A stretch of DNA of 56,076 bases from a virus (lineage: Duplodnaviria; Caudoviricetes): positions 1-56,076 of the IMG/VR virus record IMGVR_UViG_3300024240_000004. One strand, given 5' to 3'. The notes under the pieces were generated by a model. It did no database searches. It saw only the letters and a program-made list of their open reading frames with translations, and was not told the DNA's origin. Every line of letters begins with the position of its first letter. Position 1 is the first letter of the stretch. The translations under genes and the position numbers were made by a program. This document shows positions 1 through 56,076 of the stretch, one piece after another.

Positions 1-115
1 ACCACATCATAAGCCACATAAGCCGCAACATTAGCCGCACGAGCCGCCTTATAAGCCGCATCATAAACCACATCATAAGCCACATAAGCCGCAACATTAG
101 CCGCACGAGCCGCCT
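1..115. repeat. 49-bp direct repeat with 66-bp period inside the Ala-rich coding region
   Basis: accacatcataagccacataagccgcaacattagccgcacgagccgcct at 1-49 and 67-115. Confidence 0.9.
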
Positions 116-440
116 CACGAGCCGTCTTTCTATTAGCTTCGCAATCATCGGTAATAACAAGTTTAGCGGCGGCGATAGCAAGTCGCGGGCGGTTATCGTT
201 AGGATATTCGTTTTCAAAAATAGGTAATACAAGTTCGGCGACATAGACAACATATTTAATGCGGTTTATACGCTTAAGCGAATGTGCAATAAACCAATTA
301 GCGTAATCGAAGTGTCCGAGTTCGACGGCTTTACGAATGGCGTCGGAGCGTTCGAGCTCATTAAGTTTATTTTCTCTAAAAAACTTAACGCAGTCTTCAT
401 AAGCGTCAATAGATTTTAATAGTTTAATAGTTATTTTCAT
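1..440 (-). CDS. 5' part of junction-spanning 178-aa protein, Imm5-like domain plus Ala/Tyr-rich repeats
   Basis: ATG at 440; MKITIKLL...AELVLPIFENEYPNDNRPRLAIAAAK...AARAANVAAYVAYDVV, open to position 1; missed by the ORF track because it is split by the window end. Confidence 0.75.
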   Translation of the reverse strand, partial: MKITIKLLKSIDAYEDCVKFFRENKLNELERSDAIRKAVELGHFDYANWFIAHSLKRINRIKYVVYVAELVLPIFENEYPNDNRPRLAIAAAKLVITDDCEANRKTAREAARAANVAAYVAYDVVYDAAYKAARAANVAAYVAYDV

Positions 441-441
441 T

Positions 442-888
442 TTAAGCCTCCAAAAGTTCAGGATTCTGAAAACAATTGCCGATGACTTCTAAATTTTTAC
501 AATAATCGGCATCTGGCGCGCAATCAATGCCAGCATATAAAAGTATACTTTGATAACATATTAAGTTATTTCCTATGACTTTTAGATAAAATACACCTTT
601 AGAAAAAGGTACTTTGCAGTTTTGATAATAAAATTCATCACGTATATTTGAATACATCTTGACGTTAATTATATCGCCGCCCTTACTCATTTTACCATCA
701 ACTTCAAAAGAACCGAAAATAGGAACGCCATTTTTGTCGTAAAGTCCGGTAAACATTGCAAGGGATTCGGTAATAACTTCGTAGGTGTCAATAAAATAAC
801 CGCCAAAGATATTAGAGAAATATCCTATACAGGTCCTATCTGCGTGCATATCTTTACCTCTAAACATACCAATTTGTAATTTATCCAT
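442..888 (-). CDS. YopX-family phage protein
   Basis: FRGKD N-terminus, MFTGLYDKNG..IF..GDII, C-terminal LEVIGNCFQNPELLE. Confidence 0.8.
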   Translation of the reverse strand: MDKLQIGMFRGKDMHADRTCIGYFSNIFGGYFIDTYEVITESLAMFTGLYDKNGVPIFGSFEVDGKMSKGGDIINVKMYSNIRDEFYYQNCKVPFSKGVFYLKVIGNNLICYQSILLYAGIDCAPDADYCKNLEVIGNCFQNPELLEA

Positions 889-1075
889 TATTTGTCTCCA
901 AATTTATTTCTTTTATAAATCCAAGTTCAATTAATAGTATTAAGTCTTCTTTCTGAAAAGTCATAGTTAAGTCATTGCTTCTATCGTAAACTTGATATTG
1001 ACGTGGTATTTGCTTAACTTTCTGACCTTTTAAAGAACCCTTATCTACTATATAATTTGTAGATTCGATTCTCAT
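881..1075 (-). CDS. hypothetical protein
   Basis: 64-aa ORF with SD AAGGAG, downstream of attenuator leader A. Confidence 0.65.
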   Translation of the reverse strand: MRIESTNYIVDKGSLKGQKVKQIPRQYQVYDRSNDLTMTFQKEDLILLIELGFIKEINLETNNG

Positions 1076-1090
1076 TATTTTTCTCCTTAT

Positions 1091-1181
1091 AAAAAAGCCC
1101 TAAGAATTGCAACGTACAAACTACGCCCGAACTTCACAGTTTCGGATTCTTAGAGCTTAAAATTATTCGTTTGTTTTTGCA
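1091..1181 (-). promoter_or_regulatory. Attenuator-like leader A (long-loop terminator with competing pairing)
   Basis: Stem AAGCTCTAAGAAT (1158-1146)/ATTCTTAGGGCTT (1107-1095) plus U-run; leader TGCAAAAACAAAC (1181-1169) can pair with loop GTTTGTACGTTGCA (1121-1108). Confidence 0.6.
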
Positions 1182-1184
1182 TTA

Positions 1185-1216
1185 CAAAAATAATAAATTA
1201 TTTTGAATAATGCAAA
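1185..1216 (-). promoter_or_regulatory. Bacteroidota-type sigmaA promoter
   Basis: TTTG-N20-TATTTTTG. Confidence 0.75.
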
Positions 1217-1238
1217 TTTATTTTTAAATTAATTTGAA

Positions 1239-1481
1239 TTATTTTTGACTATAAAAATCAATTATAAAAATAAGTTTTTCCATTAAAATAGTATTACTGG
1301 TTATTGAAAGGAATGTACCATCAGTTTCAAAAAAATGACCATCTAATCCTGCTTTATATCTTGAATCCCGCCAATTAAAATAAATACAATCATTTTCTGA
1401 TAAATCAAAATTTATTATTTGCTCAGAATAAGGTATTGATTTTATTATCGCTTCTAATAATTTTTCTTTTGTTTCAAACAT
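1239..1481 (-). CDS. hypothetical protein
   Basis: 80-aa ORF overlapping the upstream gene in an operon. Confidence 0.6.
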   Translation of the reverse strand: MFETKEKLLEAIIKSIPYSEQIINFDLSENDCIYFNWRDSRYKAGLDGHFFETDGTFLSITSNTILMEKLIFIIDFYSQK

Positions 1482-1908
1482 TTTCTTTTTCCTTAAATCG
1501 TTTAATTAAATGTTCTTTTAAATCATTACAAAAAAAGTTTATTGCATTTTCTTTATTTTCAAAAGTTAAAGACCGCTCTGCAAAATATATTCCAAAAAAA
1601 GTAGTGTATAATGCTCCTATTGATTGATTAACAAAATCAATACTCATATTTGAAATTTTAACATCTATATTCTCATTCTCTTTAACTTTAATAATAATTG
1701 TATTTTTATGCCTATCCAAAAACCAATTGCGAAAATCTTTATTAAAGAATATGTATAATAACCATATAAATAACACTATAACATTGACTATTATATCGCT
1801 TTTTGCAATTGGAACATTAGCGAATAATTGAATAGCTATTCCTAAAAATTCTATTAATTCATAGATTATAATAGACAATATTATTTGATATTTGATATTA
1901 GGATTCAT
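1474..1908 (-). CDS. membrane protein (2 predicted TM segments)
   Basis: Start reassigned to MNPNIK; hydrophobic IILSIIIYELIEFLGIAIQLF and IIVNVIVLFIWLLYIFF. Confidence 0.6.
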   Translation of the reverse strand: MNPNIKYQIILSIIIYELIEFLGIAIQLFANVPIAKSDIIVNVIVLFIWLLYIFFNKDFRNWFLDRHKNTIIIKVKENENIDVKISNMSIDFVNQSIGALYTTFFGIYFAERSLTFENKENAINFFCNDLKEHLIKRFKEKENV

Positions 1909-2155
1909 TCTCTTTTTCCTCACTTTTATAGTGTTCAATAGTGGCTTTACACGACGCGTCAAAATAATGTTTGATAAAAGTTTCTTTGTCATCTTTTGTT
2001 TTTTTACTTGCTTTAAATAAAGTATCGAATAAAGTTAAATTTATCATCGCAATACTATGTAATAATTCTTCAATTTTTTCTAAATCGTTTTTACCATCAA
2101 AGTTAATAACAATATCGTTTCCTGTCGTTTCAATTTTCATTTTACTTTTCCTCAT
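1898..2155 (-). CDS. hypothetical protein
   Basis: 85-aa ORF in tightly packed operon. Confidence 0.55.
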   Translation of the reverse strand: MRKSKMKIETTGNDIVINFDGKNDLEKIEELLHSIAMINLTLFDTLFKASKKTKDDKETFIKHYFDASCKATIEHYKSEEKENES

Positions 2156-2582
2156 AATTATTAATGCACATAGCTAAGTCCAATTTACAATAGCGTTGCT
2201 TAGTTATTAACTCTGTTATTTGTATAAAAGATAATTTGTTTAATTTATCCAATACATTTTTATAAAAGATAATATGATTTTCAAGAACTTTATTTGTCTC
2301 TTGTAAAGCGTTATATTCTTCAATACAATTTTTCATATCGCTATCGCGAATTGCATTAAAATATTGATGATGACTTTCCATTGTGATATATTTGTTCGTA
2401 TATTCCACCGAAATTTTATATGCTTCGTCTCTTTCTTTTTTAAGATTTTCTAAATTATCAATTTCTTCGCTTGTTAAAGAACTTAATTTTTTAAAATCTT
2501 TTTCTTTTTGAAGTAATCTTTGATATTCTTCAATTGACAATTGTACGTAATTGACGTCATTCATATTGTTTTCCTTTAACAT
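2142..2582 (-). CDS. coiled-coil protein, paralog of 16413-16871
   Basis: VQLSIEEYQRLLQKEKD...EIDNLENLKKERDE. Confidence 0.6.
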   Translation of the reverse strand: MLKENNMNDVNYVQLSIEEYQRLLQKEKDFKKLSSLTSEEIDNLENLKKERDEAYKISVEYTNKYITMESHHQYFNAIRDSDMKNCIEEYNALQETNKVLENHIIFYKNVLDKLNKLSFIQITELITKQRYCKLDLAMCINNYEEK

Positions 2583-3135
2583 AATTAATTAATTTAACAC
2601 ACATTGCCGCTAATTGAGTGGCTTCCAAAATTATTCTTTCTCTTTTATCTGATTCGATTTGATTCTGCAATTTAACGTCCATAAGGCTTTTTTCAAGATT
2701 ATCATAGCCACTGTCTAATTCATTTCTTACTTCTAAATATTCTTCACGCGTTATAAAACCTCCATCGAATAATGATTTAAAATTGCCGTGAATTTGATTA
2801 CTTCTTAAAACTTCATTGTCAATTGATTCCAATATTTCTTTATTTACCAAAGGTTTAAATCCTAAGATATTCATACACTCTTGTATTTTATCTTTGAATT
2901 TTCCGTTCATTTCAATCATATTTTTAGCTTGTTGAATCCCGTGCATTACTGTTGTATGGTCGGTTCTTTTTACGGCTCCGCCAATATCGCGTAATGTAAA
3001 ATTTGAAAAATTGTAAGCTAAATAATAATATGCGAATCGCGGATAAGAATAATCATTTGCCTTGCAACGGTCGCTTAGTTGATCAATTGGTATTTCAAAG
3101 ACTTTTGCAACTATCTGTTTTATTTTTCCTAACAT
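2557..3135 (-). CDS. DnaA C-terminal-like HTH fused to MazG-like NTP-pyrophosphatase domain
   Basis: PRFAYYYL...TLRDIGGAVKRTDHTTVMHG (DnaA domain IV signature); C-terminal HGNFKS..REEYLEV...EATQLAAMCVK resembles phage MazG-like proteins. Confidence 0.65.
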   Translation of the reverse strand: MLGKIKQIVAKVFEIPIDQLSDRCKANDYSYPRFAYYYLAYNFSNFTLRDIGGAVKRTDHTTVMHGIQQAKNMIEMNGKFKDKIQECMNILGFKPLVNKEILESIDNEVLRSNQIHGNFKSLFDGGFITREEYLEVRNELDSGYDNLEKSLMDVKLQNQIESDKRERIILEATQLAAMCVKLINYVKGKQYE

Positions 3136-3136
3136 T

Positions 3137-3799
3137 TTAATTCCAATAGTTAATTTTTAAATTTAATCTTTTCTGTAGTGTAATTTTAAATTCATGCGGA
3201 GCTAATCGTATGTCGCTATATTTTTGGAGTTGTTCGCAATAACCTTTTGAATTGATAAAACTTGATATATACTTTATATCTGTTTGTTCTTTCTTGATTA
3301 TTTTATCAACCCTCTCATTATGATTATCGTTATATTCTTTTTTCTTATTTTTTCTAAAACGTAGTTTTTCGTCTGAACGCCGCTTATATTCTCTATTGAT
3401 TTCATTAATTTTCAGATTCGCTATTTGACAATATTCTTTAAAATTGTCATCAAAGTCAAAACATTGCCAAAATAAAACGCCGTCTAAAACCATTGTATTT
3501 TTGAACTCTGAAAATATTTTTGCTAATTTTATAATCCCTATTGATTTATTAATTTCATTGTCAATAATATTAATTATATAATCTGCGGAATAGTAATAAT
3601 TACCGTCAATATAAAATTTAGTTTGTTCAAAAGCCGCTAAAGCTCTATCTGAATCTGAATATCTTATATTGATATAATTACTGTGCTCATACATTTGGAT
3701 TTTATTCAATTTCAATTTAATAAGAATTATATCAATTACATAGCGACCTTTATTTAAAAAAGAAATGGAACGGAAAACCTTACTTCTTAAAATGTGCAT
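3137..3799 (-). CDS. hypothetical protein
   Basis: 220-aa ORF, no motif recognised. Confidence 0.55.
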   Translation of the reverse strand: MHILRSKVFRSISFLNKGRYVIDIILIKLKLNKIQMYEHSNYINIRYSDSDRALAAFEQTKFYIDGNYYYSADYIINIIDNEINKSIGIIKLAKIFSEFKNTMVLDGVLFWQCFDFDDNFKEYCQIANLKINEINREYKRRSDEKLRFRKNKKKEYNDNHNERVDKIIKKEQTDIKYISSFINSKGYCEQLQKYSDIRLAPHEFKITLQKRLNLKINYWN

Positions 3800-4158
3800 T
3801 CTAATTCCTTTGTAATTTTAATAATTTCGTCGAGCGTGGATACCTTATAATGTTTAACGTTGTAATGTTCCAATAAATTAAAGAATGTTTTTTGACTTTC
3901 TGATAGTTCTTGTTTGTCATCTTTTTTGCATTCAATAAAAGCAAATAAATTTCCTTTGCAAATGAACAAATCTGAAATACCTTTACTTGCTTTTAAATTC
4001 TCAATAATATAAAATCTTATATAACTTTTTTCTGTTTTTTGCGCTCCGCTATTAAATCTAATTACTATCCACTTATTTAGAAGTAAATATTTTATAATAG
4101 CGGATTGAATTTTATGCTCAATAGTTTTATACCTTTGTGGTATTTTCGGTAATATCAT
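3787..4158 (-). CDS. VRR-NUC domain nuclease (Holliday-junction resolvase-like)
   Basis: EHKIQSAI...KGISDLFI...FIECK...LSESQ PD-(D/E)xK pattern; start reassigned to MILPK. Confidence 0.8.
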   Translation of the reverse strand: MILPKIPQRYKTIEHKIQSAIIKYLLLNKWIVIRFNSGAQKTEKSYIRFYIIENLKASKGISDLFICKGNLFAFIECKKDDKQELSESQKTFFNLLEHYNVKHYKVSTLDEIIKITKELECTF

Positions 4159-4573
4159 TAGTCTTCCGTTTATAATTTTTACGTTTCCAACCTTTCGCAA
4201 TAAGAATCTTTCTTGTTTCTATTGATTTTTTCACAAAACATTTTTTGCATAATTTACCATTAATCCAACCGCGCGAATAATACCAGTTTTCTTTATCGCA
4301 TTTTTTGTATTCTCCGCAGACTTTACAAGGTTTTTCCCATTCTCCATTGACGAGTCTGCAACCACTGTGCAACCGTTTATGTTCAAATGGCGTGACAAGT
4401 TGCAAATTAGAAATATGATTGTTTGTTTTGTCAAAATCTTTATGATGTATTTGCATACCAAATGGAATTTTTCCATAATTTGTCTCCCAAACAATAGAAT
4501 GTTCAAATCGAAGTTTACCTTCGCTATCTTTGGCGAATCTAAAATATCCATTTTTTGTTTTTTTGTGTTCCAT
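4127..4573 (-). CDS. HNH endonuclease (HNH_3-like) with C-terminal Zn finger
   Basis: EHSIVWE..YGKIP..QIHHKDFDKTNNHISNLQL..EH; CKVC..CKKC; start MEHKK after SD AAGGA. Confidence 0.85.
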   Translation of the reverse strand: MEHKKTKNGYFRFAKDSEGKLRFEHSIVWETNYGKIPFGMQIHHKDFDKTNNHISNLQLVTPFEHKRLHSGCRLVNGEWEKPCKVCGEYKKCDKENWYYSRGWINGKLCKKCFVKKSIETRKILIAKGWKRKNYKRKTNDITENTTKV

Positions 4574-4698
4574 CTTTTTTCCTTTTGAAAATGTTTCTGC
4601 GTACAATATACAAAAAAAAATTGATAATATCAAATCATTTTCTTTTATTTACTCTGTAATTACTCAAAAAATTTCGCCATTATAAATTTTAGCTGGCA

Positions 4699-4902
4699 TT
4701 ATTTGCCTCCGACTAATTTATTAATTAAAGTGCGATTTTCGCAATTAATCGAATCAAGATACATCATTTGACGTGAGTGCGTATTTATTTGACTTTGCAA
4801 ATTGTTAATACGATTTTCCAATAAAATTAAAGCAACGCTAACAAAAATTATCCAAATTAAACTACTAATAGCATTCATTAATTTTTTATTTATTTCTCTC
4901 AT
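4699..4902 (-). CDS. small membrane-anchored coiled-coil protein
   Basis: ISSLIWIIFVSVALILL hydrophobic stretch. Confidence 0.55.
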   Translation of the reverse strand: MREINKKLMNAISSLIWIIFVSVALILLENRINNLQSQINTHSRQMMYLDSINCENRTLINKLVGGK

Positions 4903-5096
4903 TTTTCTTTCCTTAGAATCGGACTTCGCCTTTTTTTTAAAGAGTCCAATTTGAATTGTTTAATAACTGAATTTATTGCGTGAGTTTCACAAGTGTATAT
5001 ATCCGGCGCGTCATTAAGTTTGATTCCGACTAATTCGACAAATAAATCCATATTTGTATTAGCAATAGCAAATTGTTCTTTTGTCAATTCTTGCAT
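4899..5096 (-). CDS. hypothetical protein
   Basis: 65-aa ORF, SD AAGGA. Confidence 0.6.
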   Translation of the reverse strand: MQELTKEQFAIANTNMDLFVELVGIKLNDAPDIYTCETHAINSVIKQFKLDSLKKRRSPILRKEK

Positions 5097-5149
5097 AGTA
5101 AAGTCCTTAAGATAAAATCTATTAATTTAAAAAATAGATATAGAAGGCA

Positions 5150-5197
5150 AAAAGCGGTTATGAAAAATCCGCCCGCCGTTAGAATAGACGGGCTTTT
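5150..5197 (-). promoter_or_regulatory. GC-rich intergenic RNA element with overlapping hairpins
   Basis: GCCCGTC/GGCGGGC hairpin overlapping GCGG..CCGC plus TTTTT. Confidence 0.45.
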
Positions 5198-5199
5198 TC

Positions 5200-5574
5200 T
5201 CATTCAGATTCCATACTATTTTGCGATTTTATAAAATCAAATAAAATACATTTGCTATTTCTAATATCGTTTCTTAATGATTTTATTTGACAGTCAGCCC
5301 AATGTTGACAATAATTTTTACTCGTTATTTTTTTTAAAATGTCATTACGTACTTCTATAGCTATTTCTTTTTTATATTCGCCAAATATTATTGGAGCGTT
5401 ATTCATATTTGTTTTTAATCTGAATAAATATAAAATTTCTTCTTCACCAATTAGCTCAAAATGGTCATTATCAACCGCCTTCCATTTTGTTTTTAATTCT
5501 TCAATATCGGTAATAGAGCACGTAATTATATTTTCTAAAGCTATTTCTTTATTTCCTGCTAATATTTTTATCAT
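5200..5574 (-). CDS. hypothetical protein
   Basis: 124-aa ORF. Confidence 0.55.
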   Translation of the reverse strand: MIKILAGNKEIALENIITCSITDIEELKTKWKAVDNDHFELIGEEEILYLFRLKTNMNNAPIIFGEYKKEIAIEVRNDILKKITSKNYCQHWADCQIKSLRNDIRNSKCILFDFIKSQNSMESE

Positions 5575-5947
5575 AAAAATTCTCCATTATTTCTGATTTA
5601 TAAAAAGGGCATCGACTTGGCATAAGCTCCGATTCGATAAATAATTCAGGATATTTTTTTAATAATCCTTTCTTTTCTGCTAAATATGTGTGTATATGCT
5701 TTTGCTCACATTTGCAGAAATATTTATTTGTAAAGCTATAATCCCCGTCTTCATTCGGACGTTTTAATTTATATAGATGATCTTTTATTTCTAAATGTTT
5801 ACATTTACCACCGCTCCATAAACATATTGGCTGATTTTTTGGATTCATACTACAGAAATTTTCATGCCAAATCATAGCGTGCTTTCTTATTAGTTTTTTA
5901 TGACAAAAACTACAAATGTAAAGCGTTATATTTTCTCTGATTTCCAT
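5549..5947 (-). CDS. Cys/His-rich putative Zn-binding protein
   Basis: YICSFCHK..HENFC..NP motif and further Cys residues. Confidence 0.6.
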   Translation of the reverse strand: MEIRENITLYICSFCHKKLIRKHAMIWHENFCSMNPKNQPICLWSGGKCKHLEIKDHLYKLKRPNEDGDYSFTNKYFCKCEQKHIHTYLAEKKGLLKKYPELFIESELMPSRCPFYKSEIMENFYDKNISRK

Positions 5948-5958
5948 TATTCAAATTC

Positions 5959-6441
5959 CTAAAATGGTACATCGTCTGAATTGTCAATATCGCTCATAGA
6001 ATCTGTAAAAGTCTTTGGAGCGGGAGCCGAACGTCTGCGATTACCAATGGGTGGTAAATCGTTAGAATTATCAGGCATTGATTCATTTTCAAAGGAAGTT
6101 TCAGATTGATTTTTGTCGCCTAACATAACCAACTGATTCATTATGATTTCTGTAAAATACTTTTTTTCGCCGTCTTTTTCATAAGTATTTGTCTTTAACT
6201 TACCTTCTAAATAAATCAAATTACCTTTTTTAAGGTATTTTTCGGCAATATCAGCAAGTTTGTCGAAACAACAAATATTATGCCATTCCGTAGATTCTTG
6301 TTTCTGACCGTTTTTATCAGTATAAGATTCGCCAGTTGCAAGCGAAAATTTGCAAACTTGCATTCCACCTTGAGAAACTTTAATTTCGGGGTCTTTTCCT
6401 AAACGACCGACTAAGGTTACTTTATTTATTGAACGTGACAT
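5959..6441 (-). CDS. ssb: single-stranded DNA-binding protein
   Basis: INKVTLVGRLGKDPE, TEWH, YLKKG..IYLEGKL, acidic tail DDVPF. Confidence 0.97.
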   Translation of the reverse strand: MSRSINKVTLVGRLGKDPEIKVSQGGMQVCKFSLATGESYTDKNGQKQESTEWHNICCFDKLADIAEKYLKKGNLIYLEGKLKTNTYEKDGEKKYFTEIIMNQLVMLGDKNQSETSFENESMPDNSNDLPPIGNRRRSAPAPKTFTDSMSDIDNSDDVPF

Positions 6442-6477
6442 TTTTTAATTATCCTTTTTTAGTTGTTTAAATGATTT

Positions 6478-7059
6478 TTATGAATTTAATATCGCTTGGA
6501 ATATATTGTAAGCGATTTGAGGTACAATAGCGTTGCCTAAAGCCTTTATTCGCTTATTTCTGTCCAATTGTCTGGGTATCCCATAATCCACTCCACAAAG
6601 CGCGGTTGCAACTTCAAACCAGTCGCCGCTTGCACTACCTCCCCAAAATTGCTTTTCCCTCTGTCGTTCATTGTATCTTTGTAAGCAAATGCTCTCGGCG
6701 TCGGCAATATCGATATCTCCGTCGCTAATCCGTTGCCGGAATATTTGCTCAAACCTTTTCGATTGTGATTCCTGCGAACCGTTGGAGTTGGCAACAATCC
6801 ACAATCTATTGCGTTTATGCGGGGCATCGACGGCGAGAGCTGGAATAATAAACGTCTGGACTTCGTAATCTTGATTTTCCAAGTCAGCGAGAATTGACTC
6901 GAAAACCATTCCGTTTTCGATAGTAAGCAAGCCCGGAACGTTTTCAGCGACAACCCATTTTGGCTTGACTTCGGCAATAACTCTAAGCATTTCTTCCCAG
7001 AGATAGCGGTCATCTTCTTTGCCTTTTCTATTCCCTGCGACGGAGAAAGGCTGGCAAGG
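6478..7059 (-). CDS. C5 cytosine DNA methyltransferase alpha chain, C-terminal part (motifs IV-VIII, X)
   Basis: Frame opens at CCT 7059: PCQPFSVAG, DDRYL, ENVPGL, PHKRNRLWIVA, ALGNAIVPQIA; no in-frame start before the catalytic Cys. Confidence 0.8.
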   Translation of the reverse strand, partial: PCQPFSVAGNRKGKEDDRYLWEEMLRVIAEVKPKWVVAENVPGLLTIENGMVFESILADLENQDYEVQTFIIPALAVDAPHKRNRLWIVANSNGSQESQSKRFEQIFRQRISDGDIDIADAESICLQRYNERQREKQFWGGSASGDWFEVATALCGVDYGIPRQLDRNKRIKALGNAIVPQIAYNIFQAILNS

Positions 7060-7130
7060 TCATCACGGGAACCCGCCAGAAAGAACGTCAATTCTTCCTG
7101 TCCGCGGGCTCCCTTTATCACCTTTTTCAT
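6546..7130 (-). CDS. C5 methyltransferase beta chain in overlapping alternative frame (M.EcoHK31I-like, supplies motif IX)
   Basis: Own SD (TAAGGA) before ATG; LLPTP repeats and terminal LQPRFVEWIMGYPDNWT; motif IX not seen in alpha frame. Confidence 0.75.
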   Translation of the reverse strand: MKKVIKGARGQEELTFFLAGSRDDLASLSPSQGIEKAKKMTAISGKKCLELLPKSSQNGLSLKTFRACLLSKTEWFSSQFSLTWKIKITKSRRLLFQLSPSMPRINAIDCGLLPTPTVRRNHNRKGLSKYSGNGLATEISILPTPRAFAYKDTMNDRGKSNFGEVVQAATGLKLQPRFVEWIMGYPDNWTEISE

Positions 7131-7779
7131 TATAATTATCCTTATCGTTAATAGCCTTATTATTTATATGCCATTCGTAATGGCAGTGTTGGCATAACCA
7201 AATTACGTCTAATGGCTTATCATAGTCAGAATGGTGTGCTTGGATGCCATTCCTACCATCTGAAAATGTATTTTTATTTCCGCATACACTACAAATTGTG
7301 GGGCGTTCTAATATACATTTTTTTATGGCTTTTTCTACAATATGTTGTACCCTTTTCTTCTTATCGTTAGAAGAATTGTCTCTAAAAAAATGGTTGTCAT
7401 TCTCAAATTGTAAATTACTTCTAAAAATACAACCACGGCGTTTTAATATCTTGTGCATGGCTTGTCTTGTTATACCAAAAAAATTAGCTATTTCTTCGAT
7501 AGAAAGTCCTTGCGTATATAAATTAACACAATCATCATATTTAGCCAAACGTTTCGCTCCCATAAAAACATCCCCATTTTCTATTATTTGTAAAAGGTTG
7601 TCATCTATGTCAGCATAAACGTTTTTAACGTCGCGATATTTTATAACATTTGGAAAATTCTTCTTTAATATTTTTTGACAAAAATCATCAATTTCAATTT
7701 GAAAAACATTTTCAAAACCTACCATTTGAGCGGCTAAATCAAAACCGCCAATACCGGAAAATAAAGAAGCGTGTTTCAT
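7063..7779 (-). CDS. C5 methyltransferase alpha chain N-terminal part with in-frame HTH-HNH insertion
   Basis: SLFSGIGG (I), EID (II), RDV (III); insert with GLSIEEIANFFGITRQ HTH and CSVC..AHHSDYDKPLDVIWLCQHCH; ends IDVLSGGFP*. Confidence 0.85.
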   Translation of the reverse strand: MKHASLFSGIGGFDLAAQMVGFENVFQIEIDDFCQKILKKNFPNVIKYRDVKNVYADIDDNLLQIIENGDVFMGAKRLAKYDDCVNLYTQGLSIEEIANFFGITRQAMHKILKRRGCIFRSNLQFENDNHFFRDNSSNDKKKRVQHIVEKAIKKCILERPTICSVCGNKNTFSDGRNGIQAHHSDYDKPLDVIWLCQHCHYEWHINNKAINDKDNYNEKGDKGSPRTGRIDVLSGGFP

Positions 7780-7868
7780 AGTTTAAATCGCTTTTAAGCG
7801 TTTTTAATTATTAATTGGTAAAATCCTTAGAATAAGCAATAAAATCTTTACTACCAGCCTTAAAAGGC

Positions 7869-8405
7869 TTATTCAAGTCCTACTATCATAACTTCGCATT
7901 GTAATTTTTCTTTTAAATCGTAAATTTGTTGGCGAGTAATATCATCTTTAAAAATCCAATGGTAATTATTTTTAGTTTTAAAAATTACACGTGGAATATG
8001 ATTAACTGATTCGCCTTCTTTTTCAAGTAATTTTAAATAATCTGAATGATTTTTTAATTTAGGTATTTCTAAACTATAAAAATCTGCAAAAGTGAATTTT
8101 TCATAATGTTGTTTTTTGAGGAATTTTCTCAAATGTTGAAAGAAATAGTCGGAACTCCATCCGTTATTCAATGCTTCTTTAAATATCATTTCTAAAAGTG
8201 GTAATTTTAAAGTATCCTTTTTAAAAAAATCATTTGAAAAATTACTTGAAATAATATTAACGAATTTATAGAAGTCCCCGTGTTTATCTTTTAAGTCAGG
8301 ATTTAAAGAATTGCCAATATTAACTATTGCAGTACGCTTCCCCTGACCGTTCAATGTCGCTAATTGTGAGTTCAAGTCCTTTTTGATAATTAGATTTGTG
8401 GACAT
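7869..8405 (-). CDS. hypothetical protein downstream of the initiator (possible helicase-loader position)
   Basis: 178-aa ORF; function inferred only from position. Confidence 0.5.
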   Translation of the reverse strand: MSTNLIIKKDLNSQLATLNGQGKRTAIVNIGNSLNPDLKDKHGDFYKFVNIISSNFSNDFFKKDTLKLPLLEMIFKEALNNGWSSDYFFQHLRKFLKKQHYEKFTFADFYSLEIPKLKNHSDYLKLLEKEGESVNHIPRVIFKTKNNYHWIFKDDITRQQIYDLKEKLQCEVMIVGLE

Positions 8406-9210
8406 TCTTAAAATCTTTTTTGTTAATAAATGCTTTATATTTATTTAGATAGGAACGAATCCAAGTCGGCGAAATATTGTCGTAAAGAAAATTGTCTTTA
8501 ACTTTCATACAATTAGCAAATAGATTTGTAAAGTCTAAAATAGTTTCTGCGCTTTTCTTTTCAGGATTCTTAGATTTATATTGAGCTAATAAAGTTCCGA
8601 TTGATTTTCGCTCTTTACCTCTATCGATAATTACGAACTCCATTTCTCGAGCTTTTTCGTATTCTTTACAAAAAATTTCTAAAATTGAATCAATAAAATC
8701 CACTGCGCTTTTTTGCGCAGGGTTCTTATTCTTTTCTTTTATTTCTTTATTCTTATAAGAATTATTATAGGGTAAACTTTCTTTACTATCCGAGTAAACT
8801 TTCTTTACTATTCCGAGTAAACTTTCTTTACTATCCGTATTGATTTCGGACGGTGGGTATGAACTTTGTTCATAACGACTGCAAGTTTGATTTACAGGTA
8901 GTAAACTTTCTTTACTATCCGTAAAATTATCATCTGAATAAGAAGCGATATTCCATTTCGGAGTAGTTTTAAGACATTTTGTTTCGTCATGACGCATTAA
9001 AAGACCTTTTTCTATTAATGTATTTATCATAACAAAAATAGCTTGTCTTGAAACGTCTAATTGCTCTGCTAAGTAATCTTTTGAACAATAGCACCACCCT
9101 TCGTTTTTACTCAAATGGTTAATTATATCCAAAAGTACATATTGATTCAAGGTAATGCCTAAGCGTTGTTTAACGCTAAAATGGATGGTGGCATATTTAA
9201 CATTTTGCAT
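8320..9210 (-). CDS. replication initiator (N-terminal winged HTH, lambda-O-like layout)
   Basis: WCYCSKDYLAEQLDVSRQAIFVMINTLIEKGLL HTH; internal iterons followed by Lys/Asn-rich linker. Confidence 0.8.
   Translation of the reverse strand: MQNVKYATIHFSVKQRLGITLNQYVLLDIINHLSKNEGWCYCSKDYLAEQLDVSRQAIFVMINTLIEKGLLMRHDETKCLKTTPKWNIASYSDDNFTDSKESLLPVNQTCSRYEQSSYPPSEINTDSKESLLGIVKKVYSDSKESLPYNNSYKNKEIKEKNKNPAQKSAVDFIDSILEIFCKEYEKAREMEFVIIDRGKERKSIGTLLAQYKSKNPEKKSAETILDFTNLFANCMKVKDNFLYDNISPTWIRSYLNKYKAFINKKDFKNVHKSNYQKGLELTISDIERSGEAYCNS
8772..8922. repeat. iterons / probable replication origin
   Basis: gtaaactttctttacta(t)tccg at 8772, 8794, 8817 and 8901; AT-rich tract adjacent at ~8725-8768. 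Confidence 0.8.
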
Positions 9211-9221
9211 AATGGCTCCAA

Positions 9222-9354
9222 AAAATAAAAAATCCCTTGTTATTAACGTAGCTCTACGAAAAGCTTATAATTTGTAATCGCTTACAAATTAAAAATAACA
9301 AGGGATTTAGATTTTTATATATGTAATTTCGTAGATTACGTTATTGCAAATATA
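9222..9354 (-). promoter_or_regulatory. -7 promoter box plus attenuator-like leader B upstream of initiator gene
   Basis: TATATTTG at 9354-9347; stem AAATCCCTTGTTATT/AATAACAAGGGATTT plus U-run; leader TAACGTAATCTACGAAA pairs with TTTCGTAGAGCTACGTTA. Confidence 0.7.
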
Positions 9355-9378
9355 CGAAATTAATCCCAAATAAAAAAA

Positions 9379-10305
9379 TTATTCTCCATAAGGTCGGAAA
9401 ATTCTTTTTCCGTTCTTATCTGATTTGTAAGTACATAGTAAATTACCATCGTATCTAATAGCTTTGGCGTCTTGCATAAATTTAGCAACTTCAACTTGTA
9501 ATTTTTCAATAGAATTTTTATTTTCTTTCATATCGTATTTTAATTTCTTAATTTTTTGTACAGTTTCAAAAGTACTAAAATCGGCGTCAAGTGCTTTATC
9601 TTTTGTACTTTTTGGAAATAGAAATTGAATATCCGATATTGTTTGTGGCGGTGGCGGCGTCTTAGTTAATACGAATTTGTTCCAAAAAGTAGTCGCAATT
9701 TCGACTAATCCGGCGAATAAATCAGAATCAAAGTCAAAATCATACTGCTCATACTCTAAAGCCGCGCGTAAAACTCTCAATTCGTTATAATCGCGAATGT
9801 TTAAATCGACAAAAATATCATTATTAAATGTATAAGGCATTTTTGCATAAGCAATTATAAGCTTTGGACGTCCCGTAATTCCACAATAATATTGACCTTG
9901 AATAAAATGTTTCTTTAAATATCCTTCAAAACGCTTTTGAGTTGTTTTACATTCTAAAACTGTGTCCGAACCTTTGAAATAATCAATACTGGCGCCACAA
10001 ATAGGATTAGATTCTAAATGATAAATATCATCTAATGGTTTATAAACTAAATTTTCGTAGTCAGGATATTTTTTATTTAAAAATCCTATTTCGTTATTGT
10101 CGGCATACCATTCCCCAACAAAAGGCTCTAAAATATTGCCACGCTCCGTAACGTTATTCCCGTCATCTGGCAATTGATAAACTTTTGATTTCCAAACGTC
10201 TAATGGAGTTCGTTTGTCATCTAATCCAATAATTGCCGCCATATCAGAGCCGCCTAAAGATTTTGCTCTTTCAATTAACCATTTCTCGCGTTCTTCTTTA
10301 GTCAT
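9379..10305 (-). CDS. YqaJ/lambda-exonuclease-like recombination nuclease
   Basis: WLIERAKSLGGSD, RGNILEP, GASID, LECKT, Q.QYY motifs. Confidence 0.9.
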   Translation of the reverse strand: MTKEEREKWLIERAKSLGGSDMAAIIGLDDKRTPLDVWKSKVYQLPDDGNNVTERGNILEPFVGEWYADNNEIGFLNKKYPDYENLVYKPLDDIYHLESNPICGASIDYFKGSDTVLECKTTQKRFEGYLKKHFIQGQYYCGITGRPKLIIAYAKMPYTFNNDIFVDLNIRDYNELRVLRAALEYEQYDFDFDSDLFAGLVEIATTFWNKFVLTKTPPPPQTISDIQFLFPKSTKDKALDADFSTFETVQKIKKLKYDMKENKNSIEKLQVEVAKFMQDAKAIRYDGNLLCTYKSDKNGKRIFRPYGE

Positions 10306-11203
10306 TGGATTTCCATTTAGTTATAAATTTGTCAAGTTCTTTTATAGTTTTAAATGATTTACTATCATCTTTTGATTCGTCAAGACCGCCGATTAAAACT
10401 TCAAAAGAATCAATATCGGCGTCTTTAAAAATATTAAGAAATTTTTCAGGTTCGCCAATTTTATAACAATCGTCTTTTTTGTCATACTCCAAATTATACT
10501 TTAAACAAAGTTCTATAAGATCCATTTCCTTTGTTTCTTTCTTAACCTCTTTTTTGACGTCATTGGTGGGCGGAGTGAGTTCTTTCACCTTTTCCTCTAC
10601 AATTTCATAGGGGGCGGGTTCCGATTCGCTGTAAGCCTTATTTGCGGTATTGATGGCGGCTAATAATTCATTAGTTTTCGGAGATTCTACTTTCTTTTGC
10701 TCTTTTACTTCGTCATCAAGTTCCTCAATTTCAAAATCAGCATAAATATTAGTCATTAAGACGTCGGGACATCTATGACGAATGCCGGCAATTAAACATC
10801 TTAAAAAAAGCATATTGCGAAGTTGTTTACGATAATTATCTCTTCCGATAAGTCCCATATTTTTAGCGTCTTCAACTGTGTAAATTTCTTTTCCTAAGGA
10901 TTTTGCCGGATTTAATTGGAAAAATTCAATTATACATTTTTCATCAGTTGTTTCTATAATTGAATAATCGTATTTACCGCCACGTTTAAGAAGACCTCCG
11001 GCGGTTACGGGCTTGATTGTCACTTTGCCAGATACAATTTCAATGCCGCTCATTGATTGAAAAGGCTCTAATCCGAGCTCTTTTCCGGCTTGTATCTTTA
11101 CAAAAGCCTGCGCTTTGCTTTTAGCGTCTGTAAAAAGTCCACTTTCAAAGAAATAAGTAGAAATTTCTTTATTTTCTTGAAACGTCGTTAATTGATTTTC
11201 CAT
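10298..11203 (-). CDS. RecT/Redbeta-like single-strand annealing protein
   Basis: AFVKIQAGKELGLEPFQSM..I.IVSGK; adjacent to YqaJ exonuclease. Confidence 0.75.
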   Translation of the reverse strand: MENQLTTFQENKEISTYFFESGLFTDAKSKAQAFVKIQAGKELGLEPFQSMSGIEIVSGKVTIKPVTAGGLLKRGGKYDYSIIETTDEKCIIEFFQLNPAKSLGKEIYTVEDAKNMGLIGRDNYRKQLRNMLFLRCLIAGIRHRCPDVLMTNIYADFEIEELDDEVKEQKKVESPKTNELLAAINTANKAYSESEPAPYEIVEEKVKELTPPTNDVKKEVKKETKEMDLIELCLKYNLEYDKKDDCYKIGEPEKFLNIFKDADIDSFEVLIGGLDESKDDSKSFKTIKELDKFITKWKSND

Positions 11204-11430
11204 TATTTACCTCTTTTGTATTGGAATATTTTTTCCATTAGTGGATATTCTTTAATTAAAGCGATTTTAACAAAATCCGTTATTGTCATATCATTTTCAT
11301 AGCAATATTTTTCAATTTCAATCTTATCAAGTTTACGAATTGATATTGCCAAAGGAGCTGTAATTTTCGGCTTTTTCACATTTGGCAATTTGAATCTTTT
11401 ATTTGATTCTAAATTAGCTTTTTTTTTCAT
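11203..11430 (-). CDS. small DNA-binding protein (ribbon-helix-helix-like)
   Basis: LAISIRKLDKIEIEKYC..DMTITDFVKIAL pattern. Confidence 0.5.
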   Translation of the reverse strand: MKKKANLESNKRFKLPNVKKPKITAPLAISIRKLDKIEIEKYCYENDMTITDFVKIALIKEYPLMEKIFQYKRGK

Positions 11431-11445
11431 TTTAATTCCTTTTGT

Positions 11446-11673
11446 TTATTTAAACTCTATTAAAATAGTTTTTTTATCATTGTTAATTTTTATATCCGTA
11501 TCGGTTAAATTGTCTATTTCTTTTAATTGTATAATTACTTCGTAAGTATTGCATTCCAAAGGTAAATTATCTAATTTTTGGAATAAATCTATTAATGGCA
11601 AATTATCAATAGTATTATAAATTTCGACTATTGTTGAATTTTTTAATTTGTAAACAAATTTTTTTGTAGTCAT
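11446..11673 (-). CDS. hypothetical protein
   Basis: 75-aa ORF. Confidence 0.55.
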   Translation of the reverse strand: MTTKKFVYKLKNSTIVEIYNTIDNLPLIDLFQKLDNLPLECNTYEVIIQLKEIDNLTDTDIKINNDKKTILIEFK

Positions 11674-11677
11674 TGTC

Positions 11678-11884
11678 TTAATTCCTTTTATCGGTTAAAT
11701 AAACGTTCGCGCGATTTTCAATTAATAATAATTCGTAAGTTTCAACGCCAACGGCTGTACATTTTGGACACTCTGTTTCAATTTCTAAGATATTCGTTCG
11801 TATATGATTTTTTAGATGCGTCATTTCGCTACCGCAATGCGGGCATATCCCTTGAAGTTTGTTTGTTTTTATGTTTACTGACAT
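11678..11884 (-). CDS. zinc-ribbon protein
   Basis: CPHCG and CPKC pairs. Confidence 0.65.
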   Translation of the reverse strand: MSVNIKTNKLQGICPHCGSEMTHLKNHIRTNILEIETECPKCTAVGVETYELLLIENRANVYLTDKRN

Positions 11885-11885
11885 T

Positions 11886-12407
11886 TTATAATTCGAAAAT
11901 TGAATTAGCGGAAATAGAATTATTCTTGAAATATCGACTGAACTCTTCTTTATAAATTCTAACAGAAATAGCGTACCTACTATCTAAATTATTCAAGCCT
12001 TTATATTTTTTTTGCATATAATCTATAAATTCATAAATCTTATCGCCACTTGCAGAACCAATTATATAAGCAAAAGGTGGTTTTCGTTCGTTTTCGTCTA
12101 ATAAATCTAAAGAATTATTGACAGGATTATAACCTATGATTTCAATTTTATCAATAATATACCCCCAAACTGTCTGTTTCTTAAAAATTCCATCTATTTC
12201 CATTTCTTTATATGAAAATGTACGAATAAAGCCGTTATCTTTTAACGCCTGTCCTAATTTTTTAGTTCCGATGTTGTAATTAGCGGCGTATTGCATTAAA
12301 TAATTTCTGATTTCCGTAGATGTTTTTACTGTATGGCAAGGGTCGTTCTTTTTACTTGCTTTAAGATAAGTACTAATTAATTTATTCTCAAATGAATCCA
12401 TATTCAA
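11886..12407 (-). CDS. hypothetical protein, winged-helix-like N-terminus
   Basis: TSTEIRNYL...KKLGQALKDNGF.R resembles the wHTH at the end of VirE/primase-type proteins. Confidence 0.5.
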   Translation of the reverse strand: MNMDSFENKLISTYLKASKKNDPCHTVKTSTEIRNYLMQYAANYNIGTKKLGQALKDNGFIRTFSYKEMEIDGIFKKQTVWGYIIDKIEIIGYNPVNNSLDLLDENERKPPFAYIIGSASGDKIYEFIDYMQKKYKGLNNLDSRYAISVRIYKEEFSRYFKNNSISANSIFEL

Positions 12408-13315
12408 TTCTCACAATTAAAATTAAAAAATTGGCGTTCCCAAATATTTATATTAAAATCAATATCAATACTACGTAAATAAAAACCATCTGCAAAATGT
12501 TTTTGGAACTCTTTTTCAGTTAAATAGGCGCTTTTATTCAATAAAAATTGATTCCAACAATACGCAATAGTATTTCTTAAATTTATACTATTCCTATTTC
12601 TTTTAAAATGTAAATAATCAAATAATTCTCTTTCTGGCGAATTTTTGCGTCCTTCACCTAAGGACACTGATTTCCAAAATTCTACGGCATTATCTAAATT
12701 AAATCTAAACATTAATAAAGCTATTGCTAAAATCATACCATTTTTATAAAATTTTAAAAGATCGTTTGCAATAGAATCTTTAAAAAGTTTATATTCGTTT
12801 TCAAAATCTTTAAGAACGATTAATTTTTCGGATTCCGTATATTTAGTTGAATTGCCTCCAATAGTAAGGCGTGAACCTATATGGTTAATTGCCGATAATA
12901 GTTGGGCTGTTTCAGTTTTATTTAAACCCATTTGCTCATCAATATTAAGTATTTCTATTGAGTCTCGCGTTGTTCGTTTAAGATTTTTATCAATTCTCGC
13001 GAATAATTCCTTAACACGTTGTTCGTTTTCAACTAAAAATGAACTTACTGGCAAATTAACAGTTTCACCACTTTTAACAATAGCTAATAATGTGTGGCGT
13101 CCATTAATATTGTAATAAGTCTTTGTATCGGCTGTAGTTGCAAAAGTAATAGTCGCTACAGCTTCAAATCTGTCTGCTAACATTTCCTTTGCAAGATAAT
13201 CGACCCACCAACTACGAGTATTCCTTTGATTATCAAAATTGCAATTTGCGAGCCACTTTGAAGCCATTTCAGGCGTCACATCAAAGAATTTTATTGATTG
13301 TTCTAAATATTCCAT
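12404..13315 (-). CDS. ParB/DGQHR-superfamily-like protein
   Basis: VTPEMASKWL..N..NQR and INGRHTLLAIVKSG (DGQHRL-like). Confidence 0.65.
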   Translation of the reverse strand: MEYLEQSIKFFDVTPEMASKWLANCNFDNQRNTRSWWVDYLAKEMLADRFEAVATITFATTADTKTYYNINGRHTLLAIVKSGETVNLPVSSFLVENEQRVKELFARIDKNLKRTTRDSIEILNIDEQMGLNKTETAQLLSAINHIGSRLTIGGNSTKYTESEKLIVLKDFENEYKLFKDSIANDLLKFYKNGMILAIALLMFRFNLDNAVEFWKSVSLGEGRKNSPERELFDYLHFKRNRNSINLRNTIAYCWNQFLLNKSAYLTEKEFQKHFADGFYLRSIDIDFNINIWERQFFNFNCEN

Positions 13316-13322
13316 AATGCCT

Positions 13323-13481
13323 CTAATTTTTACCGGAGTAAAATTTTTCCGGCTCTAAAATATGATTTAATTCGTTAATTTTAATTTGCTCATTTAATAA
13401 TTGAGCTCTAATTTTACTTTCTTGTGCAAGTTTTATTTCGGTTTGAATAAAACTTTGTATTAATCGTTCGTTATTTGTCAT
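13323..13481 (-). CDS. small hypothetical protein (52 aa)
   Basis: Below track cutoff; SD GAGG, MTNNERLIQ...YSGKN*. Confidence 0.55.
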   Translation of the reverse strand: MTNNERLIQSFIQTEIKLAQESKIRAQLLNEQIKINELNHILEPEKFYSGKN

Positions 13482-13582
13482 TATGAACCTCTCATAACAT
13501 AAATTACGTAAGCGACGGCTAAAAATAGGCTAATGAACAAAAGGAATATATTGCCTAATATCTTTTTTTCTTGATTATCCAT
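13481..13582 (-). CDS. small membrane peptide (33 aa)
   Basis: MDNQEKKILGNIFLLFISLFLAVAYVIYVMRGS*, coupled to both neighbours. Confidence 0.5.
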   Translation of the reverse strand: MDNQEKKILGNIFLLFISLFLAVAYVIYVMRGS

Positions 13583-13838
13583 TGAAAGTACCTTTTTCTA
13601 ATAATTGTTTAATTTCTTTTTTAGCTAAAATCGTAGCGTCTAAACGTAAATTAAGGATAGTTATATTTTCGGTATTGCAAAGTTTATCAATTTCGGTATT
13701 AGTAAAGTCATTTTCAATAAGTAATTGTATTTGTAAATTTGTCAATATTGGAAATTTTGATTTTATTATTTCCGGCGTATATTTTTCGATTATTTTTGGA
13801 GTTGGAATCGAGCGGCGATATTTAATTTGATTAGTCAT
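13575..13838 (-). CDS. hypothetical protein
   Basis: 87-aa ORF, ATGA coupling. Confidence 0.6.
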   Translation of the reverse strand: MTNQIKYRRSIPTPKIIEKYTPEIIKSKFPILTNLQIQLLIENDFTNTEIDKLCNTENITILNLRLDATILAKKEIKQLLEKGTFNG

Positions 13839-14038
13839 TTTTTTGAATCCTCATATAAAGCTTCTTTTTCTAATTCTTTAATTCGCCGAATAAAATATTC
13901 TTGATTATTTTGCATAAAATATAAATCGAGGTCAAATCCTATGCCACTATATTTATGATGTTCTTGTAAATAATCAATTACTGAATCTGCAATACTAATT
14001 TTCCAACTAATAATTTCAGATTTTATTTTTTTATTCAT
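13835..14038 (-). CDS. hypothetical protein
   Basis: 67-aa ORF, TAATG coupling. Confidence 0.6.
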   Translation of the reverse strand: MNKKIKSEIISWKISIADSVIDYLQEHHKYSGIGFDLDLYFMQNNQEYFIRRIKELEKEALYEDSKK

Positions 14039-14280
14039 TATAACTTTCCTTTATTTGCCACTAATATATCAAAAAATTCGTTAAGTTCAGGAACGCCTTG
14101 TTTTTCTTTCTCTTTATTCATAACTTCTTTCAATTCGTTTTCATATGATTCACGCATAATCGTAAAATGATCGACGTTTAAACTTGTGTATCCACAAGCG
14201 ATATTAAAACGAATAACGCCATTTTCAGCTTCTAAAAGTGCATTAATTTTTTCACGCAATGTAATGATTGATTCTTTCAT
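14038..14280 (-). CDS. hypothetical protein
   Basis: Start reassigned to MKESII. Confidence 0.55.
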   Translation of the reverse strand: MKESIITLREKINALLEAENGVIRFNIACGYTSLNVDHFTIMRESYENELKEVMNKEKEKQGVPELNEFFDILVANKGKL

Positions 14281-14282
14281 TT

Positions 14283-14513
14283 TTAATCCCAAATTTTGTT
14301 TTCTAAATTAGTTAAAACTGTGTCAGGAATTTCTGACACTTTAATTTCGGTTCCATTCAAAATAACTTCTAAAATTTCGTAATCGACTTCAAATTCTGCG
14401 GGCTGATAGTAAGTTTTCGGATATGTTTGCTCTGTCGTAAGTTCGGTTTCAATTTCATAAGTGTCATCGTCTTGATAGATAGTGAAAGTCTTTATTTCGG
14501 TTGTTATTGCCAT
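14283..14513 (-). CDS. small acidic protein
   Basis: MAITTEIK...; very Asp/Glu-rich. Confidence 0.6.
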   Translation of the reverse strand: MAITTEIKTFTIYQDDDTYEIETELTTEQTYPKTYYQPAEFEVDYEILEVILNGTEIKVSEIPDTVLTNLENKIWD

Positions 14514-14656
14514 TGCGAAGCCCAAATTCGTTTTTTAATTATATGCTTTAAATAATCGCGTTTGTGCATTTGATATTTTTTCAAATGATCAGAATTTACT
14601 TTTGAATTATTAAAAGAAAAATTCAAAAGTCTATCAAGTAATGTTAAATGTGCCAT
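14504..14656 (-). CDS. small basic protein (50 aa), first gene after the early promoters
   Basis: SD TTGGAG; MAHLTLLDRLL...KKRIWASQWQ*. Confidence 0.55.
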   Translation of the reverse strand: MAHLTLLDRLLNFSFNNSKVNSDHLKKYQMHKRDYLKHIIKKRIWASQWQ

Positions 14657-14686
14657 TTTAAGCTCCAATAAAAAAAAGTTAATAAT

Positions 14687-14751
14687 TAGTCGCTAATTCG
14701 AGGCTCGAACTCGTTAATAATCAAATTGCATTATTAAGCGCCCTTTAGCGG
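14687..14751 (-). ncRNA. tRNA-like mini element (acceptor stem plus T-arm, no D-arm)
   Basis: CGCTAA/TTAGCG outer stem, TTAATAAT/ATTATTAA central hairpin, CGAG-TTCGAGC-CTCG T-arm, 3' ACTA. Confidence 0.45.
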
Positions 14752-14757
14752 ATTCAA

Positions 14758-14769
14758 TTTTCAAAGTAC
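14758..14769 (-). promoter_or_regulatory. boxA-like antitermination element
   Basis: GTACTTTGAAAA just downstream of the promoter at 14828-14797. Confidence 0.45.
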
Positions 14770-14796
14770 GATTCAATTGCGTTTTTTCTTTCAATA

Positions 14797-14828
14797 CAAA
14801 CTTACGACAAATAAAATTAATTTCCAAA
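14797..14828 (-). promoter_or_regulatory. Bacteroidota-type promoter (early leftward)
   Basis: TTTG-N20-TAAGTTTG. Confidence 0.75.
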
Positions 14829-14908
14829 TTTATTTTTAAATTAATTTAAAATAATTTAAAAAAAATAAAAATAAATAAGTTTTCAATTCCCGTCTCAATT
14901 TGTTAATA

Positions 14909-14940
14909 CAAATATACGCAATTATTTAATACAATGCAAA
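14909..14940 (-). promoter_or_regulatory. Bacteroidota-type promoter (tandem early leftward)
   Basis: TTTG-N20-TATATTTG. Confidence 0.75.
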
Positions 14941-14977
14941 TAAAATTTCAATTATTTTTAATTTATTTTTAAAAATA

Positions 14978-15022
14978 GCAAATAATTCGCAAATAACTTT
15001 AAATAATAATTAATTAAATTTG
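14978..15022 (+). promoter_or_regulatory. phased repeats plus -7 box upstream of lipoprotein gene
   Basis: GCAAATAA at 14978 and 14989, TTAAATAA at 14999, TAAATTTG at 15015-15022. Confidence 0.5.
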
Positions 15023-15048
15023 AATAAAAATTTAAAAAGAGGTCTTAA

Positions 15049-15444
15049 ATGAAATGGTTAATTATTGTTATTGCCTTGCTATTCACGGCTTGCCAAACTC
15101 CTAAATATCAATTAACGTCTAATTGCGAAATTCCAAAAGAGACATTTTTTGAGAAAATATCCGGCGTACTAACCGAACGAAATTTTAACGTTGTTAGCGA
15201 TATTTCTATCGGTCAGATTAAAGCTATTAAATTTGATGGATTCTATACTTATATTTGGAAAGTCCAATTTGTCGATAAAAAAATAATATGCTATTGCATC
15301 CAAAATAGCTCGATGGATTTTAGCAATAATTATATTAACGACAATAGTATTTCAAAAGAATATATAAATGTAAAAGAGTCATTAGAAAGTATTTGTAAAG
15401 ATAAGATAATTATTAATGAGCTTAAAAGAGAATATAACGACTAA
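15049..15444 (+). CDS. lipoprotein (moron-like)
   Basis: MKWLIIVIALLFTA-C lipobox, SD GAGG, own terminator. Confidence 0.8.
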   Translation: MKWLIIVIALLFTACQTPKYQLTSNCEIPKETFFEKISGVLTERNFNVVSDISIGQIKAIKFDGFYTYIWKVQFVDKKIICYCIQNSSMDFSNNYINDNSISKEYINVKESLESICKDKIIINELKREYND

Positions 15445-15445
15445 T

Positions 15446-15479
15446 AAAAAAGCCCCTAATTTTGGGGCTTTTCTTTTTT
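15446..15479. terminator. bidirectional intrinsic terminator
   Basis: aaaagcccc-taatttt-ggggctttt flanked by A and T runs between convergent genes. Confidence 0.8.
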
Positions 15480-15620
15480 AGATTTTAGAATATAAAATTC
15501 TATAATTTCGTAGGCATTTAAACCTTTTTCTCTTAATTCTTGATATTCTTGTTTAGGAATTTTTATATTATTCAAAATTATATGCGTAGGCGTTTCGCTT
15601 ATTTCCAAAAGTTCTTTCAT
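15456..15620 (-). CDS. small hypothetical protein (54 aa)
   Basis: SD AGGAG; MKELLEISE...KEKPQN*. Confidence 0.55.
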   Translation of the reverse strand: MKELLEISETPTHIILNNIKIPKQEYQELREKGLNAYEIIEFYILKSKKEKPQN

Positions 15621-15628
15621 TTTAACTC

Positions 15629-15955
15629 CTAAGATTTTAAAATCTTATTAAATATATCAATAATTGCTTGTTTTTCTTTTTTCGTTTGTTCTATCTTTTT
15701 ATCTATTTTTTCTAATTCTATTTTTAATAGATAATTTGCGACGTCTTTTAAGTCAGAATCTTTTACAATAAATACAAAATATGGAACGAAATGTTTATTG
15801 TTTATAACCTCATAACCAATTTTTGAAAAAAAATTGTCCGATTTAATATTCCAATCTATAATTAATTTGATAGATTGTTTTTTATTTTTAGAAAAAAAAG
15901 AAAAAGATTCAAGCATTTCTTTATTTTCTTTTAAAAACTCTACTAATTTGTTCAT
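15629..15955 (-). CDS. hypothetical protein
   Basis: Start reassigned to MNKLVEF after SD AAGGA. Confidence 0.55.
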   Translation of the reverse strand: MNKLVEFLKENKEMLESFSFFSKNKKQSIKLIIDWNIKSDNFFSKIGYEVINNKHFVPYFVFIVKDSDLKDVANYLLKIELEKIDKKIEQTKKEKQAIIDIFNKILKS

Positions 15956-16176
15956 TATTTTGGTTCCTTTATTTTTTTTACTTTTAAACAATCGATACAA
16001 CGGATAAATTCTATCCGACTATTTTCGGTAATCCATTTTAATTCTTTGTCAAATAAGAGGCATTTGTCTTTTATTGTACTACAAAAATAACAATTTTCAA
16101 ATTCGTCTCCACAACGCTTTCTATTATAAGTTATTTCTCCCGTTTGTTTTAAATAAAATTCTATTTTTCGTTTCAT
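15955..16176 (-). CDS. small Cys-rich protein
   Basis: C..CYFC..C...RCIDC. Confidence 0.55.
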   Translation of the reverse strand: MKRKIEFYLKQTGEITYNRKRCGDEFENCYFCSTIKDKCLLFDKELKWITENSRIEFIRCIDCLKVKKIKEPK

Positions 16177-16409
16177 TACTTTTTCCTTTTTTTAGTCAAT
16201 AATTTAGTAACTGCCGATTCGTAATAAATAATATTACTTTTAATCCAAATATAATCAATGCCTTCAATTAATAAAGGTGGATAAGTGTAAACGACGTAAT
16301 AGTCGTTTTTTAAAACTTTTTTCTGTGACCAAACTTTACCATAATTCGCTATCGACTGTCGGCTGAGCCCTACTTTTTTTGATAGTTCTTTTTGTGTGTA
16401 TGTTGACAT
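16176..16409 (-). CDS. HTH DNA-binding protein (Cro/Xis-like)
   Basis: YTQKELSKKVGLSRQSIANY. Confidence 0.7.
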   Translation of the reverse strand: MSTYTQKELSKKVGLSRQSIANYGKVWSQKKVLKNDYYVVYTYPPLLIEGIDYIWIKSNIIYYESAVTKLLTKKRKK

Positions 16410-16412
16410 TTA

Positions 16413-16871
16413 TTATTTTTGTAAATAGTTAATAACGTAATTTACGAATCCATTTCCAAATAGATAAGGGCGTCTAAAAAATAAGAAAAATAACTTAGTC
16501 ATTGAGGCATTATTTAAAAGATTTATAGCAGTTTCAGCTTTTGTATCGAAATGTTCTAATCTTTCTAATTTTTCTTTTAAATTTGTTATTTGTTTTTCAT
16601 AATCGTCTATTACTTTTGAAGTTGAATTTTTCATTACTTCGATTTTTGCAATATAATAATAAGCGGTTGCTTCTCTGATATTAGAAAATTCTGATGATTT
16701 TCTTTCTAAATATTCAATGCTATTTTTTAGTTCGTTTCTTTCTTTGATAATATTATCTATATTTTCAATATCATCGGCTGATAAAAGTTTCGTAGCTCTT
16801 GAATCTTTTTCTATCTTAATTAATTCGTGGTATCTATCTAAAGATAGTTGGACGTGTTCTGATGTTTCCAT
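16413..16871 (-). CDS. coiled-coil protein, paralog of 2142-2582
   Basis: VQLSLDRYHELIKIEKD...DIENIDNIIKERNE. Confidence 0.6.
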   Translation of the reverse strand: METSEHVQLSLDRYHELIKIEKDSRATKLLSADDIENIDNIIKERNELKNSIEYLERKSSEFSNIREATAYYYIAKIEVMKNSTSKVIDDYEKQITNLKEKLERLEHFDTKAETAINLLNNASMTKLFFLFFRRPYLFGNGFVNYVINYLQK

Positions 16872-17116
16872 TATTTTGATTCCTCTATTAATTTAACAAA
16901 TTCGTCACGGTATGCTAAGGCTTCTTCTTTGGTATCAAAAGATTCCGACATATAAAAGTCATCAATTGTACTGACCTTGACGTCAAAATGATAATATACT
17001 TCACTATCCAAATTATAAGCTTCAGCATGTCTCGCATAAACATCTGAAATCAATATTATAAAATTAGGATTTATAAAAATAAAATTATCCCGACCTATGA
17101 TTTTAAACTTAACCAT
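16871..17116 (-). CDS. hypothetical protein
   Basis: 81-aa ORF, SD AGGAG. Confidence 0.6.
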   Translation of the reverse strand: MVKFKIIGRDNFIFINPNFIILISDVYARHAEAYNLDSEVYYHFDVKVSTIDDFYMSESFDTKEEALAYRDEFVKLIEESK

Positions 17117-17150
17117 TACTAAACTCCTAAAATGTTGTAATTAATAATTA

Positions 17151-17182
17151 CAAATATAAGTAAAAATTTAATACAATGCAAA
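17151..17182 (-). promoter_or_regulatory. Bacteroidota-type promoter
   Basis: TTTG-N20-TATATTTG. Confidence 0.75.
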
Positions 17183-17230
17183 TAAATAATTAAAATAATT
17201 GATATTTTTTTCAATTATTTTTAAATTTTA

Positions 17231-17262
17231 TTTGCTATTTAATATTTTATTGATTATTTTTG
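17231..17262 (+). promoter_or_regulatory. Bacteroidota-type promoter (drives putative sRNA)
   Basis: TTTG-N20-TATTTTTG. Confidence 0.7.
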
Positions 17263-17264
17263 TG

Positions 17265-17326
17265 GCGCGTGTAAATATAAGAGCAGTTATATGCCGTAGA
17301 GAATGGGCTTTTCTATGGCATTTTTT
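17265..17326 (+). ncRNA. putative ~60-nt small RNA
   Basis: Promoter followed within 30 nt by hairpin ATGCCGTAGAGAA/TTTTCTATGGCAT plus T-run (G-U pairs work only on +); no plausible ORF. Confidence 0.55.
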
Positions 17327-17351
17327 ATCTAAGCGTGTTAATTAGATATGT

Positions 17352-17636
17352 TTATTCATCATAATTTACCAATTCTTTTCTTATAACTTCCTTATTCTTT
17401 TCTATTATATTCTTACATTGCTTATAAAAAGCATAATTACCATAATTACTTTCAATCGTTTTCAATGCGTGAGAAACGTTTTGACGTTTCATTTGAAAAC
17501 AGTTGCAAATTTCGTCTGTAAGAAATTTCGTATCAGTGTCATAAGTTAAGAATTGCATTAGCGTTCCACGTGCTATAACGTTTTCGGGCTTTTGTTTTTT
17601 TTCGCGTGCTATTTCTAACAACCGCTTTACGTCCAT
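17352..17636 (-). CDS. DnaA-C-like HTH regulator
   Basis: VIARGTLMQFL...TDEICNCFQMKRQNVSHAL helix-turn-helix; start MDVKR after AAAGG; -7 box TAGTTTTG at 17682-17675. Confidence 0.55.
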   Translation of the reverse strand: MDVKRLLEIAREKKQKPENVIARGTLMQFLTYDTDTKFLTDEICNCFQMKRQNVSHALKTIESNYGNYAFYKQCKNIIEKNKEVIRKELVNYDE

Positions 17637-17752
17637 ATTTGAACCTTTATAATAATTACATAAACAACACAGCACAAAACTACAAAATTAAATTGAATAA
17701 AAAAAACTTTTTATATCTTTTTTATTAAAATAAATAAAAAAGTGCTGTGTTT

Positions 17753-17935
17753 TTAATTAGTTTCTTTTAATTCAGAAACTGTAATATATTTACTTTCTAA
17801 ATAGATAGATAAATTTTTAATTAATTCGCAAAAATCGTTACAAAATATATCTACAGAATTGGTAGATTCATTTGGCGAAGTATCTATAATTCGAGTTAAT
17901 AAATATCCGGCTTCTTTTTTTTCAATTGTTATCAT
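17753..17935 (-). CDS. hypothetical protein
   Basis: 60-aa ORF, SD AAGGA. Confidence 0.55.
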   Translation of the reverse strand: MITIEKKEAGYLLTRIIDTSPNESTNSVDIFCNDFCELIKNLSIYLESKYITVSELKETN

Positions 17936-17945
17936 AAATATCCTT

Positions 17946-17982
17946 AAAAAGAAAGCCCTTTAATCGTTAAATTAAAGGGCTT
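17946..17982 (-). terminator. intrinsic terminator after CCC cassette
   Basis: AAGCCCTTTAAT/ATTAAAGGGCTT plus TCTTTTT. Confidence 0.8.
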
Positions 17983-17989
17983 ATTAAAG

Positions 17990-18298
17990 TTAAATAGAAC
18001 TTGCTAACGCCGTTTCCATAACAGCTATCGAACTTGTTCCGCCAACGGCGACGCCTATAAACGCCGCTATTGTATCCACTTTCAAAACTCCACCCTTACC
18101 GTCGTTTGCCGCAGTTCCTGCCGCTAATGCAAAATCATAATTTGTTATTGACGGCGCCGCTATTGTGCTTGTTCCCGGCGTTCCCTTTTTTAGGTAAATT
18201 GGGAATGTCCCCACATTCTGCAAGTATAGCGATTGTCTCGCGTTGTTCGATGATATTATCATCGTCGGAGTGATCGCGATTGATATAGGAGTAATCAT
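17990..18298 (-). CDS. small beta-rich protein
   Basis: SD GGAGG before ATG 18298; ARQSLYLQNVGTFPIYL beta-sandwich-like pattern. Confidence 0.7.
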   Translation of the reverse strand: MITPISIAITPTMIISSNNARQSLYLQNVGTFPIYLKKGTPGTSTIAAPSITNYDFALAAGTAANDGKGGVLKVDTIAAFIGVAVGGTSSIAVMETALASSI

Positions 18299-18307
18299 AA
18301 GCACCTC

Positions 18308-19147
18308 CTATACTACTGCTGATGTGGACGTTGTAAAAAGGGGGCGTAAATGTTGCAAAATAGTACTTGTTTGTAAAGCATTATTAGCAATTAATTGATT
18401 CGTTTGATTCAAATCGCTAATAGAGTTTTTAGCGTCGTTCAATTGAGCTGTCAAATCGGCAATACGATTAGAAGTAATCAAATCTGTAATTGACTGTGTA
18501 GACGCATTAATTGCTTGTTTGATTTCGCAACAACAATTTGCTTGCTGAGCATTTTGAGCTTGCAAAGTCGCCTGAATAGCATTAAACGAATTTGCATTAT
18601 CGCGTGAATTTTCGTTAAATGATTGTAAAGTCGTTGTATTCAATTGGTTAAACGAGTTCAATTGCTGTAAAGCGGCGTTGTAATTTTGAGCTGTAATAGT
18701 GCTTACGGCTCCATTTAAAGAACTCAAAGTTTGGAAATTATTTGACGCTTGACCTTGTAAAAGCTGACCTGTGCCCGTTAAATAAAGATTAGCATTATCT
18801 TTAATACCACCAAGAATACTAAGCAAACCACCATTCATAGTAGTTTCAATGCTTTCTAATTCATTTGAAAGACCTTGAGTAGTAATTTGTGAACTAAGAC
18901 CGGTCACTTGATTTTGAATTGCCGTCAATGCTGGGCTCAAAGTAATATCAGTTGCAACGGCTGAACGCGCCGCGCCACCGTCCATACCATAACCACCACG
19001 TCCACCTATACCGCCGAAGAGACCTCCGCCAAGTAAAGCCCCGATTAATATTCCGCCAATTCCTGAACCACCTAAAAAACCATCGCTATTATTACTGCCG
19101 CCAGTTATAAGCGTTGGTACTGCCGATGTTGCCATACCGCTATACAT
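18308..19147 (-). CDS. Gly-rich membrane-segment / Asn-Gln coiled-coil protein with CCC motif
   Basis: GGILIGALLGGGLFGG, long N/Q/S/T heptad region, QANCCCEIK; start after SD GAGG. Confidence 0.8.
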   Translation of the reverse strand: MYSGMATSAVPTLITGGSNNSDGFLGGSGIGGILIGALLGGGLFGGIGGRGGYGMDGGAARSAVATDITLSPALTAIQNQVTGLSSQITTQGLSNELESIETTMNGGLLSILGGIKDNANLYLTGTGQLLQGQASNNFQTLSSLNGAVSTITAQNYNAALQQLNSFNQLNTTTLQSFNENSRDNANSFNAIQATLQAQNAQQANCCCEIKQAINASTQSITDLITSNRIADLTAQLNDAKNSISDLNQTNQLIANNALQTSTILQHLRPLFTTSTSAVV

Positions 19148-19250
19148 AAAAGCCTCAATTATTTTTTCATTTTGCAAAATTGCAAATGCAAATTAAGGGT
19201 ATTATTAAGGCTTTTATTTGTAAGATATTTACAACAAATTTGACAATCTT

Positions 19251-19712
19251 TTAAGAATTATTGGATAATAATTCTATAGCCATTTGCAGAGAAGCCATAT
19301 TATTTTTTATATTTTCAAATTCTTTTGATTTTAAACGATATTCATTTGTCAAGTCAATTTGATTTAAAGGACGTCCAATACTTCTTTGCCAATTCATAAG
19401 ATTACTTTCTCGCAAAGTTATATCCTCAACCGATAAATCAGAGGCATTAGGTACGCCAATTTTTTTACCTAAAAAATGTAAATCATATAACAATGACTTT
19501 TGGATATTAGGCATTTGCTCAATGGCTCCGTTCAAAACTTGCAAAGGAAAAGTAAAAGTATCATTTTTGGCTTTTTTTATTTCCGGAATATCTGGAATTG
19601 TAATTAAAGATTCGTCAATTGCCGGTGGCGTATTTGCACTGCTCATAGCGTTCACGCCTAAACTACTCGTTACCGGTTGTGCCGGTTGCATTACATTTAT
19701 TCCTGTGTTCAT
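19251..19712 (-). CDS. hypothetical protein, Pro/Gln-rich N-terminus
   Basis: MNTGINVMQPAQPV...; C-terminal coiled coil. Confidence 0.6.
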   Translation of the reverse strand: MNTGINVMQPAQPVTSSLGVNAMSSANTPPAIDESLITIPDIPEIKKAKNDTFTFPLQVLNGAIEQMPNIQKSLLYDLHFLGKKIGVPNASDLSVEDITLRESNLMNWQRSIGRPLNQIDLTNEYRLKSKEFENIKNNMASLQMAIELLSNNS

Positions 19713-19752
19713 TCGTATTTTATACAAATTAATGAATAATCTTTAAAACTTA

Positions 19753-20259
19753 TTAAACCATTACTTCGGGCGTTTTCATTAAAAAATCGTGTTCGCTTTG
19801 GAGTTCGGCAATTTTTAAAGCCGACTTAGCTTTTTCGTCATCTATTAATTTAAGAATACCATCGGGAGTTTTTCTTAAAGCGACTTTCTTTTTACGCGCT
19901 AAATGTTTTGCCAACTGTCTCTCTTTTTTAGTTTTAATAAATTTCATAAGCTCTGTAAAAATCAAAGGAGCTACGTCCCACCCGCCAATTTCGCAACGAT
20001 CAGGATTACAAATTGCGTCCGTAAAGTTTTCTTTACTTAGCCACATTTTTACGCCGGCGGCTTCTAAATACATAAAATCGTCATGGTCAATCTGACCGGC
20101 TATTTGTTGAAATTCCATATCTGAAAGTGCATAGACTTGACAATCCTTATCGTACATTTCGTAAGTATGTTCTTCATCTGATGCGCTTTTAATAGCTACG
20201 ATATGGTCTTCGTCAATAATGCCTTGTTCCGTGTCTGATTCCCAAATTACTTTGCTCAT
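19753..20259 (-). CDS. hypothetical protein (acidic N-half, basic coiled C-half)
   Basis: Start MSKVIWE after AAAGGA. Confidence 0.65.
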   Translation of the reverse strand: MSKVIWESDTEQGIIDEDHIVAIKSASDEEHTYEMYDKDCQVYALSDMEFQQIAGQIDHDDFMYLEAAGVKMWLSKENFTDAICNPDRCEIGGWDVAPLIFTELMKFIKTKKERQLAKHLARKKKVALRKTPDGILKLIDDEKAKSALKIAELQSEHDFLMKTPEVMV

Positions 20260-20368
20260 TTTAAAATTTCCTTTTATAAAAAAAATCGAATGCAATTTAT
20301 TCAATTTTTAATTATAGTTTTTTGAAAGAAATTTTCAATTTATTTTCAAATTATTGGAAAATTAATAT

Positions 20369-20400
20369 AAAAAAAGGATACTCTAAAATAGAATATCCTT
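20369..20400 (-). terminator. terminator after tape measure gene
   Basis: AAGGATATTCTA/TAGAGTATCCTT plus T-run. Confidence 0.75.
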
Positions 20401-20420
20401 AAAATAGTTCGAACTATTTT

Positions 20421-23400
20421 TTATCGCGCTCTTAAATTTGTCTCATATTGATTCGCTTGTATTCCATATCTAAATTTTCCCATTGAAACATCGGCATAGG
20501 AATTTATAGAACGTACGGCATTTTCAACATTTTGAAGTTGTGTGAGCATTGCCGCATTAGCTCCGCCGGCTCCCATAGCTACTATTGTTTTTAATTGGGC
20601 GTCATCAAAAATCCATTCAGTTTTAGAACCGCCTGTGCCGTTGTCGCCAACTAATGCGAGTTGCGCCTCCGTGACTTTACCGCCTGTATTGAAAGCTAAT
20701 AAATTAGAAAGTAAAGGATCGACAATAGCTTTAACTCCACCGTCAATAATTCCATAAATTAAAGGCATTGCTAAAAATCCAATAGGCGACGCCGTAATCG
20801 CGGCAATACTTTTTTCAGATAAAAATAATTGTAAAATAAAACCATCTAAATATTTTTCTAAAATTCCAACTAAGGCGCTTAAATAAGTACGCGCGCCGTC
20901 TTTCATTTCTTTTGTGTCACCAGTAAACATACCTGCAAAAATATCCGTTGCGGCTCCTTCAAACTTTGCTTTCATTGCTTGTATTTCGATGCCGTGCGTA
21001 TCGATTGTTTTTTGCGCTGTCGTAAAAGTTGCGGCTGTAGTTTCTAATGCTTTTTTATCATCTGGCGAAAAATTATAAGGTCTTTCTGCGGCGTCCAATG
21101 CGGCGCGTGCGGCTGTAGCGGCGTCTATGCTTGCTTGCGAACCGTCAATTATTACTTGAGCGTTCGCGTCTTGATAAGATTTTTCAAGTGCTAAAAGTTG
21201 ATCCATACTCGCTTTTGGAACTGTACTATCATATTTTTTAGCCAATAAATCTAATTCTAATTTTGCACTTGTTTCTTGAATAGTGGCTAATGATAAAGCC
21301 TTTTCTCTTTCAACTTCAATAGCATTTCCGGCGGCAATTTCGTCTAATGCTTTAATACGATTTGCTGATCGTTCGGCTTCGTCTTCTCTTTTTTTATCGT
21401 AATCTTGCTGAATTTTTAATTTTTGCGCCTGATAATCCGCCTCCTCTGGCGTTAATTCAGTATATTTACCAAATTGTTTATCTAATGAATCAATTGCCGC
21501 TTGTTCTTGTGCGTCATAACTCGCGGTGACTGCTTTTGTAGTGGCGTCTAATCTATCTTTTAATCCCTCTAAAAAAGCGGTATTAAAATCAGCAGAAAGT
21601 TGCGTTTCTAATTCATATCTTTGTGTCGTAATATCGATTTCTTTTTGAGAATCGGCTTGTAAAACTGTTAATTGCGCTTTATATTGTTTGTCTTTGGCGT
21701 CAATTATTGTTTTTAAACTATTAAAACTTTCTGTTTGCAACTCTTCATTATTCTTTTTTTCTGCGCTATTTATTATTGTATATTTTTGCGTAATTAAATT
21801 GGCGTCGATATTATTTAAAATACTTTCGCCAACAATATCATAAGTTTTTAAAGAATTATTCGCCGTATCTAATTGTGCTTGTAATTGTAATCTTTGTTGG
21901 TCGGTTAAAGATTTAATGGTTAGTTGTTCTTCAATTGCAATTTTATTTTGTTTCAATGCTAAAAGTTTGTCCCAACTTTGCTCCGTTGCATTCGCTTGTT
22001 CTAAATAAGCGTTCTTAATATCATTAATTGGTTGTACGGCTCCAACTACTCCTAATGCTGATATTTCTGCATTAGCTTTTTCTTGACTTGCTTTCAATTT
22101 TGCATTAGACGCGTCAAGTTTCTTTTGAATTTCGTCGCCAAGTCCTTGATAATAATCGACAATTTTAGAATAATCATCGTTCGGACGTATGCCTACGGAA
22201 ATTTCCCATTCTATTTTAGTCTTTTCAAGTTCTTGTAATTTCTTTTCAGTTTCTTTATCGTCTATTCCAACTTTAATCATCATTTCCGCTAATTTACTTT
22301 TAGCGTCCATCTCTTTTGTCATTAATTCATTTAAAGTTTTTTCAGAATCGGCTTTTTCTTTTGCCGCTGTATCTGACCTTTCTTTTGCAGTCAATTTTTG
22401 ACTTAATGCCGCGCCCGCTTTTACCGCGACATCTTCTTTAAATGCTTTATATTCTTTTTGAGCAACGTCATTTTTTTCTAATTCTATCAAATATTCATCA
22501 TAAGCAGAAAGGGCGCGTCCCTCTTCTAATGCTTTTGATTTTAAAGCGAGTTCCGTTTGAGAAATTTGTAATTCGTATTTAGATTTATCGACTTCAAAAG
22601 CTTTTTTAGCTAATTCATAAGCGTCATCGCCAGCTTTTTTATTTTCTTTTTCATATCCAATTTTATCTTTTGCTATTTTTACAGCCTTATCATCTAATTT
22701 ACTTTGAGCTACAGATTCTTTTCCAAGAGCTATTGTATTATTTAAAGTTTTTTGCTCTTCTGGAGATAATTGCTGATGTTTTAAAAGTTTCAATTCTAAA
22801 CTGGCAATTACGTCTAATTCGGCTTTTAATTCTTCGTCTATCTTTTTTTTATGGTCTTCAAATTCTTTACCCTGTAATTGTAAGGTTTTAAGTTTAGTAT
22901 CTTCAGATGCTAATGATTTTTTTTCTTCAGCTATCATAGCCTGAATTTCTGGCACGGTTTTATGATAGCGCAAAGCTAAGTCAGCGACTAATGTGGCTTC
23001 GTCTGCACTATCTTTTAATCCCGTCGTAATTTCATTTGCAAGTGCATTTTGTGCGTCTGCATTCGCTTTCTTTTTTGCGTCCGCCGTAGCTTTTGCTTGA
23101 TTAATAATATTTTGTTTATCTTTTGCTGACAGAGTGCCGTCGCCATTAATTTTAGCGGCAAAAGCATAGTAAGCCTTATCTATTTCTTGACTATTTGTAG
23201 CGGCATTCAAAGCGCTTGAATAATTATTTACTAAGTCATCAGTAATACCAGATATTTTTTTGCCTAATGATACGCCAAAAACTTCAAAATAACCGCCAAT
23301 GTTTTTCCAGAAACCGCCTAATCCATCGTAAATATCTTTTGACATTTGCTCAGCGGATGCTTCGACTGCTAATTTATCAATTTGTAAACCTATTTCAACT

Positions 23401-25712
23401 TTTTGGCGCCCTAAGTCCACCATGCCTTTTTGTAAATCAGAAATTTCACCTTTTGTACCATTTGCCGCGTCTTTTAAATTTGCTAATGTACCGGAAAAAT
23501 CATCAACATTTTTAATTGCACCCGGATACGCCTCCATTAATTTAGTTATTAATACCGTGTTATTCTTAGCCGCCTCGCCTTCCGCCTCATATTGTGCAAT
23601 TAAATCAAGTTTACTTTTTGCCGAATCTATTTGAGCTTTCTGCATTTCAATTTGTTTATCAATTAAAGAATCGTCTGCTTTTGCGTCTTCTAATTTAGCG
23701 GCGGCGGATTTATGAGTTGCTTCATATAATAAATACATAGCTCCCGCGAGTGCAATAACTGCGACAATGATAATTCCTATTGGATTAGCCTCTGCGGCGG
23801 CGTCTGCGGCTTCTTCTGCGGCGGTAGTTGCAACTAATGCCGCTTCTTTTGCTTTTTCTCCAGCAACTACAGCCGCCGCTCGAGCCGCTACAGCCGCTTC
23901 CGTTGCCGCCGTCTTAGCAAACTCGCCTTGCACAGTTGCCGCGAGTTGTTCCGCCTCACTCGCCGTGACTTCAGCCGCAATTGCCGCTTCCGTTGCGGTT
24001 GTGGACGCTAATTTAGCGGCATTTGCGGTTTCTAAGGCTACATTTTGAACAAATATATTTTTAACAATATCTAAAAGTCCCGACGCATATTTGCTTATTA
24101 CGCCAGTTCCTTTTGTAAAACTTGCAAACATTGAGCTCATGGCGCCACTCGTAACGAATGCCGCCGCTCCTAAGGCACCCGTTGCGACCGCCGCAATTTC
24201 CATTGCTGTTTTATTATCAGAAATAAAAGAAGTTACACTTTGAATTGCACTAATCGCCGAATCTAATGCCGGAGTTAATTCGTCCCCTACGGCTGAAACA
24301 ATCGGAGCGAATAAATCAAATAATGCAATGCCTATTTTCTTTTTTGTTTCTTCAAATTTCATTGTCATTTTTTGCATAGCACCAACTGGCGTATCTACCG
24401 CCGCCGCCATACCATTTAAAGTCGGCTCTAATGCTTTTAAAGCGGCATTCGTTAAGTCTGCAGGGTCTTTTATGCCTTTTAAAGCCGTCGCCAATGCAGG
24501 GAATTGAGCTTTTAAACGCCCTAAATTAGCCTGCGCTTCGGGATCGCCTAATCCTTTGGCAAAAGTCTTAATAGCCATATTACCGTCAATCATACCATTG
24601 GATGCTTTATTAACGGCAATAGCTAATTCGACTAATTTAGTATTTGCGTCGCCAGTCGCGCCTCCAATAGAGGCGGCATAAGATGAATATTTCTTTAATT
24701 GAGTGCCACTAATAGCGAATTTATCGCTAAGCATAGCCGCCGCGTCACCTGTATTTTTTAATTGCGCCGTCAAAGCGTCGCCACTCAATCCCGCCTGACT
24801 AAATGCCATTGATTGATCTAATGTGAACTGCTCCGCTTGTTTACCAGTGTCAAATAAGTCTTGAAAACTCGTAGTAATACCGCCAATTCCTTGAGTAATC
24901 ATATTACCGCCAAATACGCCCAACATAGTTCCGGCGGCATTTTCTATTAGTTTGAATGCTTTACTTGTGGATTCAGCAGACGCGTCCATCTTATCCATTG
25001 CCTCTTTGGCTTTATTCACCTCTTGTTCTAATCCTTTGTAAGAATCGGTACCTTGCTGTCCACTTTGTTTCATACCTTCTAAACTTTTTTCGCTTTGTCC
25101 AATAAAAGCGTTTGCGTCAGCTCCAACTTTTTCATATTCAGTTGCTAAGGATTCCATTTGAGCTTTAACGCCGCCAGTATCTATTTTAGCAAATGCCGCC
25201 GCCGATTTGTCGCCAAAATCTTGAATCGCTTGCACCGGAGCGTCATTAAAAGCTGTAGAAAATGCGTCGCCTAATTTATTAACGTCGCCTACTAATGTTC
25301 CTGATAATGTTTCGTCTAATTTTGTTAAATCGACGTTATTTAAAGAATCGTTTAACTCTGTACTTATTTGACTTATATCAATTCCTTGAATCGCGCCGCC
25401 TATTTTAGTTTCTAAGGCGTTAGCATAATTATCTATTGACGCAATTCCCGTTTGCGGATCGATTGTAAACGTCATATTTGCCATATTTTCGCCTACTTTT
25501 GTCGCCTCCGTTTCAAGTTCTTGCATTTGCGAAGCCATACCCGCGATTTGTTCTTGCACTTTTGGCGCGTTTAAATCTATATTCAACTCTAATCCCAAAG
25601 ATTTAAGCATTGTTTCAATTTCTGCAATAGTATCTTTAATTTTCGAAGGATCTGATTTTAAAGATAACGCCATATCAAGAACAAATTGAAATTCTTTTGC
25701 ATTGCCAGCCAT
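20421..25712 (-). CDS. tail tape measure protein
   Basis: 1763 aa, helical Ala/Lys/Glu-rich, ANPIGIIIVAVIALAG hydrophobic segment, C-terminal AFNTGGKV..LALVGD; follows chaperone genes. Confidence 0.92.
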   Translation of the reverse strand: MAGNAKEFQFVLDMALSLKSDPSKIKDTIAEIETMLKSLGLELNIDLNAPKVQEQIAGMASQMQELETEATKVGENMANMTFTIDPQTGIASIDNYANALETKIGGAIQGIDISQISTELNDSLNNVDLTKLDETLSGTLVGDVNKLGDAFSTAFNDAPVQAIQDFGDKSAAAFAKIDTGGVKAQMESLATEYEKVGADANAFIGQSEKSLEGMKQSGQQGTDSYKGLEQEVNKAKEAMDKMDASAESTSKAFKLIENAAGTMLGVFGGNMITQGIGGITTSFQDLFDTGKQAEQFTLDQSMAFSQAGLSGDALTAQLKNTGDAAAMLSDKFAISGTQLKKYSSYAASIGGATGDANTKLVELAIAVNKASNGMIDGNMAIKTFAKGLGDPEAQANLGRLKAQFPALATALKGIKDPADLTNAALKALEPTLNGMAAAVDTPVGAMQKMTMKFEETKKKIGIALFDLFAPIVSAVGDELTPALDSAISAIQSVTSFISDNKTAMEIAAVATGALGAAAFVTSGAMSSMFASFTKGTGVISKYASGLLDIVKNIFVQNVALETANAAKLASTTATEAAIAAEVTASEAEQLAATVQGEFAKTAATEAAVAARAAAVVAGEKAKEAALVATTAAEEAADAAAEANPIGIIIVAVIALAGAMYLLYEATHKSAAAKLEDAKADDSLIDKQIEMQKAQIDSAKSKLDLIAQYEAEGEAAKNNTVLITKLMEAYPGAIKNVDDFSGTLANLKDAANGTKGEISDLQKGMVDLGRQKVEIGLQIDKLAVEASAEQMSKDIYDGLGGFWKNIGGYFEVFGVSLGKKISGITDDLVNNYSSALNAATNSQEIDKAYYAFAAKINGDGTLSAKDKQNIINQAKATADAKKKANADAQNALANEITTGLKDSADEATLVADLALRYHKTVPEIQAMIAEEKKSLASEDTKLKTLQLQGKEFEDHKKKIDEELKAELDVIASLELKLLKHQQLSPEEQKTLNNTIALGKESVAQSKLDDKAVKIAKDKIGYEKENKKAGDDAYELAKKAFEVDKSKYELQISQTELALKSKALEEGRALSAYDEYLIELEKNDVAQKEYKAFKEDVAVKAGAALSQKLTAKERSDTAAKEKADSEKTLNELMTKEMDAKSKLAEMMIKVGIDDKETEKKLQELEKTKIEWEISVGIRPNDDYSKIVDYYQGLGDEIQKKLDASNAKLKASQEKANAEISALGVVGAVQPINDIKNAYLEQANATEQSWDKLLALKQNKIAIEEQLTIKSLTDQQRLQLQAQLDTANNSLKTYDIVGESILNNIDANLITQKYTIINSAEKKNNEELQTESFNSLKTIIDAKDKQYKAQLTVLQADSQKEIDITTQRYELETQLSADFNTAFLEGLKDRLDATTKAVTASYDAQEQAAIDSLDKQFGKYTELTPEEADYQAQKLKIQQDYDKKREDEAERSANRIKALDEIAAGNAIEVEREKALSLATIQETSAKLELDLLAKKYDSTVPKASMDQLLALEKSYQDANAQVIIDGSQASIDAATAARAALDAAERPYNFSPDDKKALETTAATFTTAQKTIDTHGIEIQAMKAKFEGAATDIFAGMFTGDTKEMKDGARTYLSALVGILEKYLDGFILQLFLSEKSIAAITASPIGFLAMPLIYGIIDGGVKAIVDPLLSNLLAFNTGGKVTEAQLALVGDNGTGGSKTEWIFDDAQLKTIVAMGAGGANAAMLTQLQNVENAVRSINSYADVSMGKFRYGIQANQYETNLRAR

Positions 25713-25740
25713 TTATTTTATCCTTTATTTTAATTCATAA

Positions 25741-25776
25741 ATAAAAAGGCGTTTATTTTTTACGATAAACGCCTTT
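25741..25776 (-). terminator. terminator-like hairpin between tail chaperone and tape measure genes
   Basis: AAAGGCGTTTAT/ATAAACGCCTTT plus TTAT. Confidence 0.65.
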
Positions 25777-25780
25777 GAAA

Positions 25781-26110
25781 TTATCTAAAACCGTCGAGTA
25801 TTGTTTCAATTGTATTTACGGCGTCGCAAAATTTCATATTTCTTATTACATCAAAATTTGCTTCTTTAAAATACATTGCTAAAATTGGAACATACCATAT
25901 TTTAACCTCGTGTTCCTTTAAACGCCTAATGATTTCATTTTGCCGATAGACGTTTTGGATTTTAAATTTTCTTTCAATAAGTTGCCGTTGCTGGTATTCG
26001 TACTCGCTATCGTCAATAGTTGCTCTAATAATGCCTGATTGTAAAGCGCGCTTCCTTTCCCCTGCAAGATCTGACAAATGGCTTGTTTCTTCCCGCACTC
26101 GATAAAAAAA
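25781..26110 (-). CDS. tail assembly chaperone, -1 frameshift extension (GT-like)
   Basis: Open -1 frame overlapping the upstream ORF by ~190 nt, enterable at slippery T TTT TTT (26110-26104). Confidence 0.65.
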   Translation of the reverse strand, partial: FFYRVREETSHLSDLAGERKRALQSGIIRATIDDSEYEYQQRQLIERKFKIQNVYRQNEIIRRLKEHEVKIWYVPILAMYFKEANFDVIRNMKFCDAVNTIETILDGFR

Positions 26111-26457
26111 TGAGTTATACATGCCTCCAAATTCTTATATTCAGAAAATGGTAAATCGGCAATATACTTTTCAGTTTCGCCAATTTTCGCAGGATCCCAC
26201 TTTGTCGGAACTCCATTGACAACGGGATTTAATAAATAACTCATAGCAATAATTAACCATTCAGCTGAGCGCGATTGCGCCAATTCTCTATAATCCTTAG
26301 CATCTTTTTGGGATTGATAATACTTGAACTCTCCAGTTTCCTTAGCGCATTCAGCTTGTATAATTGAAAGCGAATTAAAATCATAGATATATTTAGCGTC
26401 TTTGATATCGCCTTTTGGAAAATGAATAGGCGAAAAATAATCTTGGTCTTCTTTCAT
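25918..26457 (-). CDS. tail assembly chaperone (G-like)
   Basis: Position upstream of TMP; contains slippery heptamers. Confidence 0.7.
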   Translation of the reverse strand: MKEDQDYFSPIHFPKGDIKDAKYIYDFNSLSIIQAECAKETGEFKYYQSQKDAKDYRELAQSRSAEWLIIAMSYLLNPVVNGVPTKWDPAKIGETEKYIADLPFSEYKNLEACITHFFIECGKKQAICQILQGKGSALYNQALLEQLLTIASTNTSNGNLLKENLKSKTSIGKMKSLGV

Positions 26458-26466
26458 AAAAAATCC

Positions 26467-27303
26467 TTATAATATAATTTGAATTGAATTTCTATTGTCT
26501 AAATTTACTTCGCCGGGACGTCCCTCATATCCTCTACTTTCTTTTATTTGAGCTGAAATTTTTATATCCCAATAACTTCGTAAATCGGAACTCTTTAATT
26601 CTATTGTATAAGAATAATAATCAAGTTCAATATCGGCTCCAGCGTTAGCGTTTAAAACATCGGGTATATCTGGAGCCGCATAATCGACAAAAACTTCAAT
26701 TCCACTCGTTATTCCGGCGTCGTTTACGGTAATTAAAATATTATTATTAATATCAATTGAATTAATAGTATAAGTTCCAATAGGTATAGCTTGTAAATTA
26801 TTACTTTGATTAATTGCTATAGAATCGCCAGGATCCCATTTATTAACTCCATAAGGAATTGTCAAAGTTGTACCGGAACGCGTGCAATTACTTATTGTTT
26901 TACCATCTGTATAATAATAAGGAGTGTAATTTCCTAATGTTATTATAACTTTTGTCGATGATTTTAATTTATAATTAATAGTATCGATTATAACTTCGCC
27001 ACTTCTTTTTATAATAGCGTCATTAGAATTTTCAACTAATGCCGGATAATTTTCAAAATTTAATAAATTAGGTATATCAAATAAAGGATGGTTGTAAGGC
27101 ACTATAAATTCCGAATCAAAGGTATAACCTAAAATTCGAGCGCGTCCTTTACTATCCGTTTTAGTTCTTGGCGTCAAGGAATATTGACTATTAGATTCAA
27201 ATCTAAAAATAGATATATATTCGTCTCCATTAATAAAAGTCAAAGTTCTAATAGGCATTTTAGTTACTTTATTAACTATATTACTATAAATTATATTTCC
27301 CAT
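26467..27303 (-). CDS. tail/structural protein
   Basis: 278 aa, beta-rich, within tail operon. Confidence 0.55.
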   Translation of the reverse strand: MGNIIYSNIVNKVTKMPIRTLTFINGDEYISIFRFESNSQYSLTPRTKTDSKGRARILGYTFDSEFIVPYNHPLFDIPNLLNFENYPALVENSNDAIIKRSGEVIIDTINYKLKSSTKVIITLGNYTPYYYTDGKTISNCTRSGTTLTIPYGVNKWDPGDSIAINQSNNLQAIPIGTYTINSIDINNNILITVNDAGITSGIEVFVDYAAPDIPDVLNANAGADIELDYYSYTIELKSSDLRSYWDIKISAQIKESRGYEGRPGEVNLDNRNSIQIIL

Positions 27304-27805
27304 TGTCGTCTCTTAATATTGGTTGTTCTTCTTTTAAATCTAATGCAAATTCAGGATAAATAATTAAATCATCTAAGAACGTCAAAGGCTCCGTCGCCGC
27401 TGTTTTTGTCACCCGTCTAAAATCGCTCCATATCCCATTTTCTTTTATAGAAATATAATTATAGTTAGCAGTCCAAAAGTTTCGTAAAAAATCTATTCCA
27501 TAAGTCCCTAAATTTCCACGTTCAATAACGTCTCCATTCGAATTGTAAACAAAATCATCTGCGATTTCGTCTGAACCAATAGTCATCGAATAATTTCTGT
27601 AAACATTCGTAATATGATTCGCTCTACGCCCAGCTAATGTTTTGATTTCTATTCCGGTTGTTTCAATTATTTTTCCTAAAAATTTTATAGGATCAAAAAA
27701 CATTACTCCGCCTGCCTGACTAAAAGTTGGCGTGAAAGAAAATGTTAAATCATCTAATGCTTTTGAACTCCAAATTAAACCGATTGTAGCGTTGTCTAAA
27801 TTCAC
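27284..27805 (-). CDS. tail/structural protein (distal-tail candidate)
   Basis: 173 aa in tail operon; inferred from position. Confidence 0.5.
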   Translation of the reverse strand: MNLDNATIGLIWSSKALDDLTFSFTPTFSQAGGVMFFDPIKFLGKIIETTGIEIKTLAGRRANHITNVYRNYSMTIGSDEIADDFVYNSNGDVIERGNLGTYGIDFLRNFWTANYNYISIKENGIWSDFRRVTKTAATEPLTFLDDLIIYPEFALDLKEEQPILRDDNGKYNL

Positions 27806-30411
27806 ATTGGCTCCACATAATAAAATTTTGGATTAACGGTAAATTTTTTAACGTCTAAAAAAATAGAAGCAGGCGAATCGGCTTTTCCTAAAATTACAAA
27901 TAGGTTTTCATTATCATTTGCGTCCGTATTTTGTGGCGTCGTTCCGATATTAATACTTGTTTGTGAAATACCGGTATTTCTTGCATAAACTATGCCGTCC
28001 GCATTTAAACTAAGCGAGTCGATATTCGCACTACCATCAAAAACAACGCGCTTAAAATCATTTATAACTCCATTTTCTAAAATTATACCGATTCTTTTCT
28101 TTTTATTAGCAGAAATACAAACAAGTTTTTTAACTGTACCGTCATTTTCCAACATAACAACATCGCCAGCGTTTAAATCATCGGAAAGCTTATAATATTC
28201 GCCTGTAATATCATTAGTTATTGGAACAATCGGACGTAAAGCGTTCGCTTGTGGCTCGCCGCTCCATTCCCCATAAGCAAACCGACTAACACTTTGTAAT
28301 TTAATAGTCGTTTGAAATTCTTTAATTTTTCTTTCAATTCCGACCACTACTAATGTTTCTGTAGAGGTTCCATTTACAAAATTTCCATTTGAATAAATCT
28401 TTGAGGGCTTGTTTATCGTTACTATAGAGCCTAATGTTAAATTTTTCCAACTTGAATTATCGTTTAATTTAAAACCATTAAAATTTGGAATAGTAATATC
28501 GCGTTCCGATTTATAGAATTGGACGTCGGTGCCGGAAATACTATTAACGTAATTTGATAATGAATTAAAAACTGTTGGAATACTATCTACATTCGTATAA
28601 ATTCTCGACGCATAAGCAAAACATTTTTCGCCAGTTGGCGGCGGCGCTAATACGGGCTGATCATTTAATAAATCGCTTTTATAACTTATAAAAAATGCAG
28701 TAGTTGGCAATTCCATTAATTTATCATTGATTTTATCAGAACAATAAGCAAAAGTACGGTCGGCTTTTACATCTAAATATATAATCATTCCATTTGGAGT
28801 AGGCATATTTTCGCCAAAAATATTTGTATAAGTCAAAGGAATAAAAGGAACCTCCTCTGTATTCGCGTTTATATTCTCACCGTCTTTTAAACGTCCTAAT
28901 ACTGGCGAAGTACTTATACTCAATATTTGCGATTCGACACTTTTTTTATCTTTTAAATTTGTTCTATAATCAGTGGCTTTATTCAAACGGTCGGAATTAA
29001 AAAATTTTAAACTTGGCACGCCTAAACATAGATAATCAAAATCATTGTCATTTGGCACGTCCCCAACATTAGAACTATCAGACGTAAATAACGTCCCCTG
29101 ACCATAAAATTGACTGGCTGTAGTGCTTACCGTACTTGCAACGTCAATTCCACTATCAGTTGCATCTTGAATAAATATTTCAGACGCATTCAATTGAGAG
29201 CGTGAAACAAATTCTAAATAAATAGTATAAATTCCATTCTCGACAATTTGCGTACTTTTAATATAACAACCAAATGCTTTTGCAATTGAAAATAAAATTT
29301 CCGAAACACTACCTAAATTTAAAATACAAAATTTATTTGACGCCGGATCATTAATTGGCTTGTTTTCATTATCAGTCCAATTATTTAAAGATTCTTTGTA
29401 ATCCGGAGTAAGCCAGTCCCTATGCATATAAACAGAACTTTTTTTAGTATCTAAATTTTCAGTTTCTGTTTTAATAATTCCAATATTTATTAATGATTGT
29501 GTTAATTCAATAGTATTATAAAGTATAGGAAAATCATTATATCCAGAAATTTCATAATAACCACCAATAAATGGAGCCGTCGAAAAATTAAAGAAACTAT
29601 CAGAAAGTTTAAAATTTAAAACAGTATTGTATTTTGCATTTACAATTTCAGTAGAATAATCTAACATTTTTTGTAAAATATCAAAAAGGTTAGCCATTGG
29701 ATAAAAGTTAATCCAATGATTAGCTGTTTTCATGTGTTGTCTTACCGCATAAATTGCATTAGCGTCCGTCCAAAGTCCGTCGGTACCTTTGAATCTATCA
29801 TAAATATTAAGAATTTTACCGCCGTCCTTATCGACAATTTTTTCCGTACATTTACAATCGTCAAGTAAAGATATATCAATTGATAATGCCGAAAAACTAA
29901 ACTCGACTAATGCCTCTGTATCTGGCGAATATTCCAAACGTGGATTAACAGTATTAGGTTTTAACCACGCAACTTCTTTTCCTTTTATCTTATCGCTAAT
30001 CTTGCCAATAAATTCAAAATTTTCTAATAAAGTTAAATTTGCGTCCGATTCATTTATAATAAAAAATGCAAAATATCTTGCAACGTTAATATCGCCTGAT
30101 CCTAAAACAAATGCTAAGCAATTTTTATCATTTTCCGTTTCGCAATTGTAAGAATTTATAGAAAAATCTAATTCGTCTACAGCAAATTTATTATCATCAG
30201 TGTTTAAGTCTTTTTTAGAACTGTCAAATTCAATTATAGATGTGCTTATAAAAGAAGTTAATTCGTCATTCTTTTTAAATAAGTCAGCATAATTGTCGGA
30301 AATAGCAATTCTAAAAGTTGTTAAATCGTGATCGGCGTCTAAAATAGATTGTTCTTGAATGAAAATCATAATATCCTTAAAAGAAAATAAAGCGGAGCCG
30401 AAGCCCCGCAT
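27802..30411 (-). CDS. large tail tip/hub protein with C-terminal DUF2190-like domain
   Basis: 869 aa; LTLGSIVTI..LVVVGIERK OB-like hub pattern; C-terminal LNAGDVVML..IGII..VVFDG. Confidence 0.6.
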   Translation of the reverse strand: MRGFGSALFSFKDIMIFIQEQSILDADHDLTTFRIAISDNYADLFKKNDELTSFISTSIIEFDSSKKDLNTDDNKFAVDELDFSINSYNCETENDKNCLAFVLGSGDINVARYFAFFIINESDANLTLLENFEFIGKISDKIKGKEVAWLKPNTVNPRLEYSPDTEALVEFSFSALSIDISLLDDCKCTEKIVDKDGGKILNIYDRFKGTDGLWTDANAIYAVRQHMKTANHWINFYPMANLFDILQKMLDYSTEIVNAKYNTVLNFKLSDSFFNFSTAPFIGGYYEISGYNDFPILYNTIELTQSLINIGIIKTETENLDTKKSSVYMHRDWLTPDYKESLNNWTDNENKPINDPASNKFCILNLGSVSEILFSIAKAFGCYIKSTQIVENGIYTIYLEFVSRSQLNASEIFIQDATDSGIDVASTVSTTASQFYGQGTLFTSDSSNVGDVPNDNDFDYLCLGVPSLKFFNSDRLNKATDYRTNLKDKKSVESQILSISTSPVLGRLKDGENINANTEEVPFIPLTYTNIFGENMPTPNGMIIYLDVKADRTFAYCSDKINDKLMELPTTAFFISYKSDLLNDQPVLAPPPTGEKCFAYASRIYTNVDSIPTVFNSLSNYVNSISGTDVQFYKSERDITIPNFNGFKLNDNSSWKNLTLGSIVTINKPSKIYSNGNFVNGTSTETLVVVGIERKIKEFQTTIKLQSVSRFAYGEWSGEPQANALRPIVPITNDITGEYYKLSDDLNAGDVVMLENDGTVKKLVCISANKKKRIGIILENGVINDFKRVVFDGSANIDSLSLNADGIVYARNTGISQTSINIGTTPQNTDANDNENLFVILGKADSPASIFLDVKKFTVNPKFYYVEPM

Positions 30412-30415
30412 AAAA

Positions 30416-31231
30416 TTAAGCGGCGGGTACTATTACAACTTTTCCAGCGGCAATAGAAGTAATTTGTGCGTCTGTTAATGTTGGAAAAGGAGGACTTACT
30501 TTTACGTCTGTACTCACATTGCTAACAGTTATAAATGTACCGGTGGCTCTTATACCGTCGCCAACTGGAATTGCTTTTATCGCTGTAGAAAATTCATCTG
30601 TAAATTCAGAACTTAAAGCGGCAGAATCAAAAGTAATCGCTGTAACTGCATTTGCATTAGCCTGCGTTCTATCATAATCGCTTGCACGTTTACCTAACAT
30701 AAAAACCCAACCGTCGGGCTTTCCAAGTCCTTTTGAACTATAGGAAAAGCCATTAGGGAATGCTAAAAGAAACATTGTAAGTTCGGAATCATCAATAACA
30801 TTTTCAAAAGTTGCGAAATTTGTTGAATCCAAATCGCAACCTGCCGCAGTTAAAATAACTTCGCCTAATCCTGTACCACCCGAAGTCGTTGAACTTGACG
30901 AATACTTTCCACCATTAGTACCATCGTATTGATAAGTTTCTTTTGGAAATACTATAGAAGCATTATCAGACAATGCTATTTCGAGCGTACTTGAAGACGA
31001 ACTCGAACTCGACGCCGCTCTAATTATTTTATATTGAATACTTTGCATTGTGTCGAAAAGCATTCTAAATAATGGAGGTGTAGGTTTTGGATGCGCGCCA
31101 CTTGTATCAGGGTCTGCGCCTGCAATAGTCACCGTATTAGGAGTCCCAACGGTTGTTACTATTCCTAAGCAATAAGCGACTGGCACGCCCTCAAGTAATA
31201 TTGATTTTTTGAAATCGGAGGTTAATCCCAT
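30416..31231 (-). CDS. probable major tail (tube) protein
   Basis: 271 aa Ser/Thr/Gly-rich structural composition; inferred from position and size. Confidence 0.45.
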   Translation of the reverse strand: MGLTSDFKKSILLEGVPVAYCLGIVTTVGTPNTVTIAGADPDTSGAHPKPTPPLFRMLFDTMQSIQYKIIRAASSSSSSSSTLEIALSDNASIVFPKETYQYDGTNGGKYSSSSTTSGGTGLGEVILTAAGCDLDSTNFATFENVIDDSELTMFLLAFPNGFSYSSKGLGKPDGWVFMLGKRASDYDRTQANANAVTAITFDSAALSSEFTDEFSTAIKAIPVGDGIRATGTFITVSNVSTDVKVSPPFPTLTDAQITSIAAGKVVIVPAA

Positions 31232-31232
31232 T

Positions 31233-31370
31233 TTATAAATCCTTGTTAGTAAGTGAATTAATTATTTCAATTTTTTGTTCGGCTGTAATTAGACCCTTAG
31301 CCACCATTTTATCTAAGTACGCTTCGTTAATTTTGCCATTTTGGAATTGTATCTTTAAATATTCCACCAT
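31233..31370 (-). CDS. XkdX-like small protein (45 aa)
   Basis: MVEYLKIQFQNGKINEAYLDKMVAKGLITAEQKIEII; V.KG.IT.EQ pattern; below track cutoff. Confidence 0.65.
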   Translation of the reverse strand: MVEYLKIQFQNGKINEAYLDKMVAKGLITAEQKIEIINSLTNKDL

Positions 31371-31371
31371 T

Positions 31372-31683
31372 TTATACCTGCAATAATAGTGTATTTAAAA
31401 CATCATCTCGAATACTAAGTTGCTCATCATAATAATCTTTCAGTTCTTGATTAGTCGCCGTACCACTGTTTATTCTTAACAATAGTTCAGATTTTTCTTT
31501 TTGAATTATTGCTAATTCTCTTTTTTCAAGAACGGTAATTACTTCGGAACTTTCCGTATCTTTCCAAACTTCATTTTCTAAGAGTGGAATATAATATTCT
31601 GAATTAGGATTTGAATGTAAGGAAATATCGCTGACTACATCGCTACCAATATCATTTGTAACTGTATTATATTTTACAAACAT
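31372..31683 (-). CDS. fiber-associated chaperone candidate (XkdW-like position)
   Basis: Between putative RBP and XkdX-like gene. Confidence 0.45.
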   Translation of the reverse strand: MFVKYNTVTNDIGSDVVSDISLHSNPNSEYYIPLLENEVWKDTESSEVITVLEKRELAIIQKEKSELLLRINSGTATNQELKDYYDEQLSIRDDVLNTLLLQV

Positions 31684-32960
31684 TAAATTACCTCCATATA
31701 AATTGCGCCGTCGGCTCTAATAACTAAATGATAAGCATTTGCTAATCTTTGACGTGAATAAGGGATTACTGTATAAATTCCAAAAGTTGAATAAGTGTTC
31801 GCTGAAATTACAGCTCCGAGTTGAAAATTAGCTCTTATAAACCTATGTACCGTGTTTAAATCGTTTTTACGATAAAAAATAGAACCTGTACTTATTGACG
31901 CTAAAGAGTTATAACCTAAAAATAAAATATCGCTATTAGTAGAGTTGTTGGCTAAATAATAAGCGACTGTTGTTAAGAAAGCTGAAAAACTGTTTGTACT
32001 GTAATCAAATTTTATTACAGTTGTAGTGGCAATATAAATATTATTATTTGAATCAATTATAGAGTTTAAAATATTAGTCGAAGTACTATCGTAAACCGTC
32101 CAAGTTCCGCTAACTTTTTTAGCGATAGCGACTTTAGAGCTCGTTGCGCTTTGATTATTTAAAAATGCTATAATAGGATCGTTTGTGCTTGTATAAAATA
32201 ATTGCGGAGCCGCCGTCGATGTAACCGTTGCCGCTCTTACTGGCGTACTTCCGATAATTTCAGGCGTTCCCCAAGTTCCCGTCGTTCCCGCGCTCCGTTC
32301 TACATACATTAATTGAGAATAAGTAGTGGACGCGCTATGCTTTTGAAAAAAAGCAACTCCAAAACGATTATCGGAACTGACATTTAAGGAAATTGTTGTT
32401 TCAGGAATGTAAGATTGATTATCGCATATATTAAAAGTGACTGTTGGCGCATAGTTGTTTGAGGCATTAAAAAAGAACGAATACAATAAAAAATTTAATG
32501 TACTATTTGCGACTATTAAAATATTGCCATTTGTATCCATACAAATTTTGGGATTTGAAATACCGTAAGCATCATTTTCATAAGTGCAAACTTCTGCAAA
32601 TATATTCCAATCTTTAGTTTTATATATTTTAAATCTTTTCACTGTACTACCTACATAACCACTCGTTTGACTCAAAATCATTGTTACTAAATACCAATAT
32701 CCATCGGTATGGTACCAAATCCATTCTAAAGCAGGATAATTAATTTGGTTAAAATACCAATCCCCACCAAGATTATTCGATAATAATATTTTAGTTGAGA
32801 GTGAATTGGAGTCGTCTATAATCTTATTATAATTGCCGACAATATCCAAAGTTGGACGTTGCGTTAAGGATACTTCGTTATTTTGGATAGTTAAAGAAGA
32901 ACCGCCACCCGCGTCAAATTCTTGAATATTATTATCGCTATTTATGCCTAATGCTTTCAT
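31683..32960 (-). CDS. receptor-binding/tail fiber protein (beta-propeller-like)
   Basis: 425 aa; repeated DxNGN/DSNNN-type turns, GTW repeats. Confidence 0.6.
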   Translation of the reverse strand: MKALGINSDNNIQEFDAGGGSSLTIQNNEVSLTQRPTLDIVGNYNKIIDDSNSLSTKILLSNNLGGDWYFNQINYPALEWIWYHTDGYWYLVTMILSQTSGYVGSTVKRFKIYKTKDWNIFAEVCTYENDAYGISNPKICMDTNGNILIVANSTLNFLLYSFFFNASNNYAPTVTFNICDNQSYIPETTISLNVSSDNRFGVAFFQKHSASTTYSQLMYVERSAGTTGTWGTPEIIGSTPVRAATVTSTAAPQLFYTSTNDPIIAFLNNQSATSSKVAIAKKVSGTWTVYDSTSTNILNSIIDSNNNIYIATTTVIKFDYSTNSFSAFLTTVAYYLANNSTNSDILFLGYNSLASISTGSIFYRKNDLNTVHRFIRANFQLGAVISANTYSTFGIYTVIPYSRQRLANAYHLVIRADGAIYMEVI

Positions 32961-32964
32961 TAAA

Positions 32965-33486
32965 TTAAGCTCTTATTATTGGATCGCCAGCTTCAAAAAG
33001 TAATTCAGTTGCGGAACTTGCAACGCCTACGGTTTGTAAAATATGACCGGTCGCTGATGGAGCAGACGCCAAAACTAAAACGCCGCCTGCGGTTGTATCG
33101 CTTAAAACATAAGTCGCGCCGATTGTTAATCCGGTCAAACCATTAATAGTACCGTCTAAATAAATAGTCGCCGTCTGACCGCTCGTCACTGCTGATTTAA
33201 CAAATCCAATTGCTTTCTTAGCAACGCCACCACTCGCGTCTGCTTTACGAACGCCTAAAACGCTCGTATTATTCCAAATGTTTACAATATCGCCTGCGCT
33301 AAGATTTTCACTTGCTACGGCTGTTTTTGTATCGGCTCCGATACCGTCCGGCAATAAAGTCAAATCAATATGACCGGTGCCGTCTGTACCAAAAAGTTTG
33401 CCGGCGTCCGTTGCGCCCGCACTCGTCGTTATCGGAGTAAGTTCCGCAACGTTATTTGTCGAATCAATAACTAATATTTTCTGCAT
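32965..33486 (-). CDS. DUF2190-like structural protein
   Basis: ASENLSAGDIV..KADAS..AIGFV..ATIYLDG..GLTIGATY.LS. Confidence 0.65.
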   Translation of the reverse strand: MQKILVIDSTNNVAELTPITTSAGATDAGKLFGTDGTGHIDLTLLPDGIGADTKTAVASENLSAGDIVNIWNNTSVLGVRKADASGGVAKKAIGFVKSAVTSGQTATIYLDGTINGLTGLTIGATYVLSDTTAGGVLVLASAPSATGHILQTVGVASSATELLFEAGDPIIRA

Positions 33487-33487
33487 T

Positions 33488-33922
33488 TCAATTTCTCTTT
33501 ATAGGTATTTGTAATTTTATAAATAAATTTTCTGAATCAATTGCGAATCCAATTATTTGAGTAAAATTATTGTCGCCGCCTAAATAAATTTCACCGTTAG
33601 TATTTAAAAGATAATTAGCATTTTGAATCAATCCCCAATTAGGATTATTAATTTTACCAAATGTTCTTATATTTACAGTATCGTTTATTGTCGCCGCGTT
33701 TAAACTCATTCCAATAACTTTATTTAAACAATCGGTATTATTTGCGTCAGCATAAAAAGCTTTTCCATCTTTAATGTAAATCATTCTATTGCCGCTTATA
33801 TTTTCGCCTGCTATTAATTGAGCATTGTCATTGCCAGACGAACCTGTAGTTGTGTAAATATTACCATTAATATTAATTTCAATATTCGGCGGCTTTATAA
33901 TATCGACTTCTATATTATCCAT
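33488..33922 (-). CDS. DUF2190-like structural protein
   Basis: AGENISG..YADA..VIGMSLNAA..VNIRTFG. Confidence 0.65.
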   Translation of the reverse strand: MDNIEVDIIKPPNIEININGNIYTTTGSSGNDNAQLIAGENISGNRMIYIKDGKAFYADANNTDCLNKVIGMSLNAATINDTVNIRTFGKINNPNWGLIQNANYLLNTNGEIYLGGDNNFTQIIGFAIDSENLFIKLQIPIKRN

Positions 33923-34250
33923 TCCACCACCTCGACGTTGTTATTTGAAATTTGTCGCGCGGTAAGGTCATAGGCTCATTATTCAATCCAATTAAATTTA
34001 TTTCCAAATAATAATCAGCAGGTTTTATTGTTAGTTCTTGTGGCGTTAATTGAATTTTTACAGAACCTAATTCAGGATTCGGATAATCAATAAAAGTTTT
34101 AGAAATTATAGGATTCGTTCCATTCGGCGAATCAAATAAATCTAATCTTAATGAAGTACCCGTCAAATCCATAGGCGAATCGTTTATTTTAAAATTTAGA
34201 TTCGTTTCAAAACCATTTCCGCAAGGTATTGATATTAATTCGTTTTGCAT
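33915..34250 (-). CDS. BppU-like baseplate/adaptor domain protein
   Basis: PMDLTG..G.VKIQLTPQE...YYLEI pattern. Confidence 0.6.
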   Translation of the reverse strand: MQNELISIPCGNGFETNLNFKINDSPMDLTGTSLRLDLFDSPNGTNPIISKTFIDYPNPELGSVKIQLTPQELTIKPADYYLEINLIGLNNEPMTLPRDKFQITTSRWWNG

Positions 34251-34254
34251 TTTA

Positions 34255-35622
34255 TTATTCTAAAATTTGTAAATTAGCGTCCATTATATAATTATCGTAT
34301 AATGAACTAACTAAATTAGTATTTGCTAAATTTCCAAAAGTACTATAATCATATATATTACCGGTAGTAGTTCCTGTCATAATAAAATTTTGAGCTCCTA
34401 CCATTCTACAATTATCAGTAATTAAATTATAATTGCCTGTTACGTTTGCGCAATAATTAGTAGTTTTAACTCGACATTGAATTAATGACAAATTACCGCC
34501 GGTCATTATAATAGGTATATCAGTTCCATTTGCCGGAGCTATAAAAGCATTTTTAATTGTTAATGTACCGGAACTTTCATTTATAGAATTAATATAATTT
34601 GATTCAATAACAATTTTATCGCTATTCGTTTGAGAAATACTTGCTATTGAATTTGCTTTTATATTGATATTTGCCGCCGTTTGAAAATTTAGACTATCAA
34701 TATAATTTGAAATTATATTTAAGTTATTGCCGTAAATTGTCATAGCTCCAAATTTATCAGATTCTAAAACTGAATGATCACATTCTAAACTTGTGCCGCC
34801 AATTGAATTAGCTTTTACTTTTACATTTGAAGTACTTTGACCTAAAAGCATACCATCTATAATATTGCCTTCAAAATAAATATTATTTCCGGTAATATTT
34901 AAAGATCCGTAACCGTTATTCTCAATATTTAAAAATCCTTTAACAACAACGTTATCAGTTTCTATTGTTAATGTTGTTATTTTAGTTCCACTATGAAAAT
35001 AAAAATTAATATAAGGGACGTCCATAATTATATCTAAATTATTATTAAAGTCATTTGGAGAGACTTCAATAAGAATAGGAAAATCTATACTCCTATTAAG
35101 AGTTTTAGCGTAATTATAGGCTTCTTGAATATAAATAAAAGTATTTGAATCTTCAATACTATTGTCTGTAAATCTTTTTACGTATAAATGATTATGCGCA
35201 TAAATAGTTTTAACTCCAATATAATCGGCGGATACATGACCAAGATTATTACCGTCGGTATCTTTGGTTGTAAACTTAATTGTGTCAGTGTCTCTGAAAT
35301 AAGACGATAACTCATTGATTACAACATTTTCAACTTCAACATCAAAACCGTCTATAGTATTGACATTTTGATAACCGGTATGATTCTTTCTATCCAATAG
35401 AAAATTTTCATATTGAATATTAACGTTTTCTTTTTCGACTAATCCCAAATCATTAACGTCAATTTGAGTTATATCATCGATATTCGTTTTTACAATTGGA
35501 ATAATACCGCGTTCAGTTGGACCTATACTGATATTTGGAGTTGGAATGTTCATTTGTGTAATCCAAATCCAATAAGACCTCCAAATAATCCCGCGCCGGT
35601 ATGACTTAAAATATCTAACCAT
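34255..35622 (-). CDS. tail fiber/spike protein with beta-helix
   Basis: DRKNHTGYQ fiber motif, YIQEAYNYA beta-helix cap, Asn/Ile ladder repeats; true start probably MNIPTP. Confidence 0.6.
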   Translation of the reverse strand: MVRYFKSYRRGIIWRSYWIWITQMNIPTPNISIGPTERGIIPIVKTNIDDITQIDVNDLGLVEKENVNIQYENFLLDRKNHTGYQNVNTIDGFDVEVENVVINELSSYFRDTDTIKFTTKDTDGNNLGHVSADYIGVKTIYAHNHLYVKRFTDNSIEDSNTFIYIQEAYNYAKTLNRSIDFPILIEVSPNDFNNNLDIIMDVPYINFYFHSGTKITTLTIETDNVVVKGFLNIENNGYGSLNITGNNIYFEGNIIDGMLLGQSTSNVKVKANSIGGTSLECDHSVLESDKFGAMTIYGNNLNIISNYIDSLNFQTAANINIKANSIASISQTNSDKIVIESNYINSINESSGTLTIKNAFIAPANGTDIPIIMTGGNLSLIQCRVKTTNYCANVTGNYNLITDNCRMVGAQNFIMTGTTTGNIYDYSTFGNLANTNLVSSLYDNYIMDANLQILE

Positions 35623-36026
35623 GTTGGACGTTCAACTTTTACAATTTCAATCTTAGTCGTAATCGTATTAATTTCTTTATAAACTAATGGTTTTGGTAAT
35701 AATTTAAGATAAAACGAATCCTGTGGAAAAGCATATTTACTTTGAATTGTATCGCCGTTTAAGATAGTGTCTAATGTGGCTACAAAAGGTTTTGTAGTAA
35801 TGACTTGACCATTATCTATAATAATAGTCGTATCCGATTTATTACTAATATAAATTGGCTTTAAAGTCACCGTCTTTTCAATTGTGTCATAAGTAATTTC
35901 TTTTGTTATACTTGGCTTATCGACGTATTGAATAGTTGGCGCAACTGATCCTTTTCCTATAAAAAAAGATATTGCTATTAAAGCCAAAATTAGTAAACCG
36001 CCGGCGTAATAAATATGCTTATCCAT
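35550..36026 (-). CDS. spanin-like membrane protein
   Basis: N-terminal TM, DTI-type repeats, C-terminal GAGLFGGLIG hydrophobic tail; in lysis cassette. Confidence 0.5.
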   Translation of the reverse strand: MDKHIYYAGGLLILALIAISFFIGKGSVAPTIQYVDKPSITKEITYDTIEKTVTLKPIYISNKSDTTIIIDNGQVITTKPFVATLDTILNGDTIQSKYAFPQDSFYLKLLPKPLVYKEINTITTKIEIVKVERPTWLDILSHTGAGLFGGLIGFGLHK

Positions 36027-36037
36027 TTTGATTCCTT

Positions 36038-36226
36038 TTAAATAAGTTCGTCAAAGTCATCATCATCTAAAATTTCATTAAATTTCCCGGTTATACAAGG
36101 ACACCATTCATTAGTTAATTTTAAACAAACATTGCAAATTCTAACTTCTTTATTTGCAATCATTTGTTTATCTTTATGAGTTTTTTCCCAATTATAACAA
36201 AGTCCGCAACGTTTTTTAATCTGCAT
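36038..36226 (-). CDS. small Cys-rich protein
   Basis: CGLC..C..C..C.C, acidic tail. Confidence 0.5.
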   Translation of the reverse strand: MQIKKRCGLCYNWEKTHKDKQMIANKEVRICNVCLKLTNEWCPCITGKFNEILDDDDFDELI

Positions 36227-36803
36227 TTTCGTAGCTCGAATATGGAGTAATCCAACGTATCCTAAAATGATAATTATAAGGCTCTATACGTCTTGATTTA
36301 AAGTAAACGCCGTCGCCTTCGCTTTGATTTTCTTTCTTAATTCCACTTGTATTAGCCTCAATTGTAGAGCCTGAATTACCGTTCCAATTTTCATTTGCAA
36401 AACCAAAATGACCTTGATATGAATTGTTCTTTTGCCAAATCAAACCGTCGCCTATTTTGATTGATTTTCTATGATTCAGTACGTCTAAAATTGTAAACGA
36501 ACTTTTATTTACGTGGCTTCGCGCTAATCCACTTTTCTTTTGTGGATAAATAACTTTTGCCGAATCTAAACAATAATATCCGAACGCTCCACAATACGGT
36601 GAGCCTAAGGGCGCGTTTACATTCTTATTCCATTTATCAATCCAATAACCACGATTATTTTTTAGTTCTTTTGTCCCTATAAAACTTCGCGCTATTTTAA
36701 TATGCAATGGAATATCATTTAAAGTTGAGTCCAATGAACACGGCAAAAGCGCCAAAAAAAGAAATAGAAATAAGAAGCGCGACCGCGATAAGAAATAAAG
36801 CAT
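36216..36803 (-). CDS. CHAP-family endolysin with N-terminal signal/anchor
   Basis: PYCGAF catalytic Cys, GHFG His, TIEANTS; hydrophobic N-terminus. Confidence 0.8.
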   Translation of the reverse strand: MLYFLSRSRFLFLFLFLALLPCSLDSTLNDIPLHIKIARSFIGTKELKNNRGYWIDKWNKNVNAPLGSPYCGAFGYYCLDSAKVIYPQKKSGLARSHVNKSSFTILDVLNHRKSIKIGDGLIWQKNNSYQGHFGFANENWNGNSGSTIEANTSGIKKENQSEGDGVYFKSRRIEPYNYHFRIRWITPYSSYENAD

Positions 36804-37185
36804 AAGCTACATTCCTATTAGTTATAATTTCTGTAATTGAATCGACTTTGCCCAATAATTTACTTTCTGTAAAACTAAAAATAAAAATTACTATTGCGGA
36901 ACAAAAAGTTCCTGCGGCGAATGCAATTACTTCGTTAAAAATATACTCTCCAATTAAATACAAACCTAATGAAATTCCCAATAGAGTTAATACCCACTTG
37001 AATTCCATAAAAGGTTTGAAAGTATTCGTCGCCAAATTTTCTGCGTCCGTTATTAATTTCGCTTTATTAGATTTTGAAACGAAATAATAAATTGCAAAAC
37101 AAACTATTACTAATAAAACTACATAAGTCCAAAAACTTGTAAACATATTAAATCCTTTGTTTGTTATGATTAGGGCACTGACCAA
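36715..37185 (-). CDS. multi-TM membrane protein (holin candidate, DUF350-like C-terminus)
   Basis: Four hydrophobic segments; EIITNRNVAYALF. Confidence 0.6.
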   Translation of the reverse strand: MVSALIITNKGFNMFTSFWTYVVLLVIVCFAIYYFVSKSNKAKLITDAENLATNTFKPFMEFKWVLTLLGISLGLYLIGEYIFNEVIAFAAGTFCSAIVIFIFSFTESKLLGKVDSITEIITNRNVAYALFLIAVALLISISFFGAFAVFIGLNFK

Positions 37186-37651
37186 ATTGATCGGATATTT
37201 TCTTTAAATTTGATTCGTTCAAATCGCTTATCGTCTTAGTTATATTCAATAAAAAAGTTGTCAATGTACTATTTAACTGCGCATTGCTATTACTTATTAA
37301 ATCCCTAACCTCTTGAACGGCTTTTTTTATTTCTGAAATATTCACGTCTCTAATTTCAAGTTGTTCTTGTAAATATTCACGTTCACTTTCAAACTTTTCT
37401 TTGAATCGTTTAGTTAATTCTTCTTTGTCAGATTCTAAACTATTTAACCATTCGCTATGTTTTAGAACATCGTTTTGCAACGCTTTAAATTCGTTCCTAT
37501 TAGTCTGCTTCTTAGTCAATTCATAGGTAATCCAAACTGCTAATAGAACTGATATAACGCCAATGACTGCGGCAATTAAAGTAGGTAAGGCTCCACTCCA
37601 CGCGTTATGATTTAAGTTTGTTGCAATAATATTTAAAGAATCTATTTGCAA
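37148..37651 (-). CDS. single-TM coiled-coil protein (holin/lysis accessory candidate)
   Basis: LIAAVIGVISVLLAVWI followed by heptads. Confidence 0.55.
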   Translation of the reverse strand: MQIDSLNIIATNLNHNAWSGALPTLIAAVIGVISVLLAVWITYELTKKQTNRNEFKALQNDVLKHSEWLNSLESDKEELTKRFKEKFESEREYLQEQLEIRDVNISEIKKAVQEVRDLISNSNAQLNSTLTTFLLNITKTISDLNESNLKKISDQFGQCPNHNKQRI

Positions 37652-37662
37652 TTTGAAACTCC

Positions 37663-38295
37663 TTATTCGCCAGCATTATAGTAAGTAGTTGTTTGGAAAT
37701 TTAAAACATAATGCCATTCCCCATCGTATTCACCTGTGAACATATCATTTTGAATTATCCACGGTTTGACGCATTTATAACCTTTTATTCGAGAAACGAT
37801 TTGTCTAATTTTTGAAAGCATTCTTAAGGCTCCATTACTATTCCTTTGCGAATATGTAATTAAATATATCATTAACATTGGATACCTTTCTTGACTTCGC
37901 ATTCCCGCAGTGCTACCACCTGCGTCTGTGTAATTCGAGCCGTTATATCTTACAAAGATTGACGAACCATTATTATAATTTATCGGCGTCTCTACATCAT
38001 CTGGAAATAATGAAACGGTAGCCTCCGTAATTCCTTCGAATAAATTTGAAACGATTTGAATTTCCCAAACTTCTTCAATAGATATTTTTTCAATTATAAT
38101 ATCTTTACTTGCTTTTGTTTTTAACGCTTTACAAGAAATAATGAAATTAGTATTATCTATAATTTGTAAGATTACAGCGAATCCTAAACTTATATTATCG
38201 CTTATAAATTTCATACCTACATCTAAATTAGAAGTATCCGCGCAACTAATTTGCGCGGAATCCTTTGTAAAATTATAGGTCATTGTATTAGCCAT
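37663..38295 (-). CDS. tail completion protein (Mu gp37-like) with N-terminal extension
   Basis: IFVRYNGSNY..GALRML..IRQ.V.G..GEWHYVLNF. Confidence 0.65.
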   Translation of the reverse strand: MANTMTYNFTKDSAQISCADTSNLDVGMKFISDNISLGFAVILQIIDNTNFIISCKALKTKASKDIIIEKISIEEVWEIQIVSNLFEGITEATVSLFPDDVETPINYNNGSSIFVRYNGSNYTDAGGSTAGMRSQERYPMLMIYLITYSQRNSNGALRMLSKIRQIVSRIKGYKCVKPWIIQNDMFTGEYDGEWHYVLNFQTTTYYNAGE

Positions 38296-38720
38296 TAATA
38301 TAAATCCATTAGACTTTTAGGAAACTCCGGCGTTCGTTCATTATGTAAATAAAATGATTTACCAATTTGTGGCGCTTCGTCTCCGATACCTTCATCTAAA
38401 ATAATAACGCCGCGCTGTATATCTTTTAGTTGCGAAATAGCATTCGTATATAAATTCTCAAAATCCTTATCCTTATTGCGTCTTTGGAGCAATGAAAACT
38501 TTGCTAAGTTCACACATATAAGTTTGACTACTTCATGTTCACGCTTTAAAGGTAAGGTATATTTTGAACGAATATAAGAATCAATGATAGAACTTGCAGA
38601 TGAAATACAACCATCAACTACGGCTCTATCTATTTCACGCCCTCCATTGTCGCCGCTTAGTTCAGCGATACGGCTCGTTGGCATGCCAAAATTTACTATG
38701 TCATCTAATGTGCAATACAT
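38295..38720 (-). CDS. head-tail adaptor (Mu gp36/DUF1320-like)
   Basis: MYCTLDD, ASSIIDSYI..KY.LPL, YTNAISQLKDIQRG. Confidence 0.85.
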   Translation of the reverse strand: MYCTLDDIVNFGMPTSRIAELSGDNGGREIDRAVVDGCISSASSIIDSYIRSKYTLPLKREHEVVKLICVNLAKFSLLQRRNKDKDFENLYTNAISQLKDIQRGVIILDEGIGDEAPQIGKSFYLHNERTPEFPKSLMDLY

Positions 38721-38721
38721 A

Positions 38722-39096
38722 TTAATTCAACGCTAATTTGACTAAAATAATATCGCCGTCGCCAGTTGCCGCCTCCATTGCAGTACCATAGGCAACATCT
38801 GTAGTTCCTTTTGTAATTGCTTTACCGCTTGTACCGACTGTAATTTGCGCTTTATTAGCAATTGCCGCGCCAGCCATTACGTGAACAATACCGTCAAGGA
38901 TTACAGAGACTTCATCGCCAGCCGCACACGGCAAACCATACATATTAACTTCTTTCGTCACACCTAAAATTGATAAGGCTCCTGTAGCGGCATAATTAAC
39001 TGTGCCGTCTGTTTCCGGCGTGCCAATAAGTCGAGCATTTTCTAAAACTCCAGCCGCTAAGTAAGTGGTTGTTAAACCTTCAACTGTGCATCTCAT
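38722..39096 (-). CDS. capsid decoration/cement protein (DUF2190-like)
   Basis: GDEVSVILDGIVHVMAGAAI..GTAMEAATGDGDIILV. Confidence 0.8.
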   Translation of the reverse strand: MRCTVEGLTTTYLAAGVLENARLIGTPETDGTVNYAATGALSILGVTKEVNMYGLPCAAGDEVSVILDGIVHVMAGAAIANKAQITVGTSGKAITKGTTDVAYGTAMEAATGDGDIILVKLALN

Positions 39097-39108
39097 ATAT
39101 TTTCTCGT

Positions 39109-39315
39109 TTAATTTTTTAAATTATTTTGTTTCTTTTCTTGAATCTTACTATCAGTCGGTTCGTCTGAAATAAATTCAATATCGCCATCCGCTAAAAGAT
39201 ACTTTGCATTTTCTTTTTCAAGTGAAATTTTAGAGCCAACTCCAAATAAAGCTATATTGCCATTTTCAAATTTGGTTAAATTTCCTTTTAAAACTTTATA
39301 TATTGCCATTTTCAT
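39109..39315 (-). CDS. small head-associated protein
   Basis: YKVL..G..ISL..AKYLLADG.I pattern typical of genes just after a capsid gene. Confidence 0.6.
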   Translation of the reverse strand: MKMAIYKVLKGNLTKFENGNIALFGVGSKISLEKENAKYLLADGDIEFISDEPTDSKIQEKKQNNLKN

Positions 39316-39328
39316 TCTCGTTTAATTT

Positions 39329-39402
39329 AAAAAATAAGTCTCGCAAAATTTAACGCAACAATAATTAAATTTGTCTTGCTTTAAAATATAATGCGAGACT
39401 TA
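39329..39402 (-). terminator. long-loop terminator after capsid gene
   Basis: TAAGTCTCGCA/TGCGAGACTTA plus TTTTTT. Confidence 0.65.
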
Positions 39403-39408
39403 ATTTAA

Positions 39409-40350
39409 TTAAAATTTTGTAGGATCAATAGGGTTCTTTAAATAAAATCCCGCGTCCTTACCTACGATTTTAATATCGTAATTGTCTGTTGCTCTATAAC
39501 AATCGACCTTACCATCCTTAGTAAATTCGTCTGCATAAGGATTGCCTTTCAATTGCAAAGTATAACCAAAAGCAGGCTCATAAGGAGTTGAATTTAATGC
39601 CTGAGCAGGTTTGATATAACCAGCCCAAATACCGTTGCCCCAAATTGGTTTAAAAGAACCATCGGTATTTAAAGTATTTGCATTCGCAATCAAAATTCTA
39701 TCTACGCCTAATAATTGAGCTAAGAAATCAGTAGTTAAAAGAGGTGTCGTTCCTAATGCGAAGTATTTTTTTATCGACGCCTGACTTCTTAAGAATCTAT
39801 AAACGCCAGCCGGTATAACATATGTATTTGGATATTCGCCAATTTGCGAACGAACTTTTTCATTCACATTTTCATACAAATATTTTATAACATCTGTATC
39901 GTCAATATCTAAATATGTTCCAGCCGTTAATGTAGCTTTGTTTGTATCGTCATAACTATCCAAATTAAAAAGCAAATTAGCCATTTGCGCTTCGCGTCCT
40001 AATGCTATTGCTCTCGTAGCCGATTCAATTGATGCTTTCTTTCTGTCAAAACTTGCGTGATCTCTTTCTAAGTAATCTAATTCAACGACCGCATCATACT
40101 CTCTACATTGATAAGTAGTAGTCTGAACATCGCCTTCGCCGATAACATTAGATTTTGCTCTCAATGCGCGTCTTGTATCGTAAAGCGTCATATCATTTTT
40201 ACCAAACAAAGGAATCTGAGCGCTAAGTAAATCGACGCTTACTATTGGAAAAATCTCTGTACCAATTAACTGACCATTATGATAACCACGTGCGAGTGTG
40301 GTTAAGAGTGGACTTATCTTTATATCTGGATAACCAGTGCTTACAGCCAT
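39409..40350 (-). CDS. major capsid protein
   Basis: PLLTTLARGY.N..LIGTEIFP.V, PAFGYT; follows protease/scaffold gene. Confidence 0.88.
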   Translation of the reverse strand: MAVSTGYPDIKISPLLTTLARGYHNGQLIGTEIFPIVSVDLLSAQIPLFGKNDMTLYDTRRALRAKSNVIGEGDVQTTTYQCREYDAVVELDYLERDHASFDRKKASIESATRAIALGREAQMANLLFNLDSYDDTNKATLTAGTYLDIDDTDVIKYLYENVNEKVRSQIGEYPNTYVIPAGVYRFLRSQASIKKYFALGTTPLLTTDFLAQLLGVDRILIANANTLNTDGSFKPIWGNGIWAGYIKPAQALNSTPYEPAFGYTLQLKGNPYADEFTKDGKVDCYRATDNYDIKIVGKDAGFYLKNPIDPTKF

Positions 40351-40383
40351 TTTACACCCTATTGTTTTTTATAAATTAATTGT

Positions 40384-42096
40384 TTATTTGCCGATTTTTG
40401 CATAGGCGTCTTTTAAACTCAATTCCTGACCTTTTGATTTAGCCTCCGCCATTAAATTTATTGCTTCAAAATATTCAGGTTCGTCTGCTATCGTCATATA
40501 TTTTTCATTGTATTGCAATGGCAAATCAAAACCCGCTGGAGTTGTTTCTGACTGCATACCTTTTTTTGCTAATTCACTAAATTCAACTGCTTTTGGGAAT
40601 GAATTGATAAGGCGTTTAATAGCGTCTTTTCCGGAACCTTTTTTACCTTTTTCACTAAACTGCATTTCTTTAACTGGATGTACGGCATTGAAGGCATCTT
40701 CAATAAATGGAATTTGCGCAGGCGTAATTTTGCCTAATACTTTTTGCTCTGAAAAATAGATATTATTATCAGCAATTTCTTTTTGAATTTTCAAAGTTGC
40801 AATTTCTTTTTGCATTTCTGCAAATTGCGTTTGCATTGGTTCGGAAAGAGTTGCGGTATTAGTGGCGGCTGTGGCTGGCTTAGTGGCGTCTTCTGCTTTT
40901 TCTTGATCGGCAGTTTCAGTTTCCCAGTATTTAGGATCTGCGGATAAGGCTGTCATTAACGAACCTACGCCGGCGGCTATTTCTGCGGAAAATTGCTCAT
41001 TAACTTTTGCAAGTAAATCAGTTTGGAACTGATTGAATAAATCTTCGGACATTTCTTTTACGTCCATTTTATCCTCTGCGAATGGTTTATTTAAAATATT
41101 TGGTTTTGTCATATTCGCAATAACTTTTAGTAATTGCGGTTTTGAAAGCATATCGGCGCCAACTGAAAGTACGGGAGCCGAAACGCCGTCTTCATAAATT
41201 AAAACGCCTTTCAATTCTTTCTTAGAATTGTTGGCATAAGAACTAATTGCGTTATGTTTACCGTCTTTGGAAAACTTATTTAAGACTTCGCTATACGCCC
41301 AGTCATAACCTTGCATACTTATCTTATTTCCAATAGCGGCATTAATAAGTTTTGCCTCAATAATATTTTGTTCTTTCTCGCTATAAACTTCTTTGTTTGC
41401 TTTTTTGCTCCATGAACCTAAGGAACCTTTAATAGTTTTTGCCGTTAAAGGGAATTTATAATGAACTGGGTCGGCAAAGTCTGCGTCATTTAAATCAGCA
41501 TACTCCGTCGGCTTTACATTTTGCATATCTTTTTGCGGCTTTATTCCAAAATAATACGAACGCTTGTTTTGGTCTTCTATGTATTGAGTATCGACAATTG
41601 GAATTACTTTTTCAATTGGATTCAAAGCGTCTGAATAAATAGTAAAAGAACGTCCCTTATCATTGAAAGCCATCGGCTCCAAACCTTTTACTGCGGGTGG
41701 CTGTCCGCCCAAAGCCGCGACGTGTCTTAAAAGTCCGTTGCCATAAAATGCCGCTGACTTCATTTTGTACGCGCCGTCTTTTACAAGTTCTCTAAACTTT
41801 TCCGGTATATCTTTAATGTAAGCAATAAGTTTGTCGCCCTCTACGCCTAATTTTTCAACCCACCCCATAGCAGGCGCGGCGGCGTCATTTACTTCGCCGG
41901 CATCTTTAACTTCTTGTTCTTCAGGGTGACCTAAAACAATTGGCGCATAATGCCTTTCTTCTTCAGGTTGGTTATTATACATATCAGCGCGACGTTGCAA
42001 CTCCGCTTGATCAAAGGTCATAGTAGTACCGTTCGCGTCCGTATGCGTCCCGGTCTTAAATATTTCCTCTTTATGTAGCGGCATATCATTTGGCAT
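40384..42096 (-). CDS. Mu-I-like prohead protease/scaffold
   Basis: EIFKTGTH, APIVLGHP, PAMGWV, YKMKSAAF, LRHVAALGGQPPAVKGL; C-terminal scaffold with F(A/S)E repeats. Confidence 0.88.
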   Translation of the reverse strand: MPNDMPLHKEEIFKTGTHTDANGTTMTFDQAELQRRADMYNNQPEEERHYAPIVLGHPEEQEVKDAGEVNDAAAPAMGWVEKLGVEGDKLIAYIKDIPEKFRELVKDGAYKMKSAAFYGNGLLRHVAALGGQPPAVKGLEPMAFNDKGRSFTIYSDALNPIEKVIPIVDTQYIEDQNKRSYYFGIKPQKDMQNVKPTEYADLNDADFADPVHYKFPLTAKTIKGSLGSWSKKANKEVYSEKEQNIIEAKLINAAIGNKISMQGYDWAYSEVLNKFSKDGKHNAISSYANNSKKELKGVLIYEDGVSAPVLSVGADMLSKPQLLKVIANMTKPNILNKPFAEDKMDVKEMSEDLFNQFQTDLLAKVNEQFSAEIAAGVGSLMTALSADPKYWETETADQEKAEDATKPATAATNTATLSEPMQTQFAEMQKEIATLKIQKEIADNNIYFSEQKVLGKITPAQIPFIEDAFNAVHPVKEMQFSEKGKKGSGKDAIKRLINSFPKAVEFSELAKKGMQSETTPAGFDLPLQYNEKYMTIADEPEYFEAINLMAEAKSKGQELSLKDAYAKIGK

Positions 42097-42139
42097 ACTC
42101 GCCTCTAACTTTATTTTAAATTTGTTTACTTATTTTTTG

Positions 42140-42171
42140 CAAATATACACAATAAATTTGTAATTTCCAAA
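42140..42171 (-). promoter_or_regulatory. promoter for capsid/tail arm
   Basis: TTTG-N20-TATATTTG. Confidence 0.75.
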
Positions 42172-42188
42172 AATATTTCGTATATTTG
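42157..42188 (+). promoter_or_regulatory. overlapping divergent promoter for packaging arm
   Basis: TTTG-N20-TATATTTG. Confidence 0.75.
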
Positions 42189-42248
42189 TACATTAAAAAT
42201 AGCATACGATATTTTTGATGTACTATTTTAGATATTTTTGATAAATTT

Positions 42249-42605
42249 ATGAGCAAAAAATTATTACATTCTTTAGATGGATATTTCTCAAAATTTATCA
42301 GACAGCGCGATTTAGTTAATGGTATTGCGACTTGTTTCACGTGCGGTAAAAAAGATAGTTGGCAAAATATGGATTGTGGTCATTTCATTCCACGCGGTTA
42401 TATTTATACACGTTTTAACGAAATAAATTGTCAAGTCCAATGTAAAGAATGTAATCAATTTAAGAATGGAAATTTAGAAGTCTTTGAAATGGAACTTACT
42501 GAAAAATATGGAATAGAAAAAGTAAATGAACTTAAAGATTCTAAATTTAAAATAAGAAAGTATCGCGACTTTGAACTAAAATCGTTAATTGAATATTACA
42601 AATAA
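42249..42605 (+). CDS. ninG: NinG/Rap-like recombination endonuclease
   Basis: FSKFIRQRD, CFTCG, DCGHFI, RFNEINCQVQCKECN. Confidence 0.88.
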   Translation: MSKKLLHSLDGYFSKFIRQRDLVNGIATCFTCGKKDSWQNMDCGHFIPRGYIYTRFNEINCQVQCKECNQFKNGNLEVFEMELTEKYGIEKVNELKDSKFKIRKYRDFELKSLIEYYK

Positions 42606-42607
42606 GA

Positions 42608-42752
42608 TTTGGAACTGTTAAAATTTATCCGTATTTTTGTAAAGAAATAAAAACATACGGGCGGTATGAAAAAATTTAATAAGAGTTTGCTTTAATCTTA
42701 AATTTTCCGCCCGATTATTTAATGATTATCTATTAAGCAAACTCTTTTTTTA
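42608..42752 (+). promoter_or_regulatory. promoter plus attenuator-like leader C
   Basis: TTTG-N20-TATTTTTG; stem AAGAGTTTGCTT (42681)/AAGCAAACTCTT (42735) plus T-run; CGGGCGG (42658) complementary to loop CCGCCCG (42707). Confidence 0.7.
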
Positions 42753-42756
42753 TTTT

Positions 42757-43157
42757 AGGGATTTAGAGACTCTTTCACCTGCCGAACGCTAATAGACGTA
42801 GAGCAAACGAAACGTAACAACTGATAGCTCTAATTAGAACGAGTGCAACGTCTAACAACTTGACGACACAACAAATGCCATATATTCTCTAAAGGAATAG
42901 ACGTAAACTTAATTAGGTAAGGCGAAGGCGGCGCGAACATCAGAACTGGATTAGTATGTAATTCATATAGAATGAAGACTAAGAAAACAAAATATTAATT
43001 TAATCATTTGGAACAAATTCAAAGATTATAAGAATATGGCGGAAGTAAAAGTTGTGTTTAAAATAAATAGAATTTTAAAAGTTGTACATTTAATTGTGAA
43101 ATTAAACTCGGTATAACTTTAAATAGAGTAGGGTTTTAAATACTCTACTCTTTTTTT
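42757..43157 (+). ncRNA. candidate ~400-nt structured non-coding RNA
   Basis: No ORF >=60 aa; nested long-range complementary segments; ends in terminator. Confidence 0.5.
43125..43157 (+). terminator. intrinsic terminator
   Basis: AGAGTAGGGT/ACTCTACTCT plus T-run. Confidence 0.75.
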
Positions 43158-43172
43158 ATAATTATAAGGAGT

Positions 43173-43457
43173 TTGATAATGCCAAAGACTAAAAAAGAAC
43201 TACGAAAAGAATTGCAGGTTTGTTTAGACGAAAAAGAAAAGTTGGAAAACTTTCTTGAAAATGTTTTGCAATTCAATACTTCGCTAAAAGAAAAGATAGA
43301 ACAAATGGAATCAGATTTTAATTTCTTAAAGTTTGAATCGGACGGTAAAATTGCTTTACTTATCGAAGTTAATAAAAAATTTCAAAAGGATATTGAGGAC
43401 TTGAAAAAAGAAAATGAAACTTTAAAAGAAAATATAAGGAATGAATTTAGTGATTAG
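43173..43457 (+). CDS. coiled-coil protein
   Basis: SD AAGGAG; heptad pattern. Confidence 0.6.
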   Translation: MIMPKTKKELRKELQVCLDEKEKLENFLENVLQFNTSLKEKIEQMESDFNFLKFESDGKIALLIEVNKKFQKDIEDLKKENETLKENIRNEFSD

Positions 43458-44142
43458 ATTTGCGCCGGAAAATTATCCGACTTCTATAACAATTGAAATA
43501 TCTGAAAAGGATATTGATTTTAACGAACTCGAAAAAGAAATGCAAAAAATAGACGCTATTTTAAAAGAGTATAATTTAAAAAGAAATAGTAAAGAACTTT
43601 TTGAAAAATATTTGAATGACGCCGAATTCCGTAATAAAATTATTAATCAAGATATGATTAAAGAATTAAATGACAAATACGAACGTTTAAGTAATGAATG
43701 TTTACGCGATATTCAAGAAATAAATAAAGAAGTAGAGCCTATGGAAACTACAATTCCCGCTCCAAAAGATCCATCTGAATTAATGCAATATAAAGTGGCG
43801 TTATCAGAAACACAAAAAAGATATATAATATTAGAAGGTAAGTGTTTACGCTTAGAAGATATGAATCAAAAATTACAATCCGAATGCGAACGCTTAGAAA
43901 AGGATTGTAAAACGATGGCGGAAAGTCATAGCGAAATAGTGGAAGAGAACGAATCTTTAAATCAAGAAAAAGAAAGAATATCTAAAATCCTTAATGACGT
44001 TAATTTAAGAAGGTTAAATGCTATTTCTGAAAATAACGATTTAAAGAAAGAAAAAGAAGAGTTAGAAAAAGAAAATAAATATTGGAAAAAATTCATTGAT
44101 GAATTTTATAAAGGCGTCGAAAACCAAAGGGCGCACTTATGA
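43441..44142 (+). CDS. coiled-coil protein
   Basis: 233 aa, Glu/Lys heptads. Confidence 0.65.
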   Translation: MNLVIRFAPENYPTSITIEISEKDIDFNELEKEMQKIDAILKEYNLKRNSKELFEKYLNDAEFRNKIINQDMIKELNDKYERLSNECLRDIQEINKEVEPMETTIPAPKDPSELMQYKVALSETQKRYIILEGKCLRLEDMNQKLQSECERLEKDCKTMAESHSEIVEENESLNQEKERISKILNDVNLRRLNAISENNDLKKEKEELEKENKYWKKFIDEFYKGVENQRAHL

Positions 44143-44384
44143 ACTTAAAATCTGAAATAGAAAAAGAGTTGGAATATTGTAATGAGAGACTACAATATAT
44201 AGATAAGTTAATGAACATGGCGTCTATTCTTGATATGGTTAAATCTAATATGAGTAAAGATTATATTAATTTAAAACATTGGAAAATTGATTTACTACGA
44301 ATGCTAACTGATTTGGAAATACACTCAGAAAAGAATCAAATAGACAATTGCAACGTTGGCGAAATCGGAGACGAATTAAAATAA
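44139..44384 (+). CDS. hypothetical protein
   Basis: ATGA coupling. Confidence 0.55.
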   Translation: MNLKSEIEKELEYCNERLQYIDKLMNMASILDMVKSNMSKDYINLKHWKIDLLRMLTDLEIHSEKNQIDNCNVGEIGDELK

Positions 44385-44450
44385 AGTTTTATATTTTGTG
44401 CTGAAACAAAGTAAGCCACGTATAAGGCTTTTAAAGCATACTTTATACGT

Positions 44451-44513
44451 CGCGCGGTAAATAAGATAAACGGTATATATACCCGAGAGTGTCGATTCAC
44501 TCACCGCGCGCTA
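44451..44513 (+). ncRNA. tRNA-like mini element
   Basis: GCGCGGT/ACCGCGC acceptor-like stem, GGTATATATACC hairpin, GAGTG-TCGATT-CACTC T-arm-like, 3' GCTA. Confidence 0.45.
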
Positions 44514-44529
44514 AATATTGGAGTAAATA

Positions 44530-44715
44530 ATGACGCGAGACGAATTAATTCAAACTAAAAGTTATTGGACGGCATTAGTCAGAGAACAACTATACAATCA
44601 TACCAAAGTGAAAGAATCAATGGTAGAGGATGTTGCTAAACAAGTTGTCGATAATTTTTTTATGTTATGTATTAAAGAACTAATAGAATTAAAAAATGAA
44701 ACTAAGCAAGATTAA
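44530..44715 (+). CDS. hypothetical protein
   Basis: SD TTGGAG, 61 aa. Confidence 0.55.
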   Translation: MTRDELIQTKSYWTALVREQLYNHTKVKESMVEDVAKQVVDNFFMLCIKELIELKNETKQD

Positions 44716-45316
44716 ATCTAATCCAAATAATCCAAGACTAATTAAAGACGTTAAGTTTTTAAAGTTAGTAAAGAGTATATTGACTTTTCCTGAAATGCTT
44801 ACTTTGCGTCCGATTGTCTTAGACGAATCTAATATAATCTTAGGCGGTAATATGCGATTTAAGGCATTAAAACATATCATGCCATTAGATATATCAAAAG
44901 AAATAGAATCGTTTGAATTAGAGCCTGAGCGTTCGCAATTTCTTATTAACTATTGGAATGAATTCAAAGTAAATCAAGACGTTCCATTTTTACAAGCAAA
45001 AGATTTAACAAAGGAACAAAAGAAAGAATTTATAATTAAAGATAATGTTTCGTTTGGCGAAAATGACTTTGATATATTAGCGAACGAATGGAACGAATCA
45101 GACTTGCAAGACTGGGGAATGGAATTGCCGATATTTGATACAGAACTTTTAAATGAAAAAGATTATGAGACAAAAGAACCGGATAAAAAAGATTTATCAG
45201 ATAGTTTGACAACTGAATTTGTTTTAGAAATTAGATTAGAATCGGAAATTGAACAAGAAAATTTATATAATGAAATGAATAGCAAAGGATATAAATGCCG
45301 AATTTTAACATTATAA
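44696..45316 (+). CDS. ParB N-terminal-domain protein
   Basis: IKSNPNNPR, RPIVLDE..ILGGNMRFKAL, IIKDN. Confidence 0.85.
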   Translation: MKLSKIKSNPNNPRLIKDVKFLKLVKSILTFPEMLTLRPIVLDESNIILGGNMRFKALKHIMPLDISKEIESFELEPERSQFLINYWNEFKVNQDVPFLQAKDLTKEQKKEFIIKDNVSFGENDFDILANEWNESDLQDWGMELPIFDTELLNEKDYETKEPDKKDLSDSLTTEFVLEIRLESEIEQENLYNEMNSKGYKCRILTL

Positions 45317-46371
45317 AAGAAATAAATCCTATAGAAACATTTAGAGTAGCAAGTATAAAAGGTACTTATGATTTACAAACTTGCAATGTTAAAGAAGTAT
45401 TTACAGGCAATTTAGATATTAACTTTGATTACAATATTGGCGTAATAGTAGGTAATAGTGGCACAGGCAAAAGTACGATAGCAAAAGAATTATTCAAGGA
45501 TTCTTATTTTAATAAAAATGAATATGTATCTGAATCTATATTAGACGATATGCCTAAAATTAAATCTATTGAAGAAATTTGTCGTATGTTTAATACCGTT
45601 GGATTCAGTTCACCTCCAAGTTGGTTAAAACCATATAATGTTTTATCTAATGGCGAAAAGATGAGAGTAGATTTGGCAAATTGTTTATTGCAAGAAAAAG
45701 AACTAATTGTATTTGATGAGTTTACAAGCGTTGTCGATAGAAATATTGCACAAATTGGAAGTTTCGCCGTACAAAAAACGATAAGAAGATTAAACAAGAA
45801 ATTTATAGCCATAAGTTGTCATTATGATATTTTAGAATGGCTCGAACCGGATTGGATTTTTAATACTAATACAATGGAATTTAAAGACGTTAGGGGGTTG
45901 CTTCGGCGTCCACAAATCCAATTTGAAATATATGAAAGTACAAACAAAAGCTTTCATTGGAAATTGTTTAGTAAGTATCATTATCTAAGTCATTCTCATA
46001 ACAATGCGGCGAAAGTATATATACTTTTTATAAATGGTTGTTTAGCAGGTTTCAGCAGTCTAATGACTTTTCCACATCCAATAGCAAAAAATATGATTAA
46101 AGAACATCGTACAGTATTATTGCCAGATTATCAAGGTTGCGGATTTGGAGCAAAATTAAGAGACATTATTGCAAATCATATTGTAAACGATGGTAAAAGA
46201 TATATTACGACAACTTCAAATCCAAGTTTAATAAAATATATGCAAAAATCAAATAATTGGATATGCACTCGCAAAGGTAGAACAATACCAAGTAAAATAT
46301 CTAAATTATCAGTTAATAAAAGTATAGCAAAAGATAGAATAACTACAAGCTGGGAATATATAAAACTTTGA
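45295..46371 (+). CDS. ABC-type ATPase fused to GNAT acetyltransferase
   Basis: GNSGTGKST, LSNGEK, LIVFDE, SCH; GNAT motif RTVLLPDYQGCGFG. Confidence 0.85.
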   Translation: MPNFNIIKEINPIETFRVASIKGTYDLQTCNVKEVFTGNLDINFDYNIGVIVGNSGTGKSTIAKELFKDSYFNKNEYVSESILDDMPKIKSIEEICRMFNTVGFSSPPSWLKPYNVLSNGEKMRVDLANCLLQEKELIVFDEFTSVVDRNIAQIGSFAVQKTIRRLNKKFIAISCHYDILEWLEPDWIFNTNTMEFKDVRGLLRRPQIQFEIYESTNKSFHWKLFSKYHYLSHSHNNAAKVYILFINGCLAGFSSLMTFPHPIAKNMIKEHRTVLLPDYQGCGFGAKLRDIIANHIVNDGKRYITTTSNPSLIKYMQKSNNWICTRKGRTIPSKISKLSVNKSIAKDRITTSWEYIKL

Positions 46372-47027
46372 ATTATAAAGACCTATCCAATAATTCGATC
46401 GGTTTGATATTTAAAAATAATGATAAGTTCAAACCAAATAGCGATTACTTCTTAATTGACTTTACTCGCAAAAAGTTAATGACTCCAAATAGCATTGTAC
46501 ATTATTATGCGTGGGATAGGGACTTTCATACAATCAATACTAAGATTAAGTATATCAAGCATTTACAGAAATTAAAAGCGAACGGAATTAAAATAGTTTG
46601 TCAAACAGATTTTAGCGCGTGGTATTGGGAATATTCTGAAAGAAAGGCGGCAATTAAAAAGAACTTCGAGTATTTAGAAATTGCAAATAAGTTAGGATTT
46701 GAATTGATTCTAAACTTTAATAATATATTTGCAGATGACGTAGACAATTGGAAAGAGCAAATAAAAGACGCTAAGACTTGTATATTTGACTTTAACCATA
46801 AGGAATCTAAATACGCCGAACTTGAATTTAATGCACTTAGAAAGCTTTTAAGCATTGCTAAGATAAATCTATTCTTAGTCAAAACAAATAAGCGTTCAAT
46901 CCCAAAAGAATACAATGCGTTCTTTTCTCTATTGCGTGAATCGAATATCCGTATAGAGTTTTTACCAACTGAAATGAGCATATTAGAAATAAGAAAAAAG
47001 AAGTACTACAATGAAAATAGCAAATGA
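46368..47027 (+). CDS. DUF4417-like protein
   Basis: VHYYAWDRDF..KY..L..TDFS resembles the HFF.DDY.F/PDFS pattern. Confidence 0.55.
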   Translation: MNYKDLSNNSIGLIFKNNDKFKPNSDYFLIDFTRKKLMTPNSIVHYYAWDRDFHTINTKIKYIKHLQKLKANGIKIVCQTDFSAWYWEYSERKAAIKKNFEYLEIANKLGFELILNFNNIFADDVDNWKEQIKDAKTCIFDFNHKESKYAELEFNALRKLLSIAKINLFLVKTNKRSIPKEYNAFFSLLRESNIRIEFLPTEMSILEIRKKKYYNENSK

Positions 47028-47535
47028 TATGAAAAATAACATTGAGAAAGTGAAACCTATTGAAATGGATAATGAATTTATATTATTAGAACATAGAATA
47101 TCCAAAGTAAAAGAGGCTATGCTTATAGGTATGAGCACTCTTGACCTCATAAGACGTTTCAGTGAAAAGGAAATAGAGAGAAACGGTGAAATGGTTCCAA
47201 ACAAAAACTTCTTAGGAGTGTCGTCTCGTCAAGTTTATAACTATATGACTAAGGCAAAAAAGGAAATAGTACAATCAAGTCTATTTAATAAAGAAGAACA
47301 ATTAGGCAAAGCAATAAACAGATACGAAGTATTATTCAAAACGGCTATGAGCACTAATAAAGTCAAAGAAGCGATAGACGCTAATAAGGCTTTAACTGCT
47401 TTACTTGGATTAACGCCGGAACAAAAACTTGATATTCATTCGACAAACATAAATGGTAATTTAGAAATAAGCAAGGAAAGAATGATTGAACTTAAACCAA
47501 AATTCGATGAGCTTATTGCAGAATTATCTAAGTGA
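47011..47535 (+). CDS. terS: terminase small subunit
   Basis: HTH GVSSRQVYNYM, helical C-terminus, directly upstream of TerL. Confidence 0.65.
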   Translation: MKIANDMKNNIEKVKPIEMDNEFILLEHRISKVKEAMLIGMSTLDLIRRFSEKEIERNGEMVPNKNFLGVSSRQVYNYMTKAKKEIVQSSLFNKEEQLGKAINRYEVLFKTAMSTNKVKEAIDANKALTALLGLTPEQKLDIHSTNINGNLEISKERMIELKPKFDELIAELSK

Positions 47536-48895
47536 GAATTACGATAAGGACTTAATGGCTTTCTTATATAAGTCTTCAAAAGGTAAATATAAGTTTCCCG
47601 CTCATATCAAATTGATAATAAACGAATTAGAACAATTAGTTGAGAAAAAGAATCAAAGGATAATCGTTACCTTACCACCACGACATGGTAAGTCAGAGCT
47701 AATTTCTAAGTACTTCCCTGCGTGGCACGTAATTAAATATCCTGATAAACGAATATTATTAGCGAGTTATGAAAGTTCATTTGCGACATCTTGGAGTTAT
47801 AAAGCTCTACAGATTTATAAAGAGTATCGCAATGATTTAGTAATTGAAAAGCAAGATGACTGGCGTAATAAAAGTGGCGGGGGCGTTAATGCCGTAGGAG
47901 TTGGCGGTTCGATGACTGGAAAAGGAGCCGACTTGATTATCATTGATGACCCGGTTAAAAATGCAGAAGAGGCTAATTCAACTACGTATCGCAAAAAAGC
48001 GATGGACTGGTTTAATTCGACTGCTTATACACGTTTGGAACCGAACGGTAATTTTATAATATTACAGACGCGCTGGCACGAAGACGACTTAGCAGGGCAT
48101 TTAATTAAAGAAATGGAAGACGGCGGGGAATCTTGGAAAGTTATTAATATACCGGCAATTGCTTATCCGAATGATATATTAGGACGTGAGGAGGGTGAGG
48201 CATTATGGAGTGAACGTTTTCCTATTGAACGTTTAGAAGTTATTAAAAAGCAATTAGGCTCTTATTGGTTTAATTCTCTTTATCAGCAAAAACCTACGAG
48301 CAATGAAACTGAAATTATTAAACGGCAATATTGGCAATTCTTTGAAGAGGAGCCAACTTTCAATTTTATTTGTCAATCTTGGGACACTGCATTTAAAGAT
48401 GGAGAATTCAATGATTATTCAGTTGGTTTAACATTTGGACTTGCAAGCAATGGTTTTTATTTAATAGATTCTATTATTTCTAAATTGGAATATCCTGATT
48501 TAAAGAATCAAATTCTTTTGGCATCAAGTAAATATAAACCTAATGTAATTCTTATTGAAGACAAGGCGAGCGGACAAAGTTTAGTACAGGATTTAAAACG
48601 ATCGACGCGTTTACCAATATTGCCAATAAAACCTCAAGGCGATAAGACTACTCGAGTTTATTTAATAACTCCATTATTTGAAGCTAAGAAAGTCTTTATA
48701 AGATTAAACGATCCAAATACGGTAAGGATAATAAATGAATGTGCAGAGTTCCCTTTTTCTGCTCATGATGATATTGTGGACGCGATTAGTCAGGCTTTAA
48801 CTTATTTGAAGTATAAATTGAATAATACGGCTTCAAATAATAATTACATTCCTAAACGTGAAAGTCGAGAGAAATTTAATATTAATGGATTTTAA
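47486..48895 (+). CDS. terL: terminase large subunit
   Basis: PPRHGKS Walker A, LIIIDDP Walker B, QTRWH, SWDTA, IEDKASG, HDDIVDA. Confidence 0.96.
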   Translation: MNLNQNSMSLLQNYLSENYDKDLMAFLYKSSKGKYKFPAHIKLIINELEQLVEKKNQRIIVTLPPRHGKSELISKYFPAWHVIKYPDKRILLASYESSFATSWSYKALQIYKEYRNDLVIEKQDDWRNKSGGGVNAVGVGGSMTGKGADLIIIDDPVKNAEEANSTTYRKKAMDWFNSTAYTRLEPNGNFIILQTRWHEDDLAGHLIKEMEDGGESWKVINIPAIAYPNDILGREEGEALWSERFPIERLEVIKKQLGSYWFNSLYQQKPTSNETEIIKRQYWQFFEEEPTFNFICQSWDTAFKDGEFNDYSVGLTFGLASNGFYLIDSIISKLEYPDLKNQILLASSKYKPNVILIEDKASGQSLVQDLKRSTRLPILPIKPQGDKTTRVYLITPLFEAKKVFIRLNDPNTVRIINECAEFPFSAHDDIVDAISQALTYLKYKLNNTASNNNYIPKRESREKFNINGF

Positions 48896-48898
48896 AAT

Positions 48899-50497
48899 AT
48901 GAATGAACCGATTGTAAATGAAAAACCTTTAAAGTCGTGGAATCCGCCAAACAAACAAACAGAATTACAAAAAATACTTAATGTAATTGCTACTCGTAAA
49001 TCTTATACTGGCATTGCGCAACTAATGGCATATTTGCCTAATCCTGATTTAATCTTAGAAAAGATAAATCAAGAAATTGACGTCTATAAACAGCTTAAAA
49101 CCGATCCTCACATTTCCGCTTGCATTCAATCAAGAAAGTCCGGTATAATGGGTTTACTATGGAGTATCGATAGAGGCACAGAACCAACAGAGCAAAGTGA
49201 ATTTATCAAAGGAATATTTAAACATTTAGATATTGAAAGCATTATCAATAGCATATTAGACGCGCCGAGTATAGGCTATAAGCCTTTAGAAGTTATGTGG
49301 CAATTAAAAGATGATAAGATAATTCCTATTGCCGTTATCGGTAAGCCTGCGGAATGGTTTGTCTTTGATAATGAAAATCTTTTACGCTTTAAAATACGTG
49401 GTCAGGTACAGGGTGAGTTGATGCCGGCACGTAAGTTCTTAGTTGCTAAATTTAATCCGACTTATGAAAATCCTTACGGCGAAGGTTTCTTGTCTAAATG
49501 CTGGTGGTCTTGGACGTTTAAAAAGGGGGCTATGAAATTTTGGGTTCGCTTTATGGAAAAGTACGGTATGCCGATGCTTATTGGAAAATATGATAGAAAT
49601 TTAGCAGATGATTCAGCGAAGTCAGAATTATTTGAACAACTCGACGCCGGTATTCAAGATAATGTATCAATAGTTCCAAACGATACCGATATTGCTATGT
49701 TGGATACTTCAAAAGCAAGTTCGCCTGCTATTTTCCAAGACTATGCCCATTTTTGTAATAGTGAAATATCTAAGGCTATTTTAAGTCAAACATTGACTAC
49801 GGAACAAGGTGAGACAGGTTCTTACGCAATGTCTCAAACACATTTAGAAGTACGTCAAGATGTAGTGGATTCTGATAAAAGAATGGTAGAGACGACTTTA
49901 AATACTTTTATAAAGTGGATTATAGATTATAACTACACAGGCGTTATTGACTATCCTAAGTTTATTCTTTACAAACCTACAGACGTCGATCAAAATTTGG
50001 CAACGCGCGATCGTACACTTTGGGATTCAGGGTGGGTAAAACCTACGCAAAAGTATATAAATAAAGCCTACGAATTTGAAGAAGGCGAAATGATAGTAAT
50101 TGAAAAAGCAACGGCTAAAGGAGTTTTAGAACCGGACGTTACCGGAATAGCGCCACCAGAAAATCAAGTTATTACTGGTGGTATTCCAACGCCAGTTATA
50201 CCACAAGAACCATTTGACGAATTAGCTATTCCAAAAATCGAACCGATAAAAGATGATACGAACTTTGATATAAATACATTTTCTTTTAATGAACTTAATA
50301 ATATTCAAAAGGAAATGTTAAAACCTGCTCAAGATTTAATTGATAGCTCTCAAGATCAAGACGAATTAAGACAAGGATTACCTAAATTATATCCGCATTT
50401 AAAAGATGATGGAGTTTCAGATTTTATAATGAAATTATTAATAGCAGGACAGGTTGGCGGTGCAGTAGAAGTTTCTAAAAAATTACAAACTAAATAG
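48899..50497 (+). CDS. portal protein (Mu gp29/DUF935-like)
   Basis: DPHISACIQSRK, NPYGEG, FMEKYGMP, EISKAILSQTLT, GSYA..THLEVR.D. Confidence 0.93.
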   Translation: MNEPIVNEKPLKSWNPPNKQTELQKILNVIATRKSYTGIAQLMAYLPNPDLILEKINQEIDVYKQLKTDPHISACIQSRKSGIMGLLWSIDRGTEPTEQSEFIKGIFKHLDIESIINSILDAPSIGYKPLEVMWQLKDDKIIPIAVIGKPAEWFVFDNENLLRFKIRGQVQGELMPARKFLVAKFNPTYENPYGEGFLSKCWWSWTFKKGAMKFWVRFMEKYGMPMLIGKYDRNLADDSAKSELFEQLDAGIQDNVSIVPNDTDIAMLDTSKASSPAIFQDYAHFCNSEISKAILSQTLTTEQGETGSYAMSQTHLEVRQDVVDSDKRMVETTLNTFIKWIIDYNYTGVIDYPKFILYKPTDVDQNLATRDRTLWDSGWVKPTQKYINKAYEFEEGEMIVIEKATAKGVLEPDVTGIAPPENQVITGGIPTPVIPQEPFDELAIPKIEPIKDDTNFDINTFSFNELNNIQKEMLKPAQDLIDSSQDQDELRQGLPKLYPHLKDDGVSDFIMKLLIAGQVGGAVEVSKKLQTK

Positions 50498-50505
50498 GAT
50501 TTATA

Positions 50506-51258
50506 ATGAAAAGATTTTTTGGATGGAAAGCAGACTTACCAGATCATAGGGATTTAATCTATAAACTTCAAAAAAATTTGACAATCCCTACGAAAATGGA
50601 TTTACGTTCTAAGTGTCCGCCCGTATATGATCAAGGCGAATTAGGTTCTTGTACTGCAAATGCAATTGCCGGAGCTATTGAGTTCGATCAAATCAAACAA
50701 AAGTATTTAAAACCTTTTGTACCGTCAAGACTTTTTATTTATTACAATGAAAGAGTAATTGAGAATACAGTTAAATCAGACTCTGGCGCAGAAATTAGAG
50801 ACGGCATTAAATCCGTTGTTAATCAAGGCGCGTGCTCTGAAACTACAGTCTCTTATGATATTACTAAATTTGAAATAAAACCGCCTGCAAAAGCCTATAC
50901 GGAGGCTTCAAAATATCAAGCTGTAAAATATGAAAGACTAACCGATATAAATTCTTATAAGAATTGTTTAGCGGCGGGAAATACTTTTGTATTTGGATTC
51001 TCTGTTTACGAATCTTTTGAAAGCGATGCCGTCGCTAAAACGGGTATCGTTCCAATGCCAAAGAAAACAGAAAAGTTATTAGGCGGGCACGCAGTTCAAT
51101 GCGTAGGATATGATGATACTAAAAAAGCGTTTATCGTTCGCAATTCGTGGGGAGCGAATTGGGGAGACAAAGGCTATTTTTATTTGCCATACTCTTATTT
51201 CACGTCAAGTTTAACAGATGATTTTTGGACAATTTATACGATTGAACAAGGCAATTAA
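50506..51258 (+). CDS. papain-like C1 cysteine peptidase
   Basis: DQGELGSCTANA (Gln/Cys), GGHAV (His), RNSWG..WGDKGY (Asn). Confidence 0.93.
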   Translation: MKRFFGWKADLPDHRDLIYKLQKNLTIPTKMDLRSKCPPVYDQGELGSCTANAIAGAIEFDQIKQKYLKPFVPSRLFIYYNERVIENTVKSDSGAEIRDGIKSVVNQGACSETTVSYDITKFEIKPPAKAYTEASKYQAVKYERLTDINSYKNCLAAGNTFVFGFSVYESFESDAVAKTGIVPMPKKTEKLLGGHAVQCVGYDDTKKAFIVRNSWGANWGDKGYFYLPYSYFTSSLTDDFWTIYTIEQGN

Positions 51259-52262
51259 TGAATAGGTTAGAACTCCTATTTCAAATATCTAAACGACAAT
51301 CTAATCCGGCGGAATCTGAATTTGCAGATCCGCCGGACTTAGGCGTATCATTAGGTTTAGCTATTAAAGCAAAACCCGACACGGCTATTTCTATGCTTAA
51401 AAAGCGTGGTGAGAATATTATTCCTACCGATAAATTTGATAGTATAACAAACGACGCTCATCAAAAAGCGTTTACAGTCGCTAAGGTTATGAAAGCCGAC
51501 GCACTCCAAAGGATTTATGATTTATTGGAATCCGGTTTGAAAGAAGGAAAAGCCTTCGCCGATATAAAAAATAGTCTATCTGGCGAATTGCCGGAAGGAC
51601 GCATAAGAACAATCGTACAAACGAATTATCAAACCGCTTATCAAAAAGGACGTTATAACCAACAAAGATTAGCGGCTGAGACTGGCGGACTTATATATTG
51701 GCAATGGCTACATATGAACGAAGGTAGGACTCACGAACGACCAGAACACCACGCTTTACATTTAAAAGTGTTTAGATATGATGATCCGTTTTGGACAACG
51801 AATTATCCACCGTATAGTGCACAAGGAGTGTTATATAATTGTAATTGCCGTGTAAGAGTTATAAACGAGAAGCAAGCTAAAGCCGCAGGATTTAAAATAG
51901 AGACTGGAGAGGAGGCTGGCTACATTCCACAACCTGATGATTATAATGCATTTGCAGATTGGACGCCAGACTTGAGTGGCTATATGGAGGATCTAAAAAC
52001 GGAGCTAAGTAAGGACTTAAAAGCCGAACCAATTGAAGAAATTCCAGTTAAAGAATTGCCAAAAGATACAACTGAAACTACAGACGAAATTCCTACAGAT
52101 TTACCAATAGGAATGACCGACAATGAATTTTTGAATATAAAACGAATGCTAACTGATGATAAATTATTAACAGTTGCTTTCTTGGCCTCTTATATGAAAA
52201 TAAGTAAAGACGAAGCTAAGGAAAAATTAGATTATGTTAAATCTAAATTAGGCATAGAATGA
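51258..52262 (+). CDS. minor head protein (Mu gpF/SPP1 gp7-like)
   Basis: AFTVAK, RIRTIVQTN..TAY, RPEHHALH, DDPFW..NYPP, NCNCRV. Confidence 0.9.
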   Translation: MNRLELLFQISKRQSNPAESEFADPPDLGVSLGLAIKAKPDTAISMLKKRGENIIPTDKFDSITNDAHQKAFTVAKVMKADALQRIYDLLESGLKEGKAFADIKNSLSGELPEGRIRTIVQTNYQTAYQKGRYNQQRLAAETGGLIYWQWLHMNEGRTHERPEHHALHLKVFRYDDPFWTTNYPPYSAQGVLYNCNCRVRVINEKQAKAAGFKIETGEEAGYIPQPDDYNAFADWTPDLSGYMEDLKTELSKDLKAEPIEEIPVKELPKDTTETTDEIPTDLPIGMTDNEFLNIKRMLTDDKLLTVAFLASYMKISKDEAKEKLDYVKSKLGIE

Positions 52263-52882
52263 CAATAACAGAAGAATTATTTAATAAAATAATAGAAATA
52301 TCTGATCAAGTTAAAAACTTAGGAAAAGATTTAACTCCAATTTTACCGGCATTAGCAGAAATCTTTGCAAGTTCAATCGATACTAATACCTTAGTTGGCG
52401 GGCGTTGGGACGGCGACGTGTCCAATATAGGATTATTCAGCGGCGGCTCCCAAAAATGGGCGCCGCTCGCTGAATCGACTAAGAAAGGTTATTTAAAAAG
52501 AGGTATAACAAATTTACAAAGGACGCTTAATAGGAATGCCGGAGGTCTCCAAAGTTCAATTGAAATTTTGCCAATAGGAAAGTCCTCAATTAAATTTGGA
52601 ATTAAATCCGGTTCGTCTCCAAAAATTTACGCCGCTATTCAAAACTTTGGCGGTACCATTATGATAAAAGAAAAAAAACGAACTTTACGCTTTCGTTATT
52701 CCGATACTGGCGCTACTTTATTTGTAAAGAAAAAAGCAAAAGGCAAGGGATTATTTGATCAAGATGTAACAATACCTGCTCATCAAATCAAAATTCCGGC
52801 AAGCCCTTATCTTGTTTTACAACAAGAAGACTTAGAACTCGCTTATGAAATTTTAACCGATTACTTGCAAAATAATTTATAA
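52259..52882 (+). CDS. virion morphogenesis protein (Mu gpG-like)
   Basis: WAPLAEST, LQSSI, YAAIQNFGG, IPASPYL. Confidence 0.85.
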   Translation: MTITEELFNKIIEISDQVKNLGKDLTPILPALAEIFASSIDTNTLVGGRWDGDVSNIGLFSGGSQKWAPLAESTKKGYLKRGITNLQRTLNRNAGGLQSSIEILPIGKSSIKFGIKSGSSPKIYAAIQNFGGTIMIKEKKRTLRFRYSDTGATLFVKKKAKGKGLFDQDVTIPAHQIKIPASPYLVLQQEDLELAYEILTDYLQNNL

Positions 52883-53038
52883 ATCTTTTTGATAAGTATT
52901 ACACTCTATAATTGCGTCATATTGTTTTTCTTCCAATTCATTTAATGGATAAATATCGCAAGCAAATTTGACTATATCCATTCCACACTCTGGAATAACA
53001 AATTTACAAGTGTCGCAAAGGTTAATTATTCCTTTCAT
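52877..53038 (-). CDS. small Cys-rich protein (53 aa)
   Basis: MKGIINLCDTCKFVIPEC...IIECNTYQKDL*. Confidence 0.55.
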   Translation of the reverse strand: MKGIINLCDTCKFVIPECGMDIVKFACDIYPLNELEEKQYDAIIECNTYQKDL

Positions 53039-53108
53039 AACTGTCTCTTATTAAACTATAAATAATTAAACCGTAAATTGCTATTGTTAAGATATAAACG
53101 AAAATCAT
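53022..53108 (-). CDS. small membrane peptide (28 aa)
   Basis: SD TAGGAG; MIFVYILTIAIYGLIIYSLIRDSYERNN*. Confidence 0.45.
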   Translation of the reverse strand: MIFVYILTIAIYGLIIYSLIRDSYERNN

Positions 53109-53137
53109 TTTAAACTCCTAATAATTTTTAATAAATT

Positions 53138-53173
53138 GAGTTGTAAAGTAATTCTTTACAACTCTTTTTTTTT
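53138..53173 (+). terminator. terminator of packaging arm
   Basis: GAGTTGTAAAG/CTTTACAACTC plus T9. Confidence 0.8.
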
Positions 53174-53176
53174 AAA

Positions 53177-54325
53177 TTAAATTTTAATCCCGCAAGGCGT
53201 TTTCTCGCCAGTGTCTTTATTGATAAATTGAAGAAATTTAAAAGCGTCCTTAAAATCTACATCGCATAAAAAGTGTAGTTGTATTTCCGCAGTTTCAACA
53301 TTATAACCTATTATAGTATCTATATTTCCATCTTTATCAATTACCTGTCTCCCAATATTTGGCATAAATTCTTCTAATGTTTGGAACGCGCGATAAGTAG
53401 GCTTTGGTATAGGAATTAAATTATTTAATTTACAAGCATATGGATATATGAAATGGTCTCTTTCTCTATTAACTATTATTTCAGTTTTTAGAATTTTGTC
53501 AATAGTACCGACAAAACTACATTCATTTAATCTAAATTCTACTTTTATCGGATCCCCAACTTTTAAATCATTATCCTTGACAAACTTTTGCAATTCATAT
53601 TCTTCTTTCGATATGATTTTTGTAATGGCGAAGTAAGGGATATGCCATAAATAATCTGAATTACAACTTTTTTCAACGTTAATACATTCGAATTCATTGG
53701 AATAAAATTTTAGTAATTTACATACATCTTCAAGAGCATCAGCGCAAGGTCTATCAAATCCTTTCTCTCCATATTTCCACGCTTTAAACTCTACATAATC
53801 CCCAATACTTAGCTTATTATTTTTTAACCATTCAACTTGTAATTCTGCATATGACGGTTCTTTTATGAGTTCTAAGGCAAAATAAGGAACGAAATAAGTA
53901 TCGGCATTTCCTGTTATTGAACGAATACCAACACGATCATTAGCTAAAAAAGTAATCAATACATTATTATTAATTTTTATTGGAGTGCCAATTGAATTAA
54001 ACGTAATTCCTTTTTCACCTTTTTCCCAACTTCTTACAAGTTTCGCTTTATCGCCAACTTTAACTCCATTCTCTTTAATCCACTTAGCCTGCAATTCGGC
54101 ATAAGTTGGAGTGGGAGTGAGGCGATAAGAATTGTCGCTATAAAACTCCGAATATCCTTTCTTTTCCCAAGCGCCACCGCTCCTATGAAGTTCTACATTC
54201 TTATATTCTTTCTTTTCTTCATCCCAGTCAGCTTCTAAAAGGATAAGTCCTAACAACTCGTTTCTTTCTTTGACTGTTAAATTTTCCTTTGCGGATAGCT
54301 CCGCGTATCTTTTTGCGTTATACAT
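53177..54325 (-). CDS. protein with three tandem SH3/KOW-like repeats
   Basis: YAELQ..W.K.N.(V/L)(K/S)(V/I)GD...W..GEKG...PYFA unit repeated. Confidence 0.7.
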   Translation of the reverse strand: MYNAKRYAELSAKENLTVKERNELLGLILLEADWDEEKKEYKNVELHRSGGAWEKKGYSEFYSDNSYRLTPTPTYAELQAKWIKENGVKVGDKAKLVRSWEKGEKGITFNSIGTPIKINNNVLITFLANDRVGIRSITGNADTYFVPYFALELIKEPSYAELQVEWLKNNKLSIGDYVEFKAWKYGEKGFDRPCADALEDVCKLLKFYSNEFECINVEKSCNSDYLWHIPYFAITKIISKEEYELQKFVKDNDLKVGDPIKVEFRLNECSFVGTIDKILKTEIIVNRERDHFIYPYACKLNNLIPIPKPTYRAFQTLEEFMPNIGRQVIDKDGNIDTIIGYNVETAEIQLHFLCDVDFKDAFKFLQFINKDTGEKTPCGIKI

Positions 54326-54623
54326 TTTTAAGCTCCTTATTTATTAAATCTAAAATCAAATCTGAAAGCATAGGCAGTTCATTATCATTTCGACGCTCAA
54401 TTTCTCTGTCTCTTATAACTTCTAATAAATTTCGCATTTGAGCCAAATTTTCCTTATCTTTATTTTTGCAATCATTAATTATATCTAATCTAAAAATTAG
54501 AAGTATGGAGGTAATATTTTCTTTTAAATCTTTTATTATACTATTTTTTAAAGATAAGCCGTAAGAAGCTCTCTTTATAATTTCGTAAATTTCATTGGCG
54601 AGTTCTTTTTCTTTTTCAATCAT
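54318..54623 (-). CDS. hypothetical protein
   Basis: 101 aa, SD AGGAG. Confidence 0.55.
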   Translation of the reverse strand: MIEKEKELANEIYEIIKRASYGLSLKNSIIKDLKENITSILLIFRLDIINDCKNKDKENLAQMRNLLEVIRDREIERRNDNELPMLSDLILDLINKELKNV

Positions 54624-54993
54624 TTTTCTCTCCTAATTTTTCAAAATAAAATTTATCATCGAATGGTTTTATAAATTTTATAACGCCATATTTCAAAGCA
54701 ACTTTTACTAAAAAGATTTTTAAAACTCTTTCGTGCAATGTTTTTAAAAGTTCTCTGAAAGCCTCTAACGGTTCATTTTGAGGCATATAACGTTCGTATC
54801 GTTTGTAAGTATTGCAAGTCTTACAGCTCGGAGTGAGGTTGTTTAAATCGTCTGTACCATTACGGGACTTAGGAATAATGTGTTCGACTTGCATTTCTTT
54901 AATTGTTATTTCACAGCCGCAATAAGCGCAATGACCGTTATATTTAGCATATACTATTTCTCGTTTAGCTGGCGTCATTTTTTTTCTTTTCAA
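54616..54993 (-). CDS. HNH endonuclease
   Basis: GHCAYCG, QVEHIIP, NLTPSCKTCN. Confidence 0.88.
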   Translation of the reverse strand: MKRKKMTPAKREIVYAKYNGHCAYCGCEITIKEMQVEHIIPKSRNGTDDLNNLTPSCKTCNTYKRYERYMPQNEPLEAFRELLKTLHERVLKIFLVKVALKYGVIKFIKPFDDKFYFEKLGEKND

Positions 54994-55174
54994 AAAGTAA
55001 TTGAAAATATTTATTTTCGACTATTATACAAGCATTAGGACGTTTATTATTTCCATGACACCCATATCGGCATGTATAATATTGCTCTATATTATCCCAA
55101 AAAAGCATTTCACAATCAGAGTTGCACTCTCCAGTACTCTTATAACTAATGGTAGTTACTATTTTACCTTTCAT
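54965..55174 (-). CDS. small Cys-rich protein
   Basis: 69 aa, five Cys. Confidence 0.5.
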   Translation of the reverse strand: MKGKIVTTISYKSTGECNSDCEMLFWDNIEQYYTCRYGCHGNNKRPNACIIVENKYFQLLFEKKKNDAS

Positions 55175-55592
55175 TTTCTAAGTCCTTGATTAAATCATTA
55201 ATTGAAAATACAATTCCAACGCAATAGAGTTCTCCATTTTCCATAATATTAAAAGTAGCGTGAGGTATATCAGTTTCGTAAATCCAAGAGCAAAGTGGTT
55301 CTTGAGGCGCAAAAATGGCTTTTATTCGATTCAGTTTTAATTCCCCAAGTATATCCTCAATTATTCCAATTTCGTCTTCCGTAGGGAATTTACCATTTTT
55401 AGTAAATGAAATAGTGCCACCATCAAAACAACCTATTTCGTCATTAATCGCGCCTCTTAATTCGCAAATATCATCTGAATAACCAAAAACAACTACTAAA
55501 CCGTCTTGTTTAGCTTGTTTTTCTTCTTGAGAAGTAATTTCATTCCCATATTCTCTGCCGTCTAATAAAGCGGCTAATTCTTCTTTATTCAT
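55164..55592 (-). CDS. phage hypothetical protein
   Basis: LDGREYG, LVVVFGYSDD..ELRGAI.DE, WIYETDIPHATF.I.E.GE.YC.GIVF resemble a recurring phage family (recalled, not searched). Confidence 0.75.
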   Translation of the reverse strand: MNKEELAALLDGREYGNEITSQEEKQAKQDGLVVVFGYSDDICELRGAINDEIGCFDGGTISFTKNGKFPTEDEIGIIEDILGELKLNRIKAIFAPQEPLCSWIYETDIPHATFNIMENGELYCVGIVFSINDLIKDLENER

Positions 55593-55768
55593 TTTTCTAA
55601 GTCCTTAATTTGTTTGATTAATAATTTCTTATTAGCCCCTAAGTCGAACAACGTATCCAAATAAATAACCACAGAATTATTATTTGATTGAATTTTTTCT
55701 ATTTTTAAAACCACATTCGCCAACTCAATTTTGAGAACATCGATTTTAGATTTGATTTCTGGCGTCAT
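55589..55768 (-). CDS. small hypothetical protein (59 aa)
   Basis: ATGA coupling at both ends. Confidence 0.55.
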   Translation of the reverse strand: MTPEIKSKIDVLKIELANVVLKIEKIQSNNNSVVIYLDTLFDLGANKKLLIKQIKDLEK

Positions 55769-55983
55769 AATTTTGCTCTGTGTTTAATGATAAAAACGTC
55801 TTTTTCAAAAAGATAGCAAGCGTCATCTTTACATTTTATTTTTAAAAGTTTGTTATGCGTTCTGTTGCTTTTCGTTTTTCCGCAATAGAAAAAGAATTTG
55901 GAATTGCATTTCCATTTTTGGATATGCTTACAATTTCTGCATTTATTTAGGTTCTCTTTTGAAATTTCAAATAATTGATTCAT
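55765..55983 (-). CDS. small Cys-rich protein
   Basis: CRNCKH..C..YC..C..AC. Confidence 0.6.
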   Translation of the reverse strand: MNQLFEISKENLNKCRNCKHIQKWKCNSKFFFYCGKTKSNRTHNKLLKIKCKDDACYLFEKDVFIIKHRAKL

Positions 55984-56076
55984 TTTTGCAACTCCAGAAG
56001 TGAAATTCCGTATTCAATAATTTTATTTACATAATCCGCACAAGCCGCATTAGCCGCCGCATAAGTCGCATAATAC
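55980..56076 (-). CDS. 3' part of junction-spanning Imm5-like/Ala-rich protein
   Basis: In-frame continuation VYYATYAAANAACADYVNKIIEYGISLLELQK*, stop overlaps next ATG (ATGA at 55983-55980). Confidence 0.75.
   Translation of the reverse strand, partial: YYATYAAANAACADYVNKIIEYGISLLELQK

What the first reader, a model, noticed from the sequence alone, without database searches (positions are those of the whole stretch)
7051..7079. Methyltransferase catalytic motif split as GGFP-UGA-UGA-PCQ: candidate ribosomal bypass/recoding switch
Seen: the minus strand reads TCT GGC GGG TTC CCG TGA TGA CCT TGC CAG (S G G F P * * P C Q). Both halves of the C5 MTase are in the same frame with otherwise intact motifs, and the downstream half has no start codon before the catalytic Cys. 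The extra 9 nt put two stops between two Pro codons, so a hop from CCG to CCT would restore exactly GGFPCQPFS. The stops lie at the apex of a hairpin (CUGGC GGGUU / GACCU U GCCAG), and the insertion keeps the overlapping beta frame open (adds RDD). Known: T4 gene 60 bypassing uses matched take-off/landing codons, a stop after take-off and a hairpin; here the codons are synonymous, not identical. Inference: programmed stop-hopping could set the ratio of a truncated MTase-N/HNH product to active MTase. Simple inactivation is the alternative.
Basis: partly seen in the sequence, partly recalled or inferred. Interest (0 to 1): 0.85.

Follow-up and report, generated by a model that had tools for sequence, protein, structure and literature searches.

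The report
Endonuclease cassette splits methyltransferase catalytic motif
The two stop codons inside the methyltransferase's catalytic motif are the conserved right-hand end of a mobile HNH endonuclease cassette seen in dozens of uncultured phages, and whether ribosomes hop over them to rebuild the enzyme is an open, testable question.

Summary
The sequence is real. The minus strand reads GGFP-TGA-TGA-P-CQ, and contigs of two runs from different samples span it without an indel. It is not a chance lesion. Scans of viral and metagenome contigs gave 60 distinct relatives with an HNH endonuclease module fused in frame into the N-terminal part of this C5-methyltransferase. In the 57 tabulated, that ORF stops 0-1 codons after GGFP, and 6-10 extra bases sit between the Pro and Cys codons. 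All three stop codons are used. Twelve of the 60 insertions break the frame, so readthrough cannot be the general mechanism. An HNH-free relative shows an abrupt change in similarity exactly at the insertion. Intein-bearing homologues are interrupted at the same Pro|Cys point. I read the element as the stop-capped end of a homing-endonuclease cassette, comparable to T4 MobA/gene 60. The gene is an M.EcoHK31I-type alpha/beta methyltransferase; the overlapping "beta frame" is real and stays open across the insertion. The catalytic half is still intact in 40 of 46 relatives and looks constrained, yet usually has no start codon. Ribosomal hopping is therefore not excluded (about 25%) but has no positive support: the hairpin is no better than shuffles, take-off and landing codons are not matched beyond chance, and lesions are more frequent than in HNH-free alleles.

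The parts
7615..7779 (-). alpha N-terminal methyltransferase segment (motif I FSGIGGF, motifs II-III), which also provides the start of the endonuclease fusion ORF
   Evidence: PF00145 positions 1-66, E 7.6e-12, and phrog_363. pN/pS of this segment is 0.186 in HNH-bearing relatives and 0.176 in HNH-free ones.
7096..7614 (-). inserted module with an HTH (about residues 84-114), an HNH zinc-finger nuclease (about residues 135-212) and a linker; boundaries are approximate
   Evidence: phrog_2340 'endonuclease' E 6.3e-18; phrog_8446 'HNH endonuclease' E 2.4e-8; weak HTH Pfam hits. CxxC...HH..Y..CxxCH..WH is invariant in alignment A1. L102 carries 429 nt more than the HNH-free L225 between motif I and the Pro codon.
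7066..7095 (-). cassette-borne copy of the beta-4 strand and the first half of motif IV (RIDVLSGGFP), the last sense codons of the fusion ORF
   Evidence: The ORF ends in G-F/Y-P in 59 of 60 relatives. In the L102/L225 comparison this segment is diverged (18 of 27 nt identical), while the downstream sequence is 92-96% identical.
7057..7065 (-). the 9 extra bases TGA TGA CCT: two stops plus a second Pro codon (equivalently CCG TGA TGA, 7060-7068)
   Evidence: Relatives carry 6 nt (34), 7 (8), 8 (2), 9 (14) or 10 (2), n=60. The first inserted codon is a stop in 51 of 57; in the other 6 it is CGA or CAA followed by TGA.
6478..7056 (-). alpha C-terminal half, from the catalytic Cys (TGC 7054-7056) through motifs IV-VIII and X (GNAIVPQ) to the stop at 6478-6480; no start codon before the Cys
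   Evidence: PF00145 positions 70-180, E 7.2e-30; phrog_363 positions 124-313. Intact in 40 of 46 judgeable HNH-bearing relatives.
6546..7130 (-). beta ORF (194 aa) in the +1 frame, running across the insertion (which adds R-D-D); it carries LPTP repeats and a motif IX-like FVEWIMGYPDNWT
   Evidence: phrog_1008 E 3.2e-25. 134 homologues. Found by tblastn in 69 phage records. The frame is open for at least 123 codons in 80 of 80 HNH-free relatives, while the third frame is 14 codons or fewer in 78 of 80. Alpha+beta model score 0.89 against a best control of 0.01.

Best explanation
The TGA-TGA-CCT is the right-hand end of a mobile HNH (homing-type) endonuclease cassette that sits inside the alpha gene of an M.EcoHK31I-type alpha/beta C5-methyltransferase. 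The cassette has four parts: a methyltransferase N-terminal segment, an HTH-HNH module inserted in frame before strand beta-4, its own copy of '..IDVLSGGFP', and a stop codon with 3-7 further bases placed exactly between the Pro and Cys codons of the catalytic PCQ motif.

Shown here:
- The architecture and its conservation.
- The abrupt change in similarity at the insertion.
- The patchy distribution of the cassette among closely related alleles.
- The preservation of the beta frame across the insertion.

Inferred:
- The stop releases the endonuclease fusion protein.
- The extra bases break up the highly conserved motif-IV DNA, which is the endonuclease's likely target, so the carrier is immune to its own nuclease. 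The 50-nt insert does this for MobA in T4.
- In this window the catalytic half is not joined to the N half at any programmed, substantial level. The alpha chain is cut, and methylation is lost or at best residual.

My odds are about 0.85 that this is the cassette boundary and about 0.55 that there is no programmed rejoining. Together that gives about 0.5.
For: (1) Recurrence. Scans with the N-part alignment A1 and script parsing gave 60 distinct loci with the fusion. In the 57 tabulated, the ORF stops 0-1 codons after GGFP (TGA 28, TAA 17, TAG 6, CGA/CAA then TGA 6).

(2) No continuous form. None of the 69 longer homologues is a continuous N-HNH-GGFPCQ protein.

(3) Empty versus filled site. 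The HNH-free L225 and the HNH-bearing L102 are 250 of 270 nt identical downstream of the Cys codon, but only 18 of 27 identical just upstream. The alignment gap is 'CCTTGA'. Similarity also changes abruptly at the insertion in L030/L099 and L038/L039.

(4) Patchiness. HNH-bearing and HNH-free alleles are interspersed on a quick tree of the C-half core. At least 12 label changes are needed and starred branches force 2; the tree is poorly resolved.

(5) The same junction is used by other mobile elements. P0134 reads GGFP|C..intein..HN|CQPFS.

(6) The nuclease looks active. Its zinc and HNH residues are invariant in A1, and N-part dN/dS is 0.04-0.12.

(7) Signs of relaxed methyltransferase constraint.
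- The C half is defective in 6 of 46 HNH-bearing loci against 1 of 74 HNH-free loci (Fisher p 0.013). L020 also has a frameshift after CQPF.
- 5 of 52 loci have a frame-breaking 4-5 nt insertion in motif I.
- Substitutions by codon position trend towards relaxation: 28/12/35 in HNH-bearing pairs against 109/47/216 in HNH-free pairs (p 0.19, not significant).

(8) Precedent. The MobA element carries a homologous region plus an insert that blocks self-nicking (Manning & Atkins preprint, abstract and passages).
Against: No cleavage data exist, so target-site immunity is inference only. L088 keeps an intact GGFPCQ next to a related HNH, so an insertion at Pro|Cys is not always needed.

Several results suggest that the methyltransferase still matters in carriers:
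- Motif I pN/pS is the same as in HNH-free alleles (0.186 against 0.176).
- GGFP is retained.
- The catalytic loop consensus CQPfS.AGkr.G..DdR.LWPE holds in 46 sequences. A-frame amino-acid changes (33) are far fewer than B-frame changes (77).
- The alpha-only tail has dN/dS 0.17-0.23.
- The beta ORF is kept open across the insertion with an upstream start in 44 of 60. By the M.EcoHK31I precedent, beta is useful only together with alpha.
- No second PF00145 gene is present in the window or in 5 other carrier records.
- The codon before Cys has drifted from Pro in 20 of 57, while Cys-Gln has not. This fits a product that starts or resumes at the Cys.

Recombination with HNH-free alleles could explain much of this, but that was not demonstrated.
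Confidence: 0.5

Rival explanations
1. Same cassette, with programmed short-range translational bypass. Peptidyl-tRNA-Pro leaves the CCG codon when the stop enters the A site, slides 6-10 nt and re-pairs at the codon next to TGC. Decoding resumes at Cys and yields a full-length alpha chain with an exact GGFPCQ and an embedded HNH module. The hop efficiency would set the ratio of nuclease-only product to active methyltransferase.
For: - It is the only single mechanism that fits all insertion lengths (6, 7, 8, 9, 10 nt) and the double stops.
- A stop lies within two codons after the Pro in 57 of 57. A C-terminal Pro before a stop is a poor termination context (recalled knowledge).
- The codon before Cys is YYN in 53 of 57, which could pair with a tRNA-Pro anticodon by Watson-Crick or G-U pairs.
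- That codon is free to drift from Pro while the upstream Pro and the Cys-Gln are kept.
- CCC, which is prone to +1 slips before a U (recalled), is never the take-off codon: 0 of 60 against 30 of 73 in HNH-free alleles, p 1e-9.
- The signs of continued constraint on both alpha halves and on beta apply here too.
Against: - No product data exist.
- The hairpin is not supported, and there is no Rfam match.
- Among the 37 relatives with a Pro landing codon, take-off and landing codons are identical in only 8.
- The YYN bias is also what transition mutations of an ancestral CCN would give.
- 4 of 57 landing codons (ACG, GCG) pair poorly.
- 6 of 57 have CGA or CAA, not a stop, right after the Pro.
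- GGAGG/GGGGG upstream is not enriched (33 of 60 against 48 of 73).
- The 4-5 nt motif I insertions in 5 loci cannot be repaired by a matched hop.
- The C half shows more lesions than in HNH-free alleles.
- Known unassisted hops over stops are about 1% efficient (recalled).
Confidence: 0.25
2. Gene in pieces. The N fragment (motifs I-III, HNH, beta-4) and the C fragment (from Cys) are made as separate polypeptides. They assemble with beta into an active or DNA-binding enzyme by fragment complementation.
For: - L088 is a true split. The HNH ORF stops 14 codons before GGFP, and an overlapping ATG-started ORF encodes beta-4 plus an intact GGFPCQ through motif X.
- In 3 of 12 frame-breaking variants a TTG lies directly before the Cys codon. 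Two others have a GTG or TTG further upstream in the open frame.
- The motif I insertions in L005, L052 and L109 create overlapping stop/start pairs (TTGA, ATGA).
- C5-methyltransferases tolerate splitting: M.AquI, M.EcoHK31I, and fragments of M.HhaI, M.BspRI, M.BsuRI and M.SssI (PMC3404938 passages).
Against: In the window and in all 48 of 60 in-frame variants, only 1-2 non-start codons (CCN, TCR, CTN, AGA CCN) separate the stop from Cys. The next in-frame start in the window is 22 codons past the Cys. Seven of 12 frame-breaking variants have no start either. A split inside the catalytic loop has not been shown to complement.
Confidence: 0.12
3. TGA is read as an amino acid, either by stop-codon reassignment or suppressor tRNA, or by leaky readthrough, giving GGFP-X-X-PCQ.
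For: Under TGA=W the two halves merge into one 433-aa ORF. UGA followed by C is a leaky context (recalled).
Against: - TGA ends 16 of 59 long ORFs in the window.
- No other pair of ORFs merges under TGA=W; ORFs only gain a few codons.
- The window has no tRNA genes.
- Relatives use TAA (17) and TAG (6) at the same place, as well as double stops.
- 12 of 60 insertions break the frame.
- Two or three extra residues would sit inside the catalytic loop.
Confidence: 0.02
4. Random pseudogenisation or an assembly error.
For: The record is a metagenome assembly covered at low depth.
Against: Two runs from different samples carry the same 9 nt. The same kind of interruption is present at the same codon junction in 60 distinct relatives.
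Confidence: 0.01

Closest known systems
T4-type MobA element with the gene 60 bypass cassette (Bonocora et al. 2011, recalled; Manning & Atkins 2022 preprint 10.1101/2022.08.31.505936, abstract and passages read)
   Same: An HNH homing endonuclease sits inside a conserved phage enzyme gene. The element carries its own copy of the host segment next to the insertion (homR there, IDVLSGGFP here). It is followed by a short non-coding insert that starts with a stop or a rare codon and lies in highly conserved coding DNA. Distribution among close relatives is patchy, with clean breaks in identity.
   Different: The insert is 6-10 nt, not 50 nt. No conserved RNA structure, nascent-peptide signal or matched codons were found. 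The endonuclease is translationally fused to the host gene's N terminus instead of being a separate ORF. Neither bypassing nor protection from nicking has been shown here.
M.EcoHK31I alpha/beta C5-methyltransferase (Lee, Kam & Shaw 1995, as described in PMC2836561 and PMC3404938; passages read)
   Same: Alpha carries motifs I-VIII and X. Beta carries motif IX and is encoded in another reading frame inside the alpha gene. Beta's N terminus is dispensable there, and here it tolerates the added R-D-D.
   Different: Here the variable LPTP-repeat region lies in the beta frame. Alpha is interrupted by the HNH module and the stops. Sequence relatedness to M.EcoHK31I itself was not tested, because I had no sequence of it.
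Inteins and 'fractured genes' at catalytic Cys/Ser/Thr residues (Dassa et al. 2009, PMC2677866; search listing and abstract only)
   Same: The interruption is at exactly the Pro|Cys junction where homologues P0134, P0135, P0148, P0153, P0163 and P0168 carry Hint/intein domains. A homing endonuclease is associated with the interruption.
   Different: No intein sequence is present. A stop codon cannot be removed by protein splicing.
mobE-split nrdA of phage Aeh1, a 'genes in pieces' case (PMC3045599 abstract seen in a search listing; Friedrich et al. 2007 recalled)
   Same: A homing endonuclease insertion cuts an enzyme gene into separately encoded parts that may reassemble.
   Different: There both parts have their own start codons. 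Here the downstream part usually has none; L088 is the exception.
Unassisted tRNA hopping over stop codons in E. coli (Weiss et al. 1987; recalled, not read)
   Same: Synonymous codons flank a stop 6-9 nt apart.
   Different: Those hops are laboratory constructs with about 1% efficiency. No natural gene is known to depend on one.

Membership tests
Programmed translational bypass (gene 60 type) | Matched take-off and landing codons | tested here: inconclusive
   The window has CCG and CCT. The landing codon is a Pro codon in 37 of 57 relatives and identical to the take-off codon in 8 of those 37. It is not Pro in 20 of 57.
Programmed translational bypass (gene 60 type) | Stop or hungry codon right after the take-off codon | tested here: met
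   A stop comes first in 51 of 57; CGA or CAA followed by TGA in 6 of 57.
Programmed translational bypass (gene 60 type) | Conserved take-off stem-loop or other RNA structure | tested here: not met
   Window z -0.75 (42 of 200 shuffles fold as well). Relatives give z +1.04, -0.46, +1.18 and +0.65. An uninterrupted allele folds similarly. No Rfam match.
Programmed translational bypass (gene 60 type) | Full-length protein made across the gap | not testable with these tools
   No proteomic or ribosome-profiling data are available. No RNA run holder was listed.
Homing endonuclease cassette | Intact, conserved nuclease ORF | tested here: met
   phrog_2340 and phrog_8446 hits. HNH and zinc ligands are invariant in A1. 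N-part dN/dS is 0.04-0.12.
Homing endonuclease cassette | Presence or absence among closely related alleles, with a sharp boundary at the insertion | tested here: met
   L225 (empty site) against L102, L038, L042, L039 and L099: 92-96% identity over 114 nt downstream and 18 of 27 upstream. Quick tree: at least 12 label changes. Only one empty-site comparator was found.
Homing endonuclease cassette | Nuclease cuts the empty site; the insertion confers immunity | not testable with these tools
   This is inference by analogy with MobA. L088 argues that the Pro|Cys insertion is not always required.
M.EcoHK31I-type alpha/beta C5-methyltransferase | Alpha with motifs I-VIII and X; beta with motif IX encoded in another frame within alpha | tested here: met
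   Translations. The beta frame is open in 80 of 80 HNH-free relatives. phrog_1008 hit. The architecture matches the description in PMC2836561.
M.EcoHK31I-type alpha/beta C5-methyltransferase | Alpha and beta associate | tested here: met
   Model of an HNH-free pair (L194, alignments A5 and A6): score 0.89 against a best control of 0.01. That mark was reached by 58 of 80 solved complexes and 2 of 110 mismatched pairs. Runs agree in at least 66% of contacts, and partner pLDDT is at least 60. The model supports binding but does not show it. Motif IX/X packing resembles solved single-chain enzymes, so the pass may partly reflect likeness.
M.EcoHK31I-type alpha/beta C5-methyltransferase | Methylation requires both chains | not testable with these tools
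   This needs an enzyme assay.
Stop-codon reassignment (TGA sense) | In-frame TGAs across many genes; TGA not used as a terminator | tested here: not met
   TGA terminates 16 of 59 long ORFs. Only this gene merges under TGA=W. No tRNA genes were found.

The most novel reading that the evidence does not exclude
A large natural family of more than 50 diverged variants makes ribosomes hop 6-10 nt from a Pro codon over one or two stop codons to resume at the catalytic Cys. This would rebuild an exact GGFPCQ motif in a phage methyltransferase that carries an embedded HNH nuclease. It would be a second, minimal and structure-free class of programmed bypass, again tied to a homing-endonuclease cassette. 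Hop efficiency would set the ratio of nuclease to methyltransferase.
Probability: 0.25. Interest if true: 0.9.

Novelty: new variant of a known kind. Interest (0 to 1): 0.6.

Why it matters
Programmed bypassing in bacteria and phages is known from one element family, T4 gene 60/MobA. Here a second HNH cassette family places a stop-led mini-insert inside the most conserved codons of its host gene. It comes with dozens of natural length and codon variants that could go straight into reporter assays.

If hopping is ruled out, the family is still informative. It shows how a homing endonuclease can use a host gene's own start and N-terminal fold. It caps itself with a stop at an intein-type insertion point. 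It keeps an overlapping second gene (beta) open across the junction. It also shows that the M.EcoHK31I alpha/beta overlapping architecture, described for one enzyme, is common in phage methyltransferases. That matters for annotation, because such genes are easily called frameshifted or duplicated.

Tried and rejected
- **Genetic code change:** rejected.
- **Group I intron or intein covering the gap:** considered and rejected from the sequence. GGFP directly abuts the stop, and only 6-10 nt separate it from Cys.
- **Frameshift routes:**
  - A -1 slip at C-CCG leads into the third frame, which closes after 8-14 codons in most relatives.
  - A +1 slip leads into beta, not to the Cys.
  - A shift from beta back to alpha before the Cys has no slippery site.
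- **Hairpin:** not better than shuffles.
- **Rfam:** no match at E up to 1.
- **SD-like GGAGG enrichment:** absent.
- **Beta alone:** folded poorly (pLDDT 61, pTM 0.28), so no fold search was made.
- **RNA evidence:** no RNA holder was listed. The laid runs are contigs only and say nothing on expression.
- **Cultured phages:** none of the 210 matching GenBank phage records covers at least 80% of the N-part/HNH fusion, so no cultured carrier was found in that collection.
- **Literature:** searches found no paper describing this cassette or stops inside motif IV. Supplements were not seen. The alignment files of the Manning & Atkins preprint might list other HNH cassettes.
- **dN/dS and codon-position tests for relaxed selection after insertion:** underpowered and confounded by recombination. 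The careful tree search did not finish, so only the quick tree is used.
Full report
**1. Observation**

The minus strand 7079..7051 reads TCT GGC GGG TTC CCG TGA TGA CCT TGC CAG.

- Upstream lies a 238-aa ORF (7779..7066). It starts with methyltransferase motif I, continues into an HTH-HNH module and ends in RIDVLSGGFP.
- Downstream, in the same frame, PCQPFS..ENV..RNRLW..GNAIVPQ runs to 6481.
- Pfam PF00145 matches the N part at positions 1-66 and the C part at positions 70-180. PHROGs gives a methyltransferase family for both halves and an endonuclease family for residues 135-212.
- No ATG, GTG or TTG lies in frame between the stops and the Cys. The next one is 22 codons later.
- Contigs of two runs from different samples span the site with no indel. 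Depth is only 2-3, and one run may be the source sample.

**2. Genetic code**

The record is a linear, 61%-complete virus contig with 32% GC. TGA ends 16 of 59 long ORFs. Reading TGA as Trp merges no other genes, and no tRNA gene is present. TGA is therefore a stop in this phage.

**3. The interruption is a family trait**

- A degenerate DNA pattern and the N-part protein found three relatives with P-stop(s)-[P/S]-CQ.
- Scans of metagenome and viral contigs with the N-part alignment, parsed by script, gave 60 distinct loci with the fusion ORF.
- The extra DNA between the Pro and Cys codons is 6 nt in 34 loci, 7 in 8, 8 in 2, 9 in 14 and 10 in 2.
- In the 57 loci tabulated, the first extra codon is TGA (28), TAA (17), TAG (6), or CGA/CAA followed by TGA (6).
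- The codon before Cys is CCN in 37, TCA in 7, TTG in 4, ACG in 3, CTN in 3, TTA in 2 and GCG in 1.
- Among 69 longer homologues, none is a continuous N-HNH-GGFPCQ protein.

Three conclusions follow. Chance and simple decay are excluded. Readthrough is excluded as a general mechanism, because of TAA, double stops and 12 frame-breaking lengths.

**4. What the gene is**

- The +1 frame ORF (7130..6546) is a real gene. It matches phrog_1008 (E 3e-25), has 134 database homologues and occurs in 69 phage records. In some of these records two nested 'methyltransferase' CDS are annotated.
- In 80 HNH-free relatives this frame is open for at least 123 codons after the Cys position in all 80. The third frame closes within 14 codons in 78.
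- Its C terminus (LQPRFVEWIMGYPDNWT) looks like motif IX, which the alpha frame lacks. Alpha has motifs I-VIII and X.
- This is the architecture described for M.EcoHK31I, whose beta chain is encoded in another frame inside alpha and carries motif IX (passages of PMC2836561 and PMC3404938).
- Beta alone folds poorly (pLDDT 61).
- An alpha+beta model of an HNH-free pair scored 0.89 against a best control of 0.01. That mark was reached by 58 of 80 solved complexes and 2 of 110 mismatched pairs. Runs agree in at least 66% of contacts and partner pLDDT is at least 60. Beta's motif IX segment touches alpha's motifs X and I.
- The model supports binding but does not show it. Likeness to solved single-chain enzymes may contribute.

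**5. What the insertion is**

- Comparison of the HNH-free L225 with the HNH-bearing L102 defines two differences:
  - about 429 nt (the HTH-HNH module) before strand beta-4;
  - 6 nt at Pro|Cys, aligned as 'CCTTGA'.
- Downstream of the Cys codon the two are 250 of 270 nt identical. The 27 nt just upstream are only 18 of 27 identical.
- The N-terminal 150 nt are 124 of 150 identical. Further upstream the sequences are unrelated.
- Similarity also changes abruptly at the insertion in L030/L099 and L038/L039. Other pairs differ by swaps of the variable region.
- On a quick and poorly resolved tree of the C-half core, carriers and non-carriers are interspersed, with at least 12 label changes.
- Homologues with inteins are interrupted at exactly GGFP|CQ (P0134).
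- The nuclease residues are invariant, and the N part has dN/dS 0.04-0.12.

Together this is the signature of a mobile endonuclease cassette. Its right end is the stop codon plus a few bases, placed in the most conserved DNA of the target gene. The closest precedent is the MobA element of T4-like phages. That element carries a copy of the host segment, followed by an insert that begins with a stop or hungry codon and blocks self-nicking (Manning & Atkins preprint, abstract and passages). That the extra bases confer immunity here is inference. L088, where a related HNH ORF lies next to an intact GGFPCQ, argues it is not always needed.

**6. Is the catalytic half still used?**

Evidence for:
- The C half is intact, with motif X, in 40 of 46 judgeable carriers.
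- The catalytic loop consensus is kept. In 14 independent carrier pairs there are 33 alpha-frame and 77 beta-frame amino-acid changes in the first 22 codons.
- The alpha-only tail has dN/dS 0.17-0.23.
- Motif I in the cassette has pN/pS 0.186, against 0.176 in non-carriers.
- Beta stays open across the insertion, with a start inside the cassette, in 44 of 60. Many of the rest are cut by contig ends.
- No second C5-methyltransferase is present in the window or in five other carrier records.
- The Pro codon before the stop is never CCC: 0 of 60 against 30 of 73 in non-carriers, p 1e-9. This suggests selection on what ribosomes do at this site.

Evidence against:
- The C half is defective in 6 of 46 carriers against 1 of 74 non-carriers (p 0.013). 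Two of the six are atypical architectures, not clear breaks; counting only the other four gives 4 of 46 (p 0.07). L020 also has a frameshift.
- Five of 52 carriers have a frame-breaking 4-5 nt insertion inside motif I. Three of these form an overlapping stop/start that gives the HNH ORF its own start.
- Pairs that clearly diverged after acquiring the cassette show a weaker alpha-frame signature: 28/12/35 substitutions at codon positions 1/2/3, against 109/47/216 in non-carriers. The difference is not significant (p 0.19).
- Recombination with functional alleles can mimic constraint.

**7. Mechanisms for reaching the Cys**

- **Separate initiation.** This is plausible only in a minority: L088 with its own ATG, a TTG next to Cys in 3 of 12 frame-breaking variants and GTG/TTG further upstream in 2 more. 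It does not apply to the window.
- **Frameshifts.** These lead into the short third frame or into beta.
- **Hopping.** This fits every variant on paper, and it fits the Pro-stop context. It lacks any positive signal:
  - the hairpin is no better than shuffles;
  - among the 37 relatives with a Pro landing codon, take-off and landing codons are identical in only 8;
  - there is no SD-like enrichment;
  - the YYN bias of the landing codon is what transitions from CCN would give.

**8. Verdict**

It is best read as the stop-capped end of an HNH homing-endonuclease cassette inside an M.EcoHK31I-type alpha/beta methyltransferase gene.

| Question | My odds |
|---|---|
| It is the cassette boundary | about 0.85 |
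| No programmed rejoining of alpha in this phage | about 0.55 |
| Programmed hop | about 0.25 |
| Separately made fragments | about 0.12 |

I rate it a new variant of a known kind, with interest 0.6. The interest would rise to about 0.9 if a hop product were shown.

Noticed in passing
window 6546-7130 (-); L175-L254: The alpha/beta overlapping-frame architecture, described for M.EcoHK31I, appears general in this phage methyltransferase family. The beta frame is open for at least 123 codons in 80 of 80 HNH-free relatives, while the third frame is 14 codons or fewer in 78 of 80. GenBank phages annotate it inconsistently: as nested CDS in Jacopo, and as a single CDS out of frame with the beta match in Lc-Nu and C72C1.
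   Followed up: yes
L005 ~7467-7480; L019 ~2180-2195; L052 ~310-325; L054 ~120-135; L109 ~2487-2502: There is a second recurrent mini-insertion of 4-5 nt between FSGI and GGFDL of motif I: TGAGC, TGTT, TGACG, CAAC and TGACC. In three loci the TGA overlaps a TTG or ATG that restarts the HNH ORF. This may be another endonuclease target or the left end of an autonomous form of the cassette.
   Followed up: partly
proteins P0134, P0135, P0148, P0153, P0163, P0168: These homologous methyltransferases carry Hint/intein domains. In P0134 the intein sits exactly between GGFP and CQPFS, the same junction as the stop insertion.
   Followed up: partly
proteins P0157, P0159: A different HNH (PF13392) is inserted in frame, without stops, shortly before motif X of the alpha chain. 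This family is a hotspot for endonuclease insertions.
   Followed up: no
junction codon in 60 carrier loci and 73 HNH-free loci: The Pro codon preceding the stop is never CCC (0 of 60), and CCG is enriched (27 of 60). In uninterrupted alleles CCC accounts for 30 of 73 and CCG for 4 of 73. This is unexplained. One possibility is avoidance of the +1-slippery CCC-U context, which would run into the beta frame.
   Followed up: partly
L030/L099, L015/L016, L042/L102, L039/L042, L051/L073: Near-identical carriers differ by wholesale replacement of about 300 nt after motif VIII. This region is the LPTP-repeat region in beta and a hydrophilic linker in alpha. Identity resumes at motif X. It looks like specificity-module swapping.
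   Followed up: no
proteins P0049, P0072, P0110; L028; L020: Single-frame chimeras join alpha-frame motifs to beta-frame sequence at different points: after motif I, after ENV, and after motif VIII. In L020 an indel after CQPF puts beta in frame with the Cys. These may be natural frame fusions or sequencing errors.
   Followed up: no
L088 ~280-360: This is a variant carrier. The HNH ORF ends 14 codons before GGFP, and an overlapping ATG-started ORF encodes beta-4 plus an intact GGFPCQ through motif X. It is a conventional split gene without the Pro|Cys insertion.
   Followed up: partly
window 6781-7093: blastn finds 65-74% nucleotide similarity to methyltransferase genes of Lactobacillus, Bacteroides and Porphyromonas phages. 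This is unusually deep DNA conservation, as expected for a doubly coding stretch.
   Followed up: no
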